A stretch of DNA of 64,000 bases. It comes from Methanobacteriota archaeon (GTDB lineage Archaea; JAADCQ01; Methanopyri; Methanopyrales; Methanopyraceae). This document shows, piece by piece, positions 1-64,000 of the stretch (position 1 is its first letter; the number at the start of each line of letters is the position of its first letter). The translations under genes and the position numbers were made by a program. The notes under the pieces are model-generated. The model was not told the DNA's origin. It saw only the letters and a program-made list of their open reading frames with translations, and did not search any database. The stretch lies in NCBI GenBank assembly GCA_027064425.1, contig JAMOPO010000052.1, forward strand, positions 128,001 to 192,000. Direction: 5' to 3'.

Positions 1-1
1 A

Positions 2-73
2 TTGCCCAGGGAGCGGGTTCAGGAGGTTGTCGACAGTATTCTAGTGAAGAGGCCTGGCGGGACGGACCGCTGA
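2..73 (+). CDS. 3' end of an unidentified CDS running in from the left edge
   Basis: Frame 2 is open from the window edge (LPRERVQEVVDSILVKRPGGTDR*) to TGA at 71-73. Confidence 0.3.
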   Translation: MPRERVQEVVDSILVKRPGGTDR

Positions 74-155
74 GGGATGACGACTACGGGAGCCGGGAGC
101 GGATCCCGCCCCCCTCTGCTTACGAACCCGACAAGGCCGGGCGGGAGGGGATAGC

Positions 156-1064
156 GTGACCGAGCTCGAGGTGAACGGGGTGCCGGTGGAGGACACGTAC
201 TGCGAGGCGTTCAAGGGCCTCTACGCCCGGTTCATCGTGACCGCGGCCGACGAGCGTCCGCTGAAGGAGGCCGCCGAAAACGTCGCCGCCCTGCCCGCCA
301 CCGTGTTCGGCGAGTCGGAGGCGGGCGTCGAGCGCTGGCTCGACGAGGACGAGACCCCGGACGGCCGACCCGGGTTCATCGCGCAGGTGTGGGTCGAGCA
401 CGGGGATAAGGCCGTCGAGAAGCTCGAGCGGGAGCTGGGCAAGCGGATCCGCCAGGGCGTCCTCGTGCGCCCCACCACCCGAGTCTTCGACGCCTGCGAG
501 GACCCGGTCGGCTACATCGACACCGAGCGCCCCATCGGGCGCTGCGGGGACGGGTACGAGTACACCGACGTCAAGTTCGGCCGCGAGGTCGTCAACATCC
601 CGATCATGATGGGGGAGTTCCAGATCGAGCGACGCCTGGGCTACGGCGAGGGAGTTGCCGGGGGCCTCGTCTGGCTCTTCTGCGAGGACACGGAGGCGGC
701 CCTGGAGGCCGGATACCGCGCGGTCGACGCGCTCAAGGATCTCGAGGGCGTCATCACCCCGTTCAACGTCTGCGCCGCGGGGTCCAAGCCCGAGACCATC
801 TACCCCGACATCGGACCCACCACCAACCACCCGTACTGCCCCACGCTCCGGGACCGGATCCTGGACTCCAAGGTGCCCGAAGGCGTGGAGGCGATCCCGG
901 AGATCGTGATCAACGGAGTCTCCCTGGACGCCGTCAAGAAGGCCATCCGTATCGCCATCGAGGCGGCGACCGAGGTCGATGGCGTGGTCAAGGTCACCGC
1001 CGGGAACTTCGGAGGCAAGCTCGGCGACTATCGAATCCCGCTCCGGGAGTGCCTGCGAGAATGA
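156..1064 (+). CDS. Formylmethanofuran:tetrahydromethanopterin formyltransferase-like protein (Ftr paralogue)
   Basis: Ftr motifs NGVxVEDTYCEAF, ETPDGRPG, GVAGG, TTNxxYCPT, EIVING, AGNFGGKLG; divergent from canonical Ftr in the middle of the protein. Confidence 0.9.
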   Translation: MTELEVNGVPVEDTYCEAFKGLYARFIVTAADERPLKEAAENVAALPATVFGESEAGVERWLDEDETPDGRPGFIAQVWVEHGDKAVEKLERELGKRIRQGVLVRPTTRVFDACEDPVGYIDTERPIGRCGDGYEYTDVKFGREVVNIPIMMGEFQIERRLGYGEGVAGGLVWLFCEDTEAALEAGYRAVDALKDLEGVITPFNVCAAGSKPETIYPDIGPTTNHPYCPTLRDRILDSKVPEGVEAIPEIVINGVSLDAVKKAIRIAIEAATEVDGVVKVTAGNFGGKLGDYRIPLRECLRE

Positions 1065-1951
1065 GCGTGGAGGTCGTCGGACTCGGCGCCATCAACGTGG
1101 ACGAGCTCCTGCACCTCCCTCGAATGCCGGAGGAGGACGACTCCGTCCCCGTCGAGCGGCACGAGCGCCGCGGCGGCGGGTCCGCCGCCAACACCGTCTG
1201 CTGGCTCGCCCACCTCGGTCGCCGCACCGGCTTCGTCGGCAAGGTCGGGAGCGACGACCTGGCCGAGTTCGCGCTCCGAGAGTTCGAGAAGTACGGCGTT
1301 GACACCTCCAGGATCGTCCAAGGCGAGGGGCGCACGGGCGTCGCCTACTGCCTGATCTCCGGGAGCGACCGCCGCATCCTCGTGGATCCCGGCGTCAACG
1401 ACGAGCTGCGCGTCGAGGACGTGGACCTGGACTACATCCTCGAGGCCGAGCTCCTCCACACCAGCTCCTTCATCGGCCTCCGGACCGAGACCTCGCTGGA
1501 GACGCTGCTGACCGTCATGCGCGAGGCCAGCGGCGAGATCGCCGTCACCTTCACCCCCGCCACCATGGTTCTCCGCGGCTACAGCTACCTCGAACCCTAC
1601 CTCCGCGCCGCCGACGTGGTGTTCCTGAACGAGACCGAAGCCAAGCAGCTCACCGGCAGCGTCGAGGACACCCTCAACCGGCTCTCCCGGCTCACCGACA
1701 TCGTGGTGGTGACCCGCGGGCCCGAGCCCGCCCTCGTACGGTGCGGGAACGAGACTCTGGAGGTCCCACCCGAGCGCGTCCCCGAGGAGGAGATCGTCGA
1801 CCCGACCGGGGCCGGCGACGCCTTCGCCGCCGGCTTCATCGACGGGCTGCTCCGCGGCGACCCACCCGACAAGTGCTGCGAGCGCGGGCACGAAGTGGCA
1901 CGAGAATGCCTCAAAGTGATGGGCTGTCGACCGGGTCTCGATAACCGGTGA
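1061..1951 (+). CDS. PfkB/ribokinase-family carbohydrate kinase
   Basis: GGSAANT, FLNETEA and DPTGAGDAF signatures; ATG at 1061 overlaps the upstream stop (ATGA). Confidence 0.92.
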   Translation: MSVEVVGLGAINVDELLHLPRMPEEDDSVPVERHERRGGGSAANTVCWLAHLGRRTGFVGKVGSDDLAEFALREFEKYGVDTSRIVQGEGRTGVAYCLISGSDRRILVDPGVNDELRVEDVDLDYILEAELLHTSSFIGLRTETSLETLLTVMREASGEIAVTFTPATMVLRGYSYLEPYLRAADVVFLNETEAKQLTGSVEDTLNRLSRLTDIVVVTRGPEPALVRCGNETLEVPPERVPEEEIVDPTGAGDAFAAGFIDGLLRGDPPDKCCERGHEVARECLKVMGCRPGLDNR

Positions 1952-2153
1952 GCGGGGGCGGGGCCGGTGAGCCTCCTCTGGGAGACCTGACATCCCACAA
2001 TCCCGAGCCACGTTTACCTGGCGATAACCCCAGCGGACCCCTCCTTTACCATCCTGGGCGTCCCGCTGTCGGTAATCGCTTACAGGCTACTCAAGGGCAC
2101 GCTCAAGCTTGGACGCGACCCGAGCGAACCAAGCGGTAAGGAGGGCCGAGCTC

Positions 2154-2405
2154 ATGGGTTGGGGTTACCGCAAGATTTACCACAAGAAAGTTATCCCACA
2201 CCACCATCCGGGTTACCACAAGAAGGTGATCGTGCACCACCATTACCACCATCCGCTGCTCCCATGGGGTCACCACTGGACGCACTCCTCCCACCCGGTG
2301 GTGTCAGCGCACCACGGTCACGGGGTTTCGGTAACTCTTCCAGTGATCCTGCTGGGACTCCTGCTCGCCCTGCTGCTCGCCTCGGCCCGCCCTACTTCCG
2401 AATGA
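2154..2405 (+). CDS. Small His-rich protein with C-terminal transmembrane helix
   Basis: ATG 2154 preceded by GGAGG; repeated GYHKKVIxHHH; hydrophobic tail VTLPVILLGLLLALLLA. Confidence 0.55.
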   Translation: MGWGYRKIYHKKVIPHHHPGYHKKVIVHHHYHHPLLPWGHHWTHSSHPVVSAHHGHGVSVTLPVILLGLLLALLLASARPTSE

Positions 2406-3159
2406 ACCCCGCCAGCTTGTGCACCTGCGGTAGGATCCGGACCTCCGACTTCACCCCCCTCGCCAGCCCCCACAGCTCCCCCAGCCCGGGCTCCTTCTCA
2501 CCGTCCGTAGCCGGTTGCAGGACGATGGTGTCCAACTCCAGCCCATCGAGCCTCTCAAGGACGTCCGGAGCAATCTCGAAACACTCCTCCGAGTACAGCA
2601 CCAGCTTGGCGTAGACCAGCTCGCAGCGCTCCCTGACGCGCTCCAGGAACTCCAGGCACCGATCCGGAAATCCCTCCATTCTGGGACCGTGAGACGGCAG
2701 CTTCACGTCCGCCGAGACAATGTCCACCTCGACCCTCTCGGCCCGGTCCGGAAGGGAGGCGTTCGTTTCAAGGAGGACCCGGAAGCCACGCTCTCTCAGC
2801 TCCCTGATCAGCCTCTGTAGCGCGCTAAGGGGCTGCACCAGCGGCTCGCCACCCGTGAGCGAGACGGTGCGGAACGCCCCCACCTCCTCCTCCAGGCTAA
2901 CAACGGCCTCAACGAGCCGATCGGGCCGCGCCGGGCTGTCCACGGTGCCCAGCTCCTCGCCGTCCGGGTCGAGCACGGGCGCCTCAGGGCGCGCGCTCCG
3001 GGACGCCGGCTCGTCGCAGTAGTGGCAGCTCAGGTTGCACCCGGAGAACCGGATGAAGGACTGGGGCTCTCCGACCAGGGGCCCCTCTCCCTGAACCGAG
3101 GCGAAGACCTCGTACACGTTCAGCCGAGGCGGACGCGAGCCTCGGCCCCTTGCCCCCAA
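2392..3159 (-). CDS. queE: 7-carboxy-7-deazaguanine synthase (radical SAM)
   Basis: EVFASVQGEG, CNLSCHYCD (CxxxCxxC), TGGEPL, ETN, PQVHK; adjacent to queD; exact start uncertain. Confidence 0.9.
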   Translation of the reverse strand: MGARGRGSRPPRLNVYEVFASVQGEGPLVGEPQSFIRFSGCNLSCHYCDEPASRSARPEAPVLDPDGEELGTVDSPARPDRLVEAVVSLEEEVGAFRTVSLTGGEPLVQPLSALQRLIRELRERGFRVLLETNASLPDRAERVEVDIVSADVKLPSHGPRMEGFPDRCLEFLERVRERCELVYAKLVLYSEECFEIAPDVLERLDGLELDTIVLQPATDGEKEPGLGELWGLARGVKSEVRILPQVHKLAGFIRK

Positions 3160-3617
3160 CCCTCATCAACCCTCACTCGCAGCTCTTTCAGGTTCTCCTC
3201 CCCTTCCAGCTCACGTCGTAGCTCTCGGGCGAGGTACCTGGCGAGGTCCTCGGCCGAGAGGGACTCCGCGGGGACGAACGCGACGTCCTCCTCGGGGAAC
3301 ACGTACCGCTTGCCGTCCGGCAGCTCGACCTCCACCTCGCCGTCCTCGCGGCGGACCCTGAACTGGTCGGATTCGGTGGGGATCAGCACCCGGTGGTCCA
3401 ATGGTTTTATCAGCTCCCTGACGAGGCTTTTCAGCCTGTCGAAGTCGTACACGAACCCGTGCGGCTCCGTCCTGCGCCCCCTCAGCTCTATCGACACGTG
3501 GTAAGTGTGACCGTGCAGCCTCCCGCACTTGCCGTGCCCGGGGATCACGTGACAGGCAGAGAACCTTAGACCGAGCTCCCGACCGTCCAGGTACACGCGC
3601 AATCGCGGCTCCCCCAC
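3120..3617 (-). CDS. queD: 6-carboxytetrahydropterin synthase (6-pyruvoyl-tetrahydropterin synthase family)
   Basis: FSACH, CGRLHGHTY, DF, LDH, SAEDLA motifs. Confidence 0.88.
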   Translation of the reverse strand: MGEPRLRVYLDGRELGLRFSACHVIPGHGKCGRLHGHTYHVSIELRGRRTEPHGFVYDFDRLKSLVRELIKPLDHRVLIPTESDQFRVRREDGEVEVELPDGKRYVFPEEDVAFVPAESLSAEDLARYLARELRRELEGEENLKELRVRVDEGWGQGAEARVRLG

Positions 3618-3747
3618 CGATGATGATCAGCCGGAACTCCGACGCCAGATGACGTGCCCTGGCTTTACTGAGGTGGCGTACGGGGTCGGCGGTTAAGGCC
3701 CTCATCACCCTTCGGCCACCGCCGTAGGTCCTCATCCCCCGAGGGGG

Positions 3748-5526
3748 TTGAGCGGCGTGCCGGTGGTCACGATCCGGCACGACAAGCTGGTCGAGCTGCT
3801 GGACGAGGACGTGTCCTTCGACGAACTAGCGCACGAGCTGATCCCGATGCTGGGCAGCGACGTGGAGCGCATCGACGAGCGGGAGGGCGTCATCGAGACC
3901 GAGTTCTTCCCGAACCGGCCGGACCTGTACAGCGTGGAGGGGGTCGCCCGGGCGCTCAAAGGGTTTATGGGGCTGGAGACGGGGCTGCCCGAGTACCCAG
4001 TCGGCGACTCCGGGATCCGGGCCCGCGTGGAGGAGAGCGTGCTGGACGAGCGGCCCTGCCTGGCGCTGGCCGTGGTCCGCGGGGTCGAGCTGGACGAGTG
4101 GGACCTGGAGCATCTGATGGAGTTCCAGGAGCACCTGCACTGGGTCATCGGCAGAGACCGCCGCAAGGCGGCCATCGGCATCCACGACCTGGACGCCGTT
4201 GAGCCGCCACTCCGCTACCTGGCGGTGGACCCGGACGACGAGGACTGGGCCTTCGAGCCGCTGGACCACCCGGGAGAGGAGATGACCCCGGCCGAGGTGC
4301 TCAAGCGGCACGAGAAGGGTCGAGAGTACGGCCACCTGGTGGGCGAGCGGGCCCCGATCCTGGCCGACGAGGAGGGGCCGATATCACTGCCGCCGGTGAT
4401 CAACTCCGAGCGCACTCGAGTTACGGAGGACACGACCGACCTGCTGATCGACGTAACCGGCACCGGGTGGCGCCCGGTCCTGGACGCCCTGCACGTGATC
4501 GTGTGCAACCTGGCCGAGCGGGGCGCCAAGATCGAGCGGGTGGAGATCGTCGGCGCGTACGAGCGGATCACCCCGACGATGGAGATCGACGTGTGGGACG
4601 TCCCAGTTCGGGAGGCTCGAAGGCTGCTCGGCGTCGAGCTCTCGGGCGAGGAGCTCGAGGAGCTGCTCTCTCGAGCCCGGCACGAGGCGGTGTTCGTCCC
4701 GGAGGGCGAGCGCGAGCTCCGGGAGCTCCCGCTGCCGGATCACTTCCACGTCGAGGCCGACTGGAGGGAGCTCCCACCAGTTCTGCACGACGAGGACGTC
4801 GTCCGCGTCTTCGTCGGCCCGTGGCGGACCAACATCCTCCACGAGTGGGACCTGATCGAGGACGCGGGCATCATGTACAATTACTCAAAGTTCGAGCCCC
4901 GACCGCCGCGCGTGTACACCGAGTCCCGGGCGGACGAGGAGCGGGAGTTCATCGGCCTGGTCCGGGACATCCTCGCCCGGCTCAAGTTCGTGGAGGTCAA
5001 CTCGCTGACGCTGACCAGCCCGGAGATGAACTACCGCAAGATGCGGCTCGAGCCCGACGGGCGGGCGGTCAAGATCGCCAACCCGATCCAGAGGGAGTAC
5101 ACCATGGTGCGCACTTGGGTCCTGCCGTCCCTGCTCCGCTTCCTGTCGGACAACAAGCACCGGCCCTACCCGCAGCGCGTGTTCGAGGTGGGCGAGGTGG
5201 CCGAGCTGGACGAGGAGGCCGAGACGGGCGCTAGCGACCGCTGGAAGCTGGCCCTGGCGGTGGCGGGGCCGGGGACCGGTTTCTCCGAGATCAAGTCGGT
5301 GGTGGAGGCCCTGCTGCGCGAGCTCGACGTGCGGGAGTGGGAGGTGAAGGAGCTGGATCACCCATCATTTATTAATGGGAGGTGCGCCGAGGTCCTTGTG
5401 AACGGCCTGAAAATAGGCTTCTTCGGCGAGATCCACCCGGAGGTGCTGGAGGAGTTCGATTTAGAGGTCCCCGTCGCCGCCGGTGAGTTCGAGATTTCCG
5501 CCCTCAGAAGGGCGGCCGGGTGGTGA
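3748..5526 (+). CDS. pheT: Phenylalanine--tRNA ligase beta subunit
   Basis: PNRPDLYSVEGVARAL, QEHLH..GRDRRKAAIGIHD, PPVINS, GEIHPEVL; start may be GTG 3757. Confidence 0.96.
   Translation: MSGVPVVTIRHDKLVELLDEDVSFDELAHELIPMLGSDVERIDEREGVIETEFFPNRPDLYSVEGVARALKGFMGLETGLPEYPVGDSGIRARVEESVLDERPCLALAVVRGVELDEWDLEHLMEFQEHLHWVIGRDRRKAAIGIHDLDAVEPPLRYLAVDPDDEDWAFEPLDHPGEEMTPAEVLKRHEKGREYGHLVGERAPILADEEGPISLPPVINSERTRVTEDTTDLLIDVTGTGWRPVLDALHVIVCNLAERGAKIERVEIVGAYERITPTMEIDVWDVPVREARRLLGVELSGEELEELLSRARHEAVFVPEGERELRELPLPDHFHVEADWRELPPVLHDEDVVRVFVGPWRTNILHEWDLIEDAGIMYNYSKFEPRPPRVYTESRADEEREFIGLVRDILARLKFVEVNSLTLTSPEMNYRKMRLEPDGRAVKIANPIQREYTMVRTWVLPSLLRFLSDNKHRPYPQRVFEVGEVAELDEEAETGASDRWKLALAVAGPGTGFSEIKSVVEALLRELDVREWEVKELDHPSFINGRCAEVLVNGLKIGFFGEIHPEVLEEFDLEVPVAAGEFEISALRRAAGW
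5368..5376 (+). promoter_or_regulatory. Putative TATA box inside pheT, candidate promoter for the ftsZ operon
   Basis: TTTATTAAT island in GC-rich coding DNA about 160 nt upstream of ftsZ. Confidence 0.35.
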
Positions 5527-5529
5527 CCC

Positions 5530-6732
5530 TTGGAACAGATCGTCAAGTCAGCGCTGGAGCGAATGGAGGAGGAAGTCAAGGGGGGAGAAGCCCCACCCCA
5601 CCGCGACCGTAGCCAGTCCGAAGAGGACCAAGAGCTGATGGAGGTCCTGGAGGAGGCTCGCGCCAAGATCCTGGTCGTGGGCGTCGGCGGGGCGGGCAAC
5701 AACACCGCCACCCGGCTCAAGGAGGAGGGGATCGAGGGCGCGGAGATCGTCGCCGTGAACACGGACGCTCAGGACCTCGTCGCCTGCAAGGCGGACAGGA
5801 AGGTGTTGATCGGCTACGAGCTCACCCGCGGGCTCGGCGCGGGCGGGGACCCGCGCATCGGCGAGGAGGCTGCGAAGGAGGACATCGACAAGATCAAGGA
5901 GGTCGTCGAGGGCGCGGACATGGTGTTCGTGACCTGCGGGCTCGGCGGCGGGACCGGGACAGGGGCCGCCCCCGTCATCGCTGAGGCCGCCCGGAAGAGC
6001 GGCGCCCTCACCATCGGGGTCGTCACCCTCCCGTTCTCCGTGGAGGGCCGCAAGCGCATCGAGAACGCGCTCGAGGGGCTGGACAAGCTCAAGCAGGTCG
6101 TGGACACGTGCATCGTCATCCCGAACGACCGTCTCCTGGAGATCGTCCCCGACCTGCCCATCACCGCCGCGTTCAAGGTCGCCGACGAGGTCCTGATCAA
6201 CGCGGTGAAGGGCATCACCGAGATGATCACCAAGCCGGGTCTCATGAACCTCGACTTCGCGGACGTGAAGGCCGTGATGGAGGACGGCGGCCTCGCGCTC
6301 ATCGGTATCGGAGAGGCGGAGAACGATTCCGAATCCAACCGCTCGGTCAAAGCCGTCGAGAGCGCCCTGAACAACCCGCTCGTCGAGGTCGACGTGAGCG
6401 GGGCGACGGGAGCCCTGGTCAACATCGTCGGCGGGAAGGACCTGACCCTCAAGGAGGCTGAGGAGGTGGTGGAGCTGGTGGCCTCCGAGCTGGCGGAGGA
6501 CGCGACCATCATCTGGGGCGCTCAGATCGACGAGGACCTGAACGACATCCTCCGCGTCACGGTCATCGTGACCGGGATAGAGGACGTCGACTTCCACTCG
6601 ATGTTCAACATCTCCGGCTCCGGCCGCCGCGAGGAGGAAGAGGAGGAGCGTCCCCTGGAAACCAGGAAACGCGAGGAAGAGAAAAGGAAAAGGGAGACCC
6701 CCTCGATCGACGAGCTGGAGAAGATCCTGTAG
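5530..6732 (+). CDS. ftsZ: Cell division protein FtsZ (FtsZ1 type)
   Basis: [33 protein letters not shown]; canonical ftsZ-secE-spt5-rpl11 context. Confidence 0.98.
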
Positions 6733-6743
6733 GGGGATCCCCC

Positions 6744-6929
6744 GTGAGCGCGCTCCGCGACCTCATCGAGTTCCTCCGCGAGTGCCGGATGGTCCTGAAA
6801 GCCGCCCGCAAGCCCACCCGGGACGAGTACCTTGAGTCCGCCAAGATCGCGGGCGCGGGCATCCTGATCGTCGGCGGGATCGGGTTCCTGATCCGGGTGA
6901 TCGTCCAGGTCCTGCAACTATATTACTAG
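6744..6929 (+). CDS. secE: Preprotein translocase subunit SecE/Sec61-gamma
   Basis: [15 protein letters not shown] followed by TM helix [12 protein letters not shown]; synteny. Confidence 0.93.
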
Positions 6930-7460
6930 GTGGGGCCGGGCGCGTTGGCGGAGGAGAATGGGGAGAACGGCGAGGAGACGGAGTCAAAGTTCTACGCCGT
7001 CCGCGTGCAGGCTGGTAGGGAGAAGAACGCCGCGGAAATGCTCGCGATGCGGGCCCGGAAGCGCATCAAGGAGGACAACGCGGACCTCGGCCTGAAAGCC
7101 ATCATCGCCCCGGACGATCTCCGCGGGTACTTCATCCTGGAGGTCGAGGATCTCACCGATGAGCTCCGGGAGCTCGTGTACGACCTGCCCGACGCGCGCG
7201 GTATCGTGGACAAGCAGATCGACTTCGAGGAGATCGACCACTACTTCGCGCCGAAGCCAGAGGCCGTGGAGATCAGCGAGGGCGACATCGTCGAGATCCT
7301 CTCCGGACCGTTCAAGGGCGAGAAGGCCCGCGTCGTAAGCGTCGACGAGTCCCGAGGAGAGATCACCGTCGAGCTGCTCGAGGCGCCCGTGCCCATCCCC
7401 GTAACGGTAAAAGTCGACTCCCTCCGGCTCCTGCGGGAAGAGGAGGAGTACGAGGAGTAA
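6930..7460 (+). CDS. spt5: Transcription elongation factor Spt5/NusG
   Basis: YAVRVQAGRE, LRGYFILE, KOW motif GDIVEILSGPFKGEKARV; start may be TTG 6945. Confidence 0.95.
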   Translation: MGPGALAEENGENGEETESKFYAVRVQAGREKNAAEMLAMRARKRIKEDNADLGLKAIIAPDDLRGYFILEVEDLTDELRELVYDLPDARGIVDKQIDFEEIDHYFAPKPEAVEISEGDIVEILSGPFKGEKARVVSVDESRGEITVELLEAPVPIPVTVKVDSLRLLREEEEYEE

Positions 7461-7487
7461 TCAAGTGGGGTTGGGGGCGCCCTCCCC

Positions 7488-8000
7488 ATGGGCAAGGAGG
7501 AGGTTGAAGTGCTGATCGAGGGAGGTAAGGCCGACCCCGGACCACCGTTGGGACCGGCCCTCGGACCGCTGGGAGTTAACATCCAGGAAGTGGTGGAGGA
7601 GATCAACAAGAAGACCAAGAAGTTCGAGGGAATGGAGGTTCCAGTTAAGATCATCGTGGATACGGAAACCAAGGAATTCGAGGTTAAAGTCGGATCACCA
7701 CCGACGTCAGCGATCATCAAGAAGGAGCTCGGTATCGACAAGGGAGCCCACGAGCCCAGGCGCGAGACCGTCGGCGATCTGTCAATGGAGCAGGTGATCA
7801 AGATCGCCAAGATGAAGTTCGACGACCTGCTCTCGTACGACCTCAAGACGGCCGTCAAGGAGATCCTTGGAACCTGCGGCAGCATGGGCGTGACGGTGGA
7901 GGGCAAGGACCCGAAGGAGGTCCAGAAGGAGGTGGACGAGGGCAAGTGGGACGATCTGATCGAGAAGCACGAAAAGGAGCTCAAGGAGGAGGAAGAGTAG
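7488..8000 (+). CDS. rpl11: 50S ribosomal protein L11 (uL11)
   Basis: [36 protein letters not shown]. Confidence 0.98.
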
Positions 8001-8016
8001 CGGCGGGTGACCCGGG

Positions 8017-8661
8017 TTGCTGAAGAAGGAGGACCTGATCGAGCCGCTGGAGAAGGTCGTGGAGTACTCCCCGCCCCGCCGCTTCCTGGAGTCCGTTGAC
8101 ATGATCATCAACCTCACCGGCGTCGACCTGTCCGACCCCTCCCAGCGCATCGACAAGGAGGTGGTGCTGCCCCACGGTCGCGGCAAGCCGGTGAAGGTCT
8201 GCGTGATCGCCGAGGGCGAGATGGCCCGGGAGGCTGAGGAGGCCGGGGCGACGGTCATCACGAGGGAAGACCTCCAGCGGCTCGCGGAGAACAAGCGCGA
8301 GGCCAAGAAGCTGGCCCGGAAGCATGACTTCTTCTACGCCCAGGCCGACCTCATGCCTGAGGTGGGTCGCGTGCTCGGACCCGTCCTGGGCCCGCGGGGC
8401 AAGATGGCCAAGCCGATCCCACCCAACGCCGACGTCAAGGCCGTCATCGAGCGCGCGCACCGCACGGCCCGCGTCAAGATGCGCGACCAGCCGGTCATTC
8501 ACACGGTCATCGGCGCCCGCAACATGGAGCCGGAGAAGCTGGCCGAGAACGCCATGACGGTCATCAACGAGGTCGTGTCCGAGCTCGACAAGGGCTGGTC
8601 CCAGATCGACTCCATCTTCGTGAAGACTACGATGGGCCCGGCCGAGCGGGTGTACCCGTAG
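8017..8661 (+). CDS. rpl1: 50S ribosomal protein L1 (uL1)
   Basis: RRFLESVD, LPHGRGK, LGPVLGPRGKM, VKTTMGP. Confidence 0.98.
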   Translation: MLKKEDLIEPLEKVVEYSPPRRFLESVDMIINLTGVDLSDPSQRIDKEVVLPHGRGKPVKVCVIAEGEMAREAEEAGATVITREDLQRLAENKREAKKLARKHDFFYAQADLMPEVGRVLGPVLGPRGKMAKPIPPNADVKAVIERAHRTARVKMRDQPVIHTVIGARNMEPEKLAENAMTVINEVVSELDKGWSQIDSIFVKTTMGPAERVYP

Positions 8662-8674
8662 GGGCGTGAGCGCG

Positions 8675-9754
<1,080 letters not shown>

Positions 9755-9775
9755 CCCGGGCCGGGGGCCACGCCC

Positions 9776-10312
9776 CTGCCCCATAACGTCGTTCTTACCG
9801 GCAGGCCCGGCGTCGGCAAGACCACGATTTGTCTCAAGGTTCGAAACGATTTGGAGGACCGCGGCTACACCGTCGGCGGCATTTACTGCCCCGAGGTGCG
9901 GCGCGGCGGCCGGCGCGTAGGGTTCAAGATCGTCGACCTGACCGAGGACGACGAGTACCCGCTCGCGGAGGTGGGCGCCCCCGGCCCGCGCGTGGGCCGC
10001 TACGGCGTTTACGTTGAGAACCTCGAGCGCGCGGCCGACTCCATCGAGCGCGCCGTCGAGGAGGCGGACCTGGTCATCGTGGACGAGGTCGGCCCGATGG
10101 AGCTCAAGTCCGAGCGGTTCGTCGAGGCCGTCGAGACCGCGGCCGACGCCGAGACCCCGACCATTTTCGTCGTCCACGAGCGTTCCCGGCACCCGACCGT
10201 GGTCGACCTCCGCGAGCGCCGCGACGACGCTGAACGCTACCGCGTCACGCTCGAGAACCGGGACCGACTTCCGGAGGAGATCGTCCAGCTGGTGCTGGAC
10301 TGGCTCGAGTAA
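9776..10312 (+). CDS. Nucleoside-triphosphatase (THEP1/NTPase_1 family); probable CTG start
   Basis: Walker A LTGRPGVGKTT lies upstream of the ORF-track start; also RVGRYGV and IVDEVGPMELKS. Confidence 0.9.
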   Translation: MPHNVVLTGRPGVGKTTICLKVRNDLEDRGYTVGGIYCPEVRRGGRRVGFKIVDLTEDDEYPLAEVGAPGPRVGRYGVYVENLERAADSIERAVEEADLVIVDEVGPMELKSERFVEAVETAADAETPTIFVVHERSRHPTVVDLRERRDDAERYRVTLENRDRLPEEIVQLVLDWLE

Positions 10313-10330
10313 GGGACCGCGGGTGATAGC

Positions 10331-12010
10331 GTGGAGAGGGTCACCTGCGACGTCCTCGTGATCGGGGGCGGCGGCGCGGCCCTACGGGCCGCGATAGAGG
10401 CGGCCCGCCACGACCTGAGCGTCGTGATCGTGTCCAAAGGCCCCCTCGGCCGGAGCGGCTGCACCGTCATGGCCGAGGGCGGTTACAACGCCGTCCTGAG
10501 GACCGAGTCCCCCGACGACTCCTTCGAGCTGCACTTCCGGGACACCGTGGAGGGAGGCTCCTACCTCAACGACCAGCGACTGGTCGAGATCCTGGTTCGG
10601 GAGGCGCCCGACCGCCTCCTCGACCTGGAGAACTACGGGGCCGTGTTCACCCGCAACGAGGACGGCACCCTCGCCCAGCGCCCCTTCGGCGGTCAATCCC
10701 GACCCCGGACGTGCTACGCCGGCGACCGCACCGGCCACGAGATCGCCATGGCCCTGCTGGACGAGGTGCGCCGCCTGGACCGCGTCCGCACGCTCGAGAA
10801 CGTGATGGCCTACCGGCTGATCAAGGACGACGACGGCCGCATCGCGGGCGCGCTGTGCCTGGACCTGGAGCGGGAGGACACCCTCGTCGTCCTGGCCCAC
10901 GCCACCATCCTCGCCACCGGCGGGGCCGGCCAGATTTACCCGGTCACCACCAACCCCGCGTACAAGACCGGCGACGGGTACGTCATGGCCCTGAAGGCGG
11001 GCTGCCCGCTCATCGACATGGAGATGGTCCAGTTCCATCCCACCGGGATGGTGTACCCCGAGAGCGCCCGGGGCATCCTCGTCACCGAGGCCGTCCGCGG
11101 CGAGGGCGGCCGCCTATACAACGCGGAAGGAGAGCGCTTCATGAAGCGGTACGACCCCGACCGGATGGAGCTGGCGACCCGGGACGTGGTGGCCCGAGCC
11201 ATCTACCGCGAGATCAAGGAGGGTCGGGGCACCGAGCACGGGGGCGTGTACCTCGACCTCACCCACCTGCCCGACGAGGTGATCGAGACGAAGCTCGAAA
11301 CCACCCTCCGCCAGTTCCTCCGCTACGGGATCGACATCCGTGAGGAGCCGATGGAGGTAGCGCCCACCGCCCACCACTTCATGGGAGGCGTCCCCATCAA
11401 CGAGCGCGCCGAGACCCCGCTCCCCCGACTCTTCGCCTGCGGTGAGGTCACCGGCGGCGTCCACGGGGCCAACCGGCTGGGAGGTAACGCGCTGGCCGAC
11501 ACCCAGGTGTTCGGGTGCCGAGCCGGCCTGTACGCCGCGAAGCTCGCCCGCCGGCTTCGAGCGCGAGGGGAGCGACCCCGCGTGAGCAGGCTCCGACTGC
11601 TGGATCTCGAGTCCAAGCTCTGGGAGCGGCTCGGAGAGGAGGACCCCCTCGAGGTCCGCCGCGAGCTCCGAAAGACCATGTGGGATCACGTGGGCCTCGA
11701 GCGCTCCGAGCGCGGGCTGAAGAAGGCCATCAAGCGCCTGGAGGAGCTCAAGCGCCGCGTGGAAGAGCGCGGCGTCGACGACGGCCCCGGGCTGCGGCTC
11801 GCCCTCGAGACGGTCAACATGATCGAGGTCGGGCTGGCCGTCGCCCGCTCCGCACTCTTCCGTCGTGAGAGTCGAGGCGCCCATTACCGCACGGACTACC
11901 CCGAGCGCGACGACGAGAACTGGCTCAAGCACACCGTCTACCGGCCCGACGGGAGCCTCGGGACCAAGCCGGTCGACGTCAGCCGGATAGATCCTCGATC
12001 ACAGGATTGA
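10331..12010 (+). CDS. tfrA: Thiol:fumarate reductase / fumarate reductase flavoprotein subunit
   Basis: GGGGA FAD motif, SGCTVMAEGG, QFHPTG, TEAVRGEGG, HHFMGG, HGANRLGGNAL, RESRGAH. Confidence 0.9.
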   Translation: MERVTCDVLVIGGGGAALRAAIEAARHDLSVVIVSKGPLGRSGCTVMAEGGYNAVLRTESPDDSFELHFRDTVEGGSYLNDQRLVEILVREAPDRLLDLENYGAVFTRNEDGTLAQRPFGGQSRPRTCYAGDRTGHEIAMALLDEVRRLDRVRTLENVMAYRLIKDDDGRIAGALCLDLEREDTLVVLAHATILATGGAGQIYPVTTNPAYKTGDGYVMALKAGCPLIDMEMVQFHPTGMVYPESARGILVTEAVRGEGGRLYNAEGERFMKRYDPDRMELATRDVVARAIYREIKEGRGTEHGGVYLDLTHLPDEVIETKLETTLRQFLRYGIDIREEPMEVAPTAHHFMGGVPINERAETPLPRLFACGEVTGGVHGANRLGGNALADTQVFGCRAGLYAAKLARRLRARGERPRVSRLRLLDLESKLWERLGEEDPLEVRRELRKTMWDHVGLERSERGLKKAIKRLEELKRRVEERGVDDGPGLRLALETVNMIEVGLAVARSALFRRESRGAHYRTDYPERDDENWLKHTVYRPDGSLGTKPVDVSRIDPRSQD

Positions 12011-13625
12011 CCAACCGGACCTCCTTCCCCTCCACCCGCACCATCCCACGGTCGGTCAGCCGCACCTCCGGGACCACCGGCAGCGTCACGAAGGAGAGCA
12101 CCTGGAACGGGTCCCCCTCCACGTCGGACAGCTCGCGCACCCGCTCCAGGACCGACCCGTACGCCTCGACGAACTCCTCCGGCTCCCGGGATGACATCAA
12201 CCCCGCCACGTCCAACTCGACCGCCTCGCACCCACCATCCCAGACCACCCCAACGCATCCCCCCAACCGGCCGGCCAGCCTCACCCCCTCCCGAACCAGC
12301 CGCAGGTCCCGGCCGACCACCACCACGTTGTGGGCGTCGTGAGCGACCGTCGTAACCAGCGCGCACTCGAGGTCGTCGATCCCCTCCAGGAAGCCCAGCG
12401 ACCAGCTCCCCTCCCCGTACCGGTCCACCACGACCAGGAACGCGATCCCCTCCTCCATCACCCTACCGTCCCGAATCGTGATCTCCTCCACGACCTCCCG
12501 GGTCCTGATCGTCCCCGGCCTGACCCCCACGCACCTCACCCGGTACCTACCGTCCTCGAACCCGATATCCTCCGGGTCGACGCCCACCTCCACCCGGGGA
12601 AGCTCCGCCTCCGCCCCCTCGAACTCCGCATCCTCCCTCGGGGTTCCCTCCAGGAAGACCCGCCGGGGTTCGACTTCCTCCAACCCGCTCAGCACGACCA
12701 CGTCCGCGTGGTAGCCGGGGGCCAACCGACCGGTCCTCAGCCCGTAGCACAGGGACGGGTTCAGGGTCACCGTCCCGAGCGCCTCCAGCGGGTCGAACCC
12801 CGCCTCCACGGCCCGCCTGACCATCTTGGCCAGCGAGACCTCGTCCATGTCGCTCGCGTGGAGATCATCCGTCACGAAGCACACGCCGCTGAGATCGTCC
12901 AGCGCCTCGAGGGCGGCCTCCAGGTCCCGGGACGAGGAACCCTCCCGGACGAACGTCCACACGCCCAGCTCACGCCTCCACCGGAACTCCTCCCCCGTCG
13001 AGCACTCGTGGTCGGTCTCCGGCCCCGCGGAAAAGTACCGCGCGGCCCCGGGACCCACGAGGCCGGGGGCGTGCCCGTCGACCCTCAGCCCCATCCGCCG
13101 GGCCAGCCGCACGAGCTCGTCCTTCCGCCCCTCCAGGACCCCCTCCACGTCCATCATCTCGCCCAGCGCCACCACCATCGGGTGGTCGGCGTACCGCTCC
13201 ACGATCTCCGGCGTCACCTTCCCCCGAACGGTCTCGAACGGCTCCCCAAGGGCCGGCACGCACGATGGAAGCGCCAGGTAGAACTTGAAAGGTCGGGCCC
13301 GCTCGGCGGTTCTCAGAGCCCACCTCAACCCCTCCTCGCCCGCCACGTTCACGACCTCGTGTGGATCCCACACGACCGACGTCACGCCGCGCTCGGAGAC
13401 GACCCGCGCGTAGCCGGGCGGGCTCAGACCGGAGCTCTCCACGTGCACGTGAGCGTCCACGAAGCCCGGGCAGATAACCCCGTCGACCTCGATCACGTCC
13501 ACGTCGCCCAGCTCGTCGGGCAGGTCGGAGAACACGCCCAGGATGCGACCCCTCTCCCAGACGACGTAGCCGGGACGAACGCGCGAGAACCAGGGGTCAA
13601 CGACGCGACCGTGAAGCGCCCTCAG
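11979..13625 (-). CDS. ade: Adenine deaminase; probable CTG start
   Basis: PGFVDAHVHVESS, DPHE, DGHAP, DHEC, TDD, AHDAHN; the N-terminal beta region extends upstream of GTG 13535 to CTG 13625. Confidence 0.92.
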   Translation of the reverse strand: MRALHGRVVDPWFSRVRPGYVVWERGRILGVFSDLPDELGDVDVIEVDGVICPGFVDAHVHVESSGLSPPGYARVVSERGVTSVVWDPHEVVNVAGEEGLRWALRTAERARPFKFYLALPSCVPALGEPFETVRGKVTPEIVERYADHPMVVALGEMMDVEGVLEGRKDELVRLARRMGLRVDGHAPGLVGPGAARYFSAGPETDHECSTGEEFRWRRELGVWTFVREGSSSRDLEAALEALDDLSGVCFVTDDLHASDMDEVSLAKMVRRAVEAGFDPLEALGTVTLNPSLCYGLRTGRLAPGYHADVVVLSGLEEVEPRRVFLEGTPREDAEFEGAEAELPRVEVGVDPEDIGFEDGRYRVRCVGVRPGTIRTREVVEEITIRDGRVMEEGIAFLVVVDRYGEGSWSLGFLEGIDDLECALVTTVAHDAHNVVVVGRDLRLVREGVRLAGRLGGCVGVVWDGGCEAVELDVAGLMSSREPEEFVEAYGSVLERVRELSDVEGDPFQVLSFVTLPVVPEVRLTDRGMVRVEGKEVRLVNPVIEDLSG

Positions 13626-13822
13626 CGACCGTCCCCCCGAGGGAAGGAGGTACGGCGGGGAGGTAGGCGCGCGGGGTCATCGGTCGGCTCGTCGGCCCAC
13701 TCCCCCGCGCTTGTGGCCCGGCGGAGCCCACGCGGGGTCATCCCCGGAGTCTCCGCGTCACCCGCGCCGGTTGGACCGGGCCGTGCCCCGTCCCCAAGTC
13801 GCGGCGTATGAAGTTACCGCCT

Positions 13823-14887
13823 CTAAATCATCGACCCCCGGGCCACGCAGCGCACGTACACCCAGGCCGCCACCAGGAAGTTGTACACGACGGCGCCGTC
13901 CAGCAGGGCCCGGGCGAGGGCCGGGGGAACGTGCACCGCCGGGGTGGGAGGCGGCGGGAGGAACAGATCCTCCAGCCTGTAAAACCGACCATCCTCCGCG
14001 TTGAAGTATCCGTGGCTGGCGGAGACGTGCAGCCCCGCGGCCACGGTGAACAGCGCCCCCGTCGAGAGGAGGAGAAGCCCCAGCCGCTCGGACGCCAGGC
14101 ACGCGGCCGGACAGCTCACCGCCCAGTAGTTAGGGTTAACCACCTTGGAGAACGCCAGGAGGGCCGCCCCCACCGCGCACGAGCGACGCTCCGGCTCGCC
14201 CGGGGCGACGAGTGGGAGGAGCATGGCGGCGGCCAACAGCGCCACCGGCAGCTCGGTGGGCGGGGTGACCAGCGTCCAGATGGAGCAGTTCTGCGGCGGG
14301 CGGCCCATCTGGAACAGGACCACGTCCTGCAGGAACGCCCAGCCGTTGCCAAGGAGGTACGGGACCAGGACGACCGCCGTGACGAGCACGAAAGCGATCA
14401 GCGACTCGCGGCGCAGGTGAGGGAGGGCCAGCAGTCCCGCGGTGGGCTTGGTCCAGAACGCGAGCGCCGCCAGCGTCCCGCCCAGCCAGCGCTCCCGCAT
14501 GATGATCGCCGCGAGGGCCATGGAGACGGGGATGGGATCCAGCTGCCAGAACGCGCACGGGTAGGCCGTGGAGAGCGCCACCACCAGCTGTCCCGTCCGA
14601 CCCATCCCCACGCGGCGGGCGCAGTAGACGCACGCCAGGGTCCCGATCCACACGGGGAGCTTCCACAGGAGTCGGAAGCGCCAGTCGAGCGGGTTCAGCC
14701 CCAGCAGCCCGTGCCCCAGGTACCAGACGAGTGCCGGGAGCAGGGAGCCGAGGGGAGGGTAGTGAACGTCGGTCTTAGCGTAGTAAGTCAGCGGGTGGGA
14801 GATGATCTTGGGGCACCAGCTCATCCACTTCTCGTAGTCCGGGGCGTACACGGCCGTCAAGAGCCACCAAATCACGTCCGCCATCAC
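13823..14887 (-). CDS. Multi-pass membrane glycosyltransferase-like protein (GT-C/GT87-like)
   Basis: Many TM helices; HYPPL, WQLD, TKP, KVVNPNYW motifs typical of GT87-like enzymes. Confidence 0.6.
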   Translation of the reverse strand: MMADVIWWLLTAVYAPDYEKWMSWCPKIISHPLTYYAKTDVHYPPLGSLLPALVWYLGHGLLGLNPLDWRFRLLWKLPVWIGTLACVYCARRVGMGRTGQLVVALSTAYPCAFWQLDPIPVSMALAAIIMRERWLGGTLAALAFWTKPTAGLLALPHLRRESLIAFVLVTAVVLVPYLLGNGWAFLQDVVLFQMGRPPQNCSIWTLVTPPTELPVALLAAAMLLPLVAPGEPERRSCAVGAALLAFSKVVNPNYWAVSCPAACLASERLGLLLLSTGALFTVAAGLHVSASHGYFNAEDGRFYRLEDLFLPPPPTPAVHVPPALARALLDGAVVYNFLVAAWVYVRCVARGSMI

Positions 14888-15034
14888 TTCACCTCCGGAC
14901 CCTGCGACGGTCCGCAGCTCGTGCCCTCGTCATCGGTTCAACTCAGAGAAGGCCAGATTCTTCATCCCGTCCCCCGATATCGTTACGCGATCTTTAACGA
15001 TTCGCGGCAAAGAGGAGGAGGGGGCGTGAGGGGG

Positions 15035-16087
15035 TTAGAGCTTCAGCGTGCCCAGGCTCACCGAGCCCAGGTACTTCACGACCGGCGAGGCCAGCGTCGT
15101 CAGCAGCTGGTCCATCGCCTGGACCACTGGTGCCACGATCTGCGCGGCCTGCTTCACGCCCTTGTCGGCCAGGTACCCCACCAGCGCGGTGATCACCGGC
15201 ACCGCCAGGCCGGCGGCGCTGGCGGTCGTGACCACCATCTTGCCCTCGATGCCCAGCTGCTCAGCCAGGTCCACGATCACGTTGTCCAGCGTGGCCACAC
15301 CGGCCAGGTACATCGCCAGCGTGACCACCGGCGCCAGCAGCGTGCCGACGTCCAGCATCGTCAGCGTGTTGACGAGCTGCTTGTGGTCCATCGCCCACCC
15401 GGCCAGCAGGTCGGTCGCCAGTGCCGCCGTCAGTCCGGCTCCGACGACGACGTCCTGCTCGACGTACTCACGGATACCCAGCTGGTCCAGCAGGCTCTGC
15501 AGCGTGCCCTTCAGGTCCGTTCCTAGCGCGTCATCGATCGCACTGGTGATCGGGTACCCCATCAGCGCGTCCAGCATGGCGATCGCCGGCACAGCCAGCA
15601 GCGCGTCCTTGACCAGCGCTCCCGTCAGGTGGACCGGCTTCACCGCCGGCGCCACGACCTCGACCGTCACCTCCTTGGTCGCGGTGCCACCCTTGATGCC
15701 GTACTGCGGCAGGTCTGGGAACCGCGCGGTCACCGTGATCGTGTGCTTACCCGGCGTCAGCTCCAGGGTCGCGGTCACCGTCTTGGTCTCGCCGAGCCGG
15801 TACGGTGGGGTGATCTTGGTCGTGTGGACCACGTTCCCGTCCACGGCGAACGTCACGGTCGTCGGCGTGCGCCGGATCGTGTACGGGTAGTTACCGGACC
15901 ACGTGATGACCGCGGTTACCTGGACGGCGGCCTTCTTCTCGCCCGGCTTGAGCTGAACCTTGGCCGGCGCCTGAACCTCCTTGATCTCCGGCTTGATGGT
16001 GTACTTAGCACCGTACACCTTGGCCTCCGCGGCGCCCACTAGGGCGCCCGCCAGAGCCACGAGGAGGGCGAGGAGCAGGCGCTTCAT
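15035..16087 (-). CDS. Secreted/cell-surface protein: signal peptide, Ig-like (CARDB-like) domain, hydrophobic helical C-terminal half
   Basis: MKRLLLALL...AAEA signal; VTFAVDG...GETKTVT...PGKHTITVTA beta-sandwich pattern. Confidence 0.7.
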   Translation of the reverse strand: MKRLLLALLVALAGALVGAAEAKVYGAKYTIKPEIKEVQAPAKVQLKPGEKKAAVQVTAVITWSGNYPYTIRRTPTTVTFAVDGNVVHTTKITPPYRLGETKTVTATLELTPGKHTITVTARFPDLPQYGIKGGTATKEVTVEVVAPAVKPVHLTGALVKDALLAVPAIAMLDALMGYPITSAIDDALGTDLKGTLQSLLDQLGIREYVEQDVVVGAGLTAALATDLLAGWAMDHKQLVNTLTMLDVGTLLAPVVTLAMYLAGVATLDNVIVDLAEQLGIEGKMVVTTASAAGLAVPVITALVGYLADKGVKQAAQIVAPVVQAMDQLLTTLASPVVKYLGSVSLGTLKL

Positions 16088-16121
16088 GCGAGGTCACCCC
16101 GGACCCGCGGGCCGATCAGAC

Positions 16122-16136
16122 TTATTTTACCTTTTT
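16122..16136 (-). promoter_or_regulatory. Putative BRE/TATA promoter for the surface protein gene
   Basis: Minus strand AAAAAGGTAAAATAA, 35-50 nt upstream of ATG 16087, in an intergenic gap. Confidence 0.6.
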
Positions 16137-16155
16137 GGGAAACCTTGGTCGGTGA

Positions 16156-17136
16156 TTAGTCCTCAAATCCCATCATCTTCCTCAACTTCCGCCCTACCCG
16201 CTCGATCTCGTGGTTCTCGATCTCCTTGCGCAGCCGCCGGAGCACAATTCGTCCCGACTCGTTCTCCATGGTCCACTCCCGGGCGAACTCGCCGCTGCGG
16301 ATCTCCTCCAGCACCTTCTTCATCTCCTCCTTGTTGATGATCCGCTTGCCGCGCGTGAGTCCTCCGTACTCAGCGGTGTTCGAGACGGCCTCCAGCATCC
16401 CCGTGAGTCCCTTCTTGTGGATCAGGTCCACGATGAGCTTCAGCTCATGCAGCGTCTCGAAGTAGGCTACCTCCGGCTGATAACCCGCCTCCACCAGCGT
16501 CTCGAAGGCGTACAGAATCAGGTACAGCACGCCGCCCACCAGGTCGACCTGCTCTCCGAACAGATCCGTCTCGACCTCCTCCCGGAACGTGGTCTCGATG
16601 ACGCCCGCGCGGGTGAACCCCATGGCCTTGGCCATGGCCAGGGCGATGTCCTTCGCCTTGCCCGTGTAGTCCTGGTGCACGGCCACCAGGGCCGGGGTGC
16701 CGAACCCCTCCGTGTACAGCTTGCGCACCATGTCCCCCGGTCCTTTGGGTGCTACTAGGATCACGTCTACGTACTCCGGCGGTTCAATGAGGCCGTAGTG
16801 AATGTTGAACGCGTGGCTGAAGCCCAGCGCGTCTCCCTTGCTCAGGTTGTCGTGAATGTGTTCTCGGTACACCTTGGGCTGGACCTCGTCGGGGATCAGG
16901 ATGTGCACGATGTCGCCCTGCTCGGCCGCCTCCGGGATCGGCAGGACCTCGAACCCGTCCTCCTTCGCCCGCTTCCAGGACGGTCCGCCCTCGCGCACGC
17001 CGATGATCACGTCGACGCCCGAGTCCCGGAGGTTCTTGGCCTGAGCCTCGCCCTGATTCCCGTAGCCGATCACCGCAACCGTCTTGCCCTCCAGCACGTC
17101 TAGGGAGGCGTCCTCGTCCCCGTAAATCTTGGCCAA
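16156..17136 (-). CDS. ilvC: Ketol-acid reductoisomerase
   Basis: [35 protein letters not shown]. Confidence 0.97.
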
Positions 17137-17155
17137 GCCGCCCGCCCCGCTGGCC

Positions 17156-17440
17156 TCAGTCGGACTTAACGATGCCCTCCTTAACCAGGTCCAGGAGGCC
17201 GGCCTCCTCCAGCGCCTCCTTCACCTCCTCGTCCGACGCGCCCCGCTCGATGTCGATCTTCTCCGGCGTCGGCTCCAGGTGCTTCACGTTACACCTTCTC
17301 CGACGAACCCCGGTGATCTCCTTCGGGCCGGTCACGATGACGAAATTCTCATCTATGATGTCCACGACGACGCAGTACCTGCCGGCCTCCCTGCCGGCGG
17401 TTTTCACGCAGATTCGACCGATCTCGATCGGGGCCGCCAC
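17156..17440 (-). CDS. rpl14e: 50S ribosomal protein L14e
   Basis: [36 protein letters not shown]. Confidence 0.96.
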
Positions 17441-17464
17441 GGCATCATCCCCCGGGGGTTCCGG

Positions 17465-18925
17465 TTGGCCAGGTTGTTCGGCAGGTCGGCGTGGCTTGCC
17501 CTAGCAGCCGGTTTAACAACGTTGTTGGCCTACTTGGCGCACCTCGGGCACGAGTCCGTGACCCACGCCCCGAACCGTCACGCGGCCGAAAACGCCCCGC
17601 TCCACTACGCGATCTGCGCCATCATCGCCGCGTGCGCGGTCCGGCTCACGCCGGGTTATTCAGCCCTGAACGTCCTCCTGAACTGCGCGCTCAGGGAGAC
17701 GCCGAGACCGCTACCGACCGGGCCGTGGCTGGCGTGGCAAGGGCTCAAGGTCGGGGCCCTGATCGTCCTCCTGCACGGATTCCCCACGGTCCCCGTCGTG
17801 CACTGGATCGCCTCCGGCAACCCGGCCCGGGTGGTCCTGGCCCTCGGGATCCTGCTCGGTCCCCCGTTCAAGGTCAGGGCCGCGATGCTCCTGCTCTCTC
17901 ACCTGGCCAGCGCCGCGCTGGACGCGCAGGAGTACGCGAACGACCGCGAGCTGCTGGAGTCCGCGATGATCTCGCACGGCCTCCGCATCGCGGCCGTGGT
18001 CCTGGGGATCGCCACCGTCACCCTCGCCACCTACCCCATTATCTCAATGTACCTCCTCCCACTGCTGGCCTTCCTGGCGGCCCTCAGCCTGCACCTGTGG
18101 TCTCAGTCCCGGCTTCCATGGCGGGAGTACCGCCAACTGAGCGGGCTGATCGACCGGATTAAGCGAGGCCTTATCCTGGCGGTGGCGCTGCTCCCCACCG
18201 TTCCGGTCCTGGACCTCCTGACCGGCGTCCCCACGGAGCTGACGATCCACGCGTGGGCCACCATGGTCGGAGAGGCCGTCCTGCAGCCCCACTCGGTGAA
18301 GCTCGACCCCGCCTCCTACCTGACCCAAACCCCCGCCCAGCTCTCCCGAGCCTGGAGCGCGGGACGCTCCCCGGTGTGGGGCGTCACCGGAGACCGGCTG
18401 CAGGTCGTGGTCAGCGACGGGCGCGGCCACGGCTGGGTCATCGACCCCAGGTCCGGGGCGATCAGAGGTACTCTCAAGGTTCCCATCGAGGCCATTGAGC
18501 GGCAGGAGGACGCGCTCCGGCGTGCGTTCCCGTACCTCCGACCCGGGGCGCCCGTGCTGAGGGACGGTCGAGTCCGGGTGAGCGCGTGGATCGTCGCCGA
18601 CGTGTGGCTGCCGTTCCTGGGGTTCACCCTGGCACTGCCCGTCTCGGGTGATCCGGCCCTCCCGAGGAACGAGTGGGGGCTCGCCTGGTACCCGGCCCGC
18701 TGGAGGGGTCGACTGGTGCCCGTGCTCATCCCGATCGAGACGCTGGCGATGCCGGTCCTTGAGGTGCCGGGCGAGGCCCTGGTCTCGATCCCCCCGCCGC
18801 GTTCCCTGAAACTGTGGCTGCACGGGCCCGGGTTCGTCCGCATCGACCGGGGGAGGGTGATCCTCCTGAGACCGGAGTATCGGTCCGACGGGACGCTGAA
18901 GCGCCTGGAAGCGATCAGGGTGTGA
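17465..18925 (+). CDS. Hypothetical multi-pass membrane protein with C-terminal soluble domain
   Basis: Long ORF with many hydrophobic segments; TTG 17465 after GGGGG chosen to avoid overlap with rpl14e. Confidence 0.6.
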
Positions 18926-18938
18926 GGGGTACGGTAGC

Positions 18939-21404
18939 GTGAAGGCGGCCGTCTTCCTCGAGCGGAAGGGGAACAAGGTGCGGATCGCGTTCACCGAGGA
19001 CGATCCCAGGTCCGGGGCGGAGATAGAAAGGGAGGCTCTGCTGGAGCTGGGCCCGGACGAGCGGCCGGTGAGAGGCGTGCTGGACGGTGATCCGACCCCG
19101 CCGGACAAGATCCTCAACCGGGTCCGGGCGGCGGGCACCGTTCTGGCGCGCGGGGACCTGGCCAAGACCGCCGAGCGACTTCTCGGCGGCAAGGTCGAGC
19201 GGGCGGAGTTCTGCCGCCGTTGCCTGGCCTCGGACAAGATCACGGTCCTTGACGGCGGGTACAAGTTCGGGGACGTGCGCGTCTGCGGGGAGTGCGCCGA
19301 GGAGATCCTGGAGGAGGAGCTGAGGTTCCGCGTCCCGAACTTCTCGCAGACCCTGCTGGAGCGCCTGAAGGAGCTCTTGGACCGGTTCCGCGACGTCGAC
19401 CGCGTGATCGAGATGGTGGACCCCTCGTTCGACCCGGCCCGCGAGGACGAGAAGACGCGGTGGGACGTGGTCGAGGCGGAGGATGAGGAAGAGGAGGAGC
19501 GCCTGCCGATCTCGAAGGTGGACGCCCCGGCCCGACTCATCAGCCTCCTGCGCGAGCTCGGGTACCGCGAGCTGACCCCGGTTCAGACCAAGTGCGTACG
19601 CGCGGGCCTGCTGGAGGGCGAGAACCTGCTGGTGGTGTCTCCCACCGGGTCCGGGAAGACGCTCGTGGCCGAGCTCGCGGGCCTGACCCGGGTGCTCGAG
19701 GAAGGGAAGAAGATGGTCTACCTGGTGCCCCTCGTGGCGCTGGCCAACCAGAAGTTCCGCGAGTTCCGGGAAAAGTACGGCGAGAGGCTCAACGTCGGCG
19801 TCCGACTCCAGGTCGGTGCGACCAGGCTGAAGGAGTTCTCGAGACCGGAGCGGGGCCCCGACCCGGAGGAGGCGGACATCATCGTGGGGACGTACGAGGG
19901 GTTCGACCTGCTCCTCCGCACCCGGGCGATCGACCCGGACGAGATCGGTGTGGTTGTGATCGATGAGGTGCACAGCTTGGCCGACGAGGACCGAGGTCCC
20001 CGGCTGGACGGTCTTATTTGCCGCCTTAAGACCCTGACCGACGCGCAGCTACTGGGCCTGTCGGCCACGGTGGGCAACCCGGAGGAGCTCGCGGAGTACC
20101 TCGACGCGCGCCCGGTCATCCACGAGCGGAGGCCGGTACCGTTGGAGTATCACCTCGTGATCAACCAAGACCGACGGCAGAAGTGGGACCGCATCGCCCG
20201 GCTCGTGGAGGCGGAGTGGGAGACGGAGTACTCCACCGGCTACCGGGGCCAGACGATCGTCTTCACCCACTCCCGGCAGAACACGCACCGCCTGGCCGAC
20301 TTCCTCCAGGAGCGGACGGGGCTGGACGTCGCCCCCTACCACGCTGGGCTGCCCTACGACCGGCGCAAGTCGACCGAGCAGGCCTTCGAGCGGGGCGAGC
20401 TGGCGGCCGTCGTCACGACCGCGGCCCTCGGCGCGGGCGTCGATTTCCCAGCCTCTCAGGTGATCTTCGAGAGCCTGGCGATGGGTGTCGAGTGGCTGAC
20501 GCCCATGGAGTTCCAGCAGATGGCGGGGCGGGCTGGACGGCCCGGTTACCACGACCGGGGCAAGGTCGTCCTGATGGTGGAGCCGGGGCGCCGGTACCAC
20601 TCCGGTCAAGAGGACACCGAGGACAAGGTCGCCTTCCGACTGCTCGAGTCGGAGCCGGAGCCGGTCGAGGTGGAGTACGACGATGAGGACGAGCGCGAGC
20701 AGGTGCTGGCGCACGTGGCCAGCGGCGCCGCCTCCTCCCCGGAGGAGCTCCGACGGGTCTGCTCCGAATCCTTCGGGTTCGCCGGCGACCCGGAGCGGAG
20801 GCTCAAGGAGCTTCGGGAGATGGGGTTCGTGAAGGGGTTCAAGCTGACGCGCCGGGGCCGGGTGGCCGCCCGCTACTTCGCCGGACCGCGCACGGTGCAC
20901 CGGCTCGTCGAGTCCGAGCGAGAGGATCCACTGCAGGCCGTGGCCGAGGTGTGCCCGTTCGAGCGGCTGCAGCTGTCCCCCTCGATCCGGCGGGCGGTCG
21001 AGCGGGTCACGAGGATGTCCGTGCCCGCCCGCTTCGAGGACGCCCTGGAGGTCATCCACTCCGAGCGCCGCGAGGTGCTTGAGCACCTACCCAAGAAGGA
21101 GCGTGACCGACTGATCAAACTGATCCGAGCGGTGGACTGCGGGTGCGATGCGTTCCCGCACTGCGATCACGTGCCCGCCAAGGCCTCTGCGCTGCTGCTG
21201 AGGACGCGCTTAGAGGGTAAATCAGTCTTCGCCATGCCCAGGGAGCTGGAGCGGAGGTACGGTCTAACGGCGTACCCGACCGACGTCGCGAGCTGGCTGG
21301 AGGAGGTGATCCGGCTCCTGGAGTGCGCGGCCGAAATCGCGGAGGAGCCGGGGATGAGGGCGGCGGCGGAGGCCCTCGCCGATCCCTGGTCTACCCGCCG
21401 CTGA
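18939..21404 (+). CDS. Archaeal Ski2-like superfamily 2 helicase (ASH-Ski2/COG1202-like)
   Basis: SPTGSGKT, DEVH, SAT, QMAGRAGR; N- and C-terminal Cys clusters. Confidence 0.9.
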   Translation: MKAAVFLERKGNKVRIAFTEDDPRSGAEIEREALLELGPDERPVRGVLDGDPTPPDKILNRVRAAGTVLARGDLAKTAERLLGGKVERAEFCRRCLASDKITVLDGGYKFGDVRVCGECAEEILEEELRFRVPNFSQTLLERLKELLDRFRDVDRVIEMVDPSFDPAREDEKTRWDVVEAEDEEEEERLPISKVDAPARLISLLRELGYRELTPVQTKCVRAGLLEGENLLVVSPTGSGKTLVAELAGLTRVLEEGKKMVYLVPLVALANQKFREFREKYGERLNVGVRLQVGATRLKEFSRPERGPDPEEADIIVGTYEGFDLLLRTRAIDPDEIGVVVIDEVHSLADEDRGPRLDGLICRLKTLTDAQLLGLSATVGNPEELAEYLDARPVIHERRPVPLEYHLVINQDRRQKWDRIARLVEAEWETEYSTGYRGQTIVFTHSRQNTHRLADFLQERTGLDVAPYHAGLPYDRRKSTEQAFERGELAAVVTTAALGAGVDFPASQVIFESLAMGVEWLTPMEFQQMAGRAGRPGYHDRGKVVLMVEPGRRYHSGQEDTEDKVAFRLLESEPEPVEVEYDDEDEREQVLAHVASGAASSPEELRRVCSESFGFAGDPERRLKELREMGFVKGFKLTRRGRVAARYFAGPRTVHRLVESEREDPLQAVAEVCPFERLQLSPSIRRAVERVTRMSVPARFEDALEVIHSERREVLEHLPKKERDRLIKLIRAVDCGCDAFPHCDHVPAKASALLLRTRLEGKSVFAMPRELERRYGLTAYPTDVASWLEEVIRLLECAAEIAEEPGMRAAAEALADPWSTRR

Positions 21405-21723
21405 GCTCCTCGAGCGCCCGGCGCGCGAGCTCCGCCGCCTTCCTGCCCCGGACGGTTAACGCCCCCTCCACCTCCGTGCCGAGCACCGTGGCGCGAATGC
21501 GGGCCTCCACCTCCTCCTCTCGCACCTCACCCTCAACGTCCACGGAGTATCGATCCTTCGCGTCCTTCAGCCTCACCTGGTAGGAGTCACCCTCTAGCTC
21601 GACGTCGATCTCCGCATTCTTGACGACGTCGACGACGGCCACCACCGACTGCTCCAGCACCTGCATCGCGAGCCGCATGACGTTCTCCGGCGTCATGTAC
21701 TTCTTCACCAGCTTGTCGAGCAA
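21391..21723 (-). CDS. Hypothetical protein
   Basis: TTG after GGGGG; acidic, host-like composition (LDKLVKKYMTPENVM...). Confidence 0.6.
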   Translation of the reverse strand: MLDKLVKKYMTPENVMRLAMQVLEQSVVAVVDVVKNAEIDVELEGDSYQVRLKDAKDRYSVDVEGEVREEEVEARIRATVLGTEVEGALTVRGRKAAELARRALEELSGG

Positions 21724-21748
21724 GGCGGTGCCCCCGGTGGTGGTACCC

Positions 21749-22621
21749 ATGTCCGGCGAGCGCCGGGAGTACCGGCTGATCCCGGTGAGGGATAAGTACT
21801 GGCGGGTAGGCTCCGGGGCGTTGAAAAACGCGTTGACGGCGCTCGAGGGGGTTGAGCTGCGGGACGGGGACGTGCTGCTGGTCTCCGAGAAGGCGGTGGC
21901 CGTGGCCGAGGGAGAGCTCATCGACGAGCGCGAGTACGAGCCCGGTCCCCTGGCCAAGCTGCTGGTGACCCTGTGGATGAGGATCGTCTGGGGGCGGATA
22001 CTGGGGCCGCTGCTGGGACCGCTGATGGATCCGCCGCTGCGCGAGGAGACCATCCGGAACTTTCGACGCTATCCGAAGCGGGAGGGAGCGATGCACAAGC
22101 AGATGATCCTTGAGGAGTTCGGCCTGCTTCACGCGCTGGAGCCGGTATCGGAGGCCGGCTGCGACGTGGGGAACGTCCCGGGGTACTTCGCCGCGCCCGT
22201 CCCGGCCTCGGCCGACCGGTTCGCGCGACGCTTGAGGGAGCGGCTGCGCGAGGACCGCGGGGTGGACGTGTCCGTCGTCGTGGGAGACACCGACAAGACG
22301 TACGAGCTCTTCGGTGTACTCTTCACGACGATCGCTCGGGCGCACCCGGAGATAATCTCCGGGACGGGCGTCCTAGGGTTCCTAATCGGCCGACTCCTGG
22401 CGCGAACCCTGGGCCCGACGCCCGTCGCCATCGCGGGCGACGTGGAGGTCCGGGAGGCGATTCGGCTCCTGAAAGAGGCCGAGCGGGTCCGGACGAAGGG
22501 GGCGGGGCGCACGGTCTACGACGCGCTGGACGAGGTGGGCGACCCGGGGCGCCTCGACGAGGACTTCCTGAACAGGTTCGAGCACGTGCCGATCGTGGTG
22601 GCTCGCCCCGTCAGCCGGTGA
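21749..22621 (+). CDS. Coenzyme F420:L-glutamate ligase (CofE)-related protein
   Basis: GDVLLVSEKAVAVAEG, AGCDVGNVPG, VVVGDTD, P(I/V)VV motifs. Confidence 0.75.
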   Translation: MSGERREYRLIPVRDKYWRVGSGALKNALTALEGVELRDGDVLLVSEKAVAVAEGELIDEREYEPGPLAKLLVTLWMRIVWGRILGPLLGPLMDPPLREETIRNFRRYPKREGAMHKQMILEEFGLLHALEPVSEAGCDVGNVPGYFAAPVPASADRFARRLRERLREDRGVDVSVVVGDTDKTYELFGVLFTTIARAHPEIISGTGVLGFLIGRLLARTLGPTPVAIAGDVEVREAIRLLKEAERVRTKGAGRTVYDALDEVGDPGRLDEDFLNRFEHVPIVVARPVSR

Positions 22622-23201
22622 GCTTCAGCCCGTACTTCTCGATCTTCTCCGCGACCTTCCGTGCCGCCTTCTCCGGCTCGTCCTCGGTCTTCGCGCCCGT
22701 GCACACGGCCTTACCCGAGTAGAACAGGAGCATCGCCACGTCGGGCTCCTTGAGCCGCAGCACCAGGCCGGGGAACTGCTCGGGCTCGTACTCGATGCCC
22801 TCCACGTCCTCGTCCTCCGTGAGCACCTCCGCGATCATGTCCAGGTCCAGCGAGACGTTGAAGTCAATCGAGGCCACGATGTTCTGGATCTCGATCTCGG
22901 GCTCGCCCTCGAACTCGACCCCGCACTTCTTCTCCAGGTCCTCCCGCACCCGCTCCACGCTCTCGTAGATCTGCTCCCTGGTCTTGGCCCCGGTGCAGAC
23001 CATCTTTCCGGACCGGAAGATCAGCACCACGGTGCCGATGTCCTCCAACCGGTAAACGAGGCCCGGGAACTGCTCAGGCTCGTACTCACCCTGCAGGATC
23101 ACGGAGCACTCGTCCAGGTTAACTTCACCCTTCAGATCCACCGAGGCCACGATGTTCTGGATGTCTACCTCGGGCTCGATTTCCTTCGATTCTTCCGCCA
23201 T
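22611..23201 (-). CDS. tbp: TATA-box-binding protein
   Basis: Two repeats of IQNIVAS..YEPEQFPGLV..SGK.VCTGAK. Confidence 0.98.
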   Translation of the reverse strand: MAEESKEIEPEVDIQNIVASVDLKGEVNLDECSVILQGEYEPEQFPGLVYRLEDIGTVVLIFRSGKMVCTGAKTREQIYESVERVREDLEKKCGVEFEGEPEIEIQNIVASIDFNVSLDLDMIAEVLTEDEDVEGIEYEPEQFPGLVLRLKEPDVAMLLFYSGKAVCTGAKTEDEPEKAARKVAEKIEKYGLKLTG

Positions 23202-24156
23202 TGGGAGGGGACCCCCCATCGCATGGTAGTGCCGGGACCGGCTCGCCCTCCAAATACCTCAGCCCCAGCAGGCACAGCCCTCGCGCCTCGAGGTCCTCAC
23301 CCGCGAAGACGGCCACCTCGCCACCCCACAGCTCCGACACCCTCCGTTTTAAAAGTTCGTTTTTAACACCACCGCCCGAGAGCACCAGCAGGTCCGCGTC
23401 GAACCGGGACGCGTTCCTCACGATCGTCTCCGCCACCAGCTCGGTCACCGTCCGCAGCGCGTCCTCCGGCTCCCCCTCGAACTCGGAGAGCACGGGCTTC
23501 AGCAGCCGCTCCTGCTCCGGCGGAACGACGCCTAGACTGCCCTTGACCGGGCCGAACACCGGCTGACCGTCCGCCTCCAACCCCTCCAGCCTCCGCCTCA
23601 GCCCTCCGTCCACCTCGCCCCGGGCCGCGGCCCGCCCGCCCTCGTCGTACTCCTCCCCCAGCAGCTCCCGGGCCGCCAGATCGATGGGAAAGGTGCCGGG
23701 GCACACGACCGCCTTCCCGAAGTCCGGGTCGCCGCCCTCGATCGGCGTCACGACCGCCATCGCGCCCACGTCCACGTGCACGCAGTCCGGGTACTCCTCC
23801 GCCACGCAGTACGGCGCGCCCACGGCGTCACCGTCCGGGGCTCCCCACGGGTCCCCGTACACCGCCAGCGTGGGCACGCCCGTCCGCTCGTGGATCATCG
23901 GTCCCAGGATCAGACCCAGCTCGTCCACGATCGTGCCCACGACGACCAGGTCCGGATCCACCTCCCGGACCCGGCGGACGACCCGGGGGGCGATCTCGCG
24001 GCGCAGCGCGCGCCGGCTCTCCTCGAGCGGGAACACGCACGAGATCTTGCCGAAGACCCCCTCCTCCCGGGCCACGATCTCCCACTCGCCCCGCTCGTTC
24101 ATCAAGCAGTAGTCCGTGCCCGTGTTCCCCAGCTGAACCCCCAGCACCCGGACCAA
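23125..24156 (-). CDS. ASKHA-superfamily kinase, anhydro-N-acetylmuramic acid kinase (AnmK)-like
   Basis: LGVQLGNTGTD, DGDAVGAP, DVGAMA, PG..PID, YDEGG..AARG, SGGGVKN, LEARG resemble AnmK motifs. Confidence 0.7.
   Translation of the reverse strand: MVRVLGVQLGNTGTDYCLMNERGEWEIVAREEGVFGKISCVFPLEESRRALRREIAPRVVRRVREVDPDLVVVGTIVDELGLILGPMIHERTGVPTLAVYGDPWGAPDGDAVGAPYCVAEEYPDCVHVDVGAMAVVTPIEGGDPDFGKAVVCPGTFPIDLAARELLGEEYDEGGRAAARGEVDGGLRRRLEGLEADGQPVFGPVKGSLGVVPPEQERLLKPVLSEFEGEPEDALRTVTELVAETIVRNASRFDADLLVLSGGGVKNELLKRRVSELWGGEVAVFAGEDLEARGLCLLGLRYLEGEPVPALPCDGGSPPNGGRIEGNRARGRHPEHRGLGGSEG
23347..23366 (-). promoter_or_regulatory. Putative BRE/TATA inside the kinase gene, candidate tbp promoter
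   Basis: Minus strand TTAAAAACGAACTTTTAAAA about 146 nt upstream of the tbp start. Confidence 0.45.
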
Positions 24157-24183
24157 GCGCGCCGGCCCCCTTCCCGATGACGA

Positions 24184-24190
24184 TTTAAGA
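24184..24190 (+). promoter_or_regulatory. Putative TATA box for the rpl22 operon
   Basis: TTTAAGA in the divergent intergenic gap about 45 nt upstream of rpl22. Confidence 0.45.
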
Positions 24191-24233
24191 GCAGTGAAAC
24201 CCCGGCCGGGGTCCGGAAACGGGGGCGGATCGC

Positions 24234-24713
24234 TTGACGAGGACGAAGAAGTGGCATTACTCGATTCCACCCGAGGAGCTGGACGAGGACCGCACCGCCA
24301 AGGCCTTCATCCGCGAGCTGAGGATCTCGCCCAAGCACGCCCGCGAGATCTGCCGGGCCATCCGCGGCAAGCCGCTCGACGAGGCCAAGGAGTTCCTGAA
24401 GCGCGTGATCCGGAAGGAGGAGGCGGTGCCCTTCAGGAAGCACAAAAAGAAGGTTCCGCACCGCCGGCAGATCCGGCCGGGATGGGACGCCGGTAGGTTC
24501 CCGCAGAAGGCCGCGCGCGAGATCCTACGGGTCCTGGAGCACGCGGAGGCCAACGCCGAGCAGAAGGGCCTGGACACGGACCGCCTCTACATAAAGCACA
24601 TAGCGGCGCACAAGGGCCGCGTGATCCGCGGCTGGATCCCGCGAGCCTTCGGGCGAGCGACCCCGTTCAACACGCCCACCACGCACATCGAGGTGATCCT
24701 GGAGGAGCGCTAG
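24234..24713 (+). CDS. rpl22: 50S ribosomal protein L22 (uL22)
   Basis: [29 protein letters not shown]. Confidence 0.97.
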
Positions 24714-24727
24714 GGGGAGCCCCCGCC

Positions 24728-25444
24728 ATGGTGATGTACGGTGAGAACGTCCCGGTGCACAAGAAGTTCGTGCAGTACGGCATGCTGAAGACCGAGCTGG
24801 ACGAGTACCTGGAGAAGGAGCTGGATCGCGCCGGTTACGGCGGGATGCGGCTCCAGCGCGTGCCGAACGCGACCAAGATCATCGCGTACGTCGAGCGGCC
24901 GGCCATCGCCATCGGTCGCCGCGGGCGCAACATCCGCCGCATCGAGGAGGAGGTGCAGGAGAAGTTCCCGCTCCTGGGCCGCGTCACGATCGAGGTCAAG
25001 GAGATCCCAGTACCGGAGCTCAACCCACGCGTCGTCGCCCGCCGGCTCGCGTCCGCGATCGAGCGCGGCGTCCACTTCCGTCGTGCGGCCTACGGCGCCC
25101 TGCGTCGCATCATGAACGCGGGTGCCAAGGGCGCGCTCATCAAGCTCTCGGGCAAGCTGATCGGCGCTCGGGCCCGGACGGAGAAGTTCATGGACGGCGT
25201 GGTCAAGTACTGCGGCGAGCCCGGTGACGAGTACATGATCGAGGGCTACGTCCAGGCGATCACCAAGCCGGGAGCCATTGGCGTTACCGTAAAGATCATG
25301 CCACCCGACGTGGAACTGCCGGACGAGATCGAGGTCAAGCCGCCGGAGGAGGTGGAGGACAAGCTGAAGGAGCTCGTCGGCGAAAAGGCCGAGGAGGAGA
25401 GCGAGGAGGAGAAGCCGGAGGAGTCCGAGGAGGGGGAGGAGTAG
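24728..25444 (+). CDS. rps3: 30S ribosomal protein S3 (uS3)
   Basis: RAGYGG, IGRRGRNI KH motif, ERGVHFRRA, SGKL..ARA. Confidence 0.97.
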   Translation: MVMYGENVPVHKKFVQYGMLKTELDEYLEKELDRAGYGGMRLQRVPNATKIIAYVERPAIAIGRRGRNIRRIEEEVQEKFPLLGRVTIEVKEIPVPELNPRVVARRLASAIERGVHFRRAAYGALRRIMNAGAKGALIKLSGKLIGARARTEKFMDGVVKYCGEPGDEYMIEGYVQAITKPGAIGVTVKIMPPDVELPDEIEVKPPEEVEDKLKELVGEKAEEESEEEKPEESEEGEE

Positions 25445-25447
25445 CCC

Positions 25448-25681
25448 ATGGGCAAGTACAAGCTGCACTCGGACGACATCCGCGAGATGTCCCCGGAGGA
25501 GCGGCGCGAGAAGCTCAAGGAGCTTAAGGCGGAGCTGCTCAAGGAGATGACCTCCAAGTCCGTCGCCGGCGTCCCGGAGAATCCCGGGAGGGTAAGAGAA
25601 ATAAAGAAGAACATCGCCAGAATTCTCACGATAGAGCGCGAGGAGGAGCTTAAGAAAATCCGAGAGGCCGAAAAACGCTGA
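25448..25681 (+). CDS. rpl29: 50S ribosomal protein L29 (uL29)
   Basis: IREMS..E..EKL.EL, ENPGRVREIKKNIARILT. Confidence 0.95.
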   Translation: MGKYKLHSDDIREMSPEERREKLKELKAELLKEMTSKSVAGVPENPGRVREIKKNIARILTIEREEELKKIREAEKR

Positions 25682-25699
25682 GGGGAAGGCCCCGGAAAG

Positions 25700-26020
25700 A
25701 TGCAGGACGAAGACGTCTGCCCCGTTTGCGGACTTCCGAAGGAGCTCTGTGTTTGTGAGGAGGTCTCTAAGGAGACCGTTGAGAAGATCAAGATCTACAC
25801 GGAGCAGGTCCGGCCCGGCAAGATCGTCACCATCATCGAGGGCCTCGATGACACGGACGTTGACCTCCAGGAGCTCGCGAGCAAGTTGAAGAAGGAGTGC
25901 GCCTGCGGAGGCACCGCCAAGGAGGGCAAGATCATCCTACAGGGCGATCACCGGAACAAGGTCCGGGAGTACCTGATTAAGAAGGAAGGGTTCCCGGAAG
26001 ACACCATCGAGGTCTCCTAG
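25700..26020 (+). CDS. Translation initiation factor aIF1 (SUI1)
   Basis: CPVCGLPKELCVCE, VTIIEGL, LKKECACGGT, ILQGDHR. Confidence 0.95.
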   Translation: MQDEDVCPVCGLPKELCVCEEVSKETVEKIKIYTEQVRPGKIVTIIEGLDDTDVDLQELASKLKKECACGGTAKEGKIILQGDHRNKVREYLIKKEGFPEDTIEVS

Positions 26021-26745
26021 CCGGCACCGGCCCTGAGCCCGGCGATGAACACCCTCCTACCAGAGACCTCCCGCGGGAACGCCACCCCAACCTTCACCTT
26101 GAACCCCTCTTTCTCCAGGAACTTGCCCCGGATCCGGCACACGGTCAGCTGGTGACGCACCGAGTCTTCGGCCCGCTTCAGCTCGCGCTTAAGCCACTCG
26201 TACTCGCTTTCTTCTTTCACGCCGGGCCGCACCCCTAGTTCGTCTATTATCACCCTAGGGCTCGCCCGCCCGTAGCAGCACGGGACCACCAGTGCGACGC
26301 GCGCCCCGAGCTCCCGGGCCAGCTCCAGCATCCGGTCCGTTAGCGTGCCGCAGAGGTGCAGTCCGACCACGACGTCCGCCCGTTTCACGCTGATCCCGAC
26401 GCGGCCCGAGACCACCTCGTGCAGGTCCCACGTCTCGAACCTCAGGTTGCTCACACCCACGGACTCCAGGTACTCCTCCAGGACCGGCCACGACTTGAAC
26501 TCGCGGACGTCGAACCCCAGCACCTCGCACGAGGGACACGACAGGGCCATCGCGGCGGTCAGCGCCCCGCGACCGCACCCGGCGTCCACGATCACGTCTC
26601 CCGGCCTGACCCACGTGCACAGGAGCTCCAGCAGCCTCCCCACCTGCTCCCGCTTACGATGGGCGTCCCGGGCCGAGCTGGGGAACGCCTCTCGAGGCAG
26701 GTACAGCCGCTCCTCCCCGTGGGGGCCACGATACTTGACCTCCAC
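26017..26745 (-). CDS. SAM-dependent methyltransferase (Methyltransf_32/Trm13-like)
   Basis: IVDAGCGRG motif I, VVGLHLCGTLTD and PCCY motifs. Confidence 0.8.
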   Translation of the reverse strand: MEVKYRGPHGEERLYLPREAFPSSARDAHRKREQVGRLLELLCTWVRPGDVIVDAGCGRGALTAAMALSCPSCEVLGFDVREFKSWPVLEEYLESVGVSNLRFETWDLHEVVSGRVGISVKRADVVVGLHLCGTLTDRMLELARELGARVALVVPCCYGRASPRVIIDELGVRPGVKEESEYEWLKRELKRAEDSVRHQLTVCRIRGKFLEKEGFKVKVGVAFPREVSGRRVFIAGLRAGAG

Positions 26746-26989
26746 GGCTCACCCCCCGAGGCCCGAGGACCTCCTTGGCAAAAAATTCAGGGTCGTAAGG
26801 GCCCGCTCCCGGCCTCACTACGGCACCCGCGGCAGGATCCTTGGCTTCACCAGGAACTGCCTGGTCTACGGCGACCGCCGGGACCAGAAGCTCCTACCGC
26901 TCGACGGAGTCATCCTCGAGGTGGAAACCGAGGAGGGGAGGATCAGGGTGGAGGGGGACCAGCTACTCCGACTCCTTCGCGATCCTTAG
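26735..26989 (+). CDS. rnp1: Ribonuclease P protein component 1 (Rpp29), divergent
   Basis: EDLLGKKFRVV..S..YGTRGRILGFTRNCL...P.DG.I.E...IRVEG..L pattern; TTG after GGGGG; expected position after aIF1. Confidence 0.65.
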   Translation: MTSTAHPPRPEDLLGKKFRVVRARSRPHYGTRGRILGFTRNCLVYGDRRDQKLLPLDGVILEVETEEGRIRVEGDQLLRLLRDP

Positions 26990-27721
26990 CAGCTCAATGG
27001 GTACTGGCACGACCAGCGTGACGTTCTCCTCCGCGGACACCTCCGAGAGCGTCTGAAGCAGCCGCAGCAGCCCCGGATCCACGCCCAGCTTCTCCGCCGC
27101 CTCCTTCAGGTCCTTAGCGGCCTGGCGCTCGGCCCGGGCCTGGATGATCCTCGCCCGCCGGTCCCGCTCGGCCTCCGCCTGCCGCGCCATCGCCCGCCGC
27201 ATCTCCTCCGGGAGGACGACGTCCCGGATCTCCACGTCCACGATCCTAACGCCCCAGTCCCTCGTCTTCTCGTCGATGATCTCCTTGATCCGCTCGCTCA
27301 GCTCCTCCCGCTTGGCCAGCACGTCGTCCAGCTCCACCTCGCCCAGGACCGATCGAAGGGTCGTCTGGGCCAGGTTGAACACCGCCCCCTCGTAGTCCCC
27401 CACGTTGAGCACCGCGCGGGCCGGGTCGACCACGCGGTAGTAGATCACGGCGTCCACCTTGATCGGCACGTTGTCCCTCGTGATCACCTCCTGCGGCGGG
27501 ATCTCCCGGGTGATGACCCGCAGGTCCACCTTAACCAGCCGGTCGATGACCGGGATGATCAGGTTCAGCCCGGGTGGTCGCGTGCCCACGTACCTGCCCA
27601 ACCGCAAGAGCACGCCGCGCTCGTACTCGTTCAACACCCTCACGGACATGGCCAGCAGGACCAGCGCCGCCCCGAGACCGACCGCCAGCCACTTCCACGG
27701 GATCGTCGCCCACGAGATCAT
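26963..27721 (-). CDS. SPFH/stomatin-like (band 7) membrane protein
   Basis: EYERGV..RLGR, QEVITRDNV, AQTTLRSVLG, AMARQAEAERDRRA. Confidence 0.93.
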   Translation of the reverse strand: MISWATIPWKWLAVGLGAALVLLAMSVRVLNEYERGVLLRLGRYVGTRPPGLNLIIPVIDRLVKVDLRVITREIPPQEVITRDNVPIKVDAVIYYRVVDPARAVLNVGDYEGAVFNLAQTTLRSVLGEVELDDVLAKREELSERIKEIIDEKTRDWGVRIVDVEIRDVVLPEEMRRAMARQAEAERDRRARIIQARAERQAAKDLKEAAEKLGVDPGLLRLLQTLSEVSAEENVTLVVPVPIELLRIAKESE

Positions 27722-28155
27722 CGCTCTTTAACCCCCTCCCGCGAGGGTTCCGCCGGCTCGACCTCGAGCCGGCTCCCCAGCACCCTTCTCACGACGACGC
27801 GGTCACCCTCGCCGAGATCCGCCTCGGACACGGCGTCCCAGACCTCGCCTCGCACCTCCACTCGGAGCGGATCCGAGGACACCACCACTCCCTCCTCACC
27901 GCGCAGCTGGCTCGCGTCCGCGGGGCCGCCCTCCGCCGACCCGGCCCGCCGGCGCCCGACCAGTCCCCAAACCTGCATCACCAAGATCAGCGCGCCAGGC
28001 GGCCCGGTGACCAGGAGGAGCTTGGGATCTCGGAGCCAGCTTCCCAGCCATAGGAGCCCGACTCCCACCGCGGAGACGACCCCGGTGTTGGCCAGGCAGT
28101 CCGCGGCGATCATGGTCCCACCCGAAAGCATGAGGACGTGCGGGAGCCAGTCCAC
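27718..28155 (-). CDS. NfeD-like protein (TM helices plus C-terminal OB-fold), SPFH partner
   Basis: LRGEEGVVV...VEVRGEVWDA....G.RVVV..V.G..LEV. Confidence 0.85.
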   Translation of the reverse strand: MDWLPHVLMLSGGTMIAADCLANTGVVSAVGVGLLWLGSWLRDPKLLLVTGPPGALILVMQVWGLVGRRRAGSAEGGPADASQLRGEEGVVVSSDPLRVEVRGEVWDAVSEADLGEGDRVVVRRVLGSRLEVEPAEPSREGVKER

Positions 28156-28212
28156 GGCCCGGACCCCGCTACCTCTATTTCCACTACGAGCGTGAACCGA
28201 GTGGGGAGCACC

Positions 28213-29523
28213 GTGGACGTCATCGTGGGTGCCGGTCCGGCGGGGCGGACCTGCGCGCTAGTGCTGGGCCGGGCGGGTAGAAAAGTCCTGCTAATTGACC
28301 GGAAGGGTAAGAAGGGGGTCGGTGGGAAGTGCCTCAACGAGGCGTGCATGGTGGTGGGCGCGCTGGTCGAGGTCGCGCGGTTGGTGGCCTGGTCCAGGCT
28401 GGGGATCCCCGGGGTTGAGCTGTCGGTGGACGTGGATTACAGGGAGCTGACGCGCGGGGTGAAAAAGACGCTCGCCAAGATCAGGTCCAAGCTGCTCAGG
28501 GAGGTGCGAGACGCCGGCGTCGAGGTGGTCAGGGGCGAGGTGGATCGGGTCGAGGAGGGTCCGGCGGTTCGGGTGAACGGTGAGCGGCTGGAGGCGGATC
28601 ACGTCCTCCTCGCGACCGGCTCCGTGCCCAAGGTCCCCGACGTGGACGGCGTGGAGCTGGACGACGTGGTGACCTACCGGGAGCTCTTGGACATCGACCT
28701 CCCGGGAGAGGCGTGCGTGGTCGGGGGCGGCCCGACGGCCCTGGAGCTAGCGTTCGTCTTCGCGGCGCTCGGGTCCGAGGTCACCCTGACCTACCGGTCG
28801 CAGCTGCTGCCGGGCTACCCGCGTGAGGTGGTCAAGGAGGCGGTCCGGGACCTGAAGTTGGTCGGCGTCGAGGTGGTGCGCGGGGGCGAGCTGAGGGAGA
28901 TCCGGGAGACGACCAACGGGCTGGAGTGCGAGTTCGAGTGCGGCTTCGTGGTGGCGGACGTCGTGCTGCTGGGCACGGGGCTGCGCCCGAACTCCGAGGT
29001 GGCGGCCAGGTCCGGGATCGAGGTGGGTGAGGATGGGGAGGTCGTGGTTGACGACCGGATGAGGACCTCCATGCCGGGGGTGTACGCGGCGGGCGACGTC
29101 ACCGGCCCTCCCTACCTGGCCCCGGTGGCGAGGTACGAGGGGCTGGTGGCGGCCCTGAACATGCTCGGGCGCGATGCGCGGCGCGAGCACCCCTCAATAC
29201 CTCGGGTCGTGAGACTCTTCCGCGACATCGGGCGCACGGAGGTTAAGGCGGCGTGGGAGGGGCGTCGCGAGGCTCCGGCCGGCGGCTCGGCCTTCTGGCT
29301 GTTCGCCCGCGGGTTTGAGGGGAAGCTGGTGGGGAGAAGGAGAGGCAAGACGTCCGAGCTGTTCACGGTGGGCCCGAACGCGTCGGAGTTCCTCCACTAC
29401 GCCGGCCTCGTGCTGGACGAGAACTCCGGCGGATCGGAGGTCATCGAGGTGCACCCGACGGCCGATCCCGTCATCCACCTGGTGAAGGAGCTCAGGCTGG
29501 AGGACCTAATGAACCGCTCTTAA
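28213..29523 (+). CDS. FAD-dependent pyridine nucleotide-disulfide oxidoreductase (dihydrolipoamide dehydrogenase-like)
   Basis: GAGPAG, GGKCLNEAC (CxxxxC), ATGS, YAAGDV, HPT. Confidence 0.88.
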   Translation: MDVIVGAGPAGRTCALVLGRAGRKVLLIDRKGKKGVGGKCLNEACMVVGALVEVARLVAWSRLGIPGVELSVDVDYRELTRGVKKTLAKIRSKLLREVRDAGVEVVRGEVDRVEEGPAVRVNGERLEADHVLLATGSVPKVPDVDGVELDDVVTYRELLDIDLPGEACVVGGGPTALELAFVFAALGSEVTLTYRSQLLPGYPREVVKEAVRDLKLVGVEVVRGGELREIRETTNGLECEFECGFVVADVVLLGTGLRPNSEVAARSGIEVGEDGEVVVDDRMRTSMPGVYAAGDVTGPPYLAPVARYEGLVAALNMLGRDARREHPSIPRVVRLFRDIGRTEVKAAWEGRREAPAGGSAFWLFARGFEGKLVGRRRGKTSELFTVGPNASEFLHYAGLVLDENSGGSEVIEVHPTADPVIHLVKELRLEDLMNRS

Positions 29524-31178
29524 CCCTCCGGGAGCAGGTTCCTGGCCCTCTCCAGGTCCTCCTCGGTCACCTTCGGGAACACGGGCTCCGGCTCGGGTAT
29601 CGAGCCGGCGCGCACGTCCCGGAGCGCCTCCTCCCACTCCTGATCGTGAACCGAGCTCTCGTAACCCAGGCTCCGCCACAGCTTGTCCGCGCTCTCCGGT
29701 AGGAACGGGGCCAGCATCACGGCTAGCGCCTTCACGATCCTCGCGCAGCCCTTCAGGACGCGCCTGCACTCCTCCGGGTCCTCCTTCCGCAGGTTCCACG
29801 GCTCCCGCTCCTGGAAGTACTCGTTCCCGAAGCTGGACAGGTCCAGGACCGCGTACAGTGCCTCCCGGAACTTGAAGTCCTCCAGCAGCTCCGTCACCCG
29901 CTCATGGTGCTCCTCGATCTCCTCGACGACCTCCTCCTCCGCCTCCACGCCCGGAATCTCACCGTCCAGGAACCGGTGGATGAACGAGAGCGTGCGGTAC
30001 GCGAAGTTGCCCAGGTTGGCGATCAGCTCGTTGTTGATCTTGTCGCGGAACTCGTCCCAGGAGAAGTCCGCGTCCTTCGTCAGCGGGCTCATCGTGATCA
30101 GGTAGTACCGCAGGTAGTCCGCCGGGAACAGCTCCACGAAGTCTCGCACCCAGACGACCCAGCCCCGACTGGTGCTCATCTTCCGACCCTCGAGGGTCAG
30201 GTACTCACCCGCCACGACCGTGTGCGGCAGGTTCGCACCGACGCCCATCAGCATGGCCGGCCAGAACAGGACGTGGTGCACGATGATGTCCTTCCCGATG
30301 AAGTGGATGATCTTAGTGTCACCATCGAACCAGTACTCCCTCCAGTCCCGACCCTCCCGCTCGCAGTACTGCTTCGTGAACGTGACGTACCCGATCGGTG
30401 CGTCGAACCACACGTAAAACACCTTGTCCTCGTAGCCCTCGAGCGGGATGGGCACGCCCCAGTCGATGTCGCGAGTGATGTCCCAGTCTCGGAGCCCCTC
30501 CTTAATCCACTCCAGCGCGTAGTTCCGGACGTTCCTGGGCAGGTTCTCGTTGGACTCTATCCACTCCTTCAGGTCCTCCTCGAACTCGCTGAGCTTGAAG
30601 AACAGGTGCTTTACCCTCCGCACCTCCGGCTCGGAGTTACAGATCACGCACCGCGGGTCCTCGAGCTGCGTGGGCTCGAGGTGCCGCCCGCACGCCTCGC
30701 AGTGATCACCCCGCGCTCCCTCCTCACCGCAGTACGGGCACCGACCCTCCACGTACCGGTCCGGCAGGGGCCGCTCGCACTTCGGGCAGTACAGCTGCTC
30801 AACCTCACGCTCCTCGATGTACCCCTTCTCGTGCAACCGCTCGAAGAACCAGTGGGTCATCTTCACGTGCTCCTCGTTGAACTCCCGGCACGTGCACGAG
30901 AACTCGTCGAACTCAATGTTCAGCCGCTCCAGGTCCTCCTTGATCCTCTCGTGGTACTTGCGGACGATCTCCTCCGGCTCCTTGCCCTCGAGCTCGGCCT
31001 GCAGCGCGATCGGGACCCCGTGGTTATCCGTGCCGCCGATGTGGACCGCGTCCACGCCTCGCATCTTGAGGAACCGGGTGTACACGTCCGCGGGCAGGTA
31101 GGTGCTGCGCACGTGCCCGATGTGCAGTGGTCCGTTGGTGTAGGCGAGGGCCGTCGTCACCAGGACCCGCTCGCTCAC
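29520..31178 (-). CDS. metG: Methionine--tRNA ligase (no C-terminal tRNA-binding domain)
   Basis: HIGH, Zn knuckles, YVWFDAPIGY, IGKDI, KMSTS. Confidence 0.97.
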   Translation of the reverse strand: MSERVLVTTALAYTNGPLHIGHVRSTYLPADVYTRFLKMRGVDAVHIGGTDNHGVPIALQAELEGKEPEEIVRKYHERIKEDLERLNIEFDEFSCTCREFNEEHVKMTHWFFERLHEKGYIEEREVEQLYCPKCERPLPDRYVEGRCPYCGEEGARGDHCEACGRHLEPTQLEDPRCVICNSEPEVRRVKHLFFKLSEFEEDLKEWIESNENLPRNVRNYALEWIKEGLRDWDITRDIDWGVPIPLEGYEDKVFYVWFDAPIGYVTFTKQYCEREGRDWREYWFDGDTKIIHFIGKDIIVHHVLFWPAMLMGVGANLPHTVVAGEYLTLEGRKMSTSRGWVVWVRDFVELFPADYLRYYLITMSPLTKDADFSWDEFRDKINNELIANLGNFAYRTLSFIHRFLDGEIPGVEAEEEVVEEIEEHHERVTELLEDFKFREALYAVLDLSSFGNEYFQEREPWNLRKEDPEECRRVLKGCARIVKALAVMLAPFLPESADKLWRSLGYESSVHDQEWEEALRDVRAGSIPEPEPVFPKVTEEDLERARNLLPEG

Positions 31179-31190
31179 CTCGCCTCCCCC

Positions 31191-31811
31191 CTACAGGACG
31201 TAGCCCCACTTCACTGGGGTGACGTTGGCCAGCGAGACCGGCTTCAAATCCTCCGCCTTCAGCACTCCCGTGATCGAGTAGGCCACCGGGTACTCGTCGT
31301 CCAGCGACGCCACCTCGAACTCGTAGATCGATCCCCGCTTCTCGGCCCGGAACACCGCCAGGATCGCCGGCGCCCGCTCCAGCCTCCTCGCCAGCCGCTC
31401 CGGGTCGACCCACGGGTTCCTGACCTGCACCTCCACGACGTACGCCTCCACCTGGTCGAGGAAAACCGCCGGCGCCCTGCCCAGCCCCTCCCGACGCAGC
31501 GTCCGGCTGATCAGCTGCCCCAGCTCCCACTTGGACATGGGCCTCGGAAGCCGCACGATTATGCACGCCTCCACGGACGAGGGGGCCGTCTTAACGCCGC
31601 CCACCCTCACGACGTACGGGACCCGGAGCAGCGCTCGATGGACGTCCTTCGGCTTGAGCCCCGGCCTCAGGTTGCAGATGACGACGTGGTAGCACGCCAC
31701 CTGGGCCCCCTTGGACGAGATGGCCCACTGGTACGCCAGGATCCCCGCCACCGAGCCCGTCAGGGCGGCCGCCAAAACGACGATCGCCACCCTGCCCGCC
31801 CGCACGCTCAC
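31191..31811 (-). CDS. Hypothetical membrane-anchored protein with ferredoxin-like fold repeats
   Basis: N-terminal TM helix; GTG overlaps the upstream stop; alternating beta/alpha pattern. Confidence 0.6.
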   Translation of the reverse strand: MSVRAGRVAIVVLAAALTGSVAGILAYQWAISSKGAQVACYHVVICNLRPGLKPKDVHRALLRVPYVVRVGGVKTAPSSVEACIIVRLPRPMSKWELGQLISRTLRREGLGRAPAVFLDQVEAYVVEVQVRNPWVDPERLARRLERAPAILAVFRAEKRGSIYEFEVASLDDEYPVAYSITGVLKAEDLKPVSLANVTPVKWGYVL

Positions 31812-32701
31812 AGCCCCCTGCTCACCGCCACGGTCATCAGTATCGACATCCCCGTCACCCAGGCGACGGAGTTCGGCGCCACCGGCTGCGCGAGGTAGCC
31901 CAGCACCCGGATCAGCGCCTGTACCAGCATCGGGAGCACCCCGACCACCGCGGCACCGACCAGCCACCGCTTACACCACCGCGGCCTCACCGCCCAGACC
32001 AGGTAGAGGCCCAATCCCGCCACCAGCGGCTTGCACATGAACCCGCCGTCAACGGCCCCGAGCACGGTGAGGAACCCGGCGACGGAGAGCATGATCGGCT
32101 CCAGCACCGTCCCGCGCCGCTCGTGCACGCTCAGCGGGTGGAGGAACCCCAGCGCGACGTAAGCGGCCACCGTGATCAGCGCGAGGGGGACGGCGAGAGG
32201 CCAGGGGACGTACTTCGCCAGCACCGAGCCGTAATGGTACTTGGTGCGGACGTGGCGGAGCGCCAGGTCCAGAATCTTACCCACGCACGCCTTCAGCGCG
32301 TGGGTGTGCGTGAGGGACGTCGTCTCCCCGACCGAGCCTCCACCCGTGATGACGACGAGGGTGCCGGCCTTCATCCGGTACGGCGTGTTCAGCTGGATGA
32401 CCAGCTGGCCGAGGTAGGGAAGCAGGGCGATGCCGACCACCGTCGCGCCCGCCGCGCGGTTCCCAACCTCGAGCACGGGCCGACCGTGGCCCGCCAGCAG
32501 CAGGCACATCAGCCCAACGTGAGCGAGCAGGAGCGCGGGTTTAGCCTCCGTGGACCCCGTCAGTACCGGGTAGAAGAACTCGCGCACCAGGGCGTCGAGT
32601 GGCGTGTCCGTAGCGACCAGGAGCGCCGCGATTCCCAGCAGGAACGCTCCCGCGAGCCGGAGGTACCGGTCAACCCTCGACCGCCTCGAGGATGCGGTCA
32701 A
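31808..32701 (-). CDS. Hypothetical multi-pass membrane protein
   Basis: About 7 hydrophobic segments; operon position. Confidence 0.6.
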   Translation of the reverse strand: MTASSRRSRVDRYLRLAGAFLLGIAALLVATDTPLDALVREFFYPVLTGSTEAKPALLLAHVGLMCLLLAGHGRPVLEVGNRAAGATVVGIALLPYLGQLVIQLNTPYRMKAGTLVVITGGGSVGETTSLTHTHALKACVGKILDLALRHVRTKYHYGSVLAKYVPWPLAVPLALITVAAYVALGFLHPLSVHERRGTVLEPIMLSVAGFLTVLGAVDGGFMCKPLVAGLGLYLVWAVRPRWCKRWLVGAAVVGVLPMLVQALIRVLGYLAQPVAPNSVAWVTGMSILMTVAVSRGL

Positions 32702-33638
32702 CAGCCTCGGCCCCTCCGCGGACCAGCCACCTGCCGTCCGGGCGCTCGGCGACCTCCACCGGGTCGGTCTCCTCCACCTCGTCCAGGCTCAGCACGGGAA
32801 CCCCCGACTCCCGGGCGATCCAGTGACTTAAGTGCCTCGGATGCAGCTCCCACACCTTGACCGCCCTGTTGCCCACCACGCACGCCTCAATGGTCACCCC
32901 GAACCCCCCGGAGAAGACGACCGTGTCGGCCACCATCATCGCGCCGGGCAGGTCCACGAATCCGCGCAGGCGGTCGAACCCCGGGGGCGCGCCGACGCGG
33001 AACGGAACGACGAGCGGGTCGTGCTCGGACAGCCGCCTCAGGAGCCGCCTCGCCCCCTCCTCCGTCACGTCCCCTCCCAGGCAGACCAGCACACGATCCC
33101 GGCACTCCTCGGGCACCGGGCCCGGGATCTCACCCCTGAGGTGCCGCTCGGCGAGGTACTGGGCCAGCGGCGGCCCCGGGATGACCCTCGCCCGCGCGCC
33201 CGACCTCCGCTCCAGCTCCCTCGCGAACTCCCGGGAGAAGGGAACCAGTACCTCGGAGGCGAACCGGACCACCTCCACCGGGTTGTACACGTCCATTTCC
33301 ACGTGCACGGACCTGACGCGCAGCGCCGCGGCCGCGAGCAGGGACTTCCGCGCGTCCCCGGTGTTGCCGGAGGATAGCACGACCGAGGGCCGATCCCGAG
33401 CCATCCGCGCCAGCACCCGGGTCAGGTCCACCGCGAAGCCGAGGTAGCCGCGCCACCCCTCCCGTCGCCTAGACCTGCCGAGCGTGCGCGCGTCCCGCCC
33501 CTCCCACCGTAGCACCTCGGAGCCGCGCCCGTGCCCGTACACCCGAACGTCCCAGCCCTCGCGCTCGAGCCGCTCGAGGACCGGGAGCAGGTTCTTCGCC
33601 GGCGAGGGTTCTACAAGGGCGAACGCCCGCTCACCCAC
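32670..33638 (-). CDS. GT-B fold glycosyltransferase-like protein (MurG/GT28-like)
   Basis: PSVVLSSG, VHVE, GPP, VLVCLGG, GFVDLPGAMMVADTVVFSGG.GVTIEA. Confidence 0.6.
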   Translation of the reverse strand: MGERAFALVEPSPAKNLLPVLERLEREGWDVRVYGHGRGSEVLRWEGRDARTLGRSRRREGWRGYLGFAVDLTRVLARMARDRPSVVLSSGNTGDARKSLLAAAALRVRSVHVEMDVYNPVEVVRFASEVLVPFSREFARELERRSGARARVIPGPPLAQYLAERHLRGEIPGPVPEECRDRVLVCLGGDVTEEGARRLLRRLSEHDPLVVPFRVGAPPGFDRLRGFVDLPGAMMVADTVVFSGGFGVTIEACVVGNRAVKVWELHPRHLSHWIARESGVPVLSLDEVEETDPVEVAERPDGRWLVRGGAEAVDRILEAVEG

Positions 33639-34230
33639 GTCCCAGCCTCCCCTTGGTGGACGGGACGCCCTCCTCGACCACCTCCACCGCCTCCCGCAGG
33701 GCCCGAGCCACCGCCTTGAACATTGCCTCCACGGCGTGATGATCGTTGTCCCACGCCCGGAACTCCACGTGCATCGTGGTCCCGGAGTTCTCGCAGAAGC
33801 TGCGCCAGAAGTGCGGTACGTTCTCCAGCGAGAGCGGTGGATCGCCGATCCCGGGTCGGGAGGGATTGAACCCGCTGACCCGGAGGTAGGCCCGACCGGA
33901 CAAGTCCAGGGCGCAGAGGACCAGGGAGCCATCCATGGGTACCATGGACCAGGCCATCCGGCGGATCCCGGACCGGTCGCCCAGAGCCTCGTCGAGCGCC
34001 TTGCCCAGGCAGATGCCCACGTCCTCCACCACGTGGTGATCGTCCACCTCCAGGTCGCCCACCACCTCGACCTCCAGGTCCAGTCCACCGTGAAGCGCCA
34101 GCTGTTCCAGCAGGTGGTCAAAGAACGGGAGCCCGGTGTCAACGTCGGCGGAGCCCTCCCCGTCGAGATCCATCCGGACGCTGACGTCCGTCTCCTCGGT
34201 CCTCCGCCGGACCTCTCCCACCCTGCTCAA
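33631..34230 (-). CDS. hisB: Imidazoleglycerol-phosphate dehydratase
   Basis: RRTEET, FFDHLL, DDHHVVEDVG, DLSGR, NDHHAVEAMFKA. Confidence 0.97.
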   Translation of the reverse strand: MSRVGEVRRRTEETDVSVRMDLDGEGSADVDTGLPFFDHLLEQLALHGGLDLEVEVVGDLEVDDHHVVEDVGICLGKALDEALGDRSGIRRMAWSMVPMDGSLVLCALDLSGRAYLRVSGFNPSRPGIGDPPLSLENVPHFWRSFCENSGTTMHVEFRAWDNDHHAVEAMFKAVARALREAVEVVEEGVPSTKGRLGRG

Positions 34231-34295
34231 CGCGACTCTCCCCGCCGATCGATCCGTCTAAAAGGCCGGCTCGGGGCATCGGGCCGGGCGATCGC

Positions 34296-34694
34296 GTGGA
34301 GCGCGCGCTGGCGGCTGCGTGCGTGCTGCTGGGCGCGGTGCTGCTGTGGGCGTCCCACGGGGTGCCAGAGGATAAGGTTACGGCCGCGAGCCTTCGCGGG
34401 CTTCCGGACGGAACGCTGGTGCTCGTGGACGGGAAGGTCTCACGGCTTGTCACGCTCCGGCGCGGGTGCTTGGTGGAGGTGCGGGTTAGGGACGGCACGG
34501 TGCCGGTGTACCTCACGGAGTCCGCCGGTCGGGAGCGTGTGCCGGCCCCGGGCGAAAGGTTTCGAGCCCTGGGCCGAGTGGAATCCTACGAGGGTAGGAA
34601 GGAGGTGAGGGTTGATGCGTCGGGGCTACGTGCTGCCGGTGGCGGTGGGCGTTCTGGTGGCCCTGATCCTGCCGTACGTGGTGTACGGTGGTAA
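34296..34694 (+). CDS. Membrane-anchored OB-fold protein
   Basis: N-terminal TM; V.V.G.V...DGTVPV..GERFRALGRVESYEGRKEV. Confidence 0.6.
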   Translation: MERALAAACVLLGAVLLWASHGVPEDKVTAASLRGLPDGTLVLVDGKVSRLVTLRRGCLVEVRVRDGTVPVYLTESAGRERVPAPGERFRALGRVESYEGRKEVRVDASGLRAAGGGGRSGGPDPAVRGVRW

Positions 34695-35418
34695 GCCGGA
34701 GGGTCCGGGCTACCCGACGGAGCTTTACGGGTTCAGGGTCAGCCTGGCGAGTCCCGATCTGGCCGTCACGGACATCGTACCCAGGAAGACGCTGCTGATG
34801 GAGCACGAGCTGCGGGTCGACTCGCCGGGCTGGTCGGTGCACTTCGTGCCGGACTGGCCTCCCGTCGTTCTGGTTCACGCGGTGAGAATGAGCGACGAAG
34901 AACTGGCGGTTAGGAACCTGTGGGCGGTCGTCCTCCAGGAGGGTGCCGGGCGGATCTTCATGCCGGACGAGTTCGTGGAGGGCGGCGTGCCGGGGCTGAT
35001 CACGGGGATCGCCGGCCAGGCGTGGGCGTGGAAGCACCTGAAGTGGGCCCGGAAGTACGGGGTGATCCACGGGCTGCGGAGGTACGCGCGGGAGGTGGGC
35101 CCGAGCCGGGTAAGTCGAGAGATCCGTCGGGAGTACGGGAAGGAGCCGTGGCGGGCCCTGCTGGACTTCTGTGAGATGATGCGGTGCAGCGACGTGGGGC
35201 GCTTCCTGCGCTCCAAGCGCCTGTCCTTCCGGGACTTCTTAACCAGCCGGGATCCGGAGTTAGTCGCCCAGGTCCTGACGGTGCTGGACCTGGGCAGACT
35301 GGACCCGGAGGTGGCTAAGAAGAGGATCCGGTACGTGTTGGACGCTCGGGCGTACCCGCTGCCAAAAAGTGAGGAGTGGGCGTTGAGGGAGGCGGCGCGG
35401 AGGCTGCTTCACGGGTGA
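34615..35418 (+). CDS. Hypothetical protein with N-terminal TM helix
   Basis: ORF after GGAGGTGAGG SD; host-like codon usage. Confidence 0.6.
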   Translation: MRRGYVLPVAVGVLVALILPYVVYGGKPEGPGYPTELYGFRVSLASPDLAVTDIVPRKTLLMEHELRVDSPGWSVHFVPDWPPVVLVHAVRMSDEELAVRNLWAVVLQEGAGRIFMPDEFVEGGVPGLITGIAGQAWAWKHLKWARKYGVIHGLRRYAREVGPSRVSREIRREYGKEPWRALLDFCEMMRCSDVGRFLRSKRLSFRDFLTSRDPELVAQVLTVLDLGRLDPEVAKKRIRYVLDARAYPLPKSEEWALREAARRLLHG

Positions 35419-36326
35419 AGGTCGATGCCCAGGGCCTCGCAGATCTCCTTGTACCGGTTGCGGATGGTGACCTCGGTTACCTTGGCGACCTCGGCGATCT
35501 CCCGCTGCGTCCGGCGTTCGCCCTCGAGGATGCAGGCGATGTAGAGGGCCGCGGCGGCGATGCCGGCGGGACCCTTGCCCACGGTGATGCCCTTCTCCTT
35601 CGCCTTCTCGATGATCTCCTGCGCCTTCGCCTCGACGTCCTCCGAGACGTTCAGCTTGGACGCGAAGCGTGGCAGGTGGTCCGAGGGCTCGGTCGGGCGC
35701 TGGTTGAGTCCGAGCTTGCGCTGCAGGACCCGGTAGGCGCGGAGGATCTCGTTCTCGTCGGGCATGTTCAGCGCCTCGGCGATCTCGCGGGCCGTGCGTG
35801 GGTGCCTCGTCTCCTTGCACGCGGCGAAGACGGCCGCTCCGAGCACGCTCTCGATCCCGCGCCCGCGGACGATTCCCTTCTCGTACGCCTTCCGGTAGAT
35901 CGCGGCGGCGCGCTCCTTCGCCGGCTCGGGGAGCTGCAGCTTGGAGGCCAGCACCTCGAGCTCTTGGAACGCCTGCTGGAAGTTACGCTCCCGGCTGCTG
36001 GAGGCCTTGATCCGGTTGTCCCAGGTTCTCAGCCGCTGCATGTGCGGGTTCTTCCGTCCGGAGGAGTCGCGCAGCTCGCGGTCGATGATCGTGGACAGGC
36101 CCTTATCCGGCAGCCGGACCTTCGCGGGCTCCCCGGTCCGGGAGCGGCGCTGCCGCTGGTCGGAGTTGAAGTGGCGCCACTCCGGGCCGGGGTCGATCAC
36201 GGGTTCCTCGTTCACGAGCCCGCACTTCTCGCAAACGTACTCACCGCGCTCCTCATCGAAGACGATCTCGCGGGACCCGCAGGCCGGGCAGACCATCTCC
36301 CCAGCATCCTTCTCAGAATTAGCCAT
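35409..36326 (-). CDS. tfb: Transcription initiation factor IIB
   Basis: Zn ribbon CPAC..CEKCG, IDPGPEWR, GRGIE, VTEVTIRNRYKE. Confidence 0.98.
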   Translation of the reverse strand: MANSEKDAGEMVCPACGSREIVFDEERGEYVCEKCGLVNEEPVIDPGPEWRHFNSDQRQRRSRTGEPAKVRLPDKGLSTIIDRELRDSSGRKNPHMQRLRTWDNRIKASSSRERNFQQAFQELEVLASKLQLPEPAKERAAAIYRKAYEKGIVRGRGIESVLGAAVFAACKETRHPRTAREIAEALNMPDENEILRAYRVLQRKLGLNQRPTEPSDHLPRFASKLNVSEDVEAKAQEIIEKAKEKGITVGKGPAGIAAAALYIACILEGERRTQREIAEVAKVTEVTIRNRYKEICEALGIDLHP

Positions 36327-36342
36327 GCCTCGGCACACCCCA

Positions 36343-36621
36343 TTACCTCCGCCGGGGTCGCCTACGCCTTCTCCTCGGGGGCCTACGCCTGCGTCTGGGC
36401 GGGATGAACAGCTCCTTGCCCACGAATCTCTCCAACCGCTCCTTCGACTTGTCCCGGATCGCCACGTAGGGCTTGTCCGCAGGCCCGAACACGTCGACGA
36501 TGATGCCCACACGCTCCCGGCGGCGGGTCACCACGGGCGCGCCCAGCGGCGGTACCTCCTCGGCTCGGGCGATCAGGTTCCCCCGAGGGGTTACGTGCAG
36601 GGCCTTCCCGAGCCTGCGCAT
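36343..36621 (-). CDS. gar1: H/ACA RNP protein Gar1
   Basis: MRRLGKALH, VG.IVDVFGP..PYV, basic tail; gar1-tfb synteny. Confidence 0.9.
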   Translation of the reverse strand: MRRLGKALHVTPRGNLIARAEEVPPLGAPVVTRRRERVGIIVDVFGPADKPYVAIRDKSKERLERFVGKELFIPPRRRRRPPRRRRRRPRRR

Positions 36622-36660
36622 GGTGACACCGCCTCCATGTTCGATGTTGAGGCTCCGGCT

Positions 36661-37185
36661 TTATCCTTTACGCGTGAACCTCCGGCTAACGCGCTCCTGA
36701 CGCGACCGCTTGTTGGCACACTCAGAGCACACGTCGACTTTCTTGTTGCTCTTAAACCTCTTACCACACAGTTTGCACCTGCACTCGTAGAGGCGCGCCC
36801 GCTTCCCCTCCCGCCTCGCCATCCGCTTGATCCGGCTCGTCCGCTCCACCTCCCGGGTCAGGTAGAACCAGGTATCACCGAACACGTCTCGGCCCCGCAT
36901 GACCACCTTCCTCGCCACCTCCAGCCCGGACGGGTCCCCCCTCATGGCCCGGACCATCGCGCTTAAGAACTGCCTCTCCCGGTACCGGTAGATGTCGATG
37001 GCGTCGTTCGGGCAGACGCGGACGCACTCGTCGCACGCGTCGCAGGCCTCCAGGTTTACGATCACGACCTCGTCGCCCTTCACATCCAGCACGCCGCGGT
37101 CGCACACCTCCACGCAGAGCGCGCAGGAGGGACCCTCGCAGCGCTCCCGATCGATCTCGATCCTTCGGACCGCCAACTCCTCCAC
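36661..37185 (-). CDS. 2[4Fe-4S] ferredoxin-domain protein with C-terminal Zn-ribbon-like domain
   Basis: CEGPSCALCVEVC and CDACDECVRVCP; CKLC...CSEC. Confidence 0.8.
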   Translation of the reverse strand: MEELAVRRIEIDRERCEGPSCALCVEVCDRGVLDVKGDEVVIVNLEACDACDECVRVCPNDAIDIYRYRERQFLSAMVRAMRGDPSGLEVARKVVMRGRDVFGDTWFYLTREVERTSRIKRMARREGKRARLYECRCKLCGKRFKSNKKVDVCSECANKRSRQERVSRRFTRKG

Positions 37186-37193
37186 CCCAGGGG

Positions 37194-37598
37194 ATGAAAC
37201 GCTTGAACGTGCATGTTAGGGAGCGGGAAGGAGACGTCGTGCTGGAGTTCTGCGGGGAGGACGGGTGCATCCAGGTGTCGGCCCGGGCCTTCTACACCGC
37301 GGTGATAATGAGCGGCGAGGACACCGTGGAGAAGACCAAGGAGCTCCTCACCAAGCCCTTCGAGCTGCTCGGGGAGGATCCCCCCGAGGTGCGCGTCCGC
37401 AGGTCGGAGGATCCGGAGGGTACCCTGCTGAACCCTTGGGTGACCTCGTCGCACGAGGAGGTCGAGTTCTTTACGTTCGAGCTGGAACGGGGAGGCGAGA
37501 CTTTAAAACTCTCCTTGGCAGTCCCGCGCGGCTCTCGGGGCGGCACCTCAAAAATCAAGGAGGTCATTAACCTATTGAAGTCTCGACTCCCGTGGTGA
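37194..37598 (+). CDS. Hypothetical protein
   Basis: ATG ORF with acidic, host-like composition. Confidence 0.6.
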   Translation: MKRLNVHVREREGDVVLEFCGEDGCIQVSARAFYTAVIMSGEDTVEKTKELLTKPFELLGEDPPEVRVRRSEDPEGTLLNPWVTSSHEEVEFFTFELERGGETLKLSLAVPRGSRGGTSKIKEVINLLKSRLPW

Positions 37599-37616
37599 GC
37601 CGGAGGTGAGCTCGTC

Positions 37617-38546
37617 TTGTACCCGCGGGGTAGAAAGGCCACCCTGGCCGCGATCCTGCGCACGATCCTGAAGGATCAGCCCTCAACGCAGAAAGAGATA
37701 GCCGAGAAGGTGGGCGTCTCGCGGCGGTACGTGACGGAGCTGCTTCAGCCGCTGATGGAGAAGGGGGCCGTTTTCCGGACGTACGCCGTCGACATGACCA
37801 AGCTCCGCCGGCACTTCCCCGAGCTGTTCGAGGAGCTCGGTCGACACATCTACGAGGACATCGAGTCGCACCTGGAGAGCGTCCGCCCCTACTTCGAGCG
37901 GATGATCGACCTGACGGAGTCACAGGTGGAGAGCGCGATCCTGGCCATCGAGGAGGACCCGAGCCTCGCCCAGAAGATCGTGAAGATGGACGAGGAGGTC
38001 AACCGGCTGGACGAGGAGATCCGGCTGTACGTTCGAGCGCTTCCAACGTTCCACCCGTGCGAGGAGGCGGGGAAAGTCTCGACGCTCCTCCTCGAGATCT
38101 CGCACTGCATCGAGCGGATCGGAGACTACGCGTGCAACATCGCGGAGGTGGCGGACAGGATCGGAACGCTCTCCGACCTGGGGTGCTGGGAGGAGCTCAA
38201 GGAGGCCGCGGAGCGGGCCCGGTCGATGGTCTCGACCTCGTACGACGCGTTCCTATCCCTGTCCAAGCGTCGGGTCAAGAAGGCCGCGGAGGACGTGTAC
38301 CGGCAGGAGGAGCGCGTCCACGATAGCATAATAAAGGCCTGCGACGATGCGATCAAGGAAACGGAGGAGTTTCCGTCCCGCGCCCGGTACCTCTTCGCCG
38401 TGTCACGCGTGACGAAGGACGTCGAGCGCATCGCGGACAAGGCCGTCGATATCGTCGACTACACGCGAGAGCTGGTCGAGGGTCGACCGCGCGACCTGAC
38501 CCCGGAGCAGGAGGTGAGGGGAACCATCCCGGCCGACACCGCGTAA
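37617..38546 (+). CDS. PhoU-family protein with N-terminal HTH
   Basis: TQKEIAEKVGVSRRYV HTH; two PhoU repeats (D..VN.LD, ERIGDYACNIAE, ERIAD..VDI). Confidence 0.88.
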   Translation: MYPRGRKATLAAILRTILKDQPSTQKEIAEKVGVSRRYVTELLQPLMEKGAVFRTYAVDMTKLRRHFPELFEELGRHIYEDIESHLESVRPYFERMIDLTESQVESAILAIEEDPSLAQKIVKMDEEVNRLDEEIRLYVRALPTFHPCEEAGKVSTLLLEISHCIERIGDYACNIAEVADRIGTLSDLGCWEELKEAAERARSMVSTSYDAFLSLSKRRVKKAAEDVYRQEERVHDSIIKACDDAIKETEEFPSRARYLFAVSRVTKDVERIADKAVDIVDYTRELVEGRPRDLTPEQEVRGTIPADTA

Positions 38547-38562
38547 GGGGGGTGCCGGGACG

Positions 38563-39288
38563 GTGCACTACGTCGGGCTGGGCGGCTTCGGATGCCGGTT
38601 CTCCTCCCACGCTTCCAACGCCGGCTTCCGAGTGCTCGCCTGCGTCGGCTCCAAGGGTGACCTCCTGCGGGTCTCGGAGGGCAAGACCGTCGAGGTAGCA
38701 CCGGACATCGGCTACAACCGCGACTGGCGTCGAGCCTCCGAGGAGCTCGCGGATCACGAGAAGGCCATGAACACGATCCGCAAGTGCCTCGAGCAGCACC
38801 TGGACGGCCCCACGCTCATGGCGTTCGGACTGGGCGGAGCAGTGGGGTTCGCGCTCGCCCGACCCTTCCTCGAGGACCCTCCCGTCCCCTTCGTCCTCCT
38901 CGTCACGATCCCGGGCGAGTCCGAGGATCCCCAGGTCCGACGCAACGCGCGCGAGCAGGTGGACGTGGTGCTGAAGGTCTCCTCCAAGCTCCCGATCCTC
39001 TGGGTGGACAACGATATTGGTGGAGGCTACGACCGGGTCAACCGGATGCTCGAGAAGACGCTCTCCGAGTTCCGGGAGTTCCTGAACGTCCCGGTCGAGG
39101 AGCTCCCGAACATGGCCGGGAACTACGCGGTCTCCCCCTCCCTACCCGGCGAGCGCGTGACCGAGGAGATCGTCAAGACGAACCCCAGCGAGATCCGTCG
39201 GCTCGTGAGCGATCGGGAGCCCGAGGAGCGCGTGATCAAGGAGGAGCGGAAGGGGCCGGACCCGGACTCACTGAGGGAGCTGTTCTAG
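38563..39288 (+). CDS. Divergent, truncated tubulin/FtsZ-like protein
   Basis: YVGLGGFGCR (T1), FGLGGAVG (degenerate T4), TIP..E....RNA, WVDN, YDRVN..L. Confidence 0.7.
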   Translation: MHYVGLGGFGCRFSSHASNAGFRVLACVGSKGDLLRVSEGKTVEVAPDIGYNRDWRRASEELADHEKAMNTIRKCLEQHLDGPTLMAFGLGGAVGFALARPFLEDPPVPFVLLVTIPGESEDPQVRRNAREQVDVVLKVSSKLPILWVDNDIGGGYDRVNRMLEKTLSEFREFLNVPVEELPNMAGNYAVSPSLPGERVTEEIVKTNPSEIRRLVSDREPEERVIKEERKGPDPDSLRELF

Positions 39289-39301
39289 GGGGCGGCCTCC
39301 G

Positions 39302-39529
39302 ATGACTCGGAAGGCCAGGGTCACGCTCACGCTCTCAGAGGACGCCCTGGCCCGGGTCCTGGCGGCCAAGGACGCGCTGGAGGGGGAGAGCATCTCCTCC
39401 ACGGTCGGCAAGCTGGTGAAGTTCGGGTTCGCCTACCTACGAGAGAAGTTCCCCGAGCTCTTCGAAGGCATCGACCTGGAGGAGTACCGCCACAAGGCCC
39501 GAGAGCGCTGGTTCAGCGAGCGGTCATAA
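39302..39529 (+). CDS. Ribbon-helix-helix (CopG/Arc-like) DNA-binding protein
   Basis: RVTLTLSED beta-strand, helix, SISSTVGKLVKFG helix. Confidence 0.6.
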   Translation: MTRKARVTLTLSEDALARVLAAKDALEGESISSTVGKLVKFGFAYLREKFPELFEGIDLEEYRHKARERWFSERS

Positions 39530-39530
39530 C

Positions 39531-39536
39531 TTTTAA
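39531..39536 (+). promoter_or_regulatory. Putative TATA box for argJ
   Basis: TTTTAA about 30 nt upstream of the argJ ATG. Confidence 0.5.
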
Positions 39537-39566
39537 CTCCCCGCCTCCCCACGCCCGGGGCGCCGC

Positions 39567-40730
39567 ATGGAGGTTCCCTCGGGCTTCCTGCTTGGCGGCG
39601 TGAAGCGGGACGTAGGCGTGGGCCTGCTGTTCTCCGAGACCAGGTGCTCGGTCGCGGGCGTATTCACGCGGAACACCCTCCGCGCCGCTCCCGTCGAATA
39701 CTCCGAGGAGGTGTGCTCCCGCGGGCGCGCCCGTGGAGTGATCGTCAACAGTGGCCACGCGAACGCTCTCACCGGCGAGGAGGGGATGCAGGACGTCCTC
39801 CGGATGGCCGACGGCGCCTCACGGCTGTTCGGGGTGCCCGACGACGAGGTTCTAGTGTGCTCGACCGGAGTCATCGGCGAGCGGCCGCCCGTGGACAGGA
39901 TCCTGAAGCTGGCCGAGGAGGTCTGGGAGTCCCGGATGGGGTCCGATCCGGAGCACGTCCGCGCCTTCAACGAGGCCATCATGACGACGGACACTCGGGA
40001 GAAGGTCTCGTCGTACTCCGGCGGCGACTGGTGCCTCCTCGGGGTGGCGAAGGGCGCCGGCATGATCCACCCGCGGATGTCGACCATGCTGGCCTTCCTG
40101 ATCACGGACGTCCGGGCCGCGTCCCACGATCTCCAGCCCGTGCTGCGAGACGCCGTCGAGGACACGTTCAACATGATCAGCGTGGACGCCGACGAGAGCA
40201 CCAACGACACCGTCCTCCTGATGGCCAACGGGGCGTCCGGGCTCGAGGTGGGCAGGGACGTGCCGGAGTCTGAGTTCGAGAAGGCCGTGAGGAAGGTGTG
40301 CGAGGACTTGGCCCGGGAGATCGCTCGGGACGGTGAGGGATCGACCAAGCTCCTGGAGGTGGAGGTGCGCGGGGCTCGGTCCCGGAAGGAGGCCAGAAGG
40401 GCTGCCAGGGCGGTGGTCTCCTCCAACCTGGTGAAGGCCGCCCTCTTCGGCGAGGACCCGAACTGGGGGAGGGTGGGCGCGGCGATCGGCGCCGCGCGGG
40501 TCGATGTCGACCCGAGCTCCCTCAAGATCATCTTCGAAAGCTCGGAGGGAAGGGTGGTAACCTACGACGGCGGTCCCGTCAAGTTCGATGAGGAGGAGGC
40601 GGCGCGGATTTTATCCGACCGAGAGGTCCGGATCGTGGTGGACCTGGGAGTGGGTGACGAGTCCGCCCGCGCCTGGGGGTGCGACCTGACCTACGATTAC
40701 GTCAAGATAAATGCCGAGTACCGCACGTGA
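39567..40730 (+). CDS. argJ: Glutamate N-acetyltransferase (ornithine acetyltransferase)
   Basis: [47 protein letters not shown]. Confidence 0.97.
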
Positions 40731-40759
40731 AGATCGGGCGCGCACAGGGGAAGCCCGCC

Positions 40760-41992
40760 GTGCCGGAGGAGATCATCGAGCTCAAGGGTCACATCATCGA
40801 CTCCCTGATCCTGTCCAAGGTGCTAGACACGATCATGGAGATGGGCGGGGACTTCGAGATCCTAGAGTTCGAGGTCGGAAAGCGCAAGACGGACCCCAGC
40901 TACGCCAAGATCCTTGTGAAGGCGGACGACCCCGACCACCTCAGCGAGATCATCACGGAGCTGAGAAAGTACGGCGCGGTGCCCGTCGAGTCGGACGAGG
41001 TCCGGGTGGAACCGGCCCCCGCCGACGGTGTCTGCCCGCGCGGCTTCTACACCACCACCAACCACCCGACCTTCGTGAAGTTCGACGGCGAGTGGATTGA
41101 GGTGGAAAACATCGAGATGGACTGCGCGATCGTGATCTACCCGGAGGAGAAGCGGGCCGTGGCCAAGCCCATCCGGGAGGTAAAGAAGGGCGAGCTGGTG
41201 GTGGTCGGGGACCGCGGGGTCAAGGTCAAGCCGCCGGAGCGACCGCGCGGTAGGACCGGCATCTTCGGGTTCATGGAGAGCGACGTGTCGCCCGAGAAGC
41301 CCACGCCCACCCTGATCCGTCAGATCGCCGAGGAGCTCGAGGAGCACCGGAAGAACGGCAAAATCGTCGTGGTGGTGGGGCCGGCCGTCATCCACGCCGG
41401 GGCCCGGGACCACCTCGCGTGGATGATCCGGAACGGATACGTGGACGTTCTCTTCGCGGGCAACGCGGTGGCCGTGCACGACGTGGAGGCGAGCCTGTTC
41501 GGGACCTCGCTGGGCGTGGACCTGGAGACGGGGGAGCCCGTGAAGGGCGGGCACAGCCACCACCTGTACGCGATCAACGAGATCCGCCGCGTGGGCGGCC
41601 TCAAGCAGGCGGTGGAGAAGGGGATTCTGAAGGACGGGATCATGTACGAGTGCATCGTGAACGACGTGCCCTACGTCCTGGCGGGCTCGATCCGGGACGA
41701 CGGACCCATCCCGGACGTGATCACCGACGTCATGGAGGCGCAGAAGGAGATGCGGCGCCACCTGCGCGGAGCCACGCTGGTCCTCATGCTCGCCACGATG
41801 CTGCACTCGATCGCCACCGGGAACCTGCTGCCGTCCTGGGTGAAGACCATCTGCGTGGACATCAACCCGGCCGTGGTCACGAAGCTCATGGATCGAGGCA
41901 CGGCGCAGGCGCTGGGGATAGTGTCGGACGTGGGGGTGTTCCTGCCGGAGCTGGTGAAGGAGCTCAAGAAGATTCGGAACGACGGCGAGTAG
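40760..41992 (+). CDS. LOR/SDH-domain (TIGR00300-type) protein, probable ornithine cyclodeaminase
   Basis: [54 protein letters not shown]; follows argJ. Confidence 0.85.
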
Positions 41993-42251
41993 GTCGCCCC
42001 GGGCCGGAGAACTCCTCCACTCTCTTCTCGAGAAGCTCCTCCATCACTTTTTTAGCCTCTTTTAACGCCTCTTTGGTGCCCCTGAACGCCAGTACGGTGG
42101 TCTTCATACCTCCCCGCTCCAGCTCCCGCTGGACGACTTTCACGTCGCACCTCCGCTCGACTTCGGCGATGATGTCAGCCGGCACGCCTAATGGGATGAT
42201 CATGTCGTACTTTTTGGCGTCCTTCTCCTCACCATCGCCGTTCTCGCTCAC
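41964..42251 (-). CDS. Small conserved hypothetical protein
   Basis: [10 protein letters not shown]...LAFRG..E.L pattern. Confidence 0.6.
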
Positions 42252-42280
42252 GGCGAGATCCCCGACGGGGGTGTGAAAGG

Positions 42281-43249
42281 TTGGCGGAAAAAGGTAGCGG
42301 GCCCAAGAAGAAGGGCGGAAAGGAGGACCGCGAGCGCGAGCGGATCACGGTGAAGTCCAGGCACTACGAGATGCCATTCTCACGCGGGGTCTTGGCCCGA
42401 TCACTCACGGCCATCGGCGTGGAACCGCACAAAGCCTACGAGATCGCCCTGAAGATCAAGCGCGAGCTGCAGAAGGAGGGAGTCCGCGAGATCACCACGG
42501 ACGAGCTGGCCGAGATCATCCGGGAGAAGCTCGAGGAGATCGACGAGTCGCTGGCCGAGCGGTACGAGCTCTGGCGCCGGATCAAGAAGCGCGAGGAGCC
42601 GATCATCGTGCTGATCGGCGGTGCTTCCGGCGTCGGGACCTCCACGATCGCCGCCGAGGTCGGCCACCGACTCGGCATCACGAACGTGATCGGCACGGAC
42701 GCCATCCGCGAGGTCATGCGCCGCGTGCTGGCCGAGGAGCTGTACCCGACCCTCTACGAGTCCTCGTACACCGCCTGGAAGCGGCTACGGTACAAGCCCG
42801 CCGAGGACCCCGTGATCACCGGGTTCCTGGACCACTCGGAGCCCGTCGTCGTGGGCATTGAAGGCGTTGTCAACCGCTCGATCAACGAGGGCATCCACGT
42901 GATCATCGAGGGCGTGCACATCGTCCCACGGCTCCTCAAGAAGGAGATCCTCAACTACCCGAACGTGTTCGCCTTCATGCTGGCCGTGGAGGACGAGGAG
43001 GCGCACAAGTGGCGATTCTACGCGAGGTCCCGTGACACCAAGCTGTCCCGCCCGGCCGAGCGGTACCTGAAGTACTTCGAGGAGATCCGGAAGATCCACG
43101 ACTTCCTGGTCGAGGACGCGGAGGAGCACGACATCCCGGTGATCAACAACGAGCATATCGACGAGACGGTCGACCAGATCGTGAGCTACATATCATCCAA
43201 GCTGCTGAAGGGTGAGAAGGAGCTGTCGAAGAGCACATCCTGGTGGTGA
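42281..43249 (+). CDS. pgk2: 2-phosphoglycerate kinase (ATP-cone plus P-loop)
   Basis: MPFSRGVLARSL ATP cone, GGASGVGTST, TD.IREVMR, IEGVH. Confidence 0.93.
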   Translation: MAEKGSGPKKKGGKEDRERERITVKSRHYEMPFSRGVLARSLTAIGVEPHKAYEIALKIKRELQKEGVREITTDELAEIIREKLEEIDESLAERYELWRRIKKREEPIIVLIGGASGVGTSTIAAEVGHRLGITNVIGTDAIREVMRRVLAEELYPTLYESSYTAWKRLRYKPAEDPVITGFLDHSEPVVVGIEGVVNRSINEGIHVIIEGVHIVPRLLKKEILNYPNVFAFMLAVEDEEAHKWRFYARSRDTKLSRPAERYLKYFEEIRKIHDFLVEDAEEHDIPVINNEHIDETVDQIVSYISSKLLKGEKELSKSTSWW

Positions 43250-43253
43250 GCCC

Positions 43254-43676
43254 ATGAGCCTGCTGGAGGACCTCGAGCGGTGCCGGGCCGAGGATCTCAT
43301 GACGGAGGACCCGATCACCGCCTCCCCGGACGACGGGGTCATCGAGGCCTTCGAGACCATGCTCAGGAACGACATCGGGGCGCTCCCCGTCACGGACGAC
43401 GAGAACCACCTGCTGGGCATCGTCACTCGCACCGACCTCGGGAAGGCGCTCCTCGAGGACCGGTACGAGCCGGGGACCACCGTCGAAGAGGTCATGGAGG
43501 AGGACGTGGTGGTGGCGCACCCCGACGACGATCTCCGTACCGTCCTGAAAAAGATGTGTTCCGCGCCCGAGGGCATCTACAACCAGCTGCCCGTGGTGGA
43601 CGATAACGGACGGCTCTTAGGTATCATCGCGGATGGGGACATCATCAGGTGGCTCGCCAGTCGAGTGGAGAAGTAG
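43254..43676 (+). CDS. CBS-domain protein
   Basis: Two CBS repeats (LPV.D...LLGIV/I). Confidence 0.9.
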   Translation: MSLLEDLERCRAEDLMTEDPITASPDDGVIEAFETMLRNDIGALPVTDDENHLLGIVTRTDLGKALLEDRYEPGTTVEEVMEEDVVVAHPDDDLRTVLKKMCSAPEGIYNQLPVVDDNGRLLGIIADGDIIRWLASRVEK

Positions 43677-43678
43677 AA

Positions 43679-43897
43679 GTGAAGCTGAGCGAGCGGCCCC
43701 CGAGGGAGCTCTCAGAGCTGCTTCAAGATCACGGTCTTACGGTGCGGGACGACGGTCGGACCGTGCTCATCCGTGGGTCCAAGGACGATCTGCTGGAGGC
43801 CCTGCTGAACGTCCCACCGAAGCTGTCCATGTCTTCCCGAAAAGTCATCAAAGAGCTGTGGAGGGCGCTGGGAGCGGACCGACCGCGGCTCCGCTAG
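43679..43897 (+). CDS. Small hypothetical protein
   Basis: GTG immediately after the CBS gene stop. Confidence 0.5.
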   Translation: MKLSERPPRELSELLQDHGLTVRDDGRTVLIRGSKDDLLEALLNVPPKLSMSSRKVIKELWRALGADRPRLR

Positions 43898-44781
43898 AAC
43901 ACCGAGTAGCTACCCTTCACCACCGAATTGTCCACCAGGAAGACCCGCTGCCGGCCCCCCATGTTGGACATCCAGAGCCAGAGCTCAACGCTGCCGCTCT
44001 TGGCGTGTTCCGGCAGGACCATCGCGGGCACCGTTCGACCCTCGAAGTTCACCGTCCGGCTCCCGATCTTCTCCTCGCCCGGGCCCAGCAGGGTGACGCT
44101 CACCCTACCCAGCTGTACCGTAAGCTGCTCTAGCACCAGACAGCCTCTGGCCCCCGTCTCCTTCAGCGCCCGCTCGATCTGCCGCTTGACCTCCACGTGC
44201 TTCCCGTCGCTAACGTTGCACAGGACCCGCCCGATCACCGCGTTGTATCGGACTTTAACGTCCGGACCGTCCATGACCCGGCGGCCGAGCTCCCGCCTAA
44301 CCGCCTCCTTCACGCGCTTCGCGTCGGGCTTGCCGTCGTACGAGGCCTGGAACATGAACACGGATCCCTTGATTACCACGCTCCGCTGCGCCATCACCTT
44401 GTCCTTCAGCGCCTTCTCCACGTCCTTCCTGGCCTGATTGGGGTCCATCGTGATCGGCACCAGGGCGTCAACGATCACGACCTCCTGGCCGGCCAGCTTC
44501 GTTTTCTGCGCGGAGACTCTCTCCACGCCCTCGACGCCCTCCACCACCTTCTTCAGGTCCCGCTCCGACACCCCGGGCTTAGGTACGGTCAGGACCCGGA
44601 CGATCGACACCTGATAGTCGCGCACGATCCTCGCCTTCACGACGCCCTCCGCCGCGGCCACCTGGGTCGCCTGCCCGGTGAGGGTGAACGTGGGGATGGC
44701 GGACAGAACCATCATCGCGGCCAGGAACAGGATGCCGCCCACCACGATCGTGCGTCGGTGTCGGCGAATCCAGTCGAACAC
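43894..44781 (-). CDS. Hypothetical membrane-anchored protein with repeated ferredoxin-like modules
   Basis: N-terminal basic stretch plus TM; repeated beta-alpha units. Confidence 0.65.
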   Translation of the reverse strand: MFDWIRRHRRTIVVGGILFLAAMMVLSAIPTFTLTGQATQVAAAEGVVKARIVRDYQVSIVRVLTVPKPGVSERDLKKVVEGVEGVERVSAQKTKLAGQEVVIVDALVPITMDPNQARKDVEKALKDKVMAQRSVVIKGSVFMFQASYDGKPDAKRVKEAVRRELGRRVMDGPDVKVRYNAVIGRVLCNVSDGKHVEVKRQIERALKETGARGCLVLEQLTVQLGRVSVTLLGPGEEKIGSRTVNFEGRTVPAMVLPEHAKSGSVELWLWMSNMGGRQRVFLVDNSVVKGSYSVF

Positions 44782-44784
44782 GGC

Positions 44785-45339
44785 TCACTCCCCCGCGCGC
44801 TCCATGAGCATCTCCAGGTAGGACTTCCGGATCCGCTCGCCCTCGGCCCCCAGCTCCTCCGCCAGCCGACGGAGGTCCTTCTCCGCCCGCTCAATCTCGG
44901 AGCGGTCCTTCACGGAGCACTCCAGCTCCAGGAACGTCCCCAACCCCTCGACCTCGTCCAGCGTCACCTCAACCTCCCGTCCCGCGAACTTCACCCGGTA
45001 CACCTCCCGTCGTTTCTTAACCTTCACCCGCTCCAGCGGCTCGAACCCTAGTTTTCGCAAAATTTTGTCCATGGCCCCGAAGTCCTCCACCTCGACCTCC
45101 ACCTCCTCCCGGGACTTCTCCTCCCCCACCCGGGGCCCCTTGTACGTCAGGACGGTCCGATCGCCCGCCCGGCGCAGGCGTAGCGCCTCGTCCGTCTCCC
45201 CGAAGTCCCTGCACGGGTGCTGGTAGTACAGGTCCACCTGCTCCACCTCGCCCTCAGGCTCGCCCATCTCCCGGAGCCTCTCCCTGACCTCCTCCGGGTT
45301 CTCGACCGCTATCTTCACCTCCACCTCGAACACGCCCAC
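44785..45339 (-). CDS. cyaB: CYTH-domain protein (class IV adenylate cyclase-like / triphosphatase)
   Basis: EVEVK, DLYY, ALRLR, LTYKGP, KKRR, LDEVEGLGTFLELE, SYLE. Confidence 0.92.
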   Translation of the reverse strand: MGVFEVEVKIAVENPEEVRERLREMGEPEGEVEQVDLYYQHPCRDFGETDEALRLRRAGDRTVLTYKGPRVGEEKSREEVEVEVEDFGAMDKILRKLGFEPLERVKVKKRREVYRVKFAGREVEVTLDEVEGLGTFLELECSVKDRSEIERAEKDLRRLAEELGAEGERIRKSYLEMLMERAGE

Positions 45340-46498
45340 TCCCCCGCAACAGCTCGGTCAGGAACCCCGGATTAACGGAAAGGTAGCCCAGGACCGCGCC
45401 GAGCGCCGCCGGCACGGCGCAGTCGATCCCGAAGAGCTCCATCACCAGCACCGCGGCCGAGACCGGGGCGTCGAAGGCCACCGCCAGGAACGCGGACATG
45501 GAGGCTGCGACCGCCGCCGGTGCGGGCAGCCCCACCGCCTCGCGGACGGCGGACCCGAAGAAGGCCGACGCGCACACGACTGGCGAGACGAAGCCCGCCG
45601 GCACGCCGCTCCCCAGGGTGAGCGACGTGGCCGCGACCTTGCCCAGGAACGCCAGCAGCGACTCGGCCGGCCCCATCCGCCCCATCGCCGCCGAGGACGC
45701 CCAGTCCAGTCCTAACCCCGTGGCCTGCGGGACCACCAACCCCAGCGCCGCCACCGACAGTCCGGCGAGCAGTGATCGGGCCTCCGACCTGGGGATCCTG
45801 TGCAGCCATCGGTAAACGACCTGGACCGCGAGCACCAGCCCCCGTGCGGCCGCGGCCGAGACCAGCCCCACGACTGTCAATTTAGGCAGGTCCACCCAGG
45901 AGTAAGCGTACGGGGCGTGGGCCGTCAGCAGGTAGCGCTTCCCCAGGATCAGGCAGTAGACCGTGTACCCGGTGACGCTGGCGACGACGGCGGGCGGCAG
46001 GCACGCGTACCTCAGCCTCCCCGTGAGCGCCTCCAGCGCGAACAGGGCGGCGGCGACCGGGGCGCAGAGGACGCCGGCCACGCCGCCGGACGCGGCCGCG
46101 GCCACCAGCCACTCCCGCCGCAGCCCGGTCAGGCCCCACCGATCCGCGCACCACCGACCCAGGGACACGCAGGATTGCACGCAGGGGCCCACCTGGCCCC
46201 CGCTACCGCCCGCCCCGATCACGACCCCGGCCAGCAGGAGCTTGAGCGCGCCGGCCACCGGGTTCCTGGCCTCTCCGCGCCGAGCGACGTCCAGGCCCGT
46301 GCCTGGGAGCTCCGGATGCAGCGAGCTCAGGGCTCCGGCAAGCGCCATTACCACCGGCGTCAGCCACCCTGATCCGCCCGACAGCCGGCTCACGACCGCG
46401 ATGGTCCAGGTGATGGCGGAGGCGCACAGTCCGCCGGCAGCCCCCAGGGCCAGGGTCGCCGCCGTCCACCGCACCGCTAACGTTAGATCGGTCCGCAG
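45254..46498 (-). CDS. CLC-family chloride channel/transporter; probable CTG start
   Basis: GSGGQVGP, AGV.CAPVAA.LF.LE, GSG..AGF..P, APVS..VLVMELFG. Confidence 0.85.
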   Translation of the reverse strand: MRTDLTLAVRWTAATLALGAAGGLCASAITWTIAVVSRLSGGSGWLTPVVMALAGALSSLHPELPGTGLDVARRGEARNPVAGALKLLLAGVVIGAGGSGGQVGPCVQSCVSLGRWCADRWGLTGLRREWLVAAAASGGVAGVLCAPVAAALFALEALTGRLRYACLPPAVVASVTGYTVYCLILGKRYLLTAHAPYAYSWVDLPKLTVVGLVSAAAARGLVLAVQVVYRWLHRIPRSEARSLLAGLSVAALGLVVPQATGLGLDWASSAAMGRMGPAESLLAFLGKVAATSLTLGSGVPAGFVSPVVCASAFFGSAVREAVGLPAPAAVAASMSAFLAVAFDAPVSAAVLVMELFGIDCAVPAALGAVLGYLSVNPGFLTELLRGSGRVRGGGEDSGREPGGGQGEAPGDGRA

Positions 46499-46523
46499 GG
46501 CCGACCCCTCCCGGGGCCGGGTG

Positions 46524-46853
46524 ATGGGGTGGGAGCTGAGGGTCGAGCGGCGCTGGGATGAGACCGTCTGCGGTCGGGTCCGGGAGCTGTACTCCAACGA
46601 GGACTTCTCACTAGCGGAGGTCGTGGTGGATGGGGAGGGTGAGGAGCACTACCACGAGCGGACTCTGGAGGTCTATTACGTGCTCGAGGGGCGCGGTCGC
46701 GTTCACGTGAACGGGCGCCCCGTGGACGTGCGGCCTGGGGACGTGATCGTCCTGGAACCTGGGGTAAGGCATAAGGTGGAGGGCAAGCTCAGGCTCCTCG
46801 TCGCGTGCTCGCCCCCGTTCGATCCGGACGACGTGCACGTGGAGGAGGGATGA
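46524..46853 (+). CDS. Cupin-domain protein
   Basis: HYHERTLEVYYVLEGRG, PGDVI...PGVRH. Confidence 0.88.
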   Translation: MGWELRVERRWDETVCGRVRELYSNEDFSLAEVVVDGEGEEHYHERTLEVYYVLEGRGRVHVNGRPVDVRPGDVIVLEPGVRHKVEGKLRLLVACSPPFDPDDVHVEEG

Positions 46854-46884
46854 TGAGCTAAGCCTACGCCGACCCGGGCCGGGA

Positions 46885-47187
46885 GTGATGGAACGGGTGA
46901 GCTGCCTGACCTCCCGGGTTCGAGTCATCCTGCGGCTCCGGGTACCGGAGGAGGTGATCCGATCCCTCGACCCGGACTCGGACCCCTGGTGCTCCGTGCG
47001 CGACCGAACGATCCGGATTCGAGGGGACGGGTTCGGGCCCGTGAAGCACGCCACCGACGACGTGCTCCGGTGCGTGAAGGCTGGCCTGTCGGCGGTGAGG
47101 GTGGCGGAGGATGCAGCCGCTGACGAGGAGGAACAAGGACGAGCACCCGGCCGTGACCGATCCGGACACGACGATCATCCTGGGTGA
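46885..47187 (+). CDS. Pcc1-like (KEOPS subunit) small protein
   Basis: SLDPD...IRIRGD....KHATDDVLR.VK pattern; start uncertain. Confidence 0.4.
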   Translation: MMERVSCLTSRVRVILRLRVPEEVIRSLDPDSDPWCSVRDRTIRIRGDGFGPVKHATDDVLRCVKAGLSAVRVAEDAAADEEEQGRAPGRDRSGHDDHPG

Positions 47188-47818
47188 CGTTCAGGCGACC
47201 CCGGACTGCGTGATCGGCGAGCGCGTCCGGCTGGGTCCCGACGTGGAGATGCGCGGGGCGTTGATCTCCGGGGAGTCCGTGGTCTACAACTCGGAGCTCG
47301 AGGGGTGCGCGGTGGGCAAGAGGACGACCGTCACGGGCCGGGTTTCGGAGGGCGTCACGATCCACCACGGCTCCGTCCTCGGGCAGCTGAAGGTCAGTGG
47401 GGACATCGAACCCCCCGTCATCGGGTCCGGAGCCTTCGTGGGACCGGGGGTCTCTCTGCTTCCCGGCACCGAGGTGGGCGAGGAGGCCGTGCTCCTCCCG
47501 AACAGCGTGGTGACCGAGCGCGTCCCCCGCCGCGGCGTGGTGGGCGGGAACCCCGCGATGCCTCGCGGCGTGGTCGTGGACGTGGAGCGGGTGGAGGTCG
47601 AGTTCGACGGATCGGAGTTCGAGGTCGAGGGACGCCGGGGGCGCGCCTTCGATCTCAGGCTAACTGACGGCGGGCTGGAGGTCGAGGAGGACCGCCCCCA
47701 CGAGTTCGGGGTGATCGCCGAGAAGCGGCCGAGGATCGTCCGGCTGGGACACGCGATCGAGCTGCCGCGGCGGCCCTTCACCTTCCCCCTCTACGTGCTC
47801 CAGCTGAAGACCAAGTAG
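47111..47818 (+). CDS. Left-handed beta-helix (hexapeptide repeat) acyltransferase-like protein
   Basis: VIGERVRLG, PVIGSGAFVGPGVSLLPG.EVGEEA....SVVT..VP....GGNPA. Confidence 0.8.
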   Translation: MQPLTRRNKDEHPAVTDPDTTIILGDVQATPDCVIGERVRLGPDVEMRGALISGESVVYNSELEGCAVGKRTTVTGRVSEGVTIHHGSVLGQLKVSGDIEPPVIGSGAFVGPGVSLLPGTEVGEEAVLLPNSVVTERVPRRGVVGGNPAMPRGVVVDVERVEVEFDGSEFEVEGRRGRAFDLRLTDGGLEVEEDRPHEFGVIAEKRPRIVRLGHAIELPRRPFTFPLYVLQLKTK

Positions 47819-47829
47819 GGGGACCGCCG

Positions 47830-48435
47830 GTGCCCGTCCGCGACTCGGTCCTCATTGACACGGAGGTGGAGGAGGGCCTGGTCATTGGGAGCGTCCTGGA
47901 GGGTTGCGAGGTTCGGAGGGCGGCGGTCGTAGGAACCGTGGCCCACGGGGAGCGGTTCGAGGGGACGGTGGTGGTCGGCGGACGGCCCACCGACGGTGAG
48001 GTGACGGTTGTTCCCGTCCGCGCCGGTGAGTGGGGGGCCGCGTCCGGCGAGGACGAGGTGAGCGTCCCGGACTCGGACGGTGAGGACGTTCTCGCGATCG
48101 TGGCGGACGTGAGCGCGATGGGGCTGCTCCGCGATCTCCTGAAGATCGAGCCGCGACGGGTGGGGCACCACGCTCTCTTCACGTTCTCGGGCTCGCTGCC
48201 GGCCCGGCTCAGGAGGCGCCTGGTGGGGAACCTGGACCTGTTCCGGGAGTGCTGCCCGTGCGCCTACCTGCGAGTTAGCGGCACCGTCATCGCTTTCCGG
48301 GGCGGCAAGCAGGTCTTCGATGAGCCCGGGGAGGTCGAGTATCGGGACGTGCTGGTCGTGCGGGACGGCAGGCCGGTGCTGTCGGCCTGGAAGGCGGCGA
48401 CGAAGAGCGTGATCTCCGAGCTGGGGGCCGGGTGA
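47830..48435 (+). CDS. Hypothetical protein; N-terminal beta-helix-like repeats, possible CitD/MdcC-like carrier segment
   Basis: GAASGEDEV (Ser72) and GSLPARLRRRL about 50 aa apart; GTGA-coupled to the citG-like gene. Confidence 0.55.
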   Translation: MPVRDSVLIDTEVEEGLVIGSVLEGCEVRRAAVVGTVAHGERFEGTVVVGGRPTDGEVTVVPVRAGEWGAASGEDEVSVPDSDGEDVLAIVADVSAMGLLRDLLKIEPRRVGHHALFTFSGSLPARLRRRLVGNLDLFRECCPCAYLRVSGTVIAFRGGKQVFDEPGEVEYRDVLVVRDGRPVLSAWKAATKSVISELGAG

Positions 48436-49346
48436 CTCGCGTGGCCGGTCTCCGCGAGCTCCCGGACCTCTTCTGTCGGGCCGTCGTGGTGGAGGTCCTG
48501 TCGGGCCCGAAGCCGGGGCTCGTGGATCCCGTCTCACCGAGCCCGCACCGGGACATGGGGCCCGGCGAGTTCTTCTCCTGTCTTCCCGAGCTGAACCGGT
48601 GCCTGCGCGAGGCACTGGAGCTGGGGCTAGACCGCGAGCCGGTGGAAGAGGTCGTGGATCTGATCCCCGCCTGGAACGTGGACGTGCTGACGGCGTCCTC
48701 CGGCCCGAACTCCGTGCGCGGGGTGCTGTTCCTGGGCGCCGTGTACTGCTACTCGGCCGGGTGGGAGGGGGACGTCTTCCCGTTCTCTCGGATCCGCGAG
48801 GTCGGGAGGCTCTGCGCGGAGAAGCTGTGGGACAGGACGGAGACGAAGTGCGGTCGAAGGCGAGTCCGAGAGGGATTAGCGGGAATCTTCGGCGAGGCGG
48901 CGTCCGGGCTTATGACCGCGAGGACGGTGTCGTTGTCCACCCTGGTCTCGGTGCTGCGCCGGGGCGGAACGCTTGAGGAGGCCGTCGTGCAGTCGGTCCT
49001 GGCCTGCATGTCCGTTCTGGAGGACGCCGGGCTCCCCCCGCGGACGCGGGAGTGGGTGAGGCGAAGGTCCCGCGAGGTGTTGGAGATGGGAGGGGTGTTG
49101 ACCCGGCGGGGTCGGGAGGAGCTCTGGTCCTTTGTGGAGGAGTGCGCACGGAGGGAGGTCAGCCCGGGCGCGTCGGGGGACGTGACGATCGTTGGGCTCG
49201 TGCTGCTCTTCCTCCGGTGGGGGAGGGACCTTTCCTCCCCGTATCTTGATCCTCCGGGACGGTGGGGTCGGGGAGCAGGTGGGGAGGACCGTTCGGGTCC
49301 TGGTGCGCGGGGACGGGACGCGGGTCGTGGCCTCTCGAGGGGATAG
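48432..49346 (+). CDS. citG: Triphosphoribosyl-dephospho-CoA synthase (CitG/MdcB family)
   Basis: EV..GPKPGLVDP....HRDM, NSVRGVLF, GIFGEAASG, SPGASGD. Confidence 0.85.
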   Translation: MTRVAGLRELPDLFCRAVVVEVLSGPKPGLVDPVSPSPHRDMGPGEFFSCLPELNRCLREALELGLDREPVEEVVDLIPAWNVDVLTASSGPNSVRGVLFLGAVYCYSAGWEGDVFPFSRIREVGRLCAEKLWDRTETKCGRRRVREGLAGIFGEAASGLMTARTVSLSTLVSVLRRGGTLEEAVVQSVLACMSVLEDAGLPPRTREWVRRRSREVLEMGGVLTRRGREELWSFVEECARREVSPGASGDVTIVGLVLLFLRWGRDLSSPYLDPPGRWGRGAGGEDRSGPGARGRDAGRGLSRG

Positions 49347-49863
49347 GAAGTTTTTTAAGCGAAGCGAGGTCGGGGTCGAGCGAGAGTTAACGCCGTGGGA
49401 GGCCTACCGGGAGATTTGTACCCGGCTGGAGCTTAACTCGCTGGAACCTCCCGAGGACGTCGGGCACCCGGTCGACCCCGAGACGGGGTACCGGGTGCTG
49501 GAGCTCCTGGACCTGTTATGGCGGTCCGGGATCGAGGGGCTGGGCGTAACCGGCACGGTGGGCTGCGCGGCACCCCTCCACGACCTTACGGTGGGGAATC
49601 CGGTCGGGTGGACGAGCCTCCGGGTGGCGAACCCCGGCTCCGACCTCGACTTAATAATCAGGGAGAAGGGAACTCTACGGGAGCTCCTGAACCTGGGCTT
49701 TAGAGTCGTCAGGCGACGGGGTGACGGGGCGCTCCTGTCCCCGGAGCGGGTCACGGGTTTCCGTACTCCTCTACTCGACGTGAGGTGGGGGTGCGACGTT
49801 GGCGGACGACCTGGACAGCCTCCTGCCGAAGACCTCAGAGAGCACCAGCCTGAGCACCCTTAA
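49279..49863 (+). CDS. MdcG-like phosphoribosyl-dephospho-CoA transferase (nucleotidyltransferase fold)
   Basis: GLGVTGTVG...GSDLDLIIR; upstream RG...R...TPWE; start uncertain. Confidence 0.6.
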
Positions 49864-51262
49864 GAGCCTGAAGAACGCGCTCGAGGAGCTGGCTGGTAAG
49901 TCGGACTCGAACATCGAGGGACTGGTGGAGGCGCTGGACGACCTGATCACGCTGATGGAGAAGACCGGGGTGAAGGACCTCCGCGACCTCATCGAGGAGT
50001 TCAAGGACCTCAAGCAGGAGAAGAAGCGCCTGGAGGAGCTCCTGCAGGAGTACTTCAAGCGGCTTGAGGAGCTGGAGCGGAAGCTGAAGGCGCAGGAGGA
50101 GAAGCTCAGGATCGAGGCGCGGCGCCGGAAGACGCTGGAGAAGGAGCTGGAGATGGAGCGGGACGAGAAGGCCGAGCTGCGGGAGGAGCTCCGGCGGAAG
50201 GAGGTGATGATCGAGAAGCTCCGGAACGACCTGCAGCGGCTGAAGAAGCCGCCGCTGATCGTGGGCACGGTGGAGGAGGTGCTCGACGACGGCCGCGTCA
50301 TCGTCAAGAGCTCGACCGGGCCGAAGTTCGTCTCGAACGTCAGCCCAACCGTGGACAAGGACAAGATCGAGCCGGGCGCGAACGTGGCGCTGAACCAGCA
50401 GAGCATGGCCGTCGTCGACGTGCTGCCCTCGGAGAAGGACCCGCGGGTCACGGCCATGGAGGTGGAGGAGGATCCGGACGTCACGTACGACGACATCGGC
50501 GGCCTCGACAAGCAGATCCAAGAGATCCGAGAGGTCGTGGAGAAGCCGCTCAAGGAGCCCGAGCTGTTCGAGAAGGTCGGCGTCGAGCCGCCGAAGGGCG
50601 TGCTCCTGTACGGACCGCCCGGCACGGGTAAGACCCTGCTCGCCCGCGCGGTCGCTCACCACGCGGACGCGACGTTCATCCGGCTCGCCGCGCCCGAGCT
50701 CGTCCAGAAGTTCATCGGCGAGGGTGCCCGGCTGGTGCGCGAGCTGTTCGAGCTGGCTCGGGAGAAGGCTCCGAGCATCATCTTCATCGACGAGATCGAC
50801 GCCATCGGCGCCCGACGCATGCGGGACGCCACGAGCGGCGACCGCGAGGTGCAGCGGACGCTGACGCAGCTCCTGGCCGAGATGGACGGCTTCGACCCGC
50901 TCGACGACATCAAGGTCATCGCCGCGACCAACCGGAAGGACATCCTGGACCCGGCACTGCTCCGGCCCGGCCGGTTCGACCGGCACATCAAGATCCCGCT
51001 GCCGGACGAGGAGGGCCGCTACGAGATCTTCAAGATCCACACGCGGGACATGAACCTCGCCGACGACGTCGACCTGCGGAAGCTGGCCAAGATGACGGAG
51101 GGCGCCTCGGGCGCCGACATCAAGGCGATCTGCACCGAGGCCGGTATGATGGCCATCCGCGAGGACCGGGACGTCGTCACCATGCGCGACTTCGTGAAGG
51201 CCGTCGAGCGCGTCCTGGGCCAGCGAGAGGAGGAGGGAGAGTACAAGCGGGCGTACCACTAA
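49799..51262 (+). CDS. pan: Proteasome-activating nucleotidase
   Basis: Coiled coil, [35 protein letters not shown]-terminal HbYX-like AYH. Confidence 0.97.
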
Positions 51263-51352
51263 GGCACCACCGGCCCCCGCTCACCCAACGCCCCTCCGGA
51301 ACACCGGGAATGAAGAGGCGGTTGCTGGCGGACCGGGAAGGGATGATGAGTA

Positions 51353-52033
51353 GTGGGCGAGCGGACCTACCTGCGCGTCGGAAACCTCACCATCCGAGCC
51401 TACCCGCCGGATGAGGCCGTCGAGACCGTGCGCCGACTAGCCTCCGAGCTCGACACCGACGCCCCGGGTGAGCTGAAGGAGGCCGTCCCGGTCGACCTCC
51501 TCCAGTCCGACTTCTTCTCGCCCGAGGCCCGCGTTCTGATCGCCCACTCCGACCGCGGTCCCATCGGCTGCGTCGGCGCCGACCCCGACACCTCCAGGCA
51601 CCCGCACAACGTCTTCGGCCTGGTCGTCTCACCACGGGTCCGCAACCGTTACCAGACGGGGCATCTGCTCCTCGCCGCCGCGCTGCGCTTCCTGCGAGAG
51701 TCCGGGACCGAGGTCGCCCGGACCACCCCCATTCGGAGGGCCCTACCGTTCTTCACGGGGATCCGCGCCGACCCGACCCACGTCTGGAAGGAACTCGACC
51801 TTCGAGTAAAGTGGTACCGGCGGACCCGCGACGACGCCTTCTTGGACCTGTCCAGGGTGCCCGAGGAGCTGCGCGAGGAGCTCCTCTTGATGCGAGTAGA
51901 GACCGTGGACGCCCCGCGGGAGCCCACACCGTTCCACCGCCTGGACCCGGAGAGGCCCGTGCACACCTTCCGGTCGGGCGTGAGAGGATTCACCCTCACG
52001 GCCCGGCTGGGGGGAGCCGGAGGTGGAGGTTAG
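51353..52033 (+). CDS. GNAT-fold hypothetical protein
   Basis: IGCVG, GLVVSPRVRNRYQTGHLLL (motif A-like), ALPFF. Confidence 0.55.
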   Translation: MGERTYLRVGNLTIRAYPPDEAVETVRRLASELDTDAPGELKEAVPVDLLQSDFFSPEARVLIAHSDRGPIGCVGADPDTSRHPHNVFGLVVSPRVRNRYQTGHLLLAAALRFLRESGTEVARTTPIRRALPFFTGIRADPTHVWKELDLRVKWYRRTRDDAFLDLSRVPEELREELLLMRVETVDAPREPTPFHRLDPERPVHTFRSGVRGFTLTARLGGAGGGG

Positions 52034-52742
52034 CATCATCCTGCCGACGTACAACGAGCGCGAGAACCTGCCCAGGATCGTCCCGGAGATCGAGCGGGTG
52101 ATCGACCGCGAAGGTTGGGACGCGGAGATCCTAGTCGTGGACGATGACTCACCGGACGGGACCGCGGAGGTGGCCAAGGAGCTGGCGGAGGAGTACGGCA
52201 ACATCCGCGTCATCGTTCGCAAGGAGCGGCCCGGGCTGGGACTCGCCTACCGCCGAGGCTTCCGGGAGGCGGAGGGTGACGTCGTCGTCTGCATGGACGC
52301 CGACGGTCAGCACCCGCCCGAGCACCTGCCGGACATCGTGAACCCGGTCCTCGACGGAGAGTGTGACTTCGGGCTGGGTTCTCGGTACGTGGAGGGGGCT
52401 CGGGTCGAAAACTTCCCGTGGTACCGCCGGCTGAACTCCTGGGGCGCGCGGCTCGTAGCCAAGCTCCTCCTGAGGCTCCCCTACCGCGACCCTACCAGCG
52501 GCTTCCGGGCCATTCGGCGGGAGATCCTGGAGGAGGGGAGACCGTTCGTCTCCGAGGGCTTCGAGATCCAGGTGGAGACGCTGGCCAAGGCTCACCACCT
52601 CGGGTACGAGGTTCGGGAGGTCCCATTCACGTTCAAGCCCCGGGAGCGGGGGTCCTCGAACGTCGACCTCCAGCAGATCCTGCGCTACCTGCGCGGCGTG
52701 CTGAGAATCCGCAGGGACCTTCGTCAGCGGGGTCTCCTGTAA
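52023..52742 (+). CDS. Polyprenol-phosphate glycosyltransferase (GT2, DPM1-like)
   Basis: ILPTYNEREN, VDDDSPDGT, MDADGQH, GSRY, DPTSGFR. Confidence 0.93.
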   Translation: MEVSIILPTYNERENLPRIVPEIERVIDREGWDAEILVVDDDSPDGTAEVAKELAEEYGNIRVIVRKERPGLGLAYRRGFREAEGDVVVCMDADGQHPPEHLPDIVNPVLDGECDFGLGSRYVEGARVENFPWYRRLNSWGARLVAKLLLRLPYRDPTSGFRAIRREILEEGRPFVSEGFEIQVETLAKAHHLGYEVREVPFTFKPRERGSSNVDLQQILRYLRGVLRIRRDLRQRGLL

Positions 52743-52744
52743 AC

Positions 52745-52752
52745 GATATATC
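52745..52752 (+). promoter_or_regulatory. Putative TATA box for the oxidoreductase-MgtE operon
   Basis: GATATATC after AAAC, about 33 nt upstream of ATG 52785. Confidence 0.45.
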
Positions 52753-52784
52753 AGGCGTCCCCGTCGGCCCGCCCGGGCCCCGCG

Positions 52785-54122
52785 ATGCGCGTGGTGGTCG
52801 TCGGCGGAGGGGCGGCCGGCATCACCGCCGCCCGAACCGCCCGGGAGCTGGGCGCGGAGGTCACGCTGATCACCGAGGACGATCGAGTCGCGTACTCCCC
52901 CTGCGCCATCCCGTTCGTTCTTTCGGGTGAGATCGAGGACGCCGATTCCATCGTCATGCGAGACCCGGAGTACTACGAGCGGCTGGGCATCAACCTGAGG
53001 CTCGAGACGAGGGTTGAGGAGGTGGACCCGGAGGAGGGGATCGTTGAGACCGAGGACGAGACGTTCGAGTTCGACGCGGCGGTCCTGGCCGTGGGTGGGG
53101 AGCCACTGATCCCTCCCATCGAGGGGTCGGACCTCGACGGCGTCCTCACCGTCCGCTGGTTCTCGGACATCGAGCGGCTGGAGCGGGCCGTTCAGTCCGC
53201 CGAGCGGGCGGTGGTGGTCGGGGCCGGCCCCATCGGCGTTGAGATGGCGCACGCGCTGCGCAGCCGCGGGCTCGAAGTAACCCTGGTCGAGATGCTGGAT
53301 CGAGTCCTCCCCCAGCTGCTGGACGGCGACACCGCCGCGGAGCTGCAAGAGGTGATGGAGAAGGAGGGCGTCCGGGTCCTGCTGGGCGACCCCGTCGAGA
53401 GGATCGAGGGCGACGAGTCGGTGGAGGCGGTGGTGGTGGGCGGCGAGGAGATCGAGGCGGATCTCGTGGTCATGGCGGCGGGGGTTCGTCCTCGAACCGA
53501 GCTCTTTGAGGCGATGGGCGCCTCGGTTACCCCGTTCGGCGTCGAGGTTGACCCGGCCCTCCGGGTCAAGTCCGAGGATGGGGGCGTCATGGAGGGCGTT
53601 TACGCGGCCGGAGACTGCGTGGCCGACTGGTGCCCGATCACCGGAGAAACCGTGCCCAGCCAGCTCGGGACGGTGGCCGTGCGTCAGGGCCGCATCGCCG
53701 GCAGGAACGCCGTCGAGGGGCCGAAGATCACCTGGCCCGGGACGCTCAACACCGCGGTGGTCTGCGCGTTCGGTCTGGAGGCGGCCGGGTGCGGTCTCAC
53801 GGAGGCCAGGGCTGAGGAGGTCGGGATGGAGGTGGTCTCGGCGACCGTCAGCACGACGACTCGGGCCCGGTACTACCCGGGCGGTGAGGAGATCACGGTG
53901 AAGCTCATCGCCGACGCTTACACCCACCGGATCGTGGGCGCGCAGGCGGTGGGGGGAGAGCGGGTCAGGGAGCGCGTGGACGCGATCGCGCTGGCGATCC
54001 GGCTGGGAGCGAAGGTGGAGGACCTCCTATCGTGGGACTACTCGTACTCGCCCCCGGTCGCCCGGGTGGTGGAACCCTTCTACGAGGCCGCGGAGCGGCT
54101 CCGGGAGGAGCTCAAGGGATGA
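52785..54122 (+). CDS. NADH oxidase / CoA-disulfide reductase-family flavoprotein
   Basis: GGGAAG, single redox Cys YSPCAIP, GAGPIG.E, YAAGDC, YSPP. Confidence 0.9.
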   Translation: MRVVVVGGGAAGITAARTARELGAEVTLITEDDRVAYSPCAIPFVLSGEIEDADSIVMRDPEYYERLGINLRLETRVEEVDPEEGIVETEDETFEFDAAVLAVGGEPLIPPIEGSDLDGVLTVRWFSDIERLERAVQSAERAVVVGAGPIGVEMAHALRSRGLEVTLVEMLDRVLPQLLDGDTAAELQEVMEKEGVRVLLGDPVERIEGDESVEAVVVGGEEIEADLVVMAAGVRPRTELFEAMGASVTPFGVEVDPALRVKSEDGGVMEGVYAAGDCVADWCPITGETVPSQLGTVAVRQGRIAGRNAVEGPKITWPGTLNTAVVCAFGLEAAGCGLTEARAEEVGMEVVSATVSTTTRARYYPGGEEITVKLIADAYTHRIVGAQAVGGERVRERVDAIALAIRLGAKVEDLLSWDYSYSPPVARVVEPFYEAAERLREELKG

Positions 54123-54631
54123 ACCTGCGCCGTGATCTCCTCGCCGCCTTTTCCTCGCTGATGGCGCTGGTCGTGATGGAATCATTCACGGGGTTCACCC
54201 TGGAGGCGCTGAAGGCCAAGTGGGCCAGGCACCCGGAGCTGCTGGCGATGCTGCCCGCGCTGATGGACTTTCGCGGGAACGTCGCCCTGGCTCACTCCGC
54301 CAGGATGACCACCGCGGAGCACCTGGGAGACTCGCGCCGGGTCATGATGGGCTCCGCGGCCGCGCTCCTAACGAGCTTCTTCGTGCCGCCCATCATCGCG
54401 CTCGTGACGCACTGGTCCTACGGTGGCAGTCTCAGCACGCTGGTCGCGGTGGCGCTGCTGACGGTCCTCTCCGTGGCCGCCGCGGTGACCCCGGCCACGA
54501 TCGGCGTGGTGAGGATCGCCGTGAGGTGGGGCGTGGACCCGGACAGGGTGGCGCCCGCCGTGACGACGGCGCTGTCCGACGTACTCACCGTCGTCCTCCT
54601 GTTCACCCTGGCGGAGGTGATCTTCCGTTGA
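54119..54631 (+). CDS. MgtE/SLC41-type divalent cation transporter, membrane half 1
   Basis: LPALMDFRGNV...SAR, GVDPD...P..TALSD. Confidence 0.8.
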   Translation: MNLRRDLLAAFSSLMALVVMESFTGFTLEALKAKWARHPELLAMLPALMDFRGNVALAHSARMTTAEHLGDSRRVMMGSAAALLTSFFVPPIIALVTHWSYGGSLSTLVAVALLTVLSVAAAVTPATIGVVRIAVRWGVDPDRVAPAVTTALSDVLTVVLLFTLAEVIFR

Positions 54632-55140
54632 GGCGGGAACTGCTGAGCGTCCTGGCCTCGATGCTTCTGGTGTCCGCCCTGCTGGCCGCCTGGAGCTCCT
54701 ACGTGGGGTCCTTTTTGGCCCGGCTCGAGGCCAAGCTGGAGCACAACCCCGGGCTGGCGGCCGTGCTGCCGGTGCTTATGGCCACCACCGGGGCGGCGGC
54801 CGCGTCCTTCGGCAGCAAGCTCTCCACCCGCGTCCACCTCGGCACGGTCAGCGCCCGCAGGCTGGTGTACGACGCCGCCGTTCAGGCACTCGCGCTGATC
54901 CTGGCCATGTCCGCGTACACGACCCTGGTCACGACCGTCTTCTCGGGCCAGCTGTCCCTCGTGCGCACGGTTCTAGAGTCCACGGTCCTGACGTACCTGC
55001 TCGCGGTGTTCGTTGCGCTGGTCTCCACTTTCGCGAGCGTGAAGCTGGGCCTCGACCCGGACGACGTGGTGGGTCCCATCGTGACCACGGCGGCCGACTC
55101 CGCGGGCATCGTGATCACGCTACTCCTCTCGCCGGGGTAG
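54628..55140 (+). CDS. MgtE/SLC41-type divalent cation transporter, membrane half 2
   Basis: LPVLMATTG...GSKLST..HLG, GLDPDDVVGPIVTTAAD; TTGA overlap with half 1. Confidence 0.8.
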   Translation: MRRELLSVLASMLLVSALLAAWSSYVGSFLARLEAKLEHNPGLAAVLPVLMATTGAAAASFGSKLSTRVHLGTVSARRLVYDAAVQALALILAMSAYTTLVTTVFSGQLSLVRTVLESTVLTYLLAVFVALVSTFASVKLGLDPDDVVGPIVTTAADSAGIVITLLLSPG

Positions 55141-55145
55141 GGACG

Positions 55146-55763
55146 TTGAGCGAGGCCGAGGAGAAGGACATGGAGCGCATCGAGGAGATCCTCAAGCGCC
55201 GGACCGTCGTCGACCTGCTGACCGAGATGAAGAACCTGGCGCAGCTCTCCGTGGACCTGGCCTACGCCGTGCTGCTGTTCGGCAGCGAGGAGCTGGCCGA
55301 GGAGGTGAAGAGGATCGAGTCCAGGATCGACGAGCTCTCGCTGTCGCTGAAGGCCAAGCTGGCCCTGGCGGTCCGCAGCGTCGAGGACGTGCGGAAACTG
55401 CTCCCGCTCATGGAGCTGGCCCAGTCCATGGAGGTCATCACCGACGCGGCCAACGACGTCGCCGAGACCGTCGCGATGGGCGCCGAGCCGCACCCGATCG
55501 TTAAGGAGGCGATCGCGAAGTCCGAGGAGAAGTTCAAGCTCGTACGCGTGGAGGAGGGGTCCGAGCTCGACGGGCGAACCCTCGGCGAGCTGAAGCTGGC
55601 CAGCAAGACGGGGATGCACGTGGTCGCCATCCGGCGCGGGCGGACCTGGATCGTGGGTCCCGACAAGCACACCGAGATCCGCGCCGGGGACGTGCTCATC
55701 GTCCGGGGCCGGGAGGAGGGGTTCAAGAGGTTGAAGCGCATGGCCCGGGGGTCACCCGAGTGA
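55146..55763 (+). CDS. PhoU-like plus TrkA-C (RCK_C) domain protein
   Basis: EMKNL...VDLAY, EVITDAA.DVA, GSELDGRTLGEL...G..VVAIRRG, GDVLIVRG. Confidence 0.85.
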   Translation: MSEAEEKDMERIEEILKRRTVVDLLTEMKNLAQLSVDLAYAVLLFGSEELAEEVKRIESRIDELSLSLKAKLALAVRSVEDVRKLLPLMELAQSMEVITDAANDVAETVAMGAEPHPIVKEAIAKSEEKFKLVRVEEGSELDGRTLGELKLASKTGMHVVAIRRGRTWIVGPDKHTEIRAGDVLIVRGREEGFKRLKRMARGSPE

Positions 55764-56056
55764 GCGAGTGGGAGACTCGACGTGAGAAGATCATCCGACT
55801 GCTGACGGAGTCCAAGGAGCCTCTAACCCTGGACGAGATTGCGGCGATGGTGGGAGAAGAGGACCGCCGCAAGGTCATCGAGGATCTGGAGCACATCGCC
55901 AAGACCGTCCGGAAGGAGGGTAAGCGGCTTCTAATGGAGCCCGCCCGGTGCAACAAGTGCGGCTACGTGTTCAAGAGCGCCCGGGTCCGGCCCCCATCCA
56001 GGTGCCCGCGCTGCAAGTCCGAGTGGATCCAGCCTCCGCGATTCACGATCAGGTAA
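55760..56056 (+). CDS. HTH plus Zn-ribbon transcriptional regulator (COG3357-like)
   Basis: TRREKII, EDLEHIAK, PARCNKCGYVF, PSRCPRCKSEWI. Confidence 0.85.
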   Translation: MSEWETRREKIIRLLTESKEPLTLDEIAAMVGEEDRRKVIEDLEHIAKTVRKEGKRLLMEPARCNKCGYVFKSARVRPPSRCPRCKSEWIQPPRFTIR

Positions 56057-56058
56057 CG

Positions 56059-56643
56059 CTAGGACTCGTGCAGCAGCCTCAGATGGTACTCCAGCTGCCG
56101 CCCCCCGACGGGCACGTGCAGGTAATCCCCGACCACCCGGGCCCGGCCCAAGGTCTCAACACCCGACTCGGTGGCCTTGACGACCTCCAGCTCCTCCGTC
56201 ACCGCAACCATCTCACCGGGCCGGGTGAACCCCAGGGGTCGGCACCTCACGCCATCGACCTCCAGGTACCCGGACTGCATGTTGAAGGCGATCCGGTCCC
56301 ACCGGATCCAAACACCGTCCCGCTCCCCGGTCACGATCAGGCTCTCGTACGTCCTGACCTCGAAGTTCCGGCCGAAGAACGCCAGGACGTATCTCCCGCG
56401 AACCCGCCGGACGTCCAGGTAGACCTCTCCGACCCGTCGGTGCGGGACCACCGACGGGACCACGATCCCGCGGCCCACCTTCCGCACGCGCACCGGCTCG
56501 ACCAGCGCACCCTCCTCTGCGCGCACGGGTACCACGTAATACCCGGCCTTAGACTCTACGGAGACTAAACACATCGTTCCGAACTTCTCCAGCCCCGCCA
56601 CCCGGCCCAGCTTGACGTAATCGTCGTGGGAGCGGGTCATCAC
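56059..56643 (-). CDS. Hypothetical protein (beta-rich)
   Basis: ORF coupled to the upstream gene; GGAGGTG SD. Confidence 0.55.
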   Translation of the reverse strand: MMTRSHDDYVKLGRVAGLEKFGTMCLVSVESKAGYYVVPVRAEEGALVEPVRVRKVGRGIVVPSVVPHRRVGEVYLDVRRVRGRYVLAFFGRNFEVRTYESLIVTGERDGVWIRWDRIAFNMQSGYLEVDGVRCRPLGFTRPGEMVAVTEELEVVKATESGVETLGRARVVGDYLHVPVGGRQLEYHLRLLHES

Positions 56644-57452
56644 CTCCTATTTCCAACCCCCTGCACCGCACCGGAGGCTCCTGCACGTTCTTGGGGACGT
56701 ACATCATCGAGCACGGCCCCCTCCACCTCCACGACCCGCTCCACGAGACCCGTCACGATCTCCGAGGTCCTACCCAGCACCACCGCGGGGCTCCAGCTGA
56801 ACATCCGATAGCCCGTGTTCCGGGAGGTCAGCACGCCGGCCGCTTCCAGCGCGTCGAGTATCCTCGTCCCCAGGCTGAACCGGCGCAGGTCGGGGCACAG
56901 GTCTCGGAGGATCTCCGTGGCTGAGAGGTAGTCGGAGCGTACCTTCCTCACGTCCCACTCCGCGATCTTGGCCAGGATCCTGGACTTAACCTGCCCCACG
57001 AACGAGCGGACGTTCTCCTCCATCGCGTCCGCCCTCACACCCTCCGCGGCCGGACACTTCCCGTGAGGCGGCCAGGACGTCAGCTCGTCGCCGTCCTCTC
57101 CCGACCTTACAAACTCGACCTCCACTTCGCGGCGCAGGCTGGCCGGGAGGAAGTCCAGGAACACCTGGGAGTACACCAGGAGGGTCGCCTCCTGGGCTCG
57201 ATCCGCGATCGTAGAGACCACGTTGTAAACCTTCGATCGCAGGGTGCGCAGAGGATCCCCATCCGCGCAGCCCAGCCACTCGTGGGCGGCGGGCACGTCG
57301 ATGTGAGCCACCACCAGCCGCTCTACATCGGGCTCGATCCCGGCGGTGATCCCCGACAGGGAGGTCGCGTCCGACACGTCGAGGAGCTCACAGTTCTCGG
57401 GCAGCGCGCCCTCGGGGTCGTAACACGGCGGGCAGACTATTACTCTTAGCAC
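56640..57452 (-). CDS. Hypothetical protein, possible C-terminal winged helix
   Basis: SATEIL...RILDALEAAGVL pattern. Confidence 0.55.
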   Translation of the reverse strand: MLRVIVCPPCYDPEGALPENCELLDVSDATSLSGITAGIEPDVERLVVAHIDVPAAHEWLGCADGDPLRTLRSKVYNVVSTIADRAQEATLLVYSQVFLDFLPASLRREVEVEFVRSGEDGDELTSWPPHGKCPAAEGVRADAMEENVRSFVGQVKSRILAKIAEWDVRKVRSDYLSATEILRDLCPDLRRFSLGTRILDALEAAGVLTSRNTGYRMFSWSPAVVLGRTSEIVTGLVERVVEVEGAVLDDVRPQERAGASGAVQGVGNRR

Positions 57453-57454
57453 GG

Positions 57455-58225
57455 TTAGCCCTCCCCACCCGTCCTCAGTAACAACTTGCCTCCGTGCAGT
57501 ATTACATCTTCGCTTGAGAACCAGTCCTCCTCCTCATCCAGACGGTCCAAGTTGACGTTCCGGTACTCCACCTTCCAGAGCACCAGCCCGCCCGCGGGCA
57601 TGCACCTGGGCTTCTCGTCCGGCCGGTAGTCGCCGGAGAGCAGGCGGTCCGCATCCTCCGGCTCCCGGTCCCCCCGCCCCACCTCCCACACGAACCCCGC
57701 CATCCTCCGGACCATCTCCCACAGGAACCGCTCGGCCCGGACGCGTAGAACGTAGCGACCGGGAACCCACTCCACGACCTCGCACTCCTCAACGCGCACG
57801 CGCGGGTCCCGGCCGTCCTCCCGCCTGAAGGCCGAGAAGTCGTGCTCACCGACCAGCCTCTCCGCGGCCTCCCGGGCCTCCTCCGGGCGGTCCAGCGGGC
57901 CCAGGAAGTACCGGTACTCCTTAGCCACGGCGTCCCGCCGGGGGTCGAAGCCCGAGGGCACGCGCGCGGTCGCCACCACCCGGATGTCCTCCGGTAGCCG
58001 GGCGTTGAGGGCGCCGGGCACCGCCCTCTCGATCTCGCCCCTCACCGTCACGACCTGGTAACGCGCGTGAGCTCCGGCGTCCGTCCTCGAGGCGTACCCG
58101 ACCAGCTCGAGCTTCAGGTCCGACAGCGCCCGCCTCAGCTCCCCTTCCACCGTGGGCACGTCGGGCTGATACTGAAACCCGTGGTAATTCGTCCCGTCGT
58201 AGGCGACTCGGAGGGCCGCGAGCAC
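57455..58225 (-). CDS. truA: tRNA pseudouridine(38-40) synthase
   Basis: AYDGTNYHGFQ, SRTDAGAHA, GEHDFSAF, FLWEMVRR. Confidence 0.95.
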   Translation of the reverse strand: MLAALRVAYDGTNYHGFQYQPDVPTVEGELRRALSDLKLELVGYASRTDAGAHARYQVVTVRGEIERAVPGALNARLPEDIRVVATARVPSGFDPRRDAVAKEYRYFLGPLDRPEEAREAAERLVGEHDFSAFRREDGRDPRVRVEECEVVEWVPGRYVLRVRAERFLWEMVRRMAGFVWEVGRGDREPEDADRLLSGDYRPDEKPRCMPAGGLVLWKVEYRNVNLDRLDEEEDWFSSEDVILHGGKLLLRTGGEG

Positions 58226-58231
58226 CTCGGC

Positions 58232-59131
58232 CTACCCCGGCGGCTTGTAGGGCAGCCGCTTGAAGACCTCGATCATCTCGTCCCGGGAGACGATCTCCCG
58301 ATCACCGAACCGCACGCAGGGCTCCTCGATGATCTCACCCGCCACGGTGAACGGGCAGTTCTCCTCGAAGGCGATCTCGGCCGCTCGCTCCACGTCGTCC
58401 GGGTGAATGCACACCATGAAAATTCCGAGGTAGCCGGTCCACGTCGAGTACGGCATGGAGCGCAGCACGGCGCCCTTCCGGGCCTTGCCCAGCATCTCCA
58501 GCAGGTTACCTAATATCCCGCCCCGGCTCGCGTCCTTCGCCGCGCTGATGTCGATGCCCTCCCGGATGAACCGAAGGAAGGCGTTGAACTTCACCTTCGC
58601 CCGCCGAACCCGCTCGCCCACCTCGCCTCGCACCGGTTCACCCAGGAAGACCAGCTTGTCCCCGGGCCGCGCCGTTCCGTCCGGGATCGGCTCCTTGGAG
58701 ATCAGTCGACCAACCACCGCCACGGACACGCACGGAACCAGCTCCGGGTGCGACTGCGTGTTCCCGCCCAGGATCTGAATCCCCAGCCCTTCCGCCTGCT
58801 TGCGCAGGTCCTCCAGAATCTCCTCCGCCTGCTCCTCGTCCTCCGCCTGCACGGAGTCGAAAGCCACCAGCGGCTCGCCGCCCGTCACCACCACGTCCGC
58901 GGCCGAGTGGATGATCGCCGTCTTGCGCCCGATCTTCGCCGGGTACGGCCCCTCCATATTGATAACCAGACGCTCGCCGTCCACCTCTATGACCGTCGCG
59001 TCGTCTCCCTGGAGCGGCCCGAGGATCACGTTCCACTCCTCGGGCACCTCGCGAAACAGCCGCCGACAGAAGTTCGTCTCCTCGATGTGCTCCAGCAGCC
59101 GCTCCAGGTCCACCTCTGGGACCTCGCTCAA
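58232..59131 (-). CDS. AIR synthase-related (PurM/HypE/ThiL-fold) protein
   Basis: GDDATVI, DVVVTGGEP, ILGGNT, ARPGD, KDASRGGI. Confidence 0.8.
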   Translation of the reverse strand: MSEVPEVDLERLLEHIEETNFCRRLFREVPEEWNVILGPLQGDDATVIEVDGERLVINMEGPYPAKIGRKTAIIHSAADVVVTGGEPLVAFDSVQAEDEEQAEEILEDLRKQAEGLGIQILGGNTQSHPELVPCVSVAVVGRLISKEPIPDGTARPGDKLVFLGEPVRGEVGERVRRAKVKFNAFLRFIREGIDISAAKDASRGGILGNLLEMLGKARKGAVLRSMPYSTWTGYLGIFMVCIHPDDVERAAEIAFEENCPFTVAGEIIEEPCVRFGDREIVSRDEMIEVFKRLPYKPPG

Positions 59132-60303
59132 CCCGCAACCCCCGCGAGCTTCAGCGCCGTTGGTACGGCGAGCGCCGCGCTGCACACCGACGGATCGACG
59201 CCCCTCCTCAGCGCGTAAATCCCTATTCCCGAGCAGAGCAGGCAGAGCCCCAGCGCGCCCGGGCCCCGGTGAGCCGCCAGCGCCAGGAGCGCCGCGGTGA
59301 CGATCGCGGTCGCCACCTGGGCGCGGACGCCCGTCAGCACACTCCCAAAGACCCGGGACGAGTACACCAGGAGCCACGTCCCGAGCGGGAGGGAGGCCGC
59401 GTAAAGGCCGGCCGCGGTCAGCGCCTCCCCCAACGTCAGCTCCCCTACGTGCTCCTGCAGGAACACCGAGGCACCGCTCCTCGGGTTGCCAAGGGCGTGG
59501 AGGGCGAGAATGGACGAGAGATTATCTGAGGCGTCGACCCCGGAGACAACCATGATGTACTCGTCCTCGCCCCTCACCCCGAGCCGCCGCAAAAGCGAGA
59601 TGACGTTGGCCGGACCCAAGCCGAGCAGGAGCCCCAGGACCACCCCGGTGAACGTCCCCAGCAGTCCGCATCTCACCAGCTTGGCGCCCGGGACGCTGGC
59701 TCTCGCCCTCGCCTGCCTCGGCACCTCCGGCCGGTTGAGGGCGCAAGACACGCCCGGTCCCACCGCGTAGAACCCCGTCAGCATCGACTCGATCGGTCCC
59801 GGGACGCTGACGCCGGCGCCCAGCAGGGCCAGACAGCCCGCGCCCGCGCTGGCCCCCGCGATCAGGAAGCCGTCGAGGCCGTTGTCTAGGATCTGGAGCC
59901 CGATCACCGCCAGGATCAGGATCGGGACGATCGGCCGGAGGGCGTCGTAAGCCGTCGCGATAACCCCGGAGAGAATCGGTAGGAGCGGGGCGGTGATTAA
60001 GGCCGCCGCTAGGGTGCCGAGGGCGGAGAGCCTGGCGGCCTCCTCCGCCCGCCCGGCGAGTGTGTACCGCTGGAACGGGATCAGGACGACCGTCGTCGTC
60101 TGGTCGTCCGGTACTCCCAGAAACATACTTTCAAGCTTGGATACCGGAGTGTTGATCGCGGAGGACACCACGGCGAACGATAACAGGTCGTCCCGCCGCA
60201 GCGGGCCGGGATCGAACTCTGAGAAAAATGTGTTCGGGTGGAGGCCCGGGACGTACCCGGAGATTATACCCGTCAGCACCCCTAGGCAGGCTCCACCGAT
60301 CAA
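59128..60303 (-). CDS. TctA-like tripartite tricarboxylate transporter permease (archaeal type)
   Basis: G.ISG.VPGLHPN, FLGVPD, GNPRSGA; many TM helices. Confidence 0.8.
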   Translation of the reverse strand: MIGGACLGVLTGIISGYVPGLHPNTFFSEFDPGPLRRDDLLSFAVVSSAINTPVSKLESMFLGVPDDQTTTVVLIPFQRYTLAGRAEEAARLSALGTLAAALITAPLLPILSGVIATAYDALRPIVPILILAVIGLQILDNGLDGFLIAGASAGAGCLALLGAGVSVPGPIESMLTGFYAVGPGVSCALNRPEVPRQARARASVPGAKLVRCGLLGTFTGVVLGLLLGLGPANVISLLRRLGVRGEDEYIMVVSGVDASDNLSSILALHALGNPRSGASVFLQEHVGELTLGEALTAAGLYAASLPLGTWLLVYSSRVFGSVLTGVRAQVATAIVTAALLALAAHRGPGALGLCLLCSGIGIYALRRGVDPSVCSAALAVPTALKLAGVAG

Positions 60304-60331
60304 CGCACCCCGTCGGGGAGTGTCGTCGGAG

Positions 60332-60877
60332 ATGCTGAAACACATTTGGAACTCGTTTGCGATAGGGATGGGAGCGGCCTGGATCCTCGGGACACTGGCC
60401 CTCTCGATCGCGGTGCTGGGCCCCTTCACGACCCTAGCCGCCTTCCTGGCCCTATCAGCGGTGCTGGGGGTGTCCGTCTACCGGTCCGTGTCCCCGGCGG
60501 CGCTGGTGCGGGGGGCCGGGCTGTTGCTGCTCCTGGTGCTGAACGTCGCGCGGCTGTCGTACCTGACGCCAATCCTGGCGGCCTCGGTCCTGGTACCACT
60601 CTTCTACGTCAACCGGCTGTGGTTCCTGGCGGTCATGGCCCTGTCCGGCGTCGTTTTGATCCTTCGGGCTATCGTGGAGTTCCACCGAGCGATGCTGGAG
60701 GTGGACCCAGAGTACAGGGCCCGCGTGAGCGCGCTGGCCGCGGCGCTGACCCACGTCTGGCAGAGGATGGTGGAGGGACTGAGAGCGGTGGCGGCGGCGT
60801 CCGTGGAGCGCGGTGAGGAGCTTCGAGGGTCCCTTACCGTGTGGGGTAAGCGCCTGCTGCGGTGGGTGATGAGCTGA
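60332..60877 (+). CDS. Hypothetical membrane protein
   Basis: 4-5 TM helices; ATG 60332. Confidence 0.6.
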   Translation: MLKHIWNSFAIGMGAAWILGTLALSIAVLGPFTTLAAFLALSAVLGVSVYRSVSPAALVRGAGLLLLLVLNVARLSYLTPILAASVLVPLFYVNRLWFLAVMALSGVVLILRAIVEFHRAMLEVDPEYRARVSALAAALTHVWQRMVEGLRAVAAASVERGEELRGSLTVWGKRLLRWVMS

Positions 60878-60927
60878 ACCGCGTCCGCGGTCCAATCGTC
60901 ATCACCGCTCAGCAGCGCGGGACGTCG

Positions 60928-62202
60928 TCATCCGCGTCCGTCCCAGTCCACGAGCACCCCGTCCTCGATCAGCATTTTGCCCTCCGGGACGTTCTTGCGC
61001 ACGACCGTGGACGGGGCCGTGGCCGAGTAGGGACCGAGCTTCCGACCCGGCAGGATCGAGGTGTTAACACCCGTCTTCACGCCGTCCCCGATCACCGCGC
61101 CGAACTTCCGCCGTCCGGTATCCTCCAGCTCGCCCTTCACGACCACCTTCACGTTGCGCTCGTCGTGCCGGAGGTTGGCGATCACGGTCCCCGCGCCGAG
61201 GTTGCACTCGGCCCCGATGACGCTGTCCCCGACGTAGGACAGGTGGCTCACGTTCGTGTCCTCCATGATGATTGAGTTCTTGATCTCCACGGCTTGCCCC
61301 ACGCGGACGTTCCCTACGAGCGTCGTGGCGGGTCGGATGTAGCAGTTGGGACCCAGCTCGCACCCGGGTCCGATGTACGCGGGACCCTCCACAACCGTGC
61401 CCGGCTTGAGTACGGCGCCCTCCGCCACCCACACCGGGCCCCGGAGCTCGACGCCCTCCTCCACGATCCCTTCAACCTCAGGGCGGTCCATGACGTTCCT
61501 GAGCGCCCACTCGTTCGCGTCCAGTAGGTCCCACGGTCGGCCCACGTCCGACCAGTACACGTCCTGCGGAACGCCCTTGACCTCCTCCTCGCGCGCCGCC
61601 GTCAGCAGCGCGTCCGTGATCTCGAACTCCCCGCGCGGGGACAGCTTCACGTCCTCCAGGTAGCGCTCGAACTCGGGCTCCAGCACGTAGACTCCCGCGT
61701 TCGCGAGGTTCGAGGGGGCCTCCTCCGGGTCCGGCTTCTCCACCAGGCTCCGGACGTAGCCATCCTCCAGCTCCACCACGCCGAACTCCGAGGGGTCGTC
61801 GACCTCAACCAGCGCCATCGAGGCGACTCCTTCGTGCTCCTTCACCGTCCGCTCCACGAGCTTCGGGTCGAAGACCAGGTCACCGTTGGCCACGACCACG
61901 GGCTCGTCCGGCTCGATCTCGCGCCACGCCACGTACACGGCGTGCGCGGTGCCGAGCGGCTTACCCTGCCGGACGAACGAGAGCTCGACCTCCCCGCCCC
62001 ACCGGTCCTCAACGTACTCCTCCACCGCCCCCGCCTTGTACTCCGTCACCACGACCAGCCGCTCTACGCCCGCCCGGACCAGCGCCTCGATCGAGAAGTC
62101 GATGAGCCGCCGGTCCGCCACCGGTAGCAGGACCTTGGGGCGCGTCCGCGTCAGCGGCCTCATCCTCGTGCCCTCACCGGCCGCGAGCACGATGCCGATC
62201 AT
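60928..62202 (-). CDS. glmU: Bifunctional sugar-1-phosphate nucleotidylyltransferase/acetyltransferase (GlmU-like)
   Basis: LAAGEGTRMRPLT..RPK, EKP, C-terminal beta-helix with HLSYVGDS; adjacent to glmM. Confidence 0.9.
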   Translation of the reverse strand: MIGIVLAAGEGTRMRPLTRTRPKVLLPVADRRLIDFSIEALVRAGVERLVVVTEYKAGAVEEYVEDRWGGEVELSFVRQGKPLGTAHAVYVAWREIEPDEPVVVANGDLVFDPKLVERTVKEHEGVASMALVEVDDPSEFGVVELEDGYVRSLVEKPDPEEAPSNLANAGVYVLEPEFERYLEDVKLSPRGEFEITDALLTAAREEEVKGVPQDVYWSDVGRPWDLLDANEWALRNVMDRPEVEGIVEEGVELRGPVWVAEGAVLKPGTVVEGPAYIGPGCELGPNCYIRPATTLVGNVRVGQAVEIKNSIIMEDTNVSHLSYVGDSVIGAECNLGAGTVIANLRHDERNVKVVVKGELEDTGRRKFGAVIGDGVKTGVNTSILPGRKLGPYSATAPSTVVRKNVPEGKMLIEDGVLVDWDGRG

Positions 62203-63557
62203 CCTCTCACCCCGCGCAGGCACTCCTCCACCAGGCTCACGAACTCATCCCGCAGCTCCCTCGCCCGCTCCTCCGACTCCGCCTCGACCGTGACCCTTAC
62301 CACGGGCTCCGTGCCCGAGGGCCGGATCAGGGCCCAACCGTCCTCCAGCTCGACCCGGACGCCGTCCACGGTGTCGATCTCGTCGTAGTTCTCCCGGACT
62401 CGGCGCTCCACGCACTCCATCACCTTCGGCTTCAGCTCGTCCGGGCACTCCACGTTCTCGCGCAGCGTTGGGTACCTCGGCACCTCCTCCAGCAGCTCCG
62501 ACAGTGGCCTCCCCTCCTCCGCGAGTAGACTCACCATCCAGGCCGCGGAGAGCGGACCGTCCGGGCACATGTGCGCGTCCGGGTGGATCCACGTCCCGTT
62601 GGGCTCGCCGCCGAAAACGCAACCCTCCCGCTTGATCGCCTCCGCCACGTACACGTCGCCCACCTTGGTTCGGACCACCTCACCGCCCAGCTCCCGCACG
62701 ACCTCGTCCACGACCATCGAGGCATCCACGTTGACCGCCACCTTGCCCGCGCCCTTCTCCTCCAGGATCCGCCGGCACACGAGCGCCAGCACCTCGTCGT
62801 ACCCGGCGAACTCGCCCTCTTCCGTCACGAACACGACCCGATCCGCGTCCCCGTCGTGCGCGATGCCGAGGTCCGCGTCGACCGACCTCACCGTTCGCAT
62901 GAGCTCCCTCAAGTGCTCCGGCCGGGGCTCCGGGTGTCGGCCCGGGAAGTGACCGTCCAGGTGCGCGTTGATCGTGATCACCTCGCAGCCCATCTCCCGA
63001 AGCACGGTCGGGGTGACCAGGGACGAGGGACCGTTCGCACAGTCCACCACGACGCGCAGGCCCTCGCCGTCCGCCTCCACCTCCCTCAGGATCCTCTCCA
63101 CGTGCACCTCCGGCGCGCCCTCCTCCCGCGTGACCCCCTTAAACTCGCGCCAGTCCGGGTACTCCGGCTCCCCGTCCATGATCTCCTCGATCTCCCGCTC
63201 CTGATCCGGCGTGAACGCCATGCCGTCCGAGTTCCAGAACTTGATCCCGTTGTACTCCGGCGGGTTGTGCGACGCCGTCACCATCACGCCCGCGTCGAGG
63301 CCCTCCTCGGACACGTAGCAGCCCAGGGTGGGCGTGCAGACCACGCCCACGTCGACGACCTCACACCCCTGCGAGAGCAGGCCCGCGATCACCGCCGAGG
63401 CGATGGCGTCCCCGTGGACCCGCGTATCGCGGCCCACGGCTACCCTCCCACCGCCCAGGTACTCACCCAGCGCTCGACCCGCTCGGAGCGCGAGCTCCGG
63501 CGTCAGAAACTCACCTACCTTGCCCCGGATGCCCGAGGTGCCGAAGTACTTACCCAC
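62199..63557 (-). CDS. glmM: Phosphoglucosamine mutase / phosphohexomutase
   Basis: [33 protein letters not shown]. Confidence 0.93.
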
Positions 63558-63569
63558 GGGGGAACCCCC

Positions 63570-64000
63570 TTGCACGCGTTCCTTCTCGCCGGCGATAACG
63601 TCGAGCTGGCGCTGATGGAATTAAAGGGCGCGCTCCGGGCGGAGGTGGGCGAGAGGGAGGTCGAGGTCCACGACCGGGTCGCGGTGGTCGAGGGACTCAC
63701 CGACGATGAGGCGGAGCGGGTCGTTCGGCGGCTCGCCCGGACGCACGCGGTTTACCGGCTCGGTGAAGGGAACGCCAGGCTCGAGATCGGGGGCGAGCGC
63801 AGGCGGGCCCGACTCCTCGCGGAGCGCGAGAAGCTGTCCGACCGTAAGCCGCACAAGCGCCCCGAGTTCATGCCCGACTCCACGGAGCCCTTCCTGGCCC
63901 GAGCCCTGGTCAACCTGGCCGAGGCACGGCGCGGGGAGCGCCTGCTGGACCCGATGTGCAACGTGGGTGGGATCCTCATCGAGGCGGGGCTGATCGGGTG
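63570..64000 (+). CDS. tRNA (guanine-N2) methyltransferase Trm11/TrmG10-like, 5' part (runs off the window)
   Basis: TTG ORF not in the track: [25 protein letters not shown]....LARALVNLA....[16 protein letters not shown]. Confidence 0.8.

What the first reader, a model, noticed from the sequence alone, without database searches (positions are those of the whole stretch)
47111..49863. Orphan phosphoribosyl-dephospho-CoA (CitG/MdcB + MdcG) protein-modification system in a methanogen
Seen: a tightly coupled run of hexapeptide acyltransferase (47111), unknown ORF (47830), CitG/MdcB-family gene (48432) and an overlapping ORF with GLGVTGTVG...SDLDLIIR. Established: in bacteria CitG/MdcB makes triphosphoribosyl-dephospho-CoA and MdcG (G-V-T-G-S-x-G...S-D-L-D-L) or CitX transfers it to a Ser of the acyl carrier subunit of malonate decarboxylase or citrate lyase. 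This CitG has bacterial-style motifs (KPGLVD, HxDM, GEAxxG, SPGxSxD) rather than the KPGNV/NPGTTAD style I recall for stand-alone archaeal homologues. No MdcA/D/E or CitE/F genes are in the window. Inference: a complete synthase-plus-transferase pair builds a holo-carrier for a different, undescribed pathway, with the beta-helix enzyme as candidate acyl loader.
Basis: partly seen in the sequence, partly recalled or inferred. Interest (0 to 1): 0.85.

Follow-up and report, generated by a model that had tools for sequence, protein, structure and literature searches.

The report
Orphan CitG-like plus nucleotidyltransferase gene module
All known Methanopyrus-type methanogens carry a tight gene cluster that pairs a second, bacterial-looking copy of the enzyme that makes the CoA-derived prosthetic group of citrate lyase and malonate decarboxylase with three or four lineage-only proteins, although the genome has no such enzyme to receive the group, so the target is unknown.

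Summary
Window 46885-49863 (+) carries five tightly packed or overlapping genes:
- a small orphan ORF
- a hexapeptide (LbH) acyltransferase
- an orphan protein with an invariant RECCPCA motif
- a CitG-family gene (Pfam CitG, 109.9 bits)
- an orphan protein with GTVG...GSDLDL

The last four are syntenic in 4 of 4 congeneric loci examined, and the orphan-protein searches found orf2 and orf4 in all 6 genomes of the lineage. The genes are under purifying selection (dN/dS 0.17-0.24 against the closest relative).

The genome also holds the canonical archaeal CitG elsewhere. The window copy is a lineage-only second paralogue that scores better against bacterial MdcB than against archaeal CitG. It has lost a universal R-x-G loop.

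No citrate-lyase or malonate-decarboxylase carrier, CitX, MdcA or CitF was found genome-wide.

The last ORF is not a demonstrable MdcG. The Pfam MdcG model fails, and hhalign gives 19%, no better than MdcG against generic nucleotidyltransferases (33%). A low-confidence model points to a Pol-beta nucleotidyltransferase fold.

A small-molecule or cofactor pathway is a serious rival.

This scan had noted this same stretch, and CitG-like/nucleotidyltransferase pairs in other archaea, before.

The parts
46885..47187 (+). Small conserved orphan ORF (about 75-100 aa). Its 3' end overlaps the start of the hexapeptide gene by 77 nt. C36, K54 and C63 are invariant; no Ser is invariant.
   Evidence: tblastn finds it in 4 of 4 congeneric loci at 43-80% identity, with no paralogue in the own genome. 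dN/dS is 0.16-0.50. Alignment A7. No Pfam or NCBIfam family at E up to 10. It is not the Pcc1 that I first suspected from memory: the true Pcc1 match is on another contig. hhalign against MdcC gives 1.6%.
47111..47818 (+). Left-handed beta-helix (hexapeptide) acyltransferase, 235 aa. It has an invariant N-terminus PLTRRNK..HPAV.DPD and a poorly conserved C-terminal extension of about 85 aa.
   Evidence: Pfam Hexapep, E 2.3e-14. NCBIfam best matches are Vat, WbbJ and CysE types, all far below their cut-offs. The profile hits solved CoA-dependent acetyltransferases: DapH, maltose/galactoside O-acetyltransferase, Vat and serine acetyltransferase, E 1e-10 to 1e-7. Alignment A5.
47830..48435 (+). 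Orphan 201-aa protein (orf2). The N-terminal 60 residues or so have hexapeptide-like periodicity. The C-terminal domain has an invariant RECCPCA motif. Also invariant: C26, H114, S72-G73, S120.
   Evidence: No Pfam, NCBIfam or PADLOC family. Only lineage homologues appear among 5.8 billion clusters. Present in 6 of 6 lineage genomes. In 295 other archaeal genomes there are only two borderline 15-bit hits. Alignment A3. The AlphaFold2 model failed, pLDDT 33.9.
48432..49346 (+). citG2: a divergent, bacterial-type member of the CitG/MdcB family (ATP:dephospho-CoA triphosphoribosyl transferase family), 304 aa. The domain ends near residue 258.
   Evidence: Pfam CitG, 109.9 bits. NCBIfam MdcB 88.9 bits and CitG 79.6 bits, against cut-offs of 282 and 272. 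It is the second copy in 6 of 6 lineage genomes and in 0 of 35 other archaea. Tree and scores. Column analysis.
49279..49863 (+). orf4: an orphan protein of about 175-194 aa, probably with a Pol-beta-type nucleotidyltransferase fold. Invariant G92-T93-V94-G95, S121-D122-x-D124 and D149. Invariant acidic N-terminal motif EPPED.G.PVDPE.G. The start is taken as the GTG at 49279. The unconserved C-terminal tail overlaps the PAN gene.
   Evidence: Alignment A1. Only 6 homologues among 5.8 billion clusters. Only 3 representatives among 1.84 billion in an exhaustive profile search. Foldseek and VIA-align both rank Pol-beta nucleotidyltransferases first, on a model with pLDDT 54.9. hhalign against MdcG 19%, generic nucleotidyltransferases 3.9%, CitX-CitG 0.5%.

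Best explanation
This is a lineage-restricted five-gene module built around a CitG-type enzyme and an overlapping nucleotidyltransferase-fold enzyme. It works like the MdcB/MdcG or CitG/CitX pair but on an unknown acceptor.

Proposed steps:
1. citG2 uses ATP to put a 5-triphosphoribosyl group on a ribose hydroxyl of a nucleotide-type thiol cofactor, most likely 3'-dephospho-CoA, releasing adenine. This is inferred from family membership and bacterial-type signature residues.
2. orf4 uses its G-T...D-x-D...D centre to attack the alpha-phosphate of that triphosphate with a hydroxyl of the acceptor. It releases pyrophosphate and leaves a phosphodiester-linked phosphoribosyl-dephospho-CoA. This is inferred from the probable fold, the catalytic motif and translational coupling to citG2.
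3. The acceptor is most likely a protein of the module. orf2 is the first candidate, with invariant Ser72-Gly73 and Ser120 and four invariant Cys. This is pure inference.
4. The beta-helix acyltransferase loads or uses an acyl group on the new thiol. This is inferred from its family only.

Shown here: the genes, their conservation and selection, the family of citG2 and of the beta-helix protein, and the absence of known carriers and of the classical enzymes.

Not shown: any activity, any binding, or the nature of the acceptor.
For: - citG2 is a CitG-family member well above the Pfam cut-off.
- In 6 of 6 orthologues it keeps the residues universal to bacterial and archaeal CitG: E21, P26-K-P-G29, V31, D41, F47, N93, G97, E155, D198, P245 and D250.
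- It carries bacterial-only signature residues.
- It scores higher against true MdcB, whose genes sit next to mdcG, mdcC, mdcD, mdcE and mdcH, than against archaeal CitG.
- A bacterial MdcB queried against the whole genome hits citG2, not the canonical copy: 30% identity over 255 aa, E 6e-17.
- orf4 overlaps citG2 in 4 of 4 related loci and is under purifying selection, dN/dS 0.17.
- orf4 has an invariant G-T-V-G ... S-D-x-D-L ... D pattern.
- Its model matches Pol-beta nucleotidyltransferases first in two independent fold searches. ANT(2'')-Ia is the best Foldseek hit, E 7.8e-3. The top five VIA rows are TUT7, TUT1 (two entries), Cid1 and CutA, Z 6.5-6.8.
- The known partners of CitG and MdcB are enzymes of that fold (MdcG and CitX; recalled knowledge). 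In the bacterial loci fetched here, mdcG abuts mdcB.
- The canonical archaeal CitG is kept as well in all 6 genomes, so citG2 is an added function and not a replacement.
Against: - orf4 cannot be tied to MdcG or CitX by sequence. Its weak likeness to MdcG is no greater than that of MdcG to unrelated nucleotidyltransferases.
- The orf4 model is poor (pLDDT 54.9; residues 91-120, between the motifs, are below 50) and no fold match reaches E 0.001 or Z 8.
- citG2 has deleted the R-x-G loop after D198 that all 16 bacterial and 18 archaeal comparison sequences keep. It has also replaced a bacterial E (N82), an H/N (V95) and an R (F/L153), so its substrate or chemistry may differ.
- It is far below both NCBIfam equivalog cut-offs.
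- No CitD/MdcC-type carrier exists anywhere in the genome.
- orf2 and the small ORF show no profile similarity to MdcC: 0.9% and 1.6%.
- No RNA data were available.
Confidence: 0.4

Rival explanations
1. The pair acts on a small molecule and not on a protein. citG2 ribosyl-triphosphorylates a cofactor or metabolite. orf4 couples the product to another small molecule through a phosphodiester. The beta-helix enzyme acylates the product. The module would then make or decorate a lineage-specific coenzyme, a methanopterin-type side chain, a compatible solute or a lipid head group.
For: - No protein carrier of the known type exists in the genome.
- No module protein resembles one.
- citG2 has lost the universal R-x-G loop and several bacterial residues, which fits a changed acceptor.
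- Archaea in general keep a CitG-like gene without citrate lyase: 15 of 35 other archaeal genomes searched have one copy, so non-classical roles for the family are the rule in this domain.
- Earlier unchecked notes of this scan propose CitG-like/nucleotidyltransferase pairs as methanopterin side-chain enzymes in other archaea.
- Beta-helix acyltransferases most often act on small molecules. The closest solved relatives act on sugars, amino acids and antibiotics.
Against: - The canonical archaeal CitG, the copy to which the methanopterin idea applies, is present separately in all 6 genomes.
- citG2 resembles the dephospho-CoA-specific bacterial enzymes more than the archaeal clade.
- orf4 has no detectable kinship to any other archaeal nucleotidyltransferase family in an exhaustive search.
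- Two orphan proteins without enzyme signatures (orf2 and the small ORF) are easier to explain as substrates or subunits.
Confidence: 0.3
2. The genes are neighbours without a shared pathway. orf4 is a stand-alone minimal nucleotidyltransferase that, for example, adenylylates a protein, RNA or small molecule. citG2 is a diverged paralogue with a redundant or altered role. The tight packing only reflects a compact genome with frozen synteny.
For: - The whole region from the CBS-domain gene to the glycosyltransferase is syntenic in the relatives, so conserved adjacency is not specific to these four genes.
- Only six closely related genomes exist for comparison, so co-occurrence has no statistical weight.
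- orf4 shares only the generic G-[ST]...D-x-D motif with any family.
- Overlaps also link orf4 to the unrelated PAN gene.
Against: - A second CitG paralogue and the orphan nucleotidyltransferase occur together in 6 of 6 lineage genomes and nowhere else.
- Every known CitG/MdcB enzyme needs a nucleotidyltransferase-fold partner (recalled knowledge).
- The 4-nt and 68-nt overlaps suggest coupled translation.
Confidence: 0.2
3. The two orphan ORFs, or citG2, are decaying or non-coding remnants of an old transfer from bacteria.
For: - citG2 sits on a very long branch, 2.07 substitutions per site.
- Structure prediction fails for orf2.
- These genes evolve faster than their neighbours: 55-66% identity against 81-86% for the glycosyltransferase and PAN in L013.
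Against: - Reading frames are intact in all loci examined.
- dN/dS is 0.17-0.24.
- Dozens of columns are invariant, including motif residues.
- G+C content is like that of the surroundings.
Confidence: 0.03

Closest known systems
MdcB + MdcG of bacterial malonate decarboxylase (triphosphoribosyl-dephospho-CoA synthase plus phosphoribosyl-dephospho-CoA transferase)
   Same: A CitG-family gene lies directly beside, and overlaps, a gene of about 200 aa whose nucleotidyltransferase motif sits in the C-terminal half. citG2 shares the bacterial signature residues, and its best outside-lineage matches include MdcB at 25-30% identity.
   Different: - The gene order is reversed: in the bacterial loci mdcG precedes mdcB.
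- orf4 fails the MdcG and MdcG_N models.
- The spacing between G-T and D-x-D is about 12 residues longer than in the 7 MdcG examined.
- No MdcA, C, D, E or H is found.
- citG2 lacks the R-x-G loop.
CitG + CitX of citrate lyase, including CitX-CitG fusion proteins
   Same: The same two-step logic applies. CitX-CitG fusions are among the nearest non-lineage relatives of citG2, at 25-27% identity.
   Different: No CitX, CitF or CitD-type carrier is found. hhalign of orf4 against CitX-CitG gives 0.5%.
Canonical archaeal CitG-like protein (KPGNV / NPG[ST]TAD type), function unproven
   Same: It belongs to the same Pfam family and is present in the same genome.
   Different: It forms a separate clade, split with 100% SH-aLRT support. 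It scores only 22 bits by phmmer against citG2. It sits in a different neighbourhood with no adjacent nucleotidyltransferase. It is found in 15 of 35 other archaea, whereas citG2 is found in none of them.
Minimal Pol-beta nucleotidyltransferases (MNT, ANT(2'')-Ia, terminal uridylyltransferase catalytic domains)
   Same: They share the G-[ST] ... [ST]-D-x-D motif and, probably, the fold.
   Different: Pfam NTP_transf_2 finds 7 other genes in this genome but not orf4. hhalign gives 3.9%. orf4 has a conserved N-terminal domain of about 65 residues and a long insert between the motifs.

Membership tests
CitG/MdcB (Pfam PF01874) | Match to the family model above the curated cut-off | tested here: met
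   109.9 bits against a cut-off of 27, covering model positions 3-283 of 284. 109.1 bits in the six-frame genome search.
CitG/MdcB (Pfam PF01874) | Equivalog-level match to MdcB (TIGR03132) or CitG (TIGR03125), i.e. the same function as the characterised enzymes | tested here: not met
   88.9 bits against 282.35, and 79.6 bits against 272.3.
CitG/MdcB (Pfam PF01874) | Residues invariant in both the bacterial and the archaeal clades | tested here: inconclusive
   Kept in 6 of 6 orthologues: E21, PKPG, V31, D41, F47, N93, G97, E155, D198, P245, D250. Lost in 6 of 6: the R-x-G loop after D198 and the H/N at V95. No solved structure was found by sequence to say which residues are catalytic.
CitG/MdcB (Pfam PF01874) | ATP + dephospho-CoA gives triphosphoribosyl-dephospho-CoA + adenine | not testable with these tools
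   This needs an enzyme assay.
MdcG (Pfam PF10620 + PF20866) | Match to the MdcG C-terminal and N-terminal domain models | tested here: not met
   0 of 7 orthologues are over the cut-off. MdcG gives E 0.22 in 1 of 7, and MdcG_N is not listed. The genome-wide search at E up to 10 hits only a UspA-like ORF elsewhere. Seven true MdcG score 99-122 bits with the same model.
MdcG (Pfam PF10620 + PF20866) | Profile-profile kinship beyond the superfamily motif | tested here: not met
   hhalign gives 19.4% over 22 columns. The control, MdcG against this genome's generic nucleotidyltransferases, gives 33%.
MdcG (Pfam PF10620 + PF20866) | Gene adjacent to a CitG/MdcB gene | tested here: met
   It overlaps citG2 in the window and follows it directly in 4 of 4 related loci.
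CitX (Pfam PF03802) | Match to the family model or profile | tested here: not met
   The best genome hit is E 0.15 at another locus. hhalign against CitX-CitG fusions gives 0.5%.
Pol-beta nucleotidyltransferase superfamily | Fold with the G-[GS] ... D-x-[DE] ... [DE] catalytic pattern | tested here: inconclusive
   The motif is invariant in 7 of 7. Fold searches rank the superfamily first, but at E 7.8e-3 and Z 6.8, on a model with pLDDT 54.9.
CitD/MdcC acyl carrier protein (Pfam PF06857) | A carrier of this family in the module or the genome | tested here: not met
   The only genome hit is 11.4 bits, E 0.5, inside the CYTH gene. hhalign of orf2 against MdcC gives 0.9% and of the small ORF 1.6%.
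Hexapeptide (LbH) acyltransferases (Pfam PF00132) | Hexapeptide repeats above the cut-off and likeness to CoA-dependent acetyltransferases | tested here: met
   52.8 bits against a cut-off of 27. Seventy-eight solved chains match at E up to 0.001, led by WxcM-like, DapH, maltose/galactoside acetyltransferases and Vat. No equivalog cut-off is reached, so the substrate is unknown.

The most novel reading that the evidence does not exclude
Methanopyrus-type archaea make a protein-bound, CoA-derived thiol prosthetic group, the first in Archaea. They would do so with a diverged CitG and a third, independent family of nucleotidyltransferase-fold holo-synthase. The group would be attached to a new kind of carrier, the RECCPCA protein or the small ORF, and charged by a beta-helix acyltransferase. 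Together these would form an undescribed thioester-dependent enzyme complex in a hyperthermophilic methanogen.
Probability: 0.25. Interest if true: 0.8.

Novelty: new variant of a known kind. Interest (0 to 1): 0.55.

Why it matters
The phosphoribosyl-dephospho-CoA prosthetic group is known from only two bacterial enzyme systems (my recall). Each has its own nucleotidyltransferase-type attaching enzyme.

If the leading reading is right, a third attaching family and a new acceptor would widen a very small class of protein cofactors. It would also show such a cofactor in Archaea.

If the small-molecule rival is right, the module would mark an unknown lineage-specific metabolite or coenzyme decoration in a deep-branching methanogen that grows above 100 C (recalled).

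Either way, three genes of unknown function and one loosely annotated gene in Methanopyrus genomes get a concrete, cheap biochemical test.

Tried and rejected
- **Complex prediction of orf4 (residues 1-172) with orf2:** score 0.00, verdict 'no answer'. It counts neither way.
- **AlphaFold2 of orf2:** failed, pLDDT 33.9, so no fold search was run on it.
- **ESM Atlas for orf4:** only unnamed viral clusters at 0.93-0.94, with weak hints to Poly_A_pol_cat and Aminoglyc_resit. For orf2, beta-solenoid leads at 0.76-0.78 and structure rows with TM 0.26-0.37. These are leads only.
- **PADLOC defence models:** 0 families for all four proteins.
- **Profile of orf4 against PDB sequences:** only spurious RecA-concatemer rows.
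- **phmmer of citG2 against PDB:** no CitG structure.
- **hhalign of orf2 against the hexapeptide protein:** 2%, so they are not detectable paralogues.
- **My recalled idea that the small ORF is a Pcc1:** rejected.
- **Weak Pfam ACP hit inside the CYTH gene** (E 0.011 to 0.5): taken as chance.
- **Public sequencing runs:** 6 runs listed, none recorded as RNA. No RNA holder was listed, so expression could not be examined and read laying was not used.
- **Literature:** full-text searches returned 0 papers for CitG+methanopterin, COG1767, MdcG+CitX+nucleotidyltransferase and CitG+Methanopyrus. Searches on triphosphoribosyl-dephospho-CoA with archaea or tetrahydromethanopterin returned 9 and 2 listings, none on this subject judged by title and abstract start. 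One search was swamped by an unrelated acronym.
- **Errors corrected:** searches failed on wrong coordinates and were corrected. The first dN/dS values for orf4 and PAN were out of frame and were replaced.

Full report
**What is there**

On the + strand of the window, five ORFs follow one another with almost no spacing:

| Gene | Coordinates | Length |
|---|---|---|
| small ORF | 46885-47187 | about 75-100 aa |
| hexapeptide gene | 47111-47818 | 235 aa |
| orf2 | 47830-48435 | 201 aa |
| citG2 | 48432-49346 | 304 aa |
| orf4 | 49279-49863 (frame open from 49192) | 194 aa |

The junctions are a 77-nt overlap, an 11-nt gap, a 4-nt overlap and a 68-nt overlap. orf4 in turn overlaps by 65 nt the start of a proteasome-activating-nucleotidase-type AAA ATPase gene at 49799. 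G+C content is 0.68-0.71, like the rest of the window.

**Family assignments**

- The hexapeptide protein matches Pfam Hexapep, E 2.3e-14. As a profile it matches solved CoA-dependent acetyltransferases (DapH, maltose and galactoside O-acetyltransferases, Vat, serine acetyltransferase) at E 1e-10 to 1e-7. It reaches no NCBIfam equivalog cut-off.
- From the ranges (query 66-149 on 1kqa 96-179), its invariant His85 would fall on position 115 of galactoside acetyltransferase. I recall that position as the catalytic His. I did not see this residue by residue.
- citG2 matches Pfam CitG at 109.9 bits (cut-off 27) over the whole model. It gets only 88.9 bits against the MdcB equivalog model (cut-off 282) and 79.6 bits against the CitG one (cut-off 272).
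- orf2, orf4 and the small ORF have no Pfam, NCBIfam or PADLOC family.

**Real genes, restricted to one lineage**

- Source names attached to orthologues are Methanopyrus kandleri and Methanopyrus sp..
- In 4 of 4 loci fetched from other genomes of the same GTDB genus, the order hexa-orf2-citG2-orf4-PAN is kept, with 47-88% identity for the four genes. The small ORF is also found in 4 of 4.
- dN/dS against the closest relative is 0.22, 0.24, 0.24 and 0.17 for hexa, orf2, citG2 and the non-overlapping part of orf4. For PAN and the glycosyltransferase it is 0.16 and 0.13. The orf4 and PAN rows were out of frame and are superseded.
- orf4 has only 6 homologues among 5.8 billion clusters. An exhaustive profile search of 1.84 billion representatives returned 3, all orthologues or a fragment. 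It is found in 6 of 41 genomes searched, exactly the 6 of the genus.
- orf2 has 5 cluster hits including itself. It is found in 6 of 6 genomes of the phylum-level group. Among 295 other archaeal genomes there are only two 15-bit hits at E 0.007-0.01, about what 300 searches give by chance.

**Two CitG genes**

The genome is 99.2% complete in 57 contigs and has two CitG-family genes.

- The other copy scores 251 bits. It reads KPGNVHR and NPGSTAD and lies between a membrane-phosphatase-like ORF and further ORFs, with no nucleotidyltransferase beside it.
- Of 41 genomes, the 6 of this genus have two copies, 15 of the other 35 have one, and none of the 35 has two.
- By phmmer, citG2 scores 68.5, 53.5, 52.0, 49.1, 46.4, 43.6 and 36.8 bits against seven proteobacterial MdcB. 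It scores 17-21 bits against three longer, probably fused, bacterial proteins. Against its own genome's canonical CitG it scores 22.1 bits. Against archaeal canonical CitG of other genera it scores 13-25 bits in 6 cases and lies below E 1e-3 for the rest.
- A maximum-likelihood tree of 45 rows was built from 18 archaeal canonical, 7 citG2 and 20 bacterial sequences. I left out fragments L032, L047 and L051, the TGA-interrupted L044, and redundant rows P0007-P0010, P0012 and P0021. The tree splits the archaeal canonical clade from everything else with 100% SH-aLRT. citG2 is a single clade on a 2.07 branch inside an unresolved bacterial polytomy.
- With three groups the split itself says little. 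In addition, the bacterial rows were chosen as best hits of citG2, so I rest the 'bacterial-type' call on the scores and on signature columns.
- Signature columns: citG2 has L30, M42 and F100 (6 of 6), and H39 and S244 (4 of 6). All 16 bacterial rows have the same residue in these columns, while the archaeal rows have N, T/L, L/M/I, F and N.
- Conversely, citG2 has lost features that both clades keep. The clearest is the W/H-R-G-G (bacteria) or R-K/Q-x-G (archaea) loop after D198, which is deleted in 6 of 6. It has also lost bacterial E (to N82), H (to V95) and R (to F/L153).
- So it is a true but aberrant family member.

**No classical partners**

- Genome-wide six-frame searches gave nothing above noise for the CitD/MdcC carrier (best 11.4 bits, inside the CYTH gene) or for CitX (11.6 bits elsewhere). 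MdcA and CitF gave no hit at all.
- All + strand ORFs of at least 90 aa from three bacterial mdc loci were run by tblastn against the genome. By Pfam these loci encode MdcD, MdcE, MdcG, MdcB and MdcH. They found only citG2 (with MdcB, E 6e-17) and a LysR-type match.

**Is orf4 an MdcG?**

I fetched seven true MdcG (99-122 bits on the Pfam model) that lie just upstream of mdcB in proteobacterial loci.

| Comparison (hhalign) | Probability |
|---|---|
| orf4 family vs true MdcG | 19.4% (22 columns around GSD-x-DL) |
| orf4 family vs CitX-CitG fusions | 0.5% |
| orf4 family vs seven generic nucleotidyltransferases of this genome | 3.9% |
| control: MdcG vs those generic enzymes | 33% |

- The orf4-MdcG likeness is therefore at superfamily-motif level only.
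- Pfam MdcG appears at E 0.22 in 1 of 7 orthologues, and MdcG_N not at all.
- Pfam NTP_transf_2 finds 7 other genes in the genome but not orf4.
- The AlphaFold2 model from 7 sequences is poor: pLDDT 54.9, with the segment between the two motifs below 50.
- Foldseek's first sixteen listed rows are all Pol-beta-superfamily enzymes: ANT(2'')-Ia at E 7.8e-3, then CdnD, PolX, Cid1, a TUTase and CutA. None reaches E 0.001.
- The independent VIA-align sweep of 48,161 chains puts TUT7, TUT1 (two entries), Cid1 and CutA first at Z 6.5-6.8. Glyoxalase-type half-domains follow close behind. The tool warns that Z under 8 can be a common arrangement.
- With the invariant G92-T-V-G95, S121-D-x-D124 and D149, I take a nucleotidyltransferase fold as probable, not proven.

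**The other proteins**

- orf2 has an N-terminal stretch with six short strands five residues apart in the (failed) model, and weak beta-solenoid leads in the Atlas. Its C-terminal domain has an invariant RECCPCA, plus invariant C26, H114, S72-G73 and S120.
- hhalign of orf2 against five MdcC carriers is 0.9%. The best local alignment happens to lay its A-S-G-E-D-E-V on the G-S-G-N-L-E-V of MdcC. I recall that as the site of prosthetic-group attachment, but the score is noise.
- The small ORF has no invariant Ser.

**How it most likely works**

The one strong functional clue is a CitG-family enzyme translationally coupled to a probable nucleotidyltransferase. That is the architecture of both known phosphoribosyl-dephospho-CoA systems.

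- The biochemistry of CitG/CitX and MdcB/MdcG is recalled from the work of Dimroth and colleagues. No paper was opened.
- I therefore favour (0.4) synthesis of a triphosphoribosylated nucleotide thiol by citG2 and its transfer by orf4 to a hydroxyl, with a module protein as acceptor and the beta-helix enzyme as acyl loader.
- The main rival (0.3) is the same chemistry on small molecules. Supporting it: archaeal CitG-like genes commonly exist without citrate lyase, citG2 has lost conserved substrate-side features, and earlier unchecked notes of this scan link CitG-like/nucleotidyltransferase pairs of other archaea to methanopterin side-chain synthesis.
- Against that specific version, the canonical CitG is present separately here.
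- Chance adjacency (0.2) cannot be excluded. Only six close genomes exist, and the whole neighbourhood is syntenic.

**Novelty and verdict**

I found nothing in print on this module:
- 0 papers each for CitG+methanopterin, COG1767, MdcG+CitX+nucleotidyltransferase and CitG+Methanopyrus.
- Searches listed 9 and 2 papers, none on this subject by title and abstract start.
- One search was swamped by an unrelated acronym.

Only CC-licensed PMC papers and bioRxiv were searched, and no paper was opened.

I class it as a new variant of a known kind, of moderate interest. It is a clean, testable orphan system in a deep-branching hyperthermophilic methanogen, but its central claim of a new prosthetic-group carrier rests on gene context.

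Noticed in passing
window 52785-54122 (+): A flavoprotein whose best NCBIfam match is CoA-disulfide reductase (312 bits, below the 578.8 cut-off). It lies 2.9 kb downstream on the same strand, after the PAN, GNAT-like and glycosyltransferase genes. tblastn finds it in the same place in 3 of 4 related loci; the fourth locus ends before that point. A thiol-cofactor reductase near a possible CoA-type prosthetic-group module may be coincidence.
   Followed up: partly
window 49192-49346 (+), overlap of citG2 and orf4: Both reading frames are conserved at the protein level in the window and three relatives: RWGRD..SPY.DP..RW in the citG2 frame and PRI.IL..GGV.E in the orf4 frame. The DNA here is constrained for some reason: dual coding, a ribosome-binding region for orf4, or a frameshift site. 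I cannot tell which.
   Followed up: partly
G000 contig C27:114861-115694 (locus L001:1459-2367): This is the canonical archaeal CitG-like gene (251 bits), with KPGNVHR and NPGSTAD. It is flanked by a porphobilinogen-synthase-like ORF, a small membrane ORF, an overlapping downstream ORF and an HD-domain-like ORF. I named the neighbours by eye only, not by any search.
   Followed up: no
window 44785-45339 (-): A CYTH-domain protein that passes the NCBIfam class IV adenylate cyclase (CyaB) model: 159 bits against a cut-off of 58. It lies between a conserved 295-aa orphan membrane-anchored protein (43894-44781) and a CLC-type channel gene. Synteny is kept in 4 of 4 relatives.
   Followed up: no
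window about 46520-46853 (+): A small cupin-domain gene (Cupin_2, E 2.3e-15) lies just upstream of the module. It is found only in the window and in the closest relative (L015), not in L013, L014 or L016.
   Followed up: no
window about 49345-49362 and 49645-49662 (+), inside orf4: Two short A+T-rich stretches stand out in a genome of 68% G+C. One is a T-run right after the citG2 stop. The other is TTAATAATC, in the codons of the DLDLII motif, about 150 nt before the PAN start. They could be a terminator or promoter element for PAN, or nothing at all.
   Followed up: no
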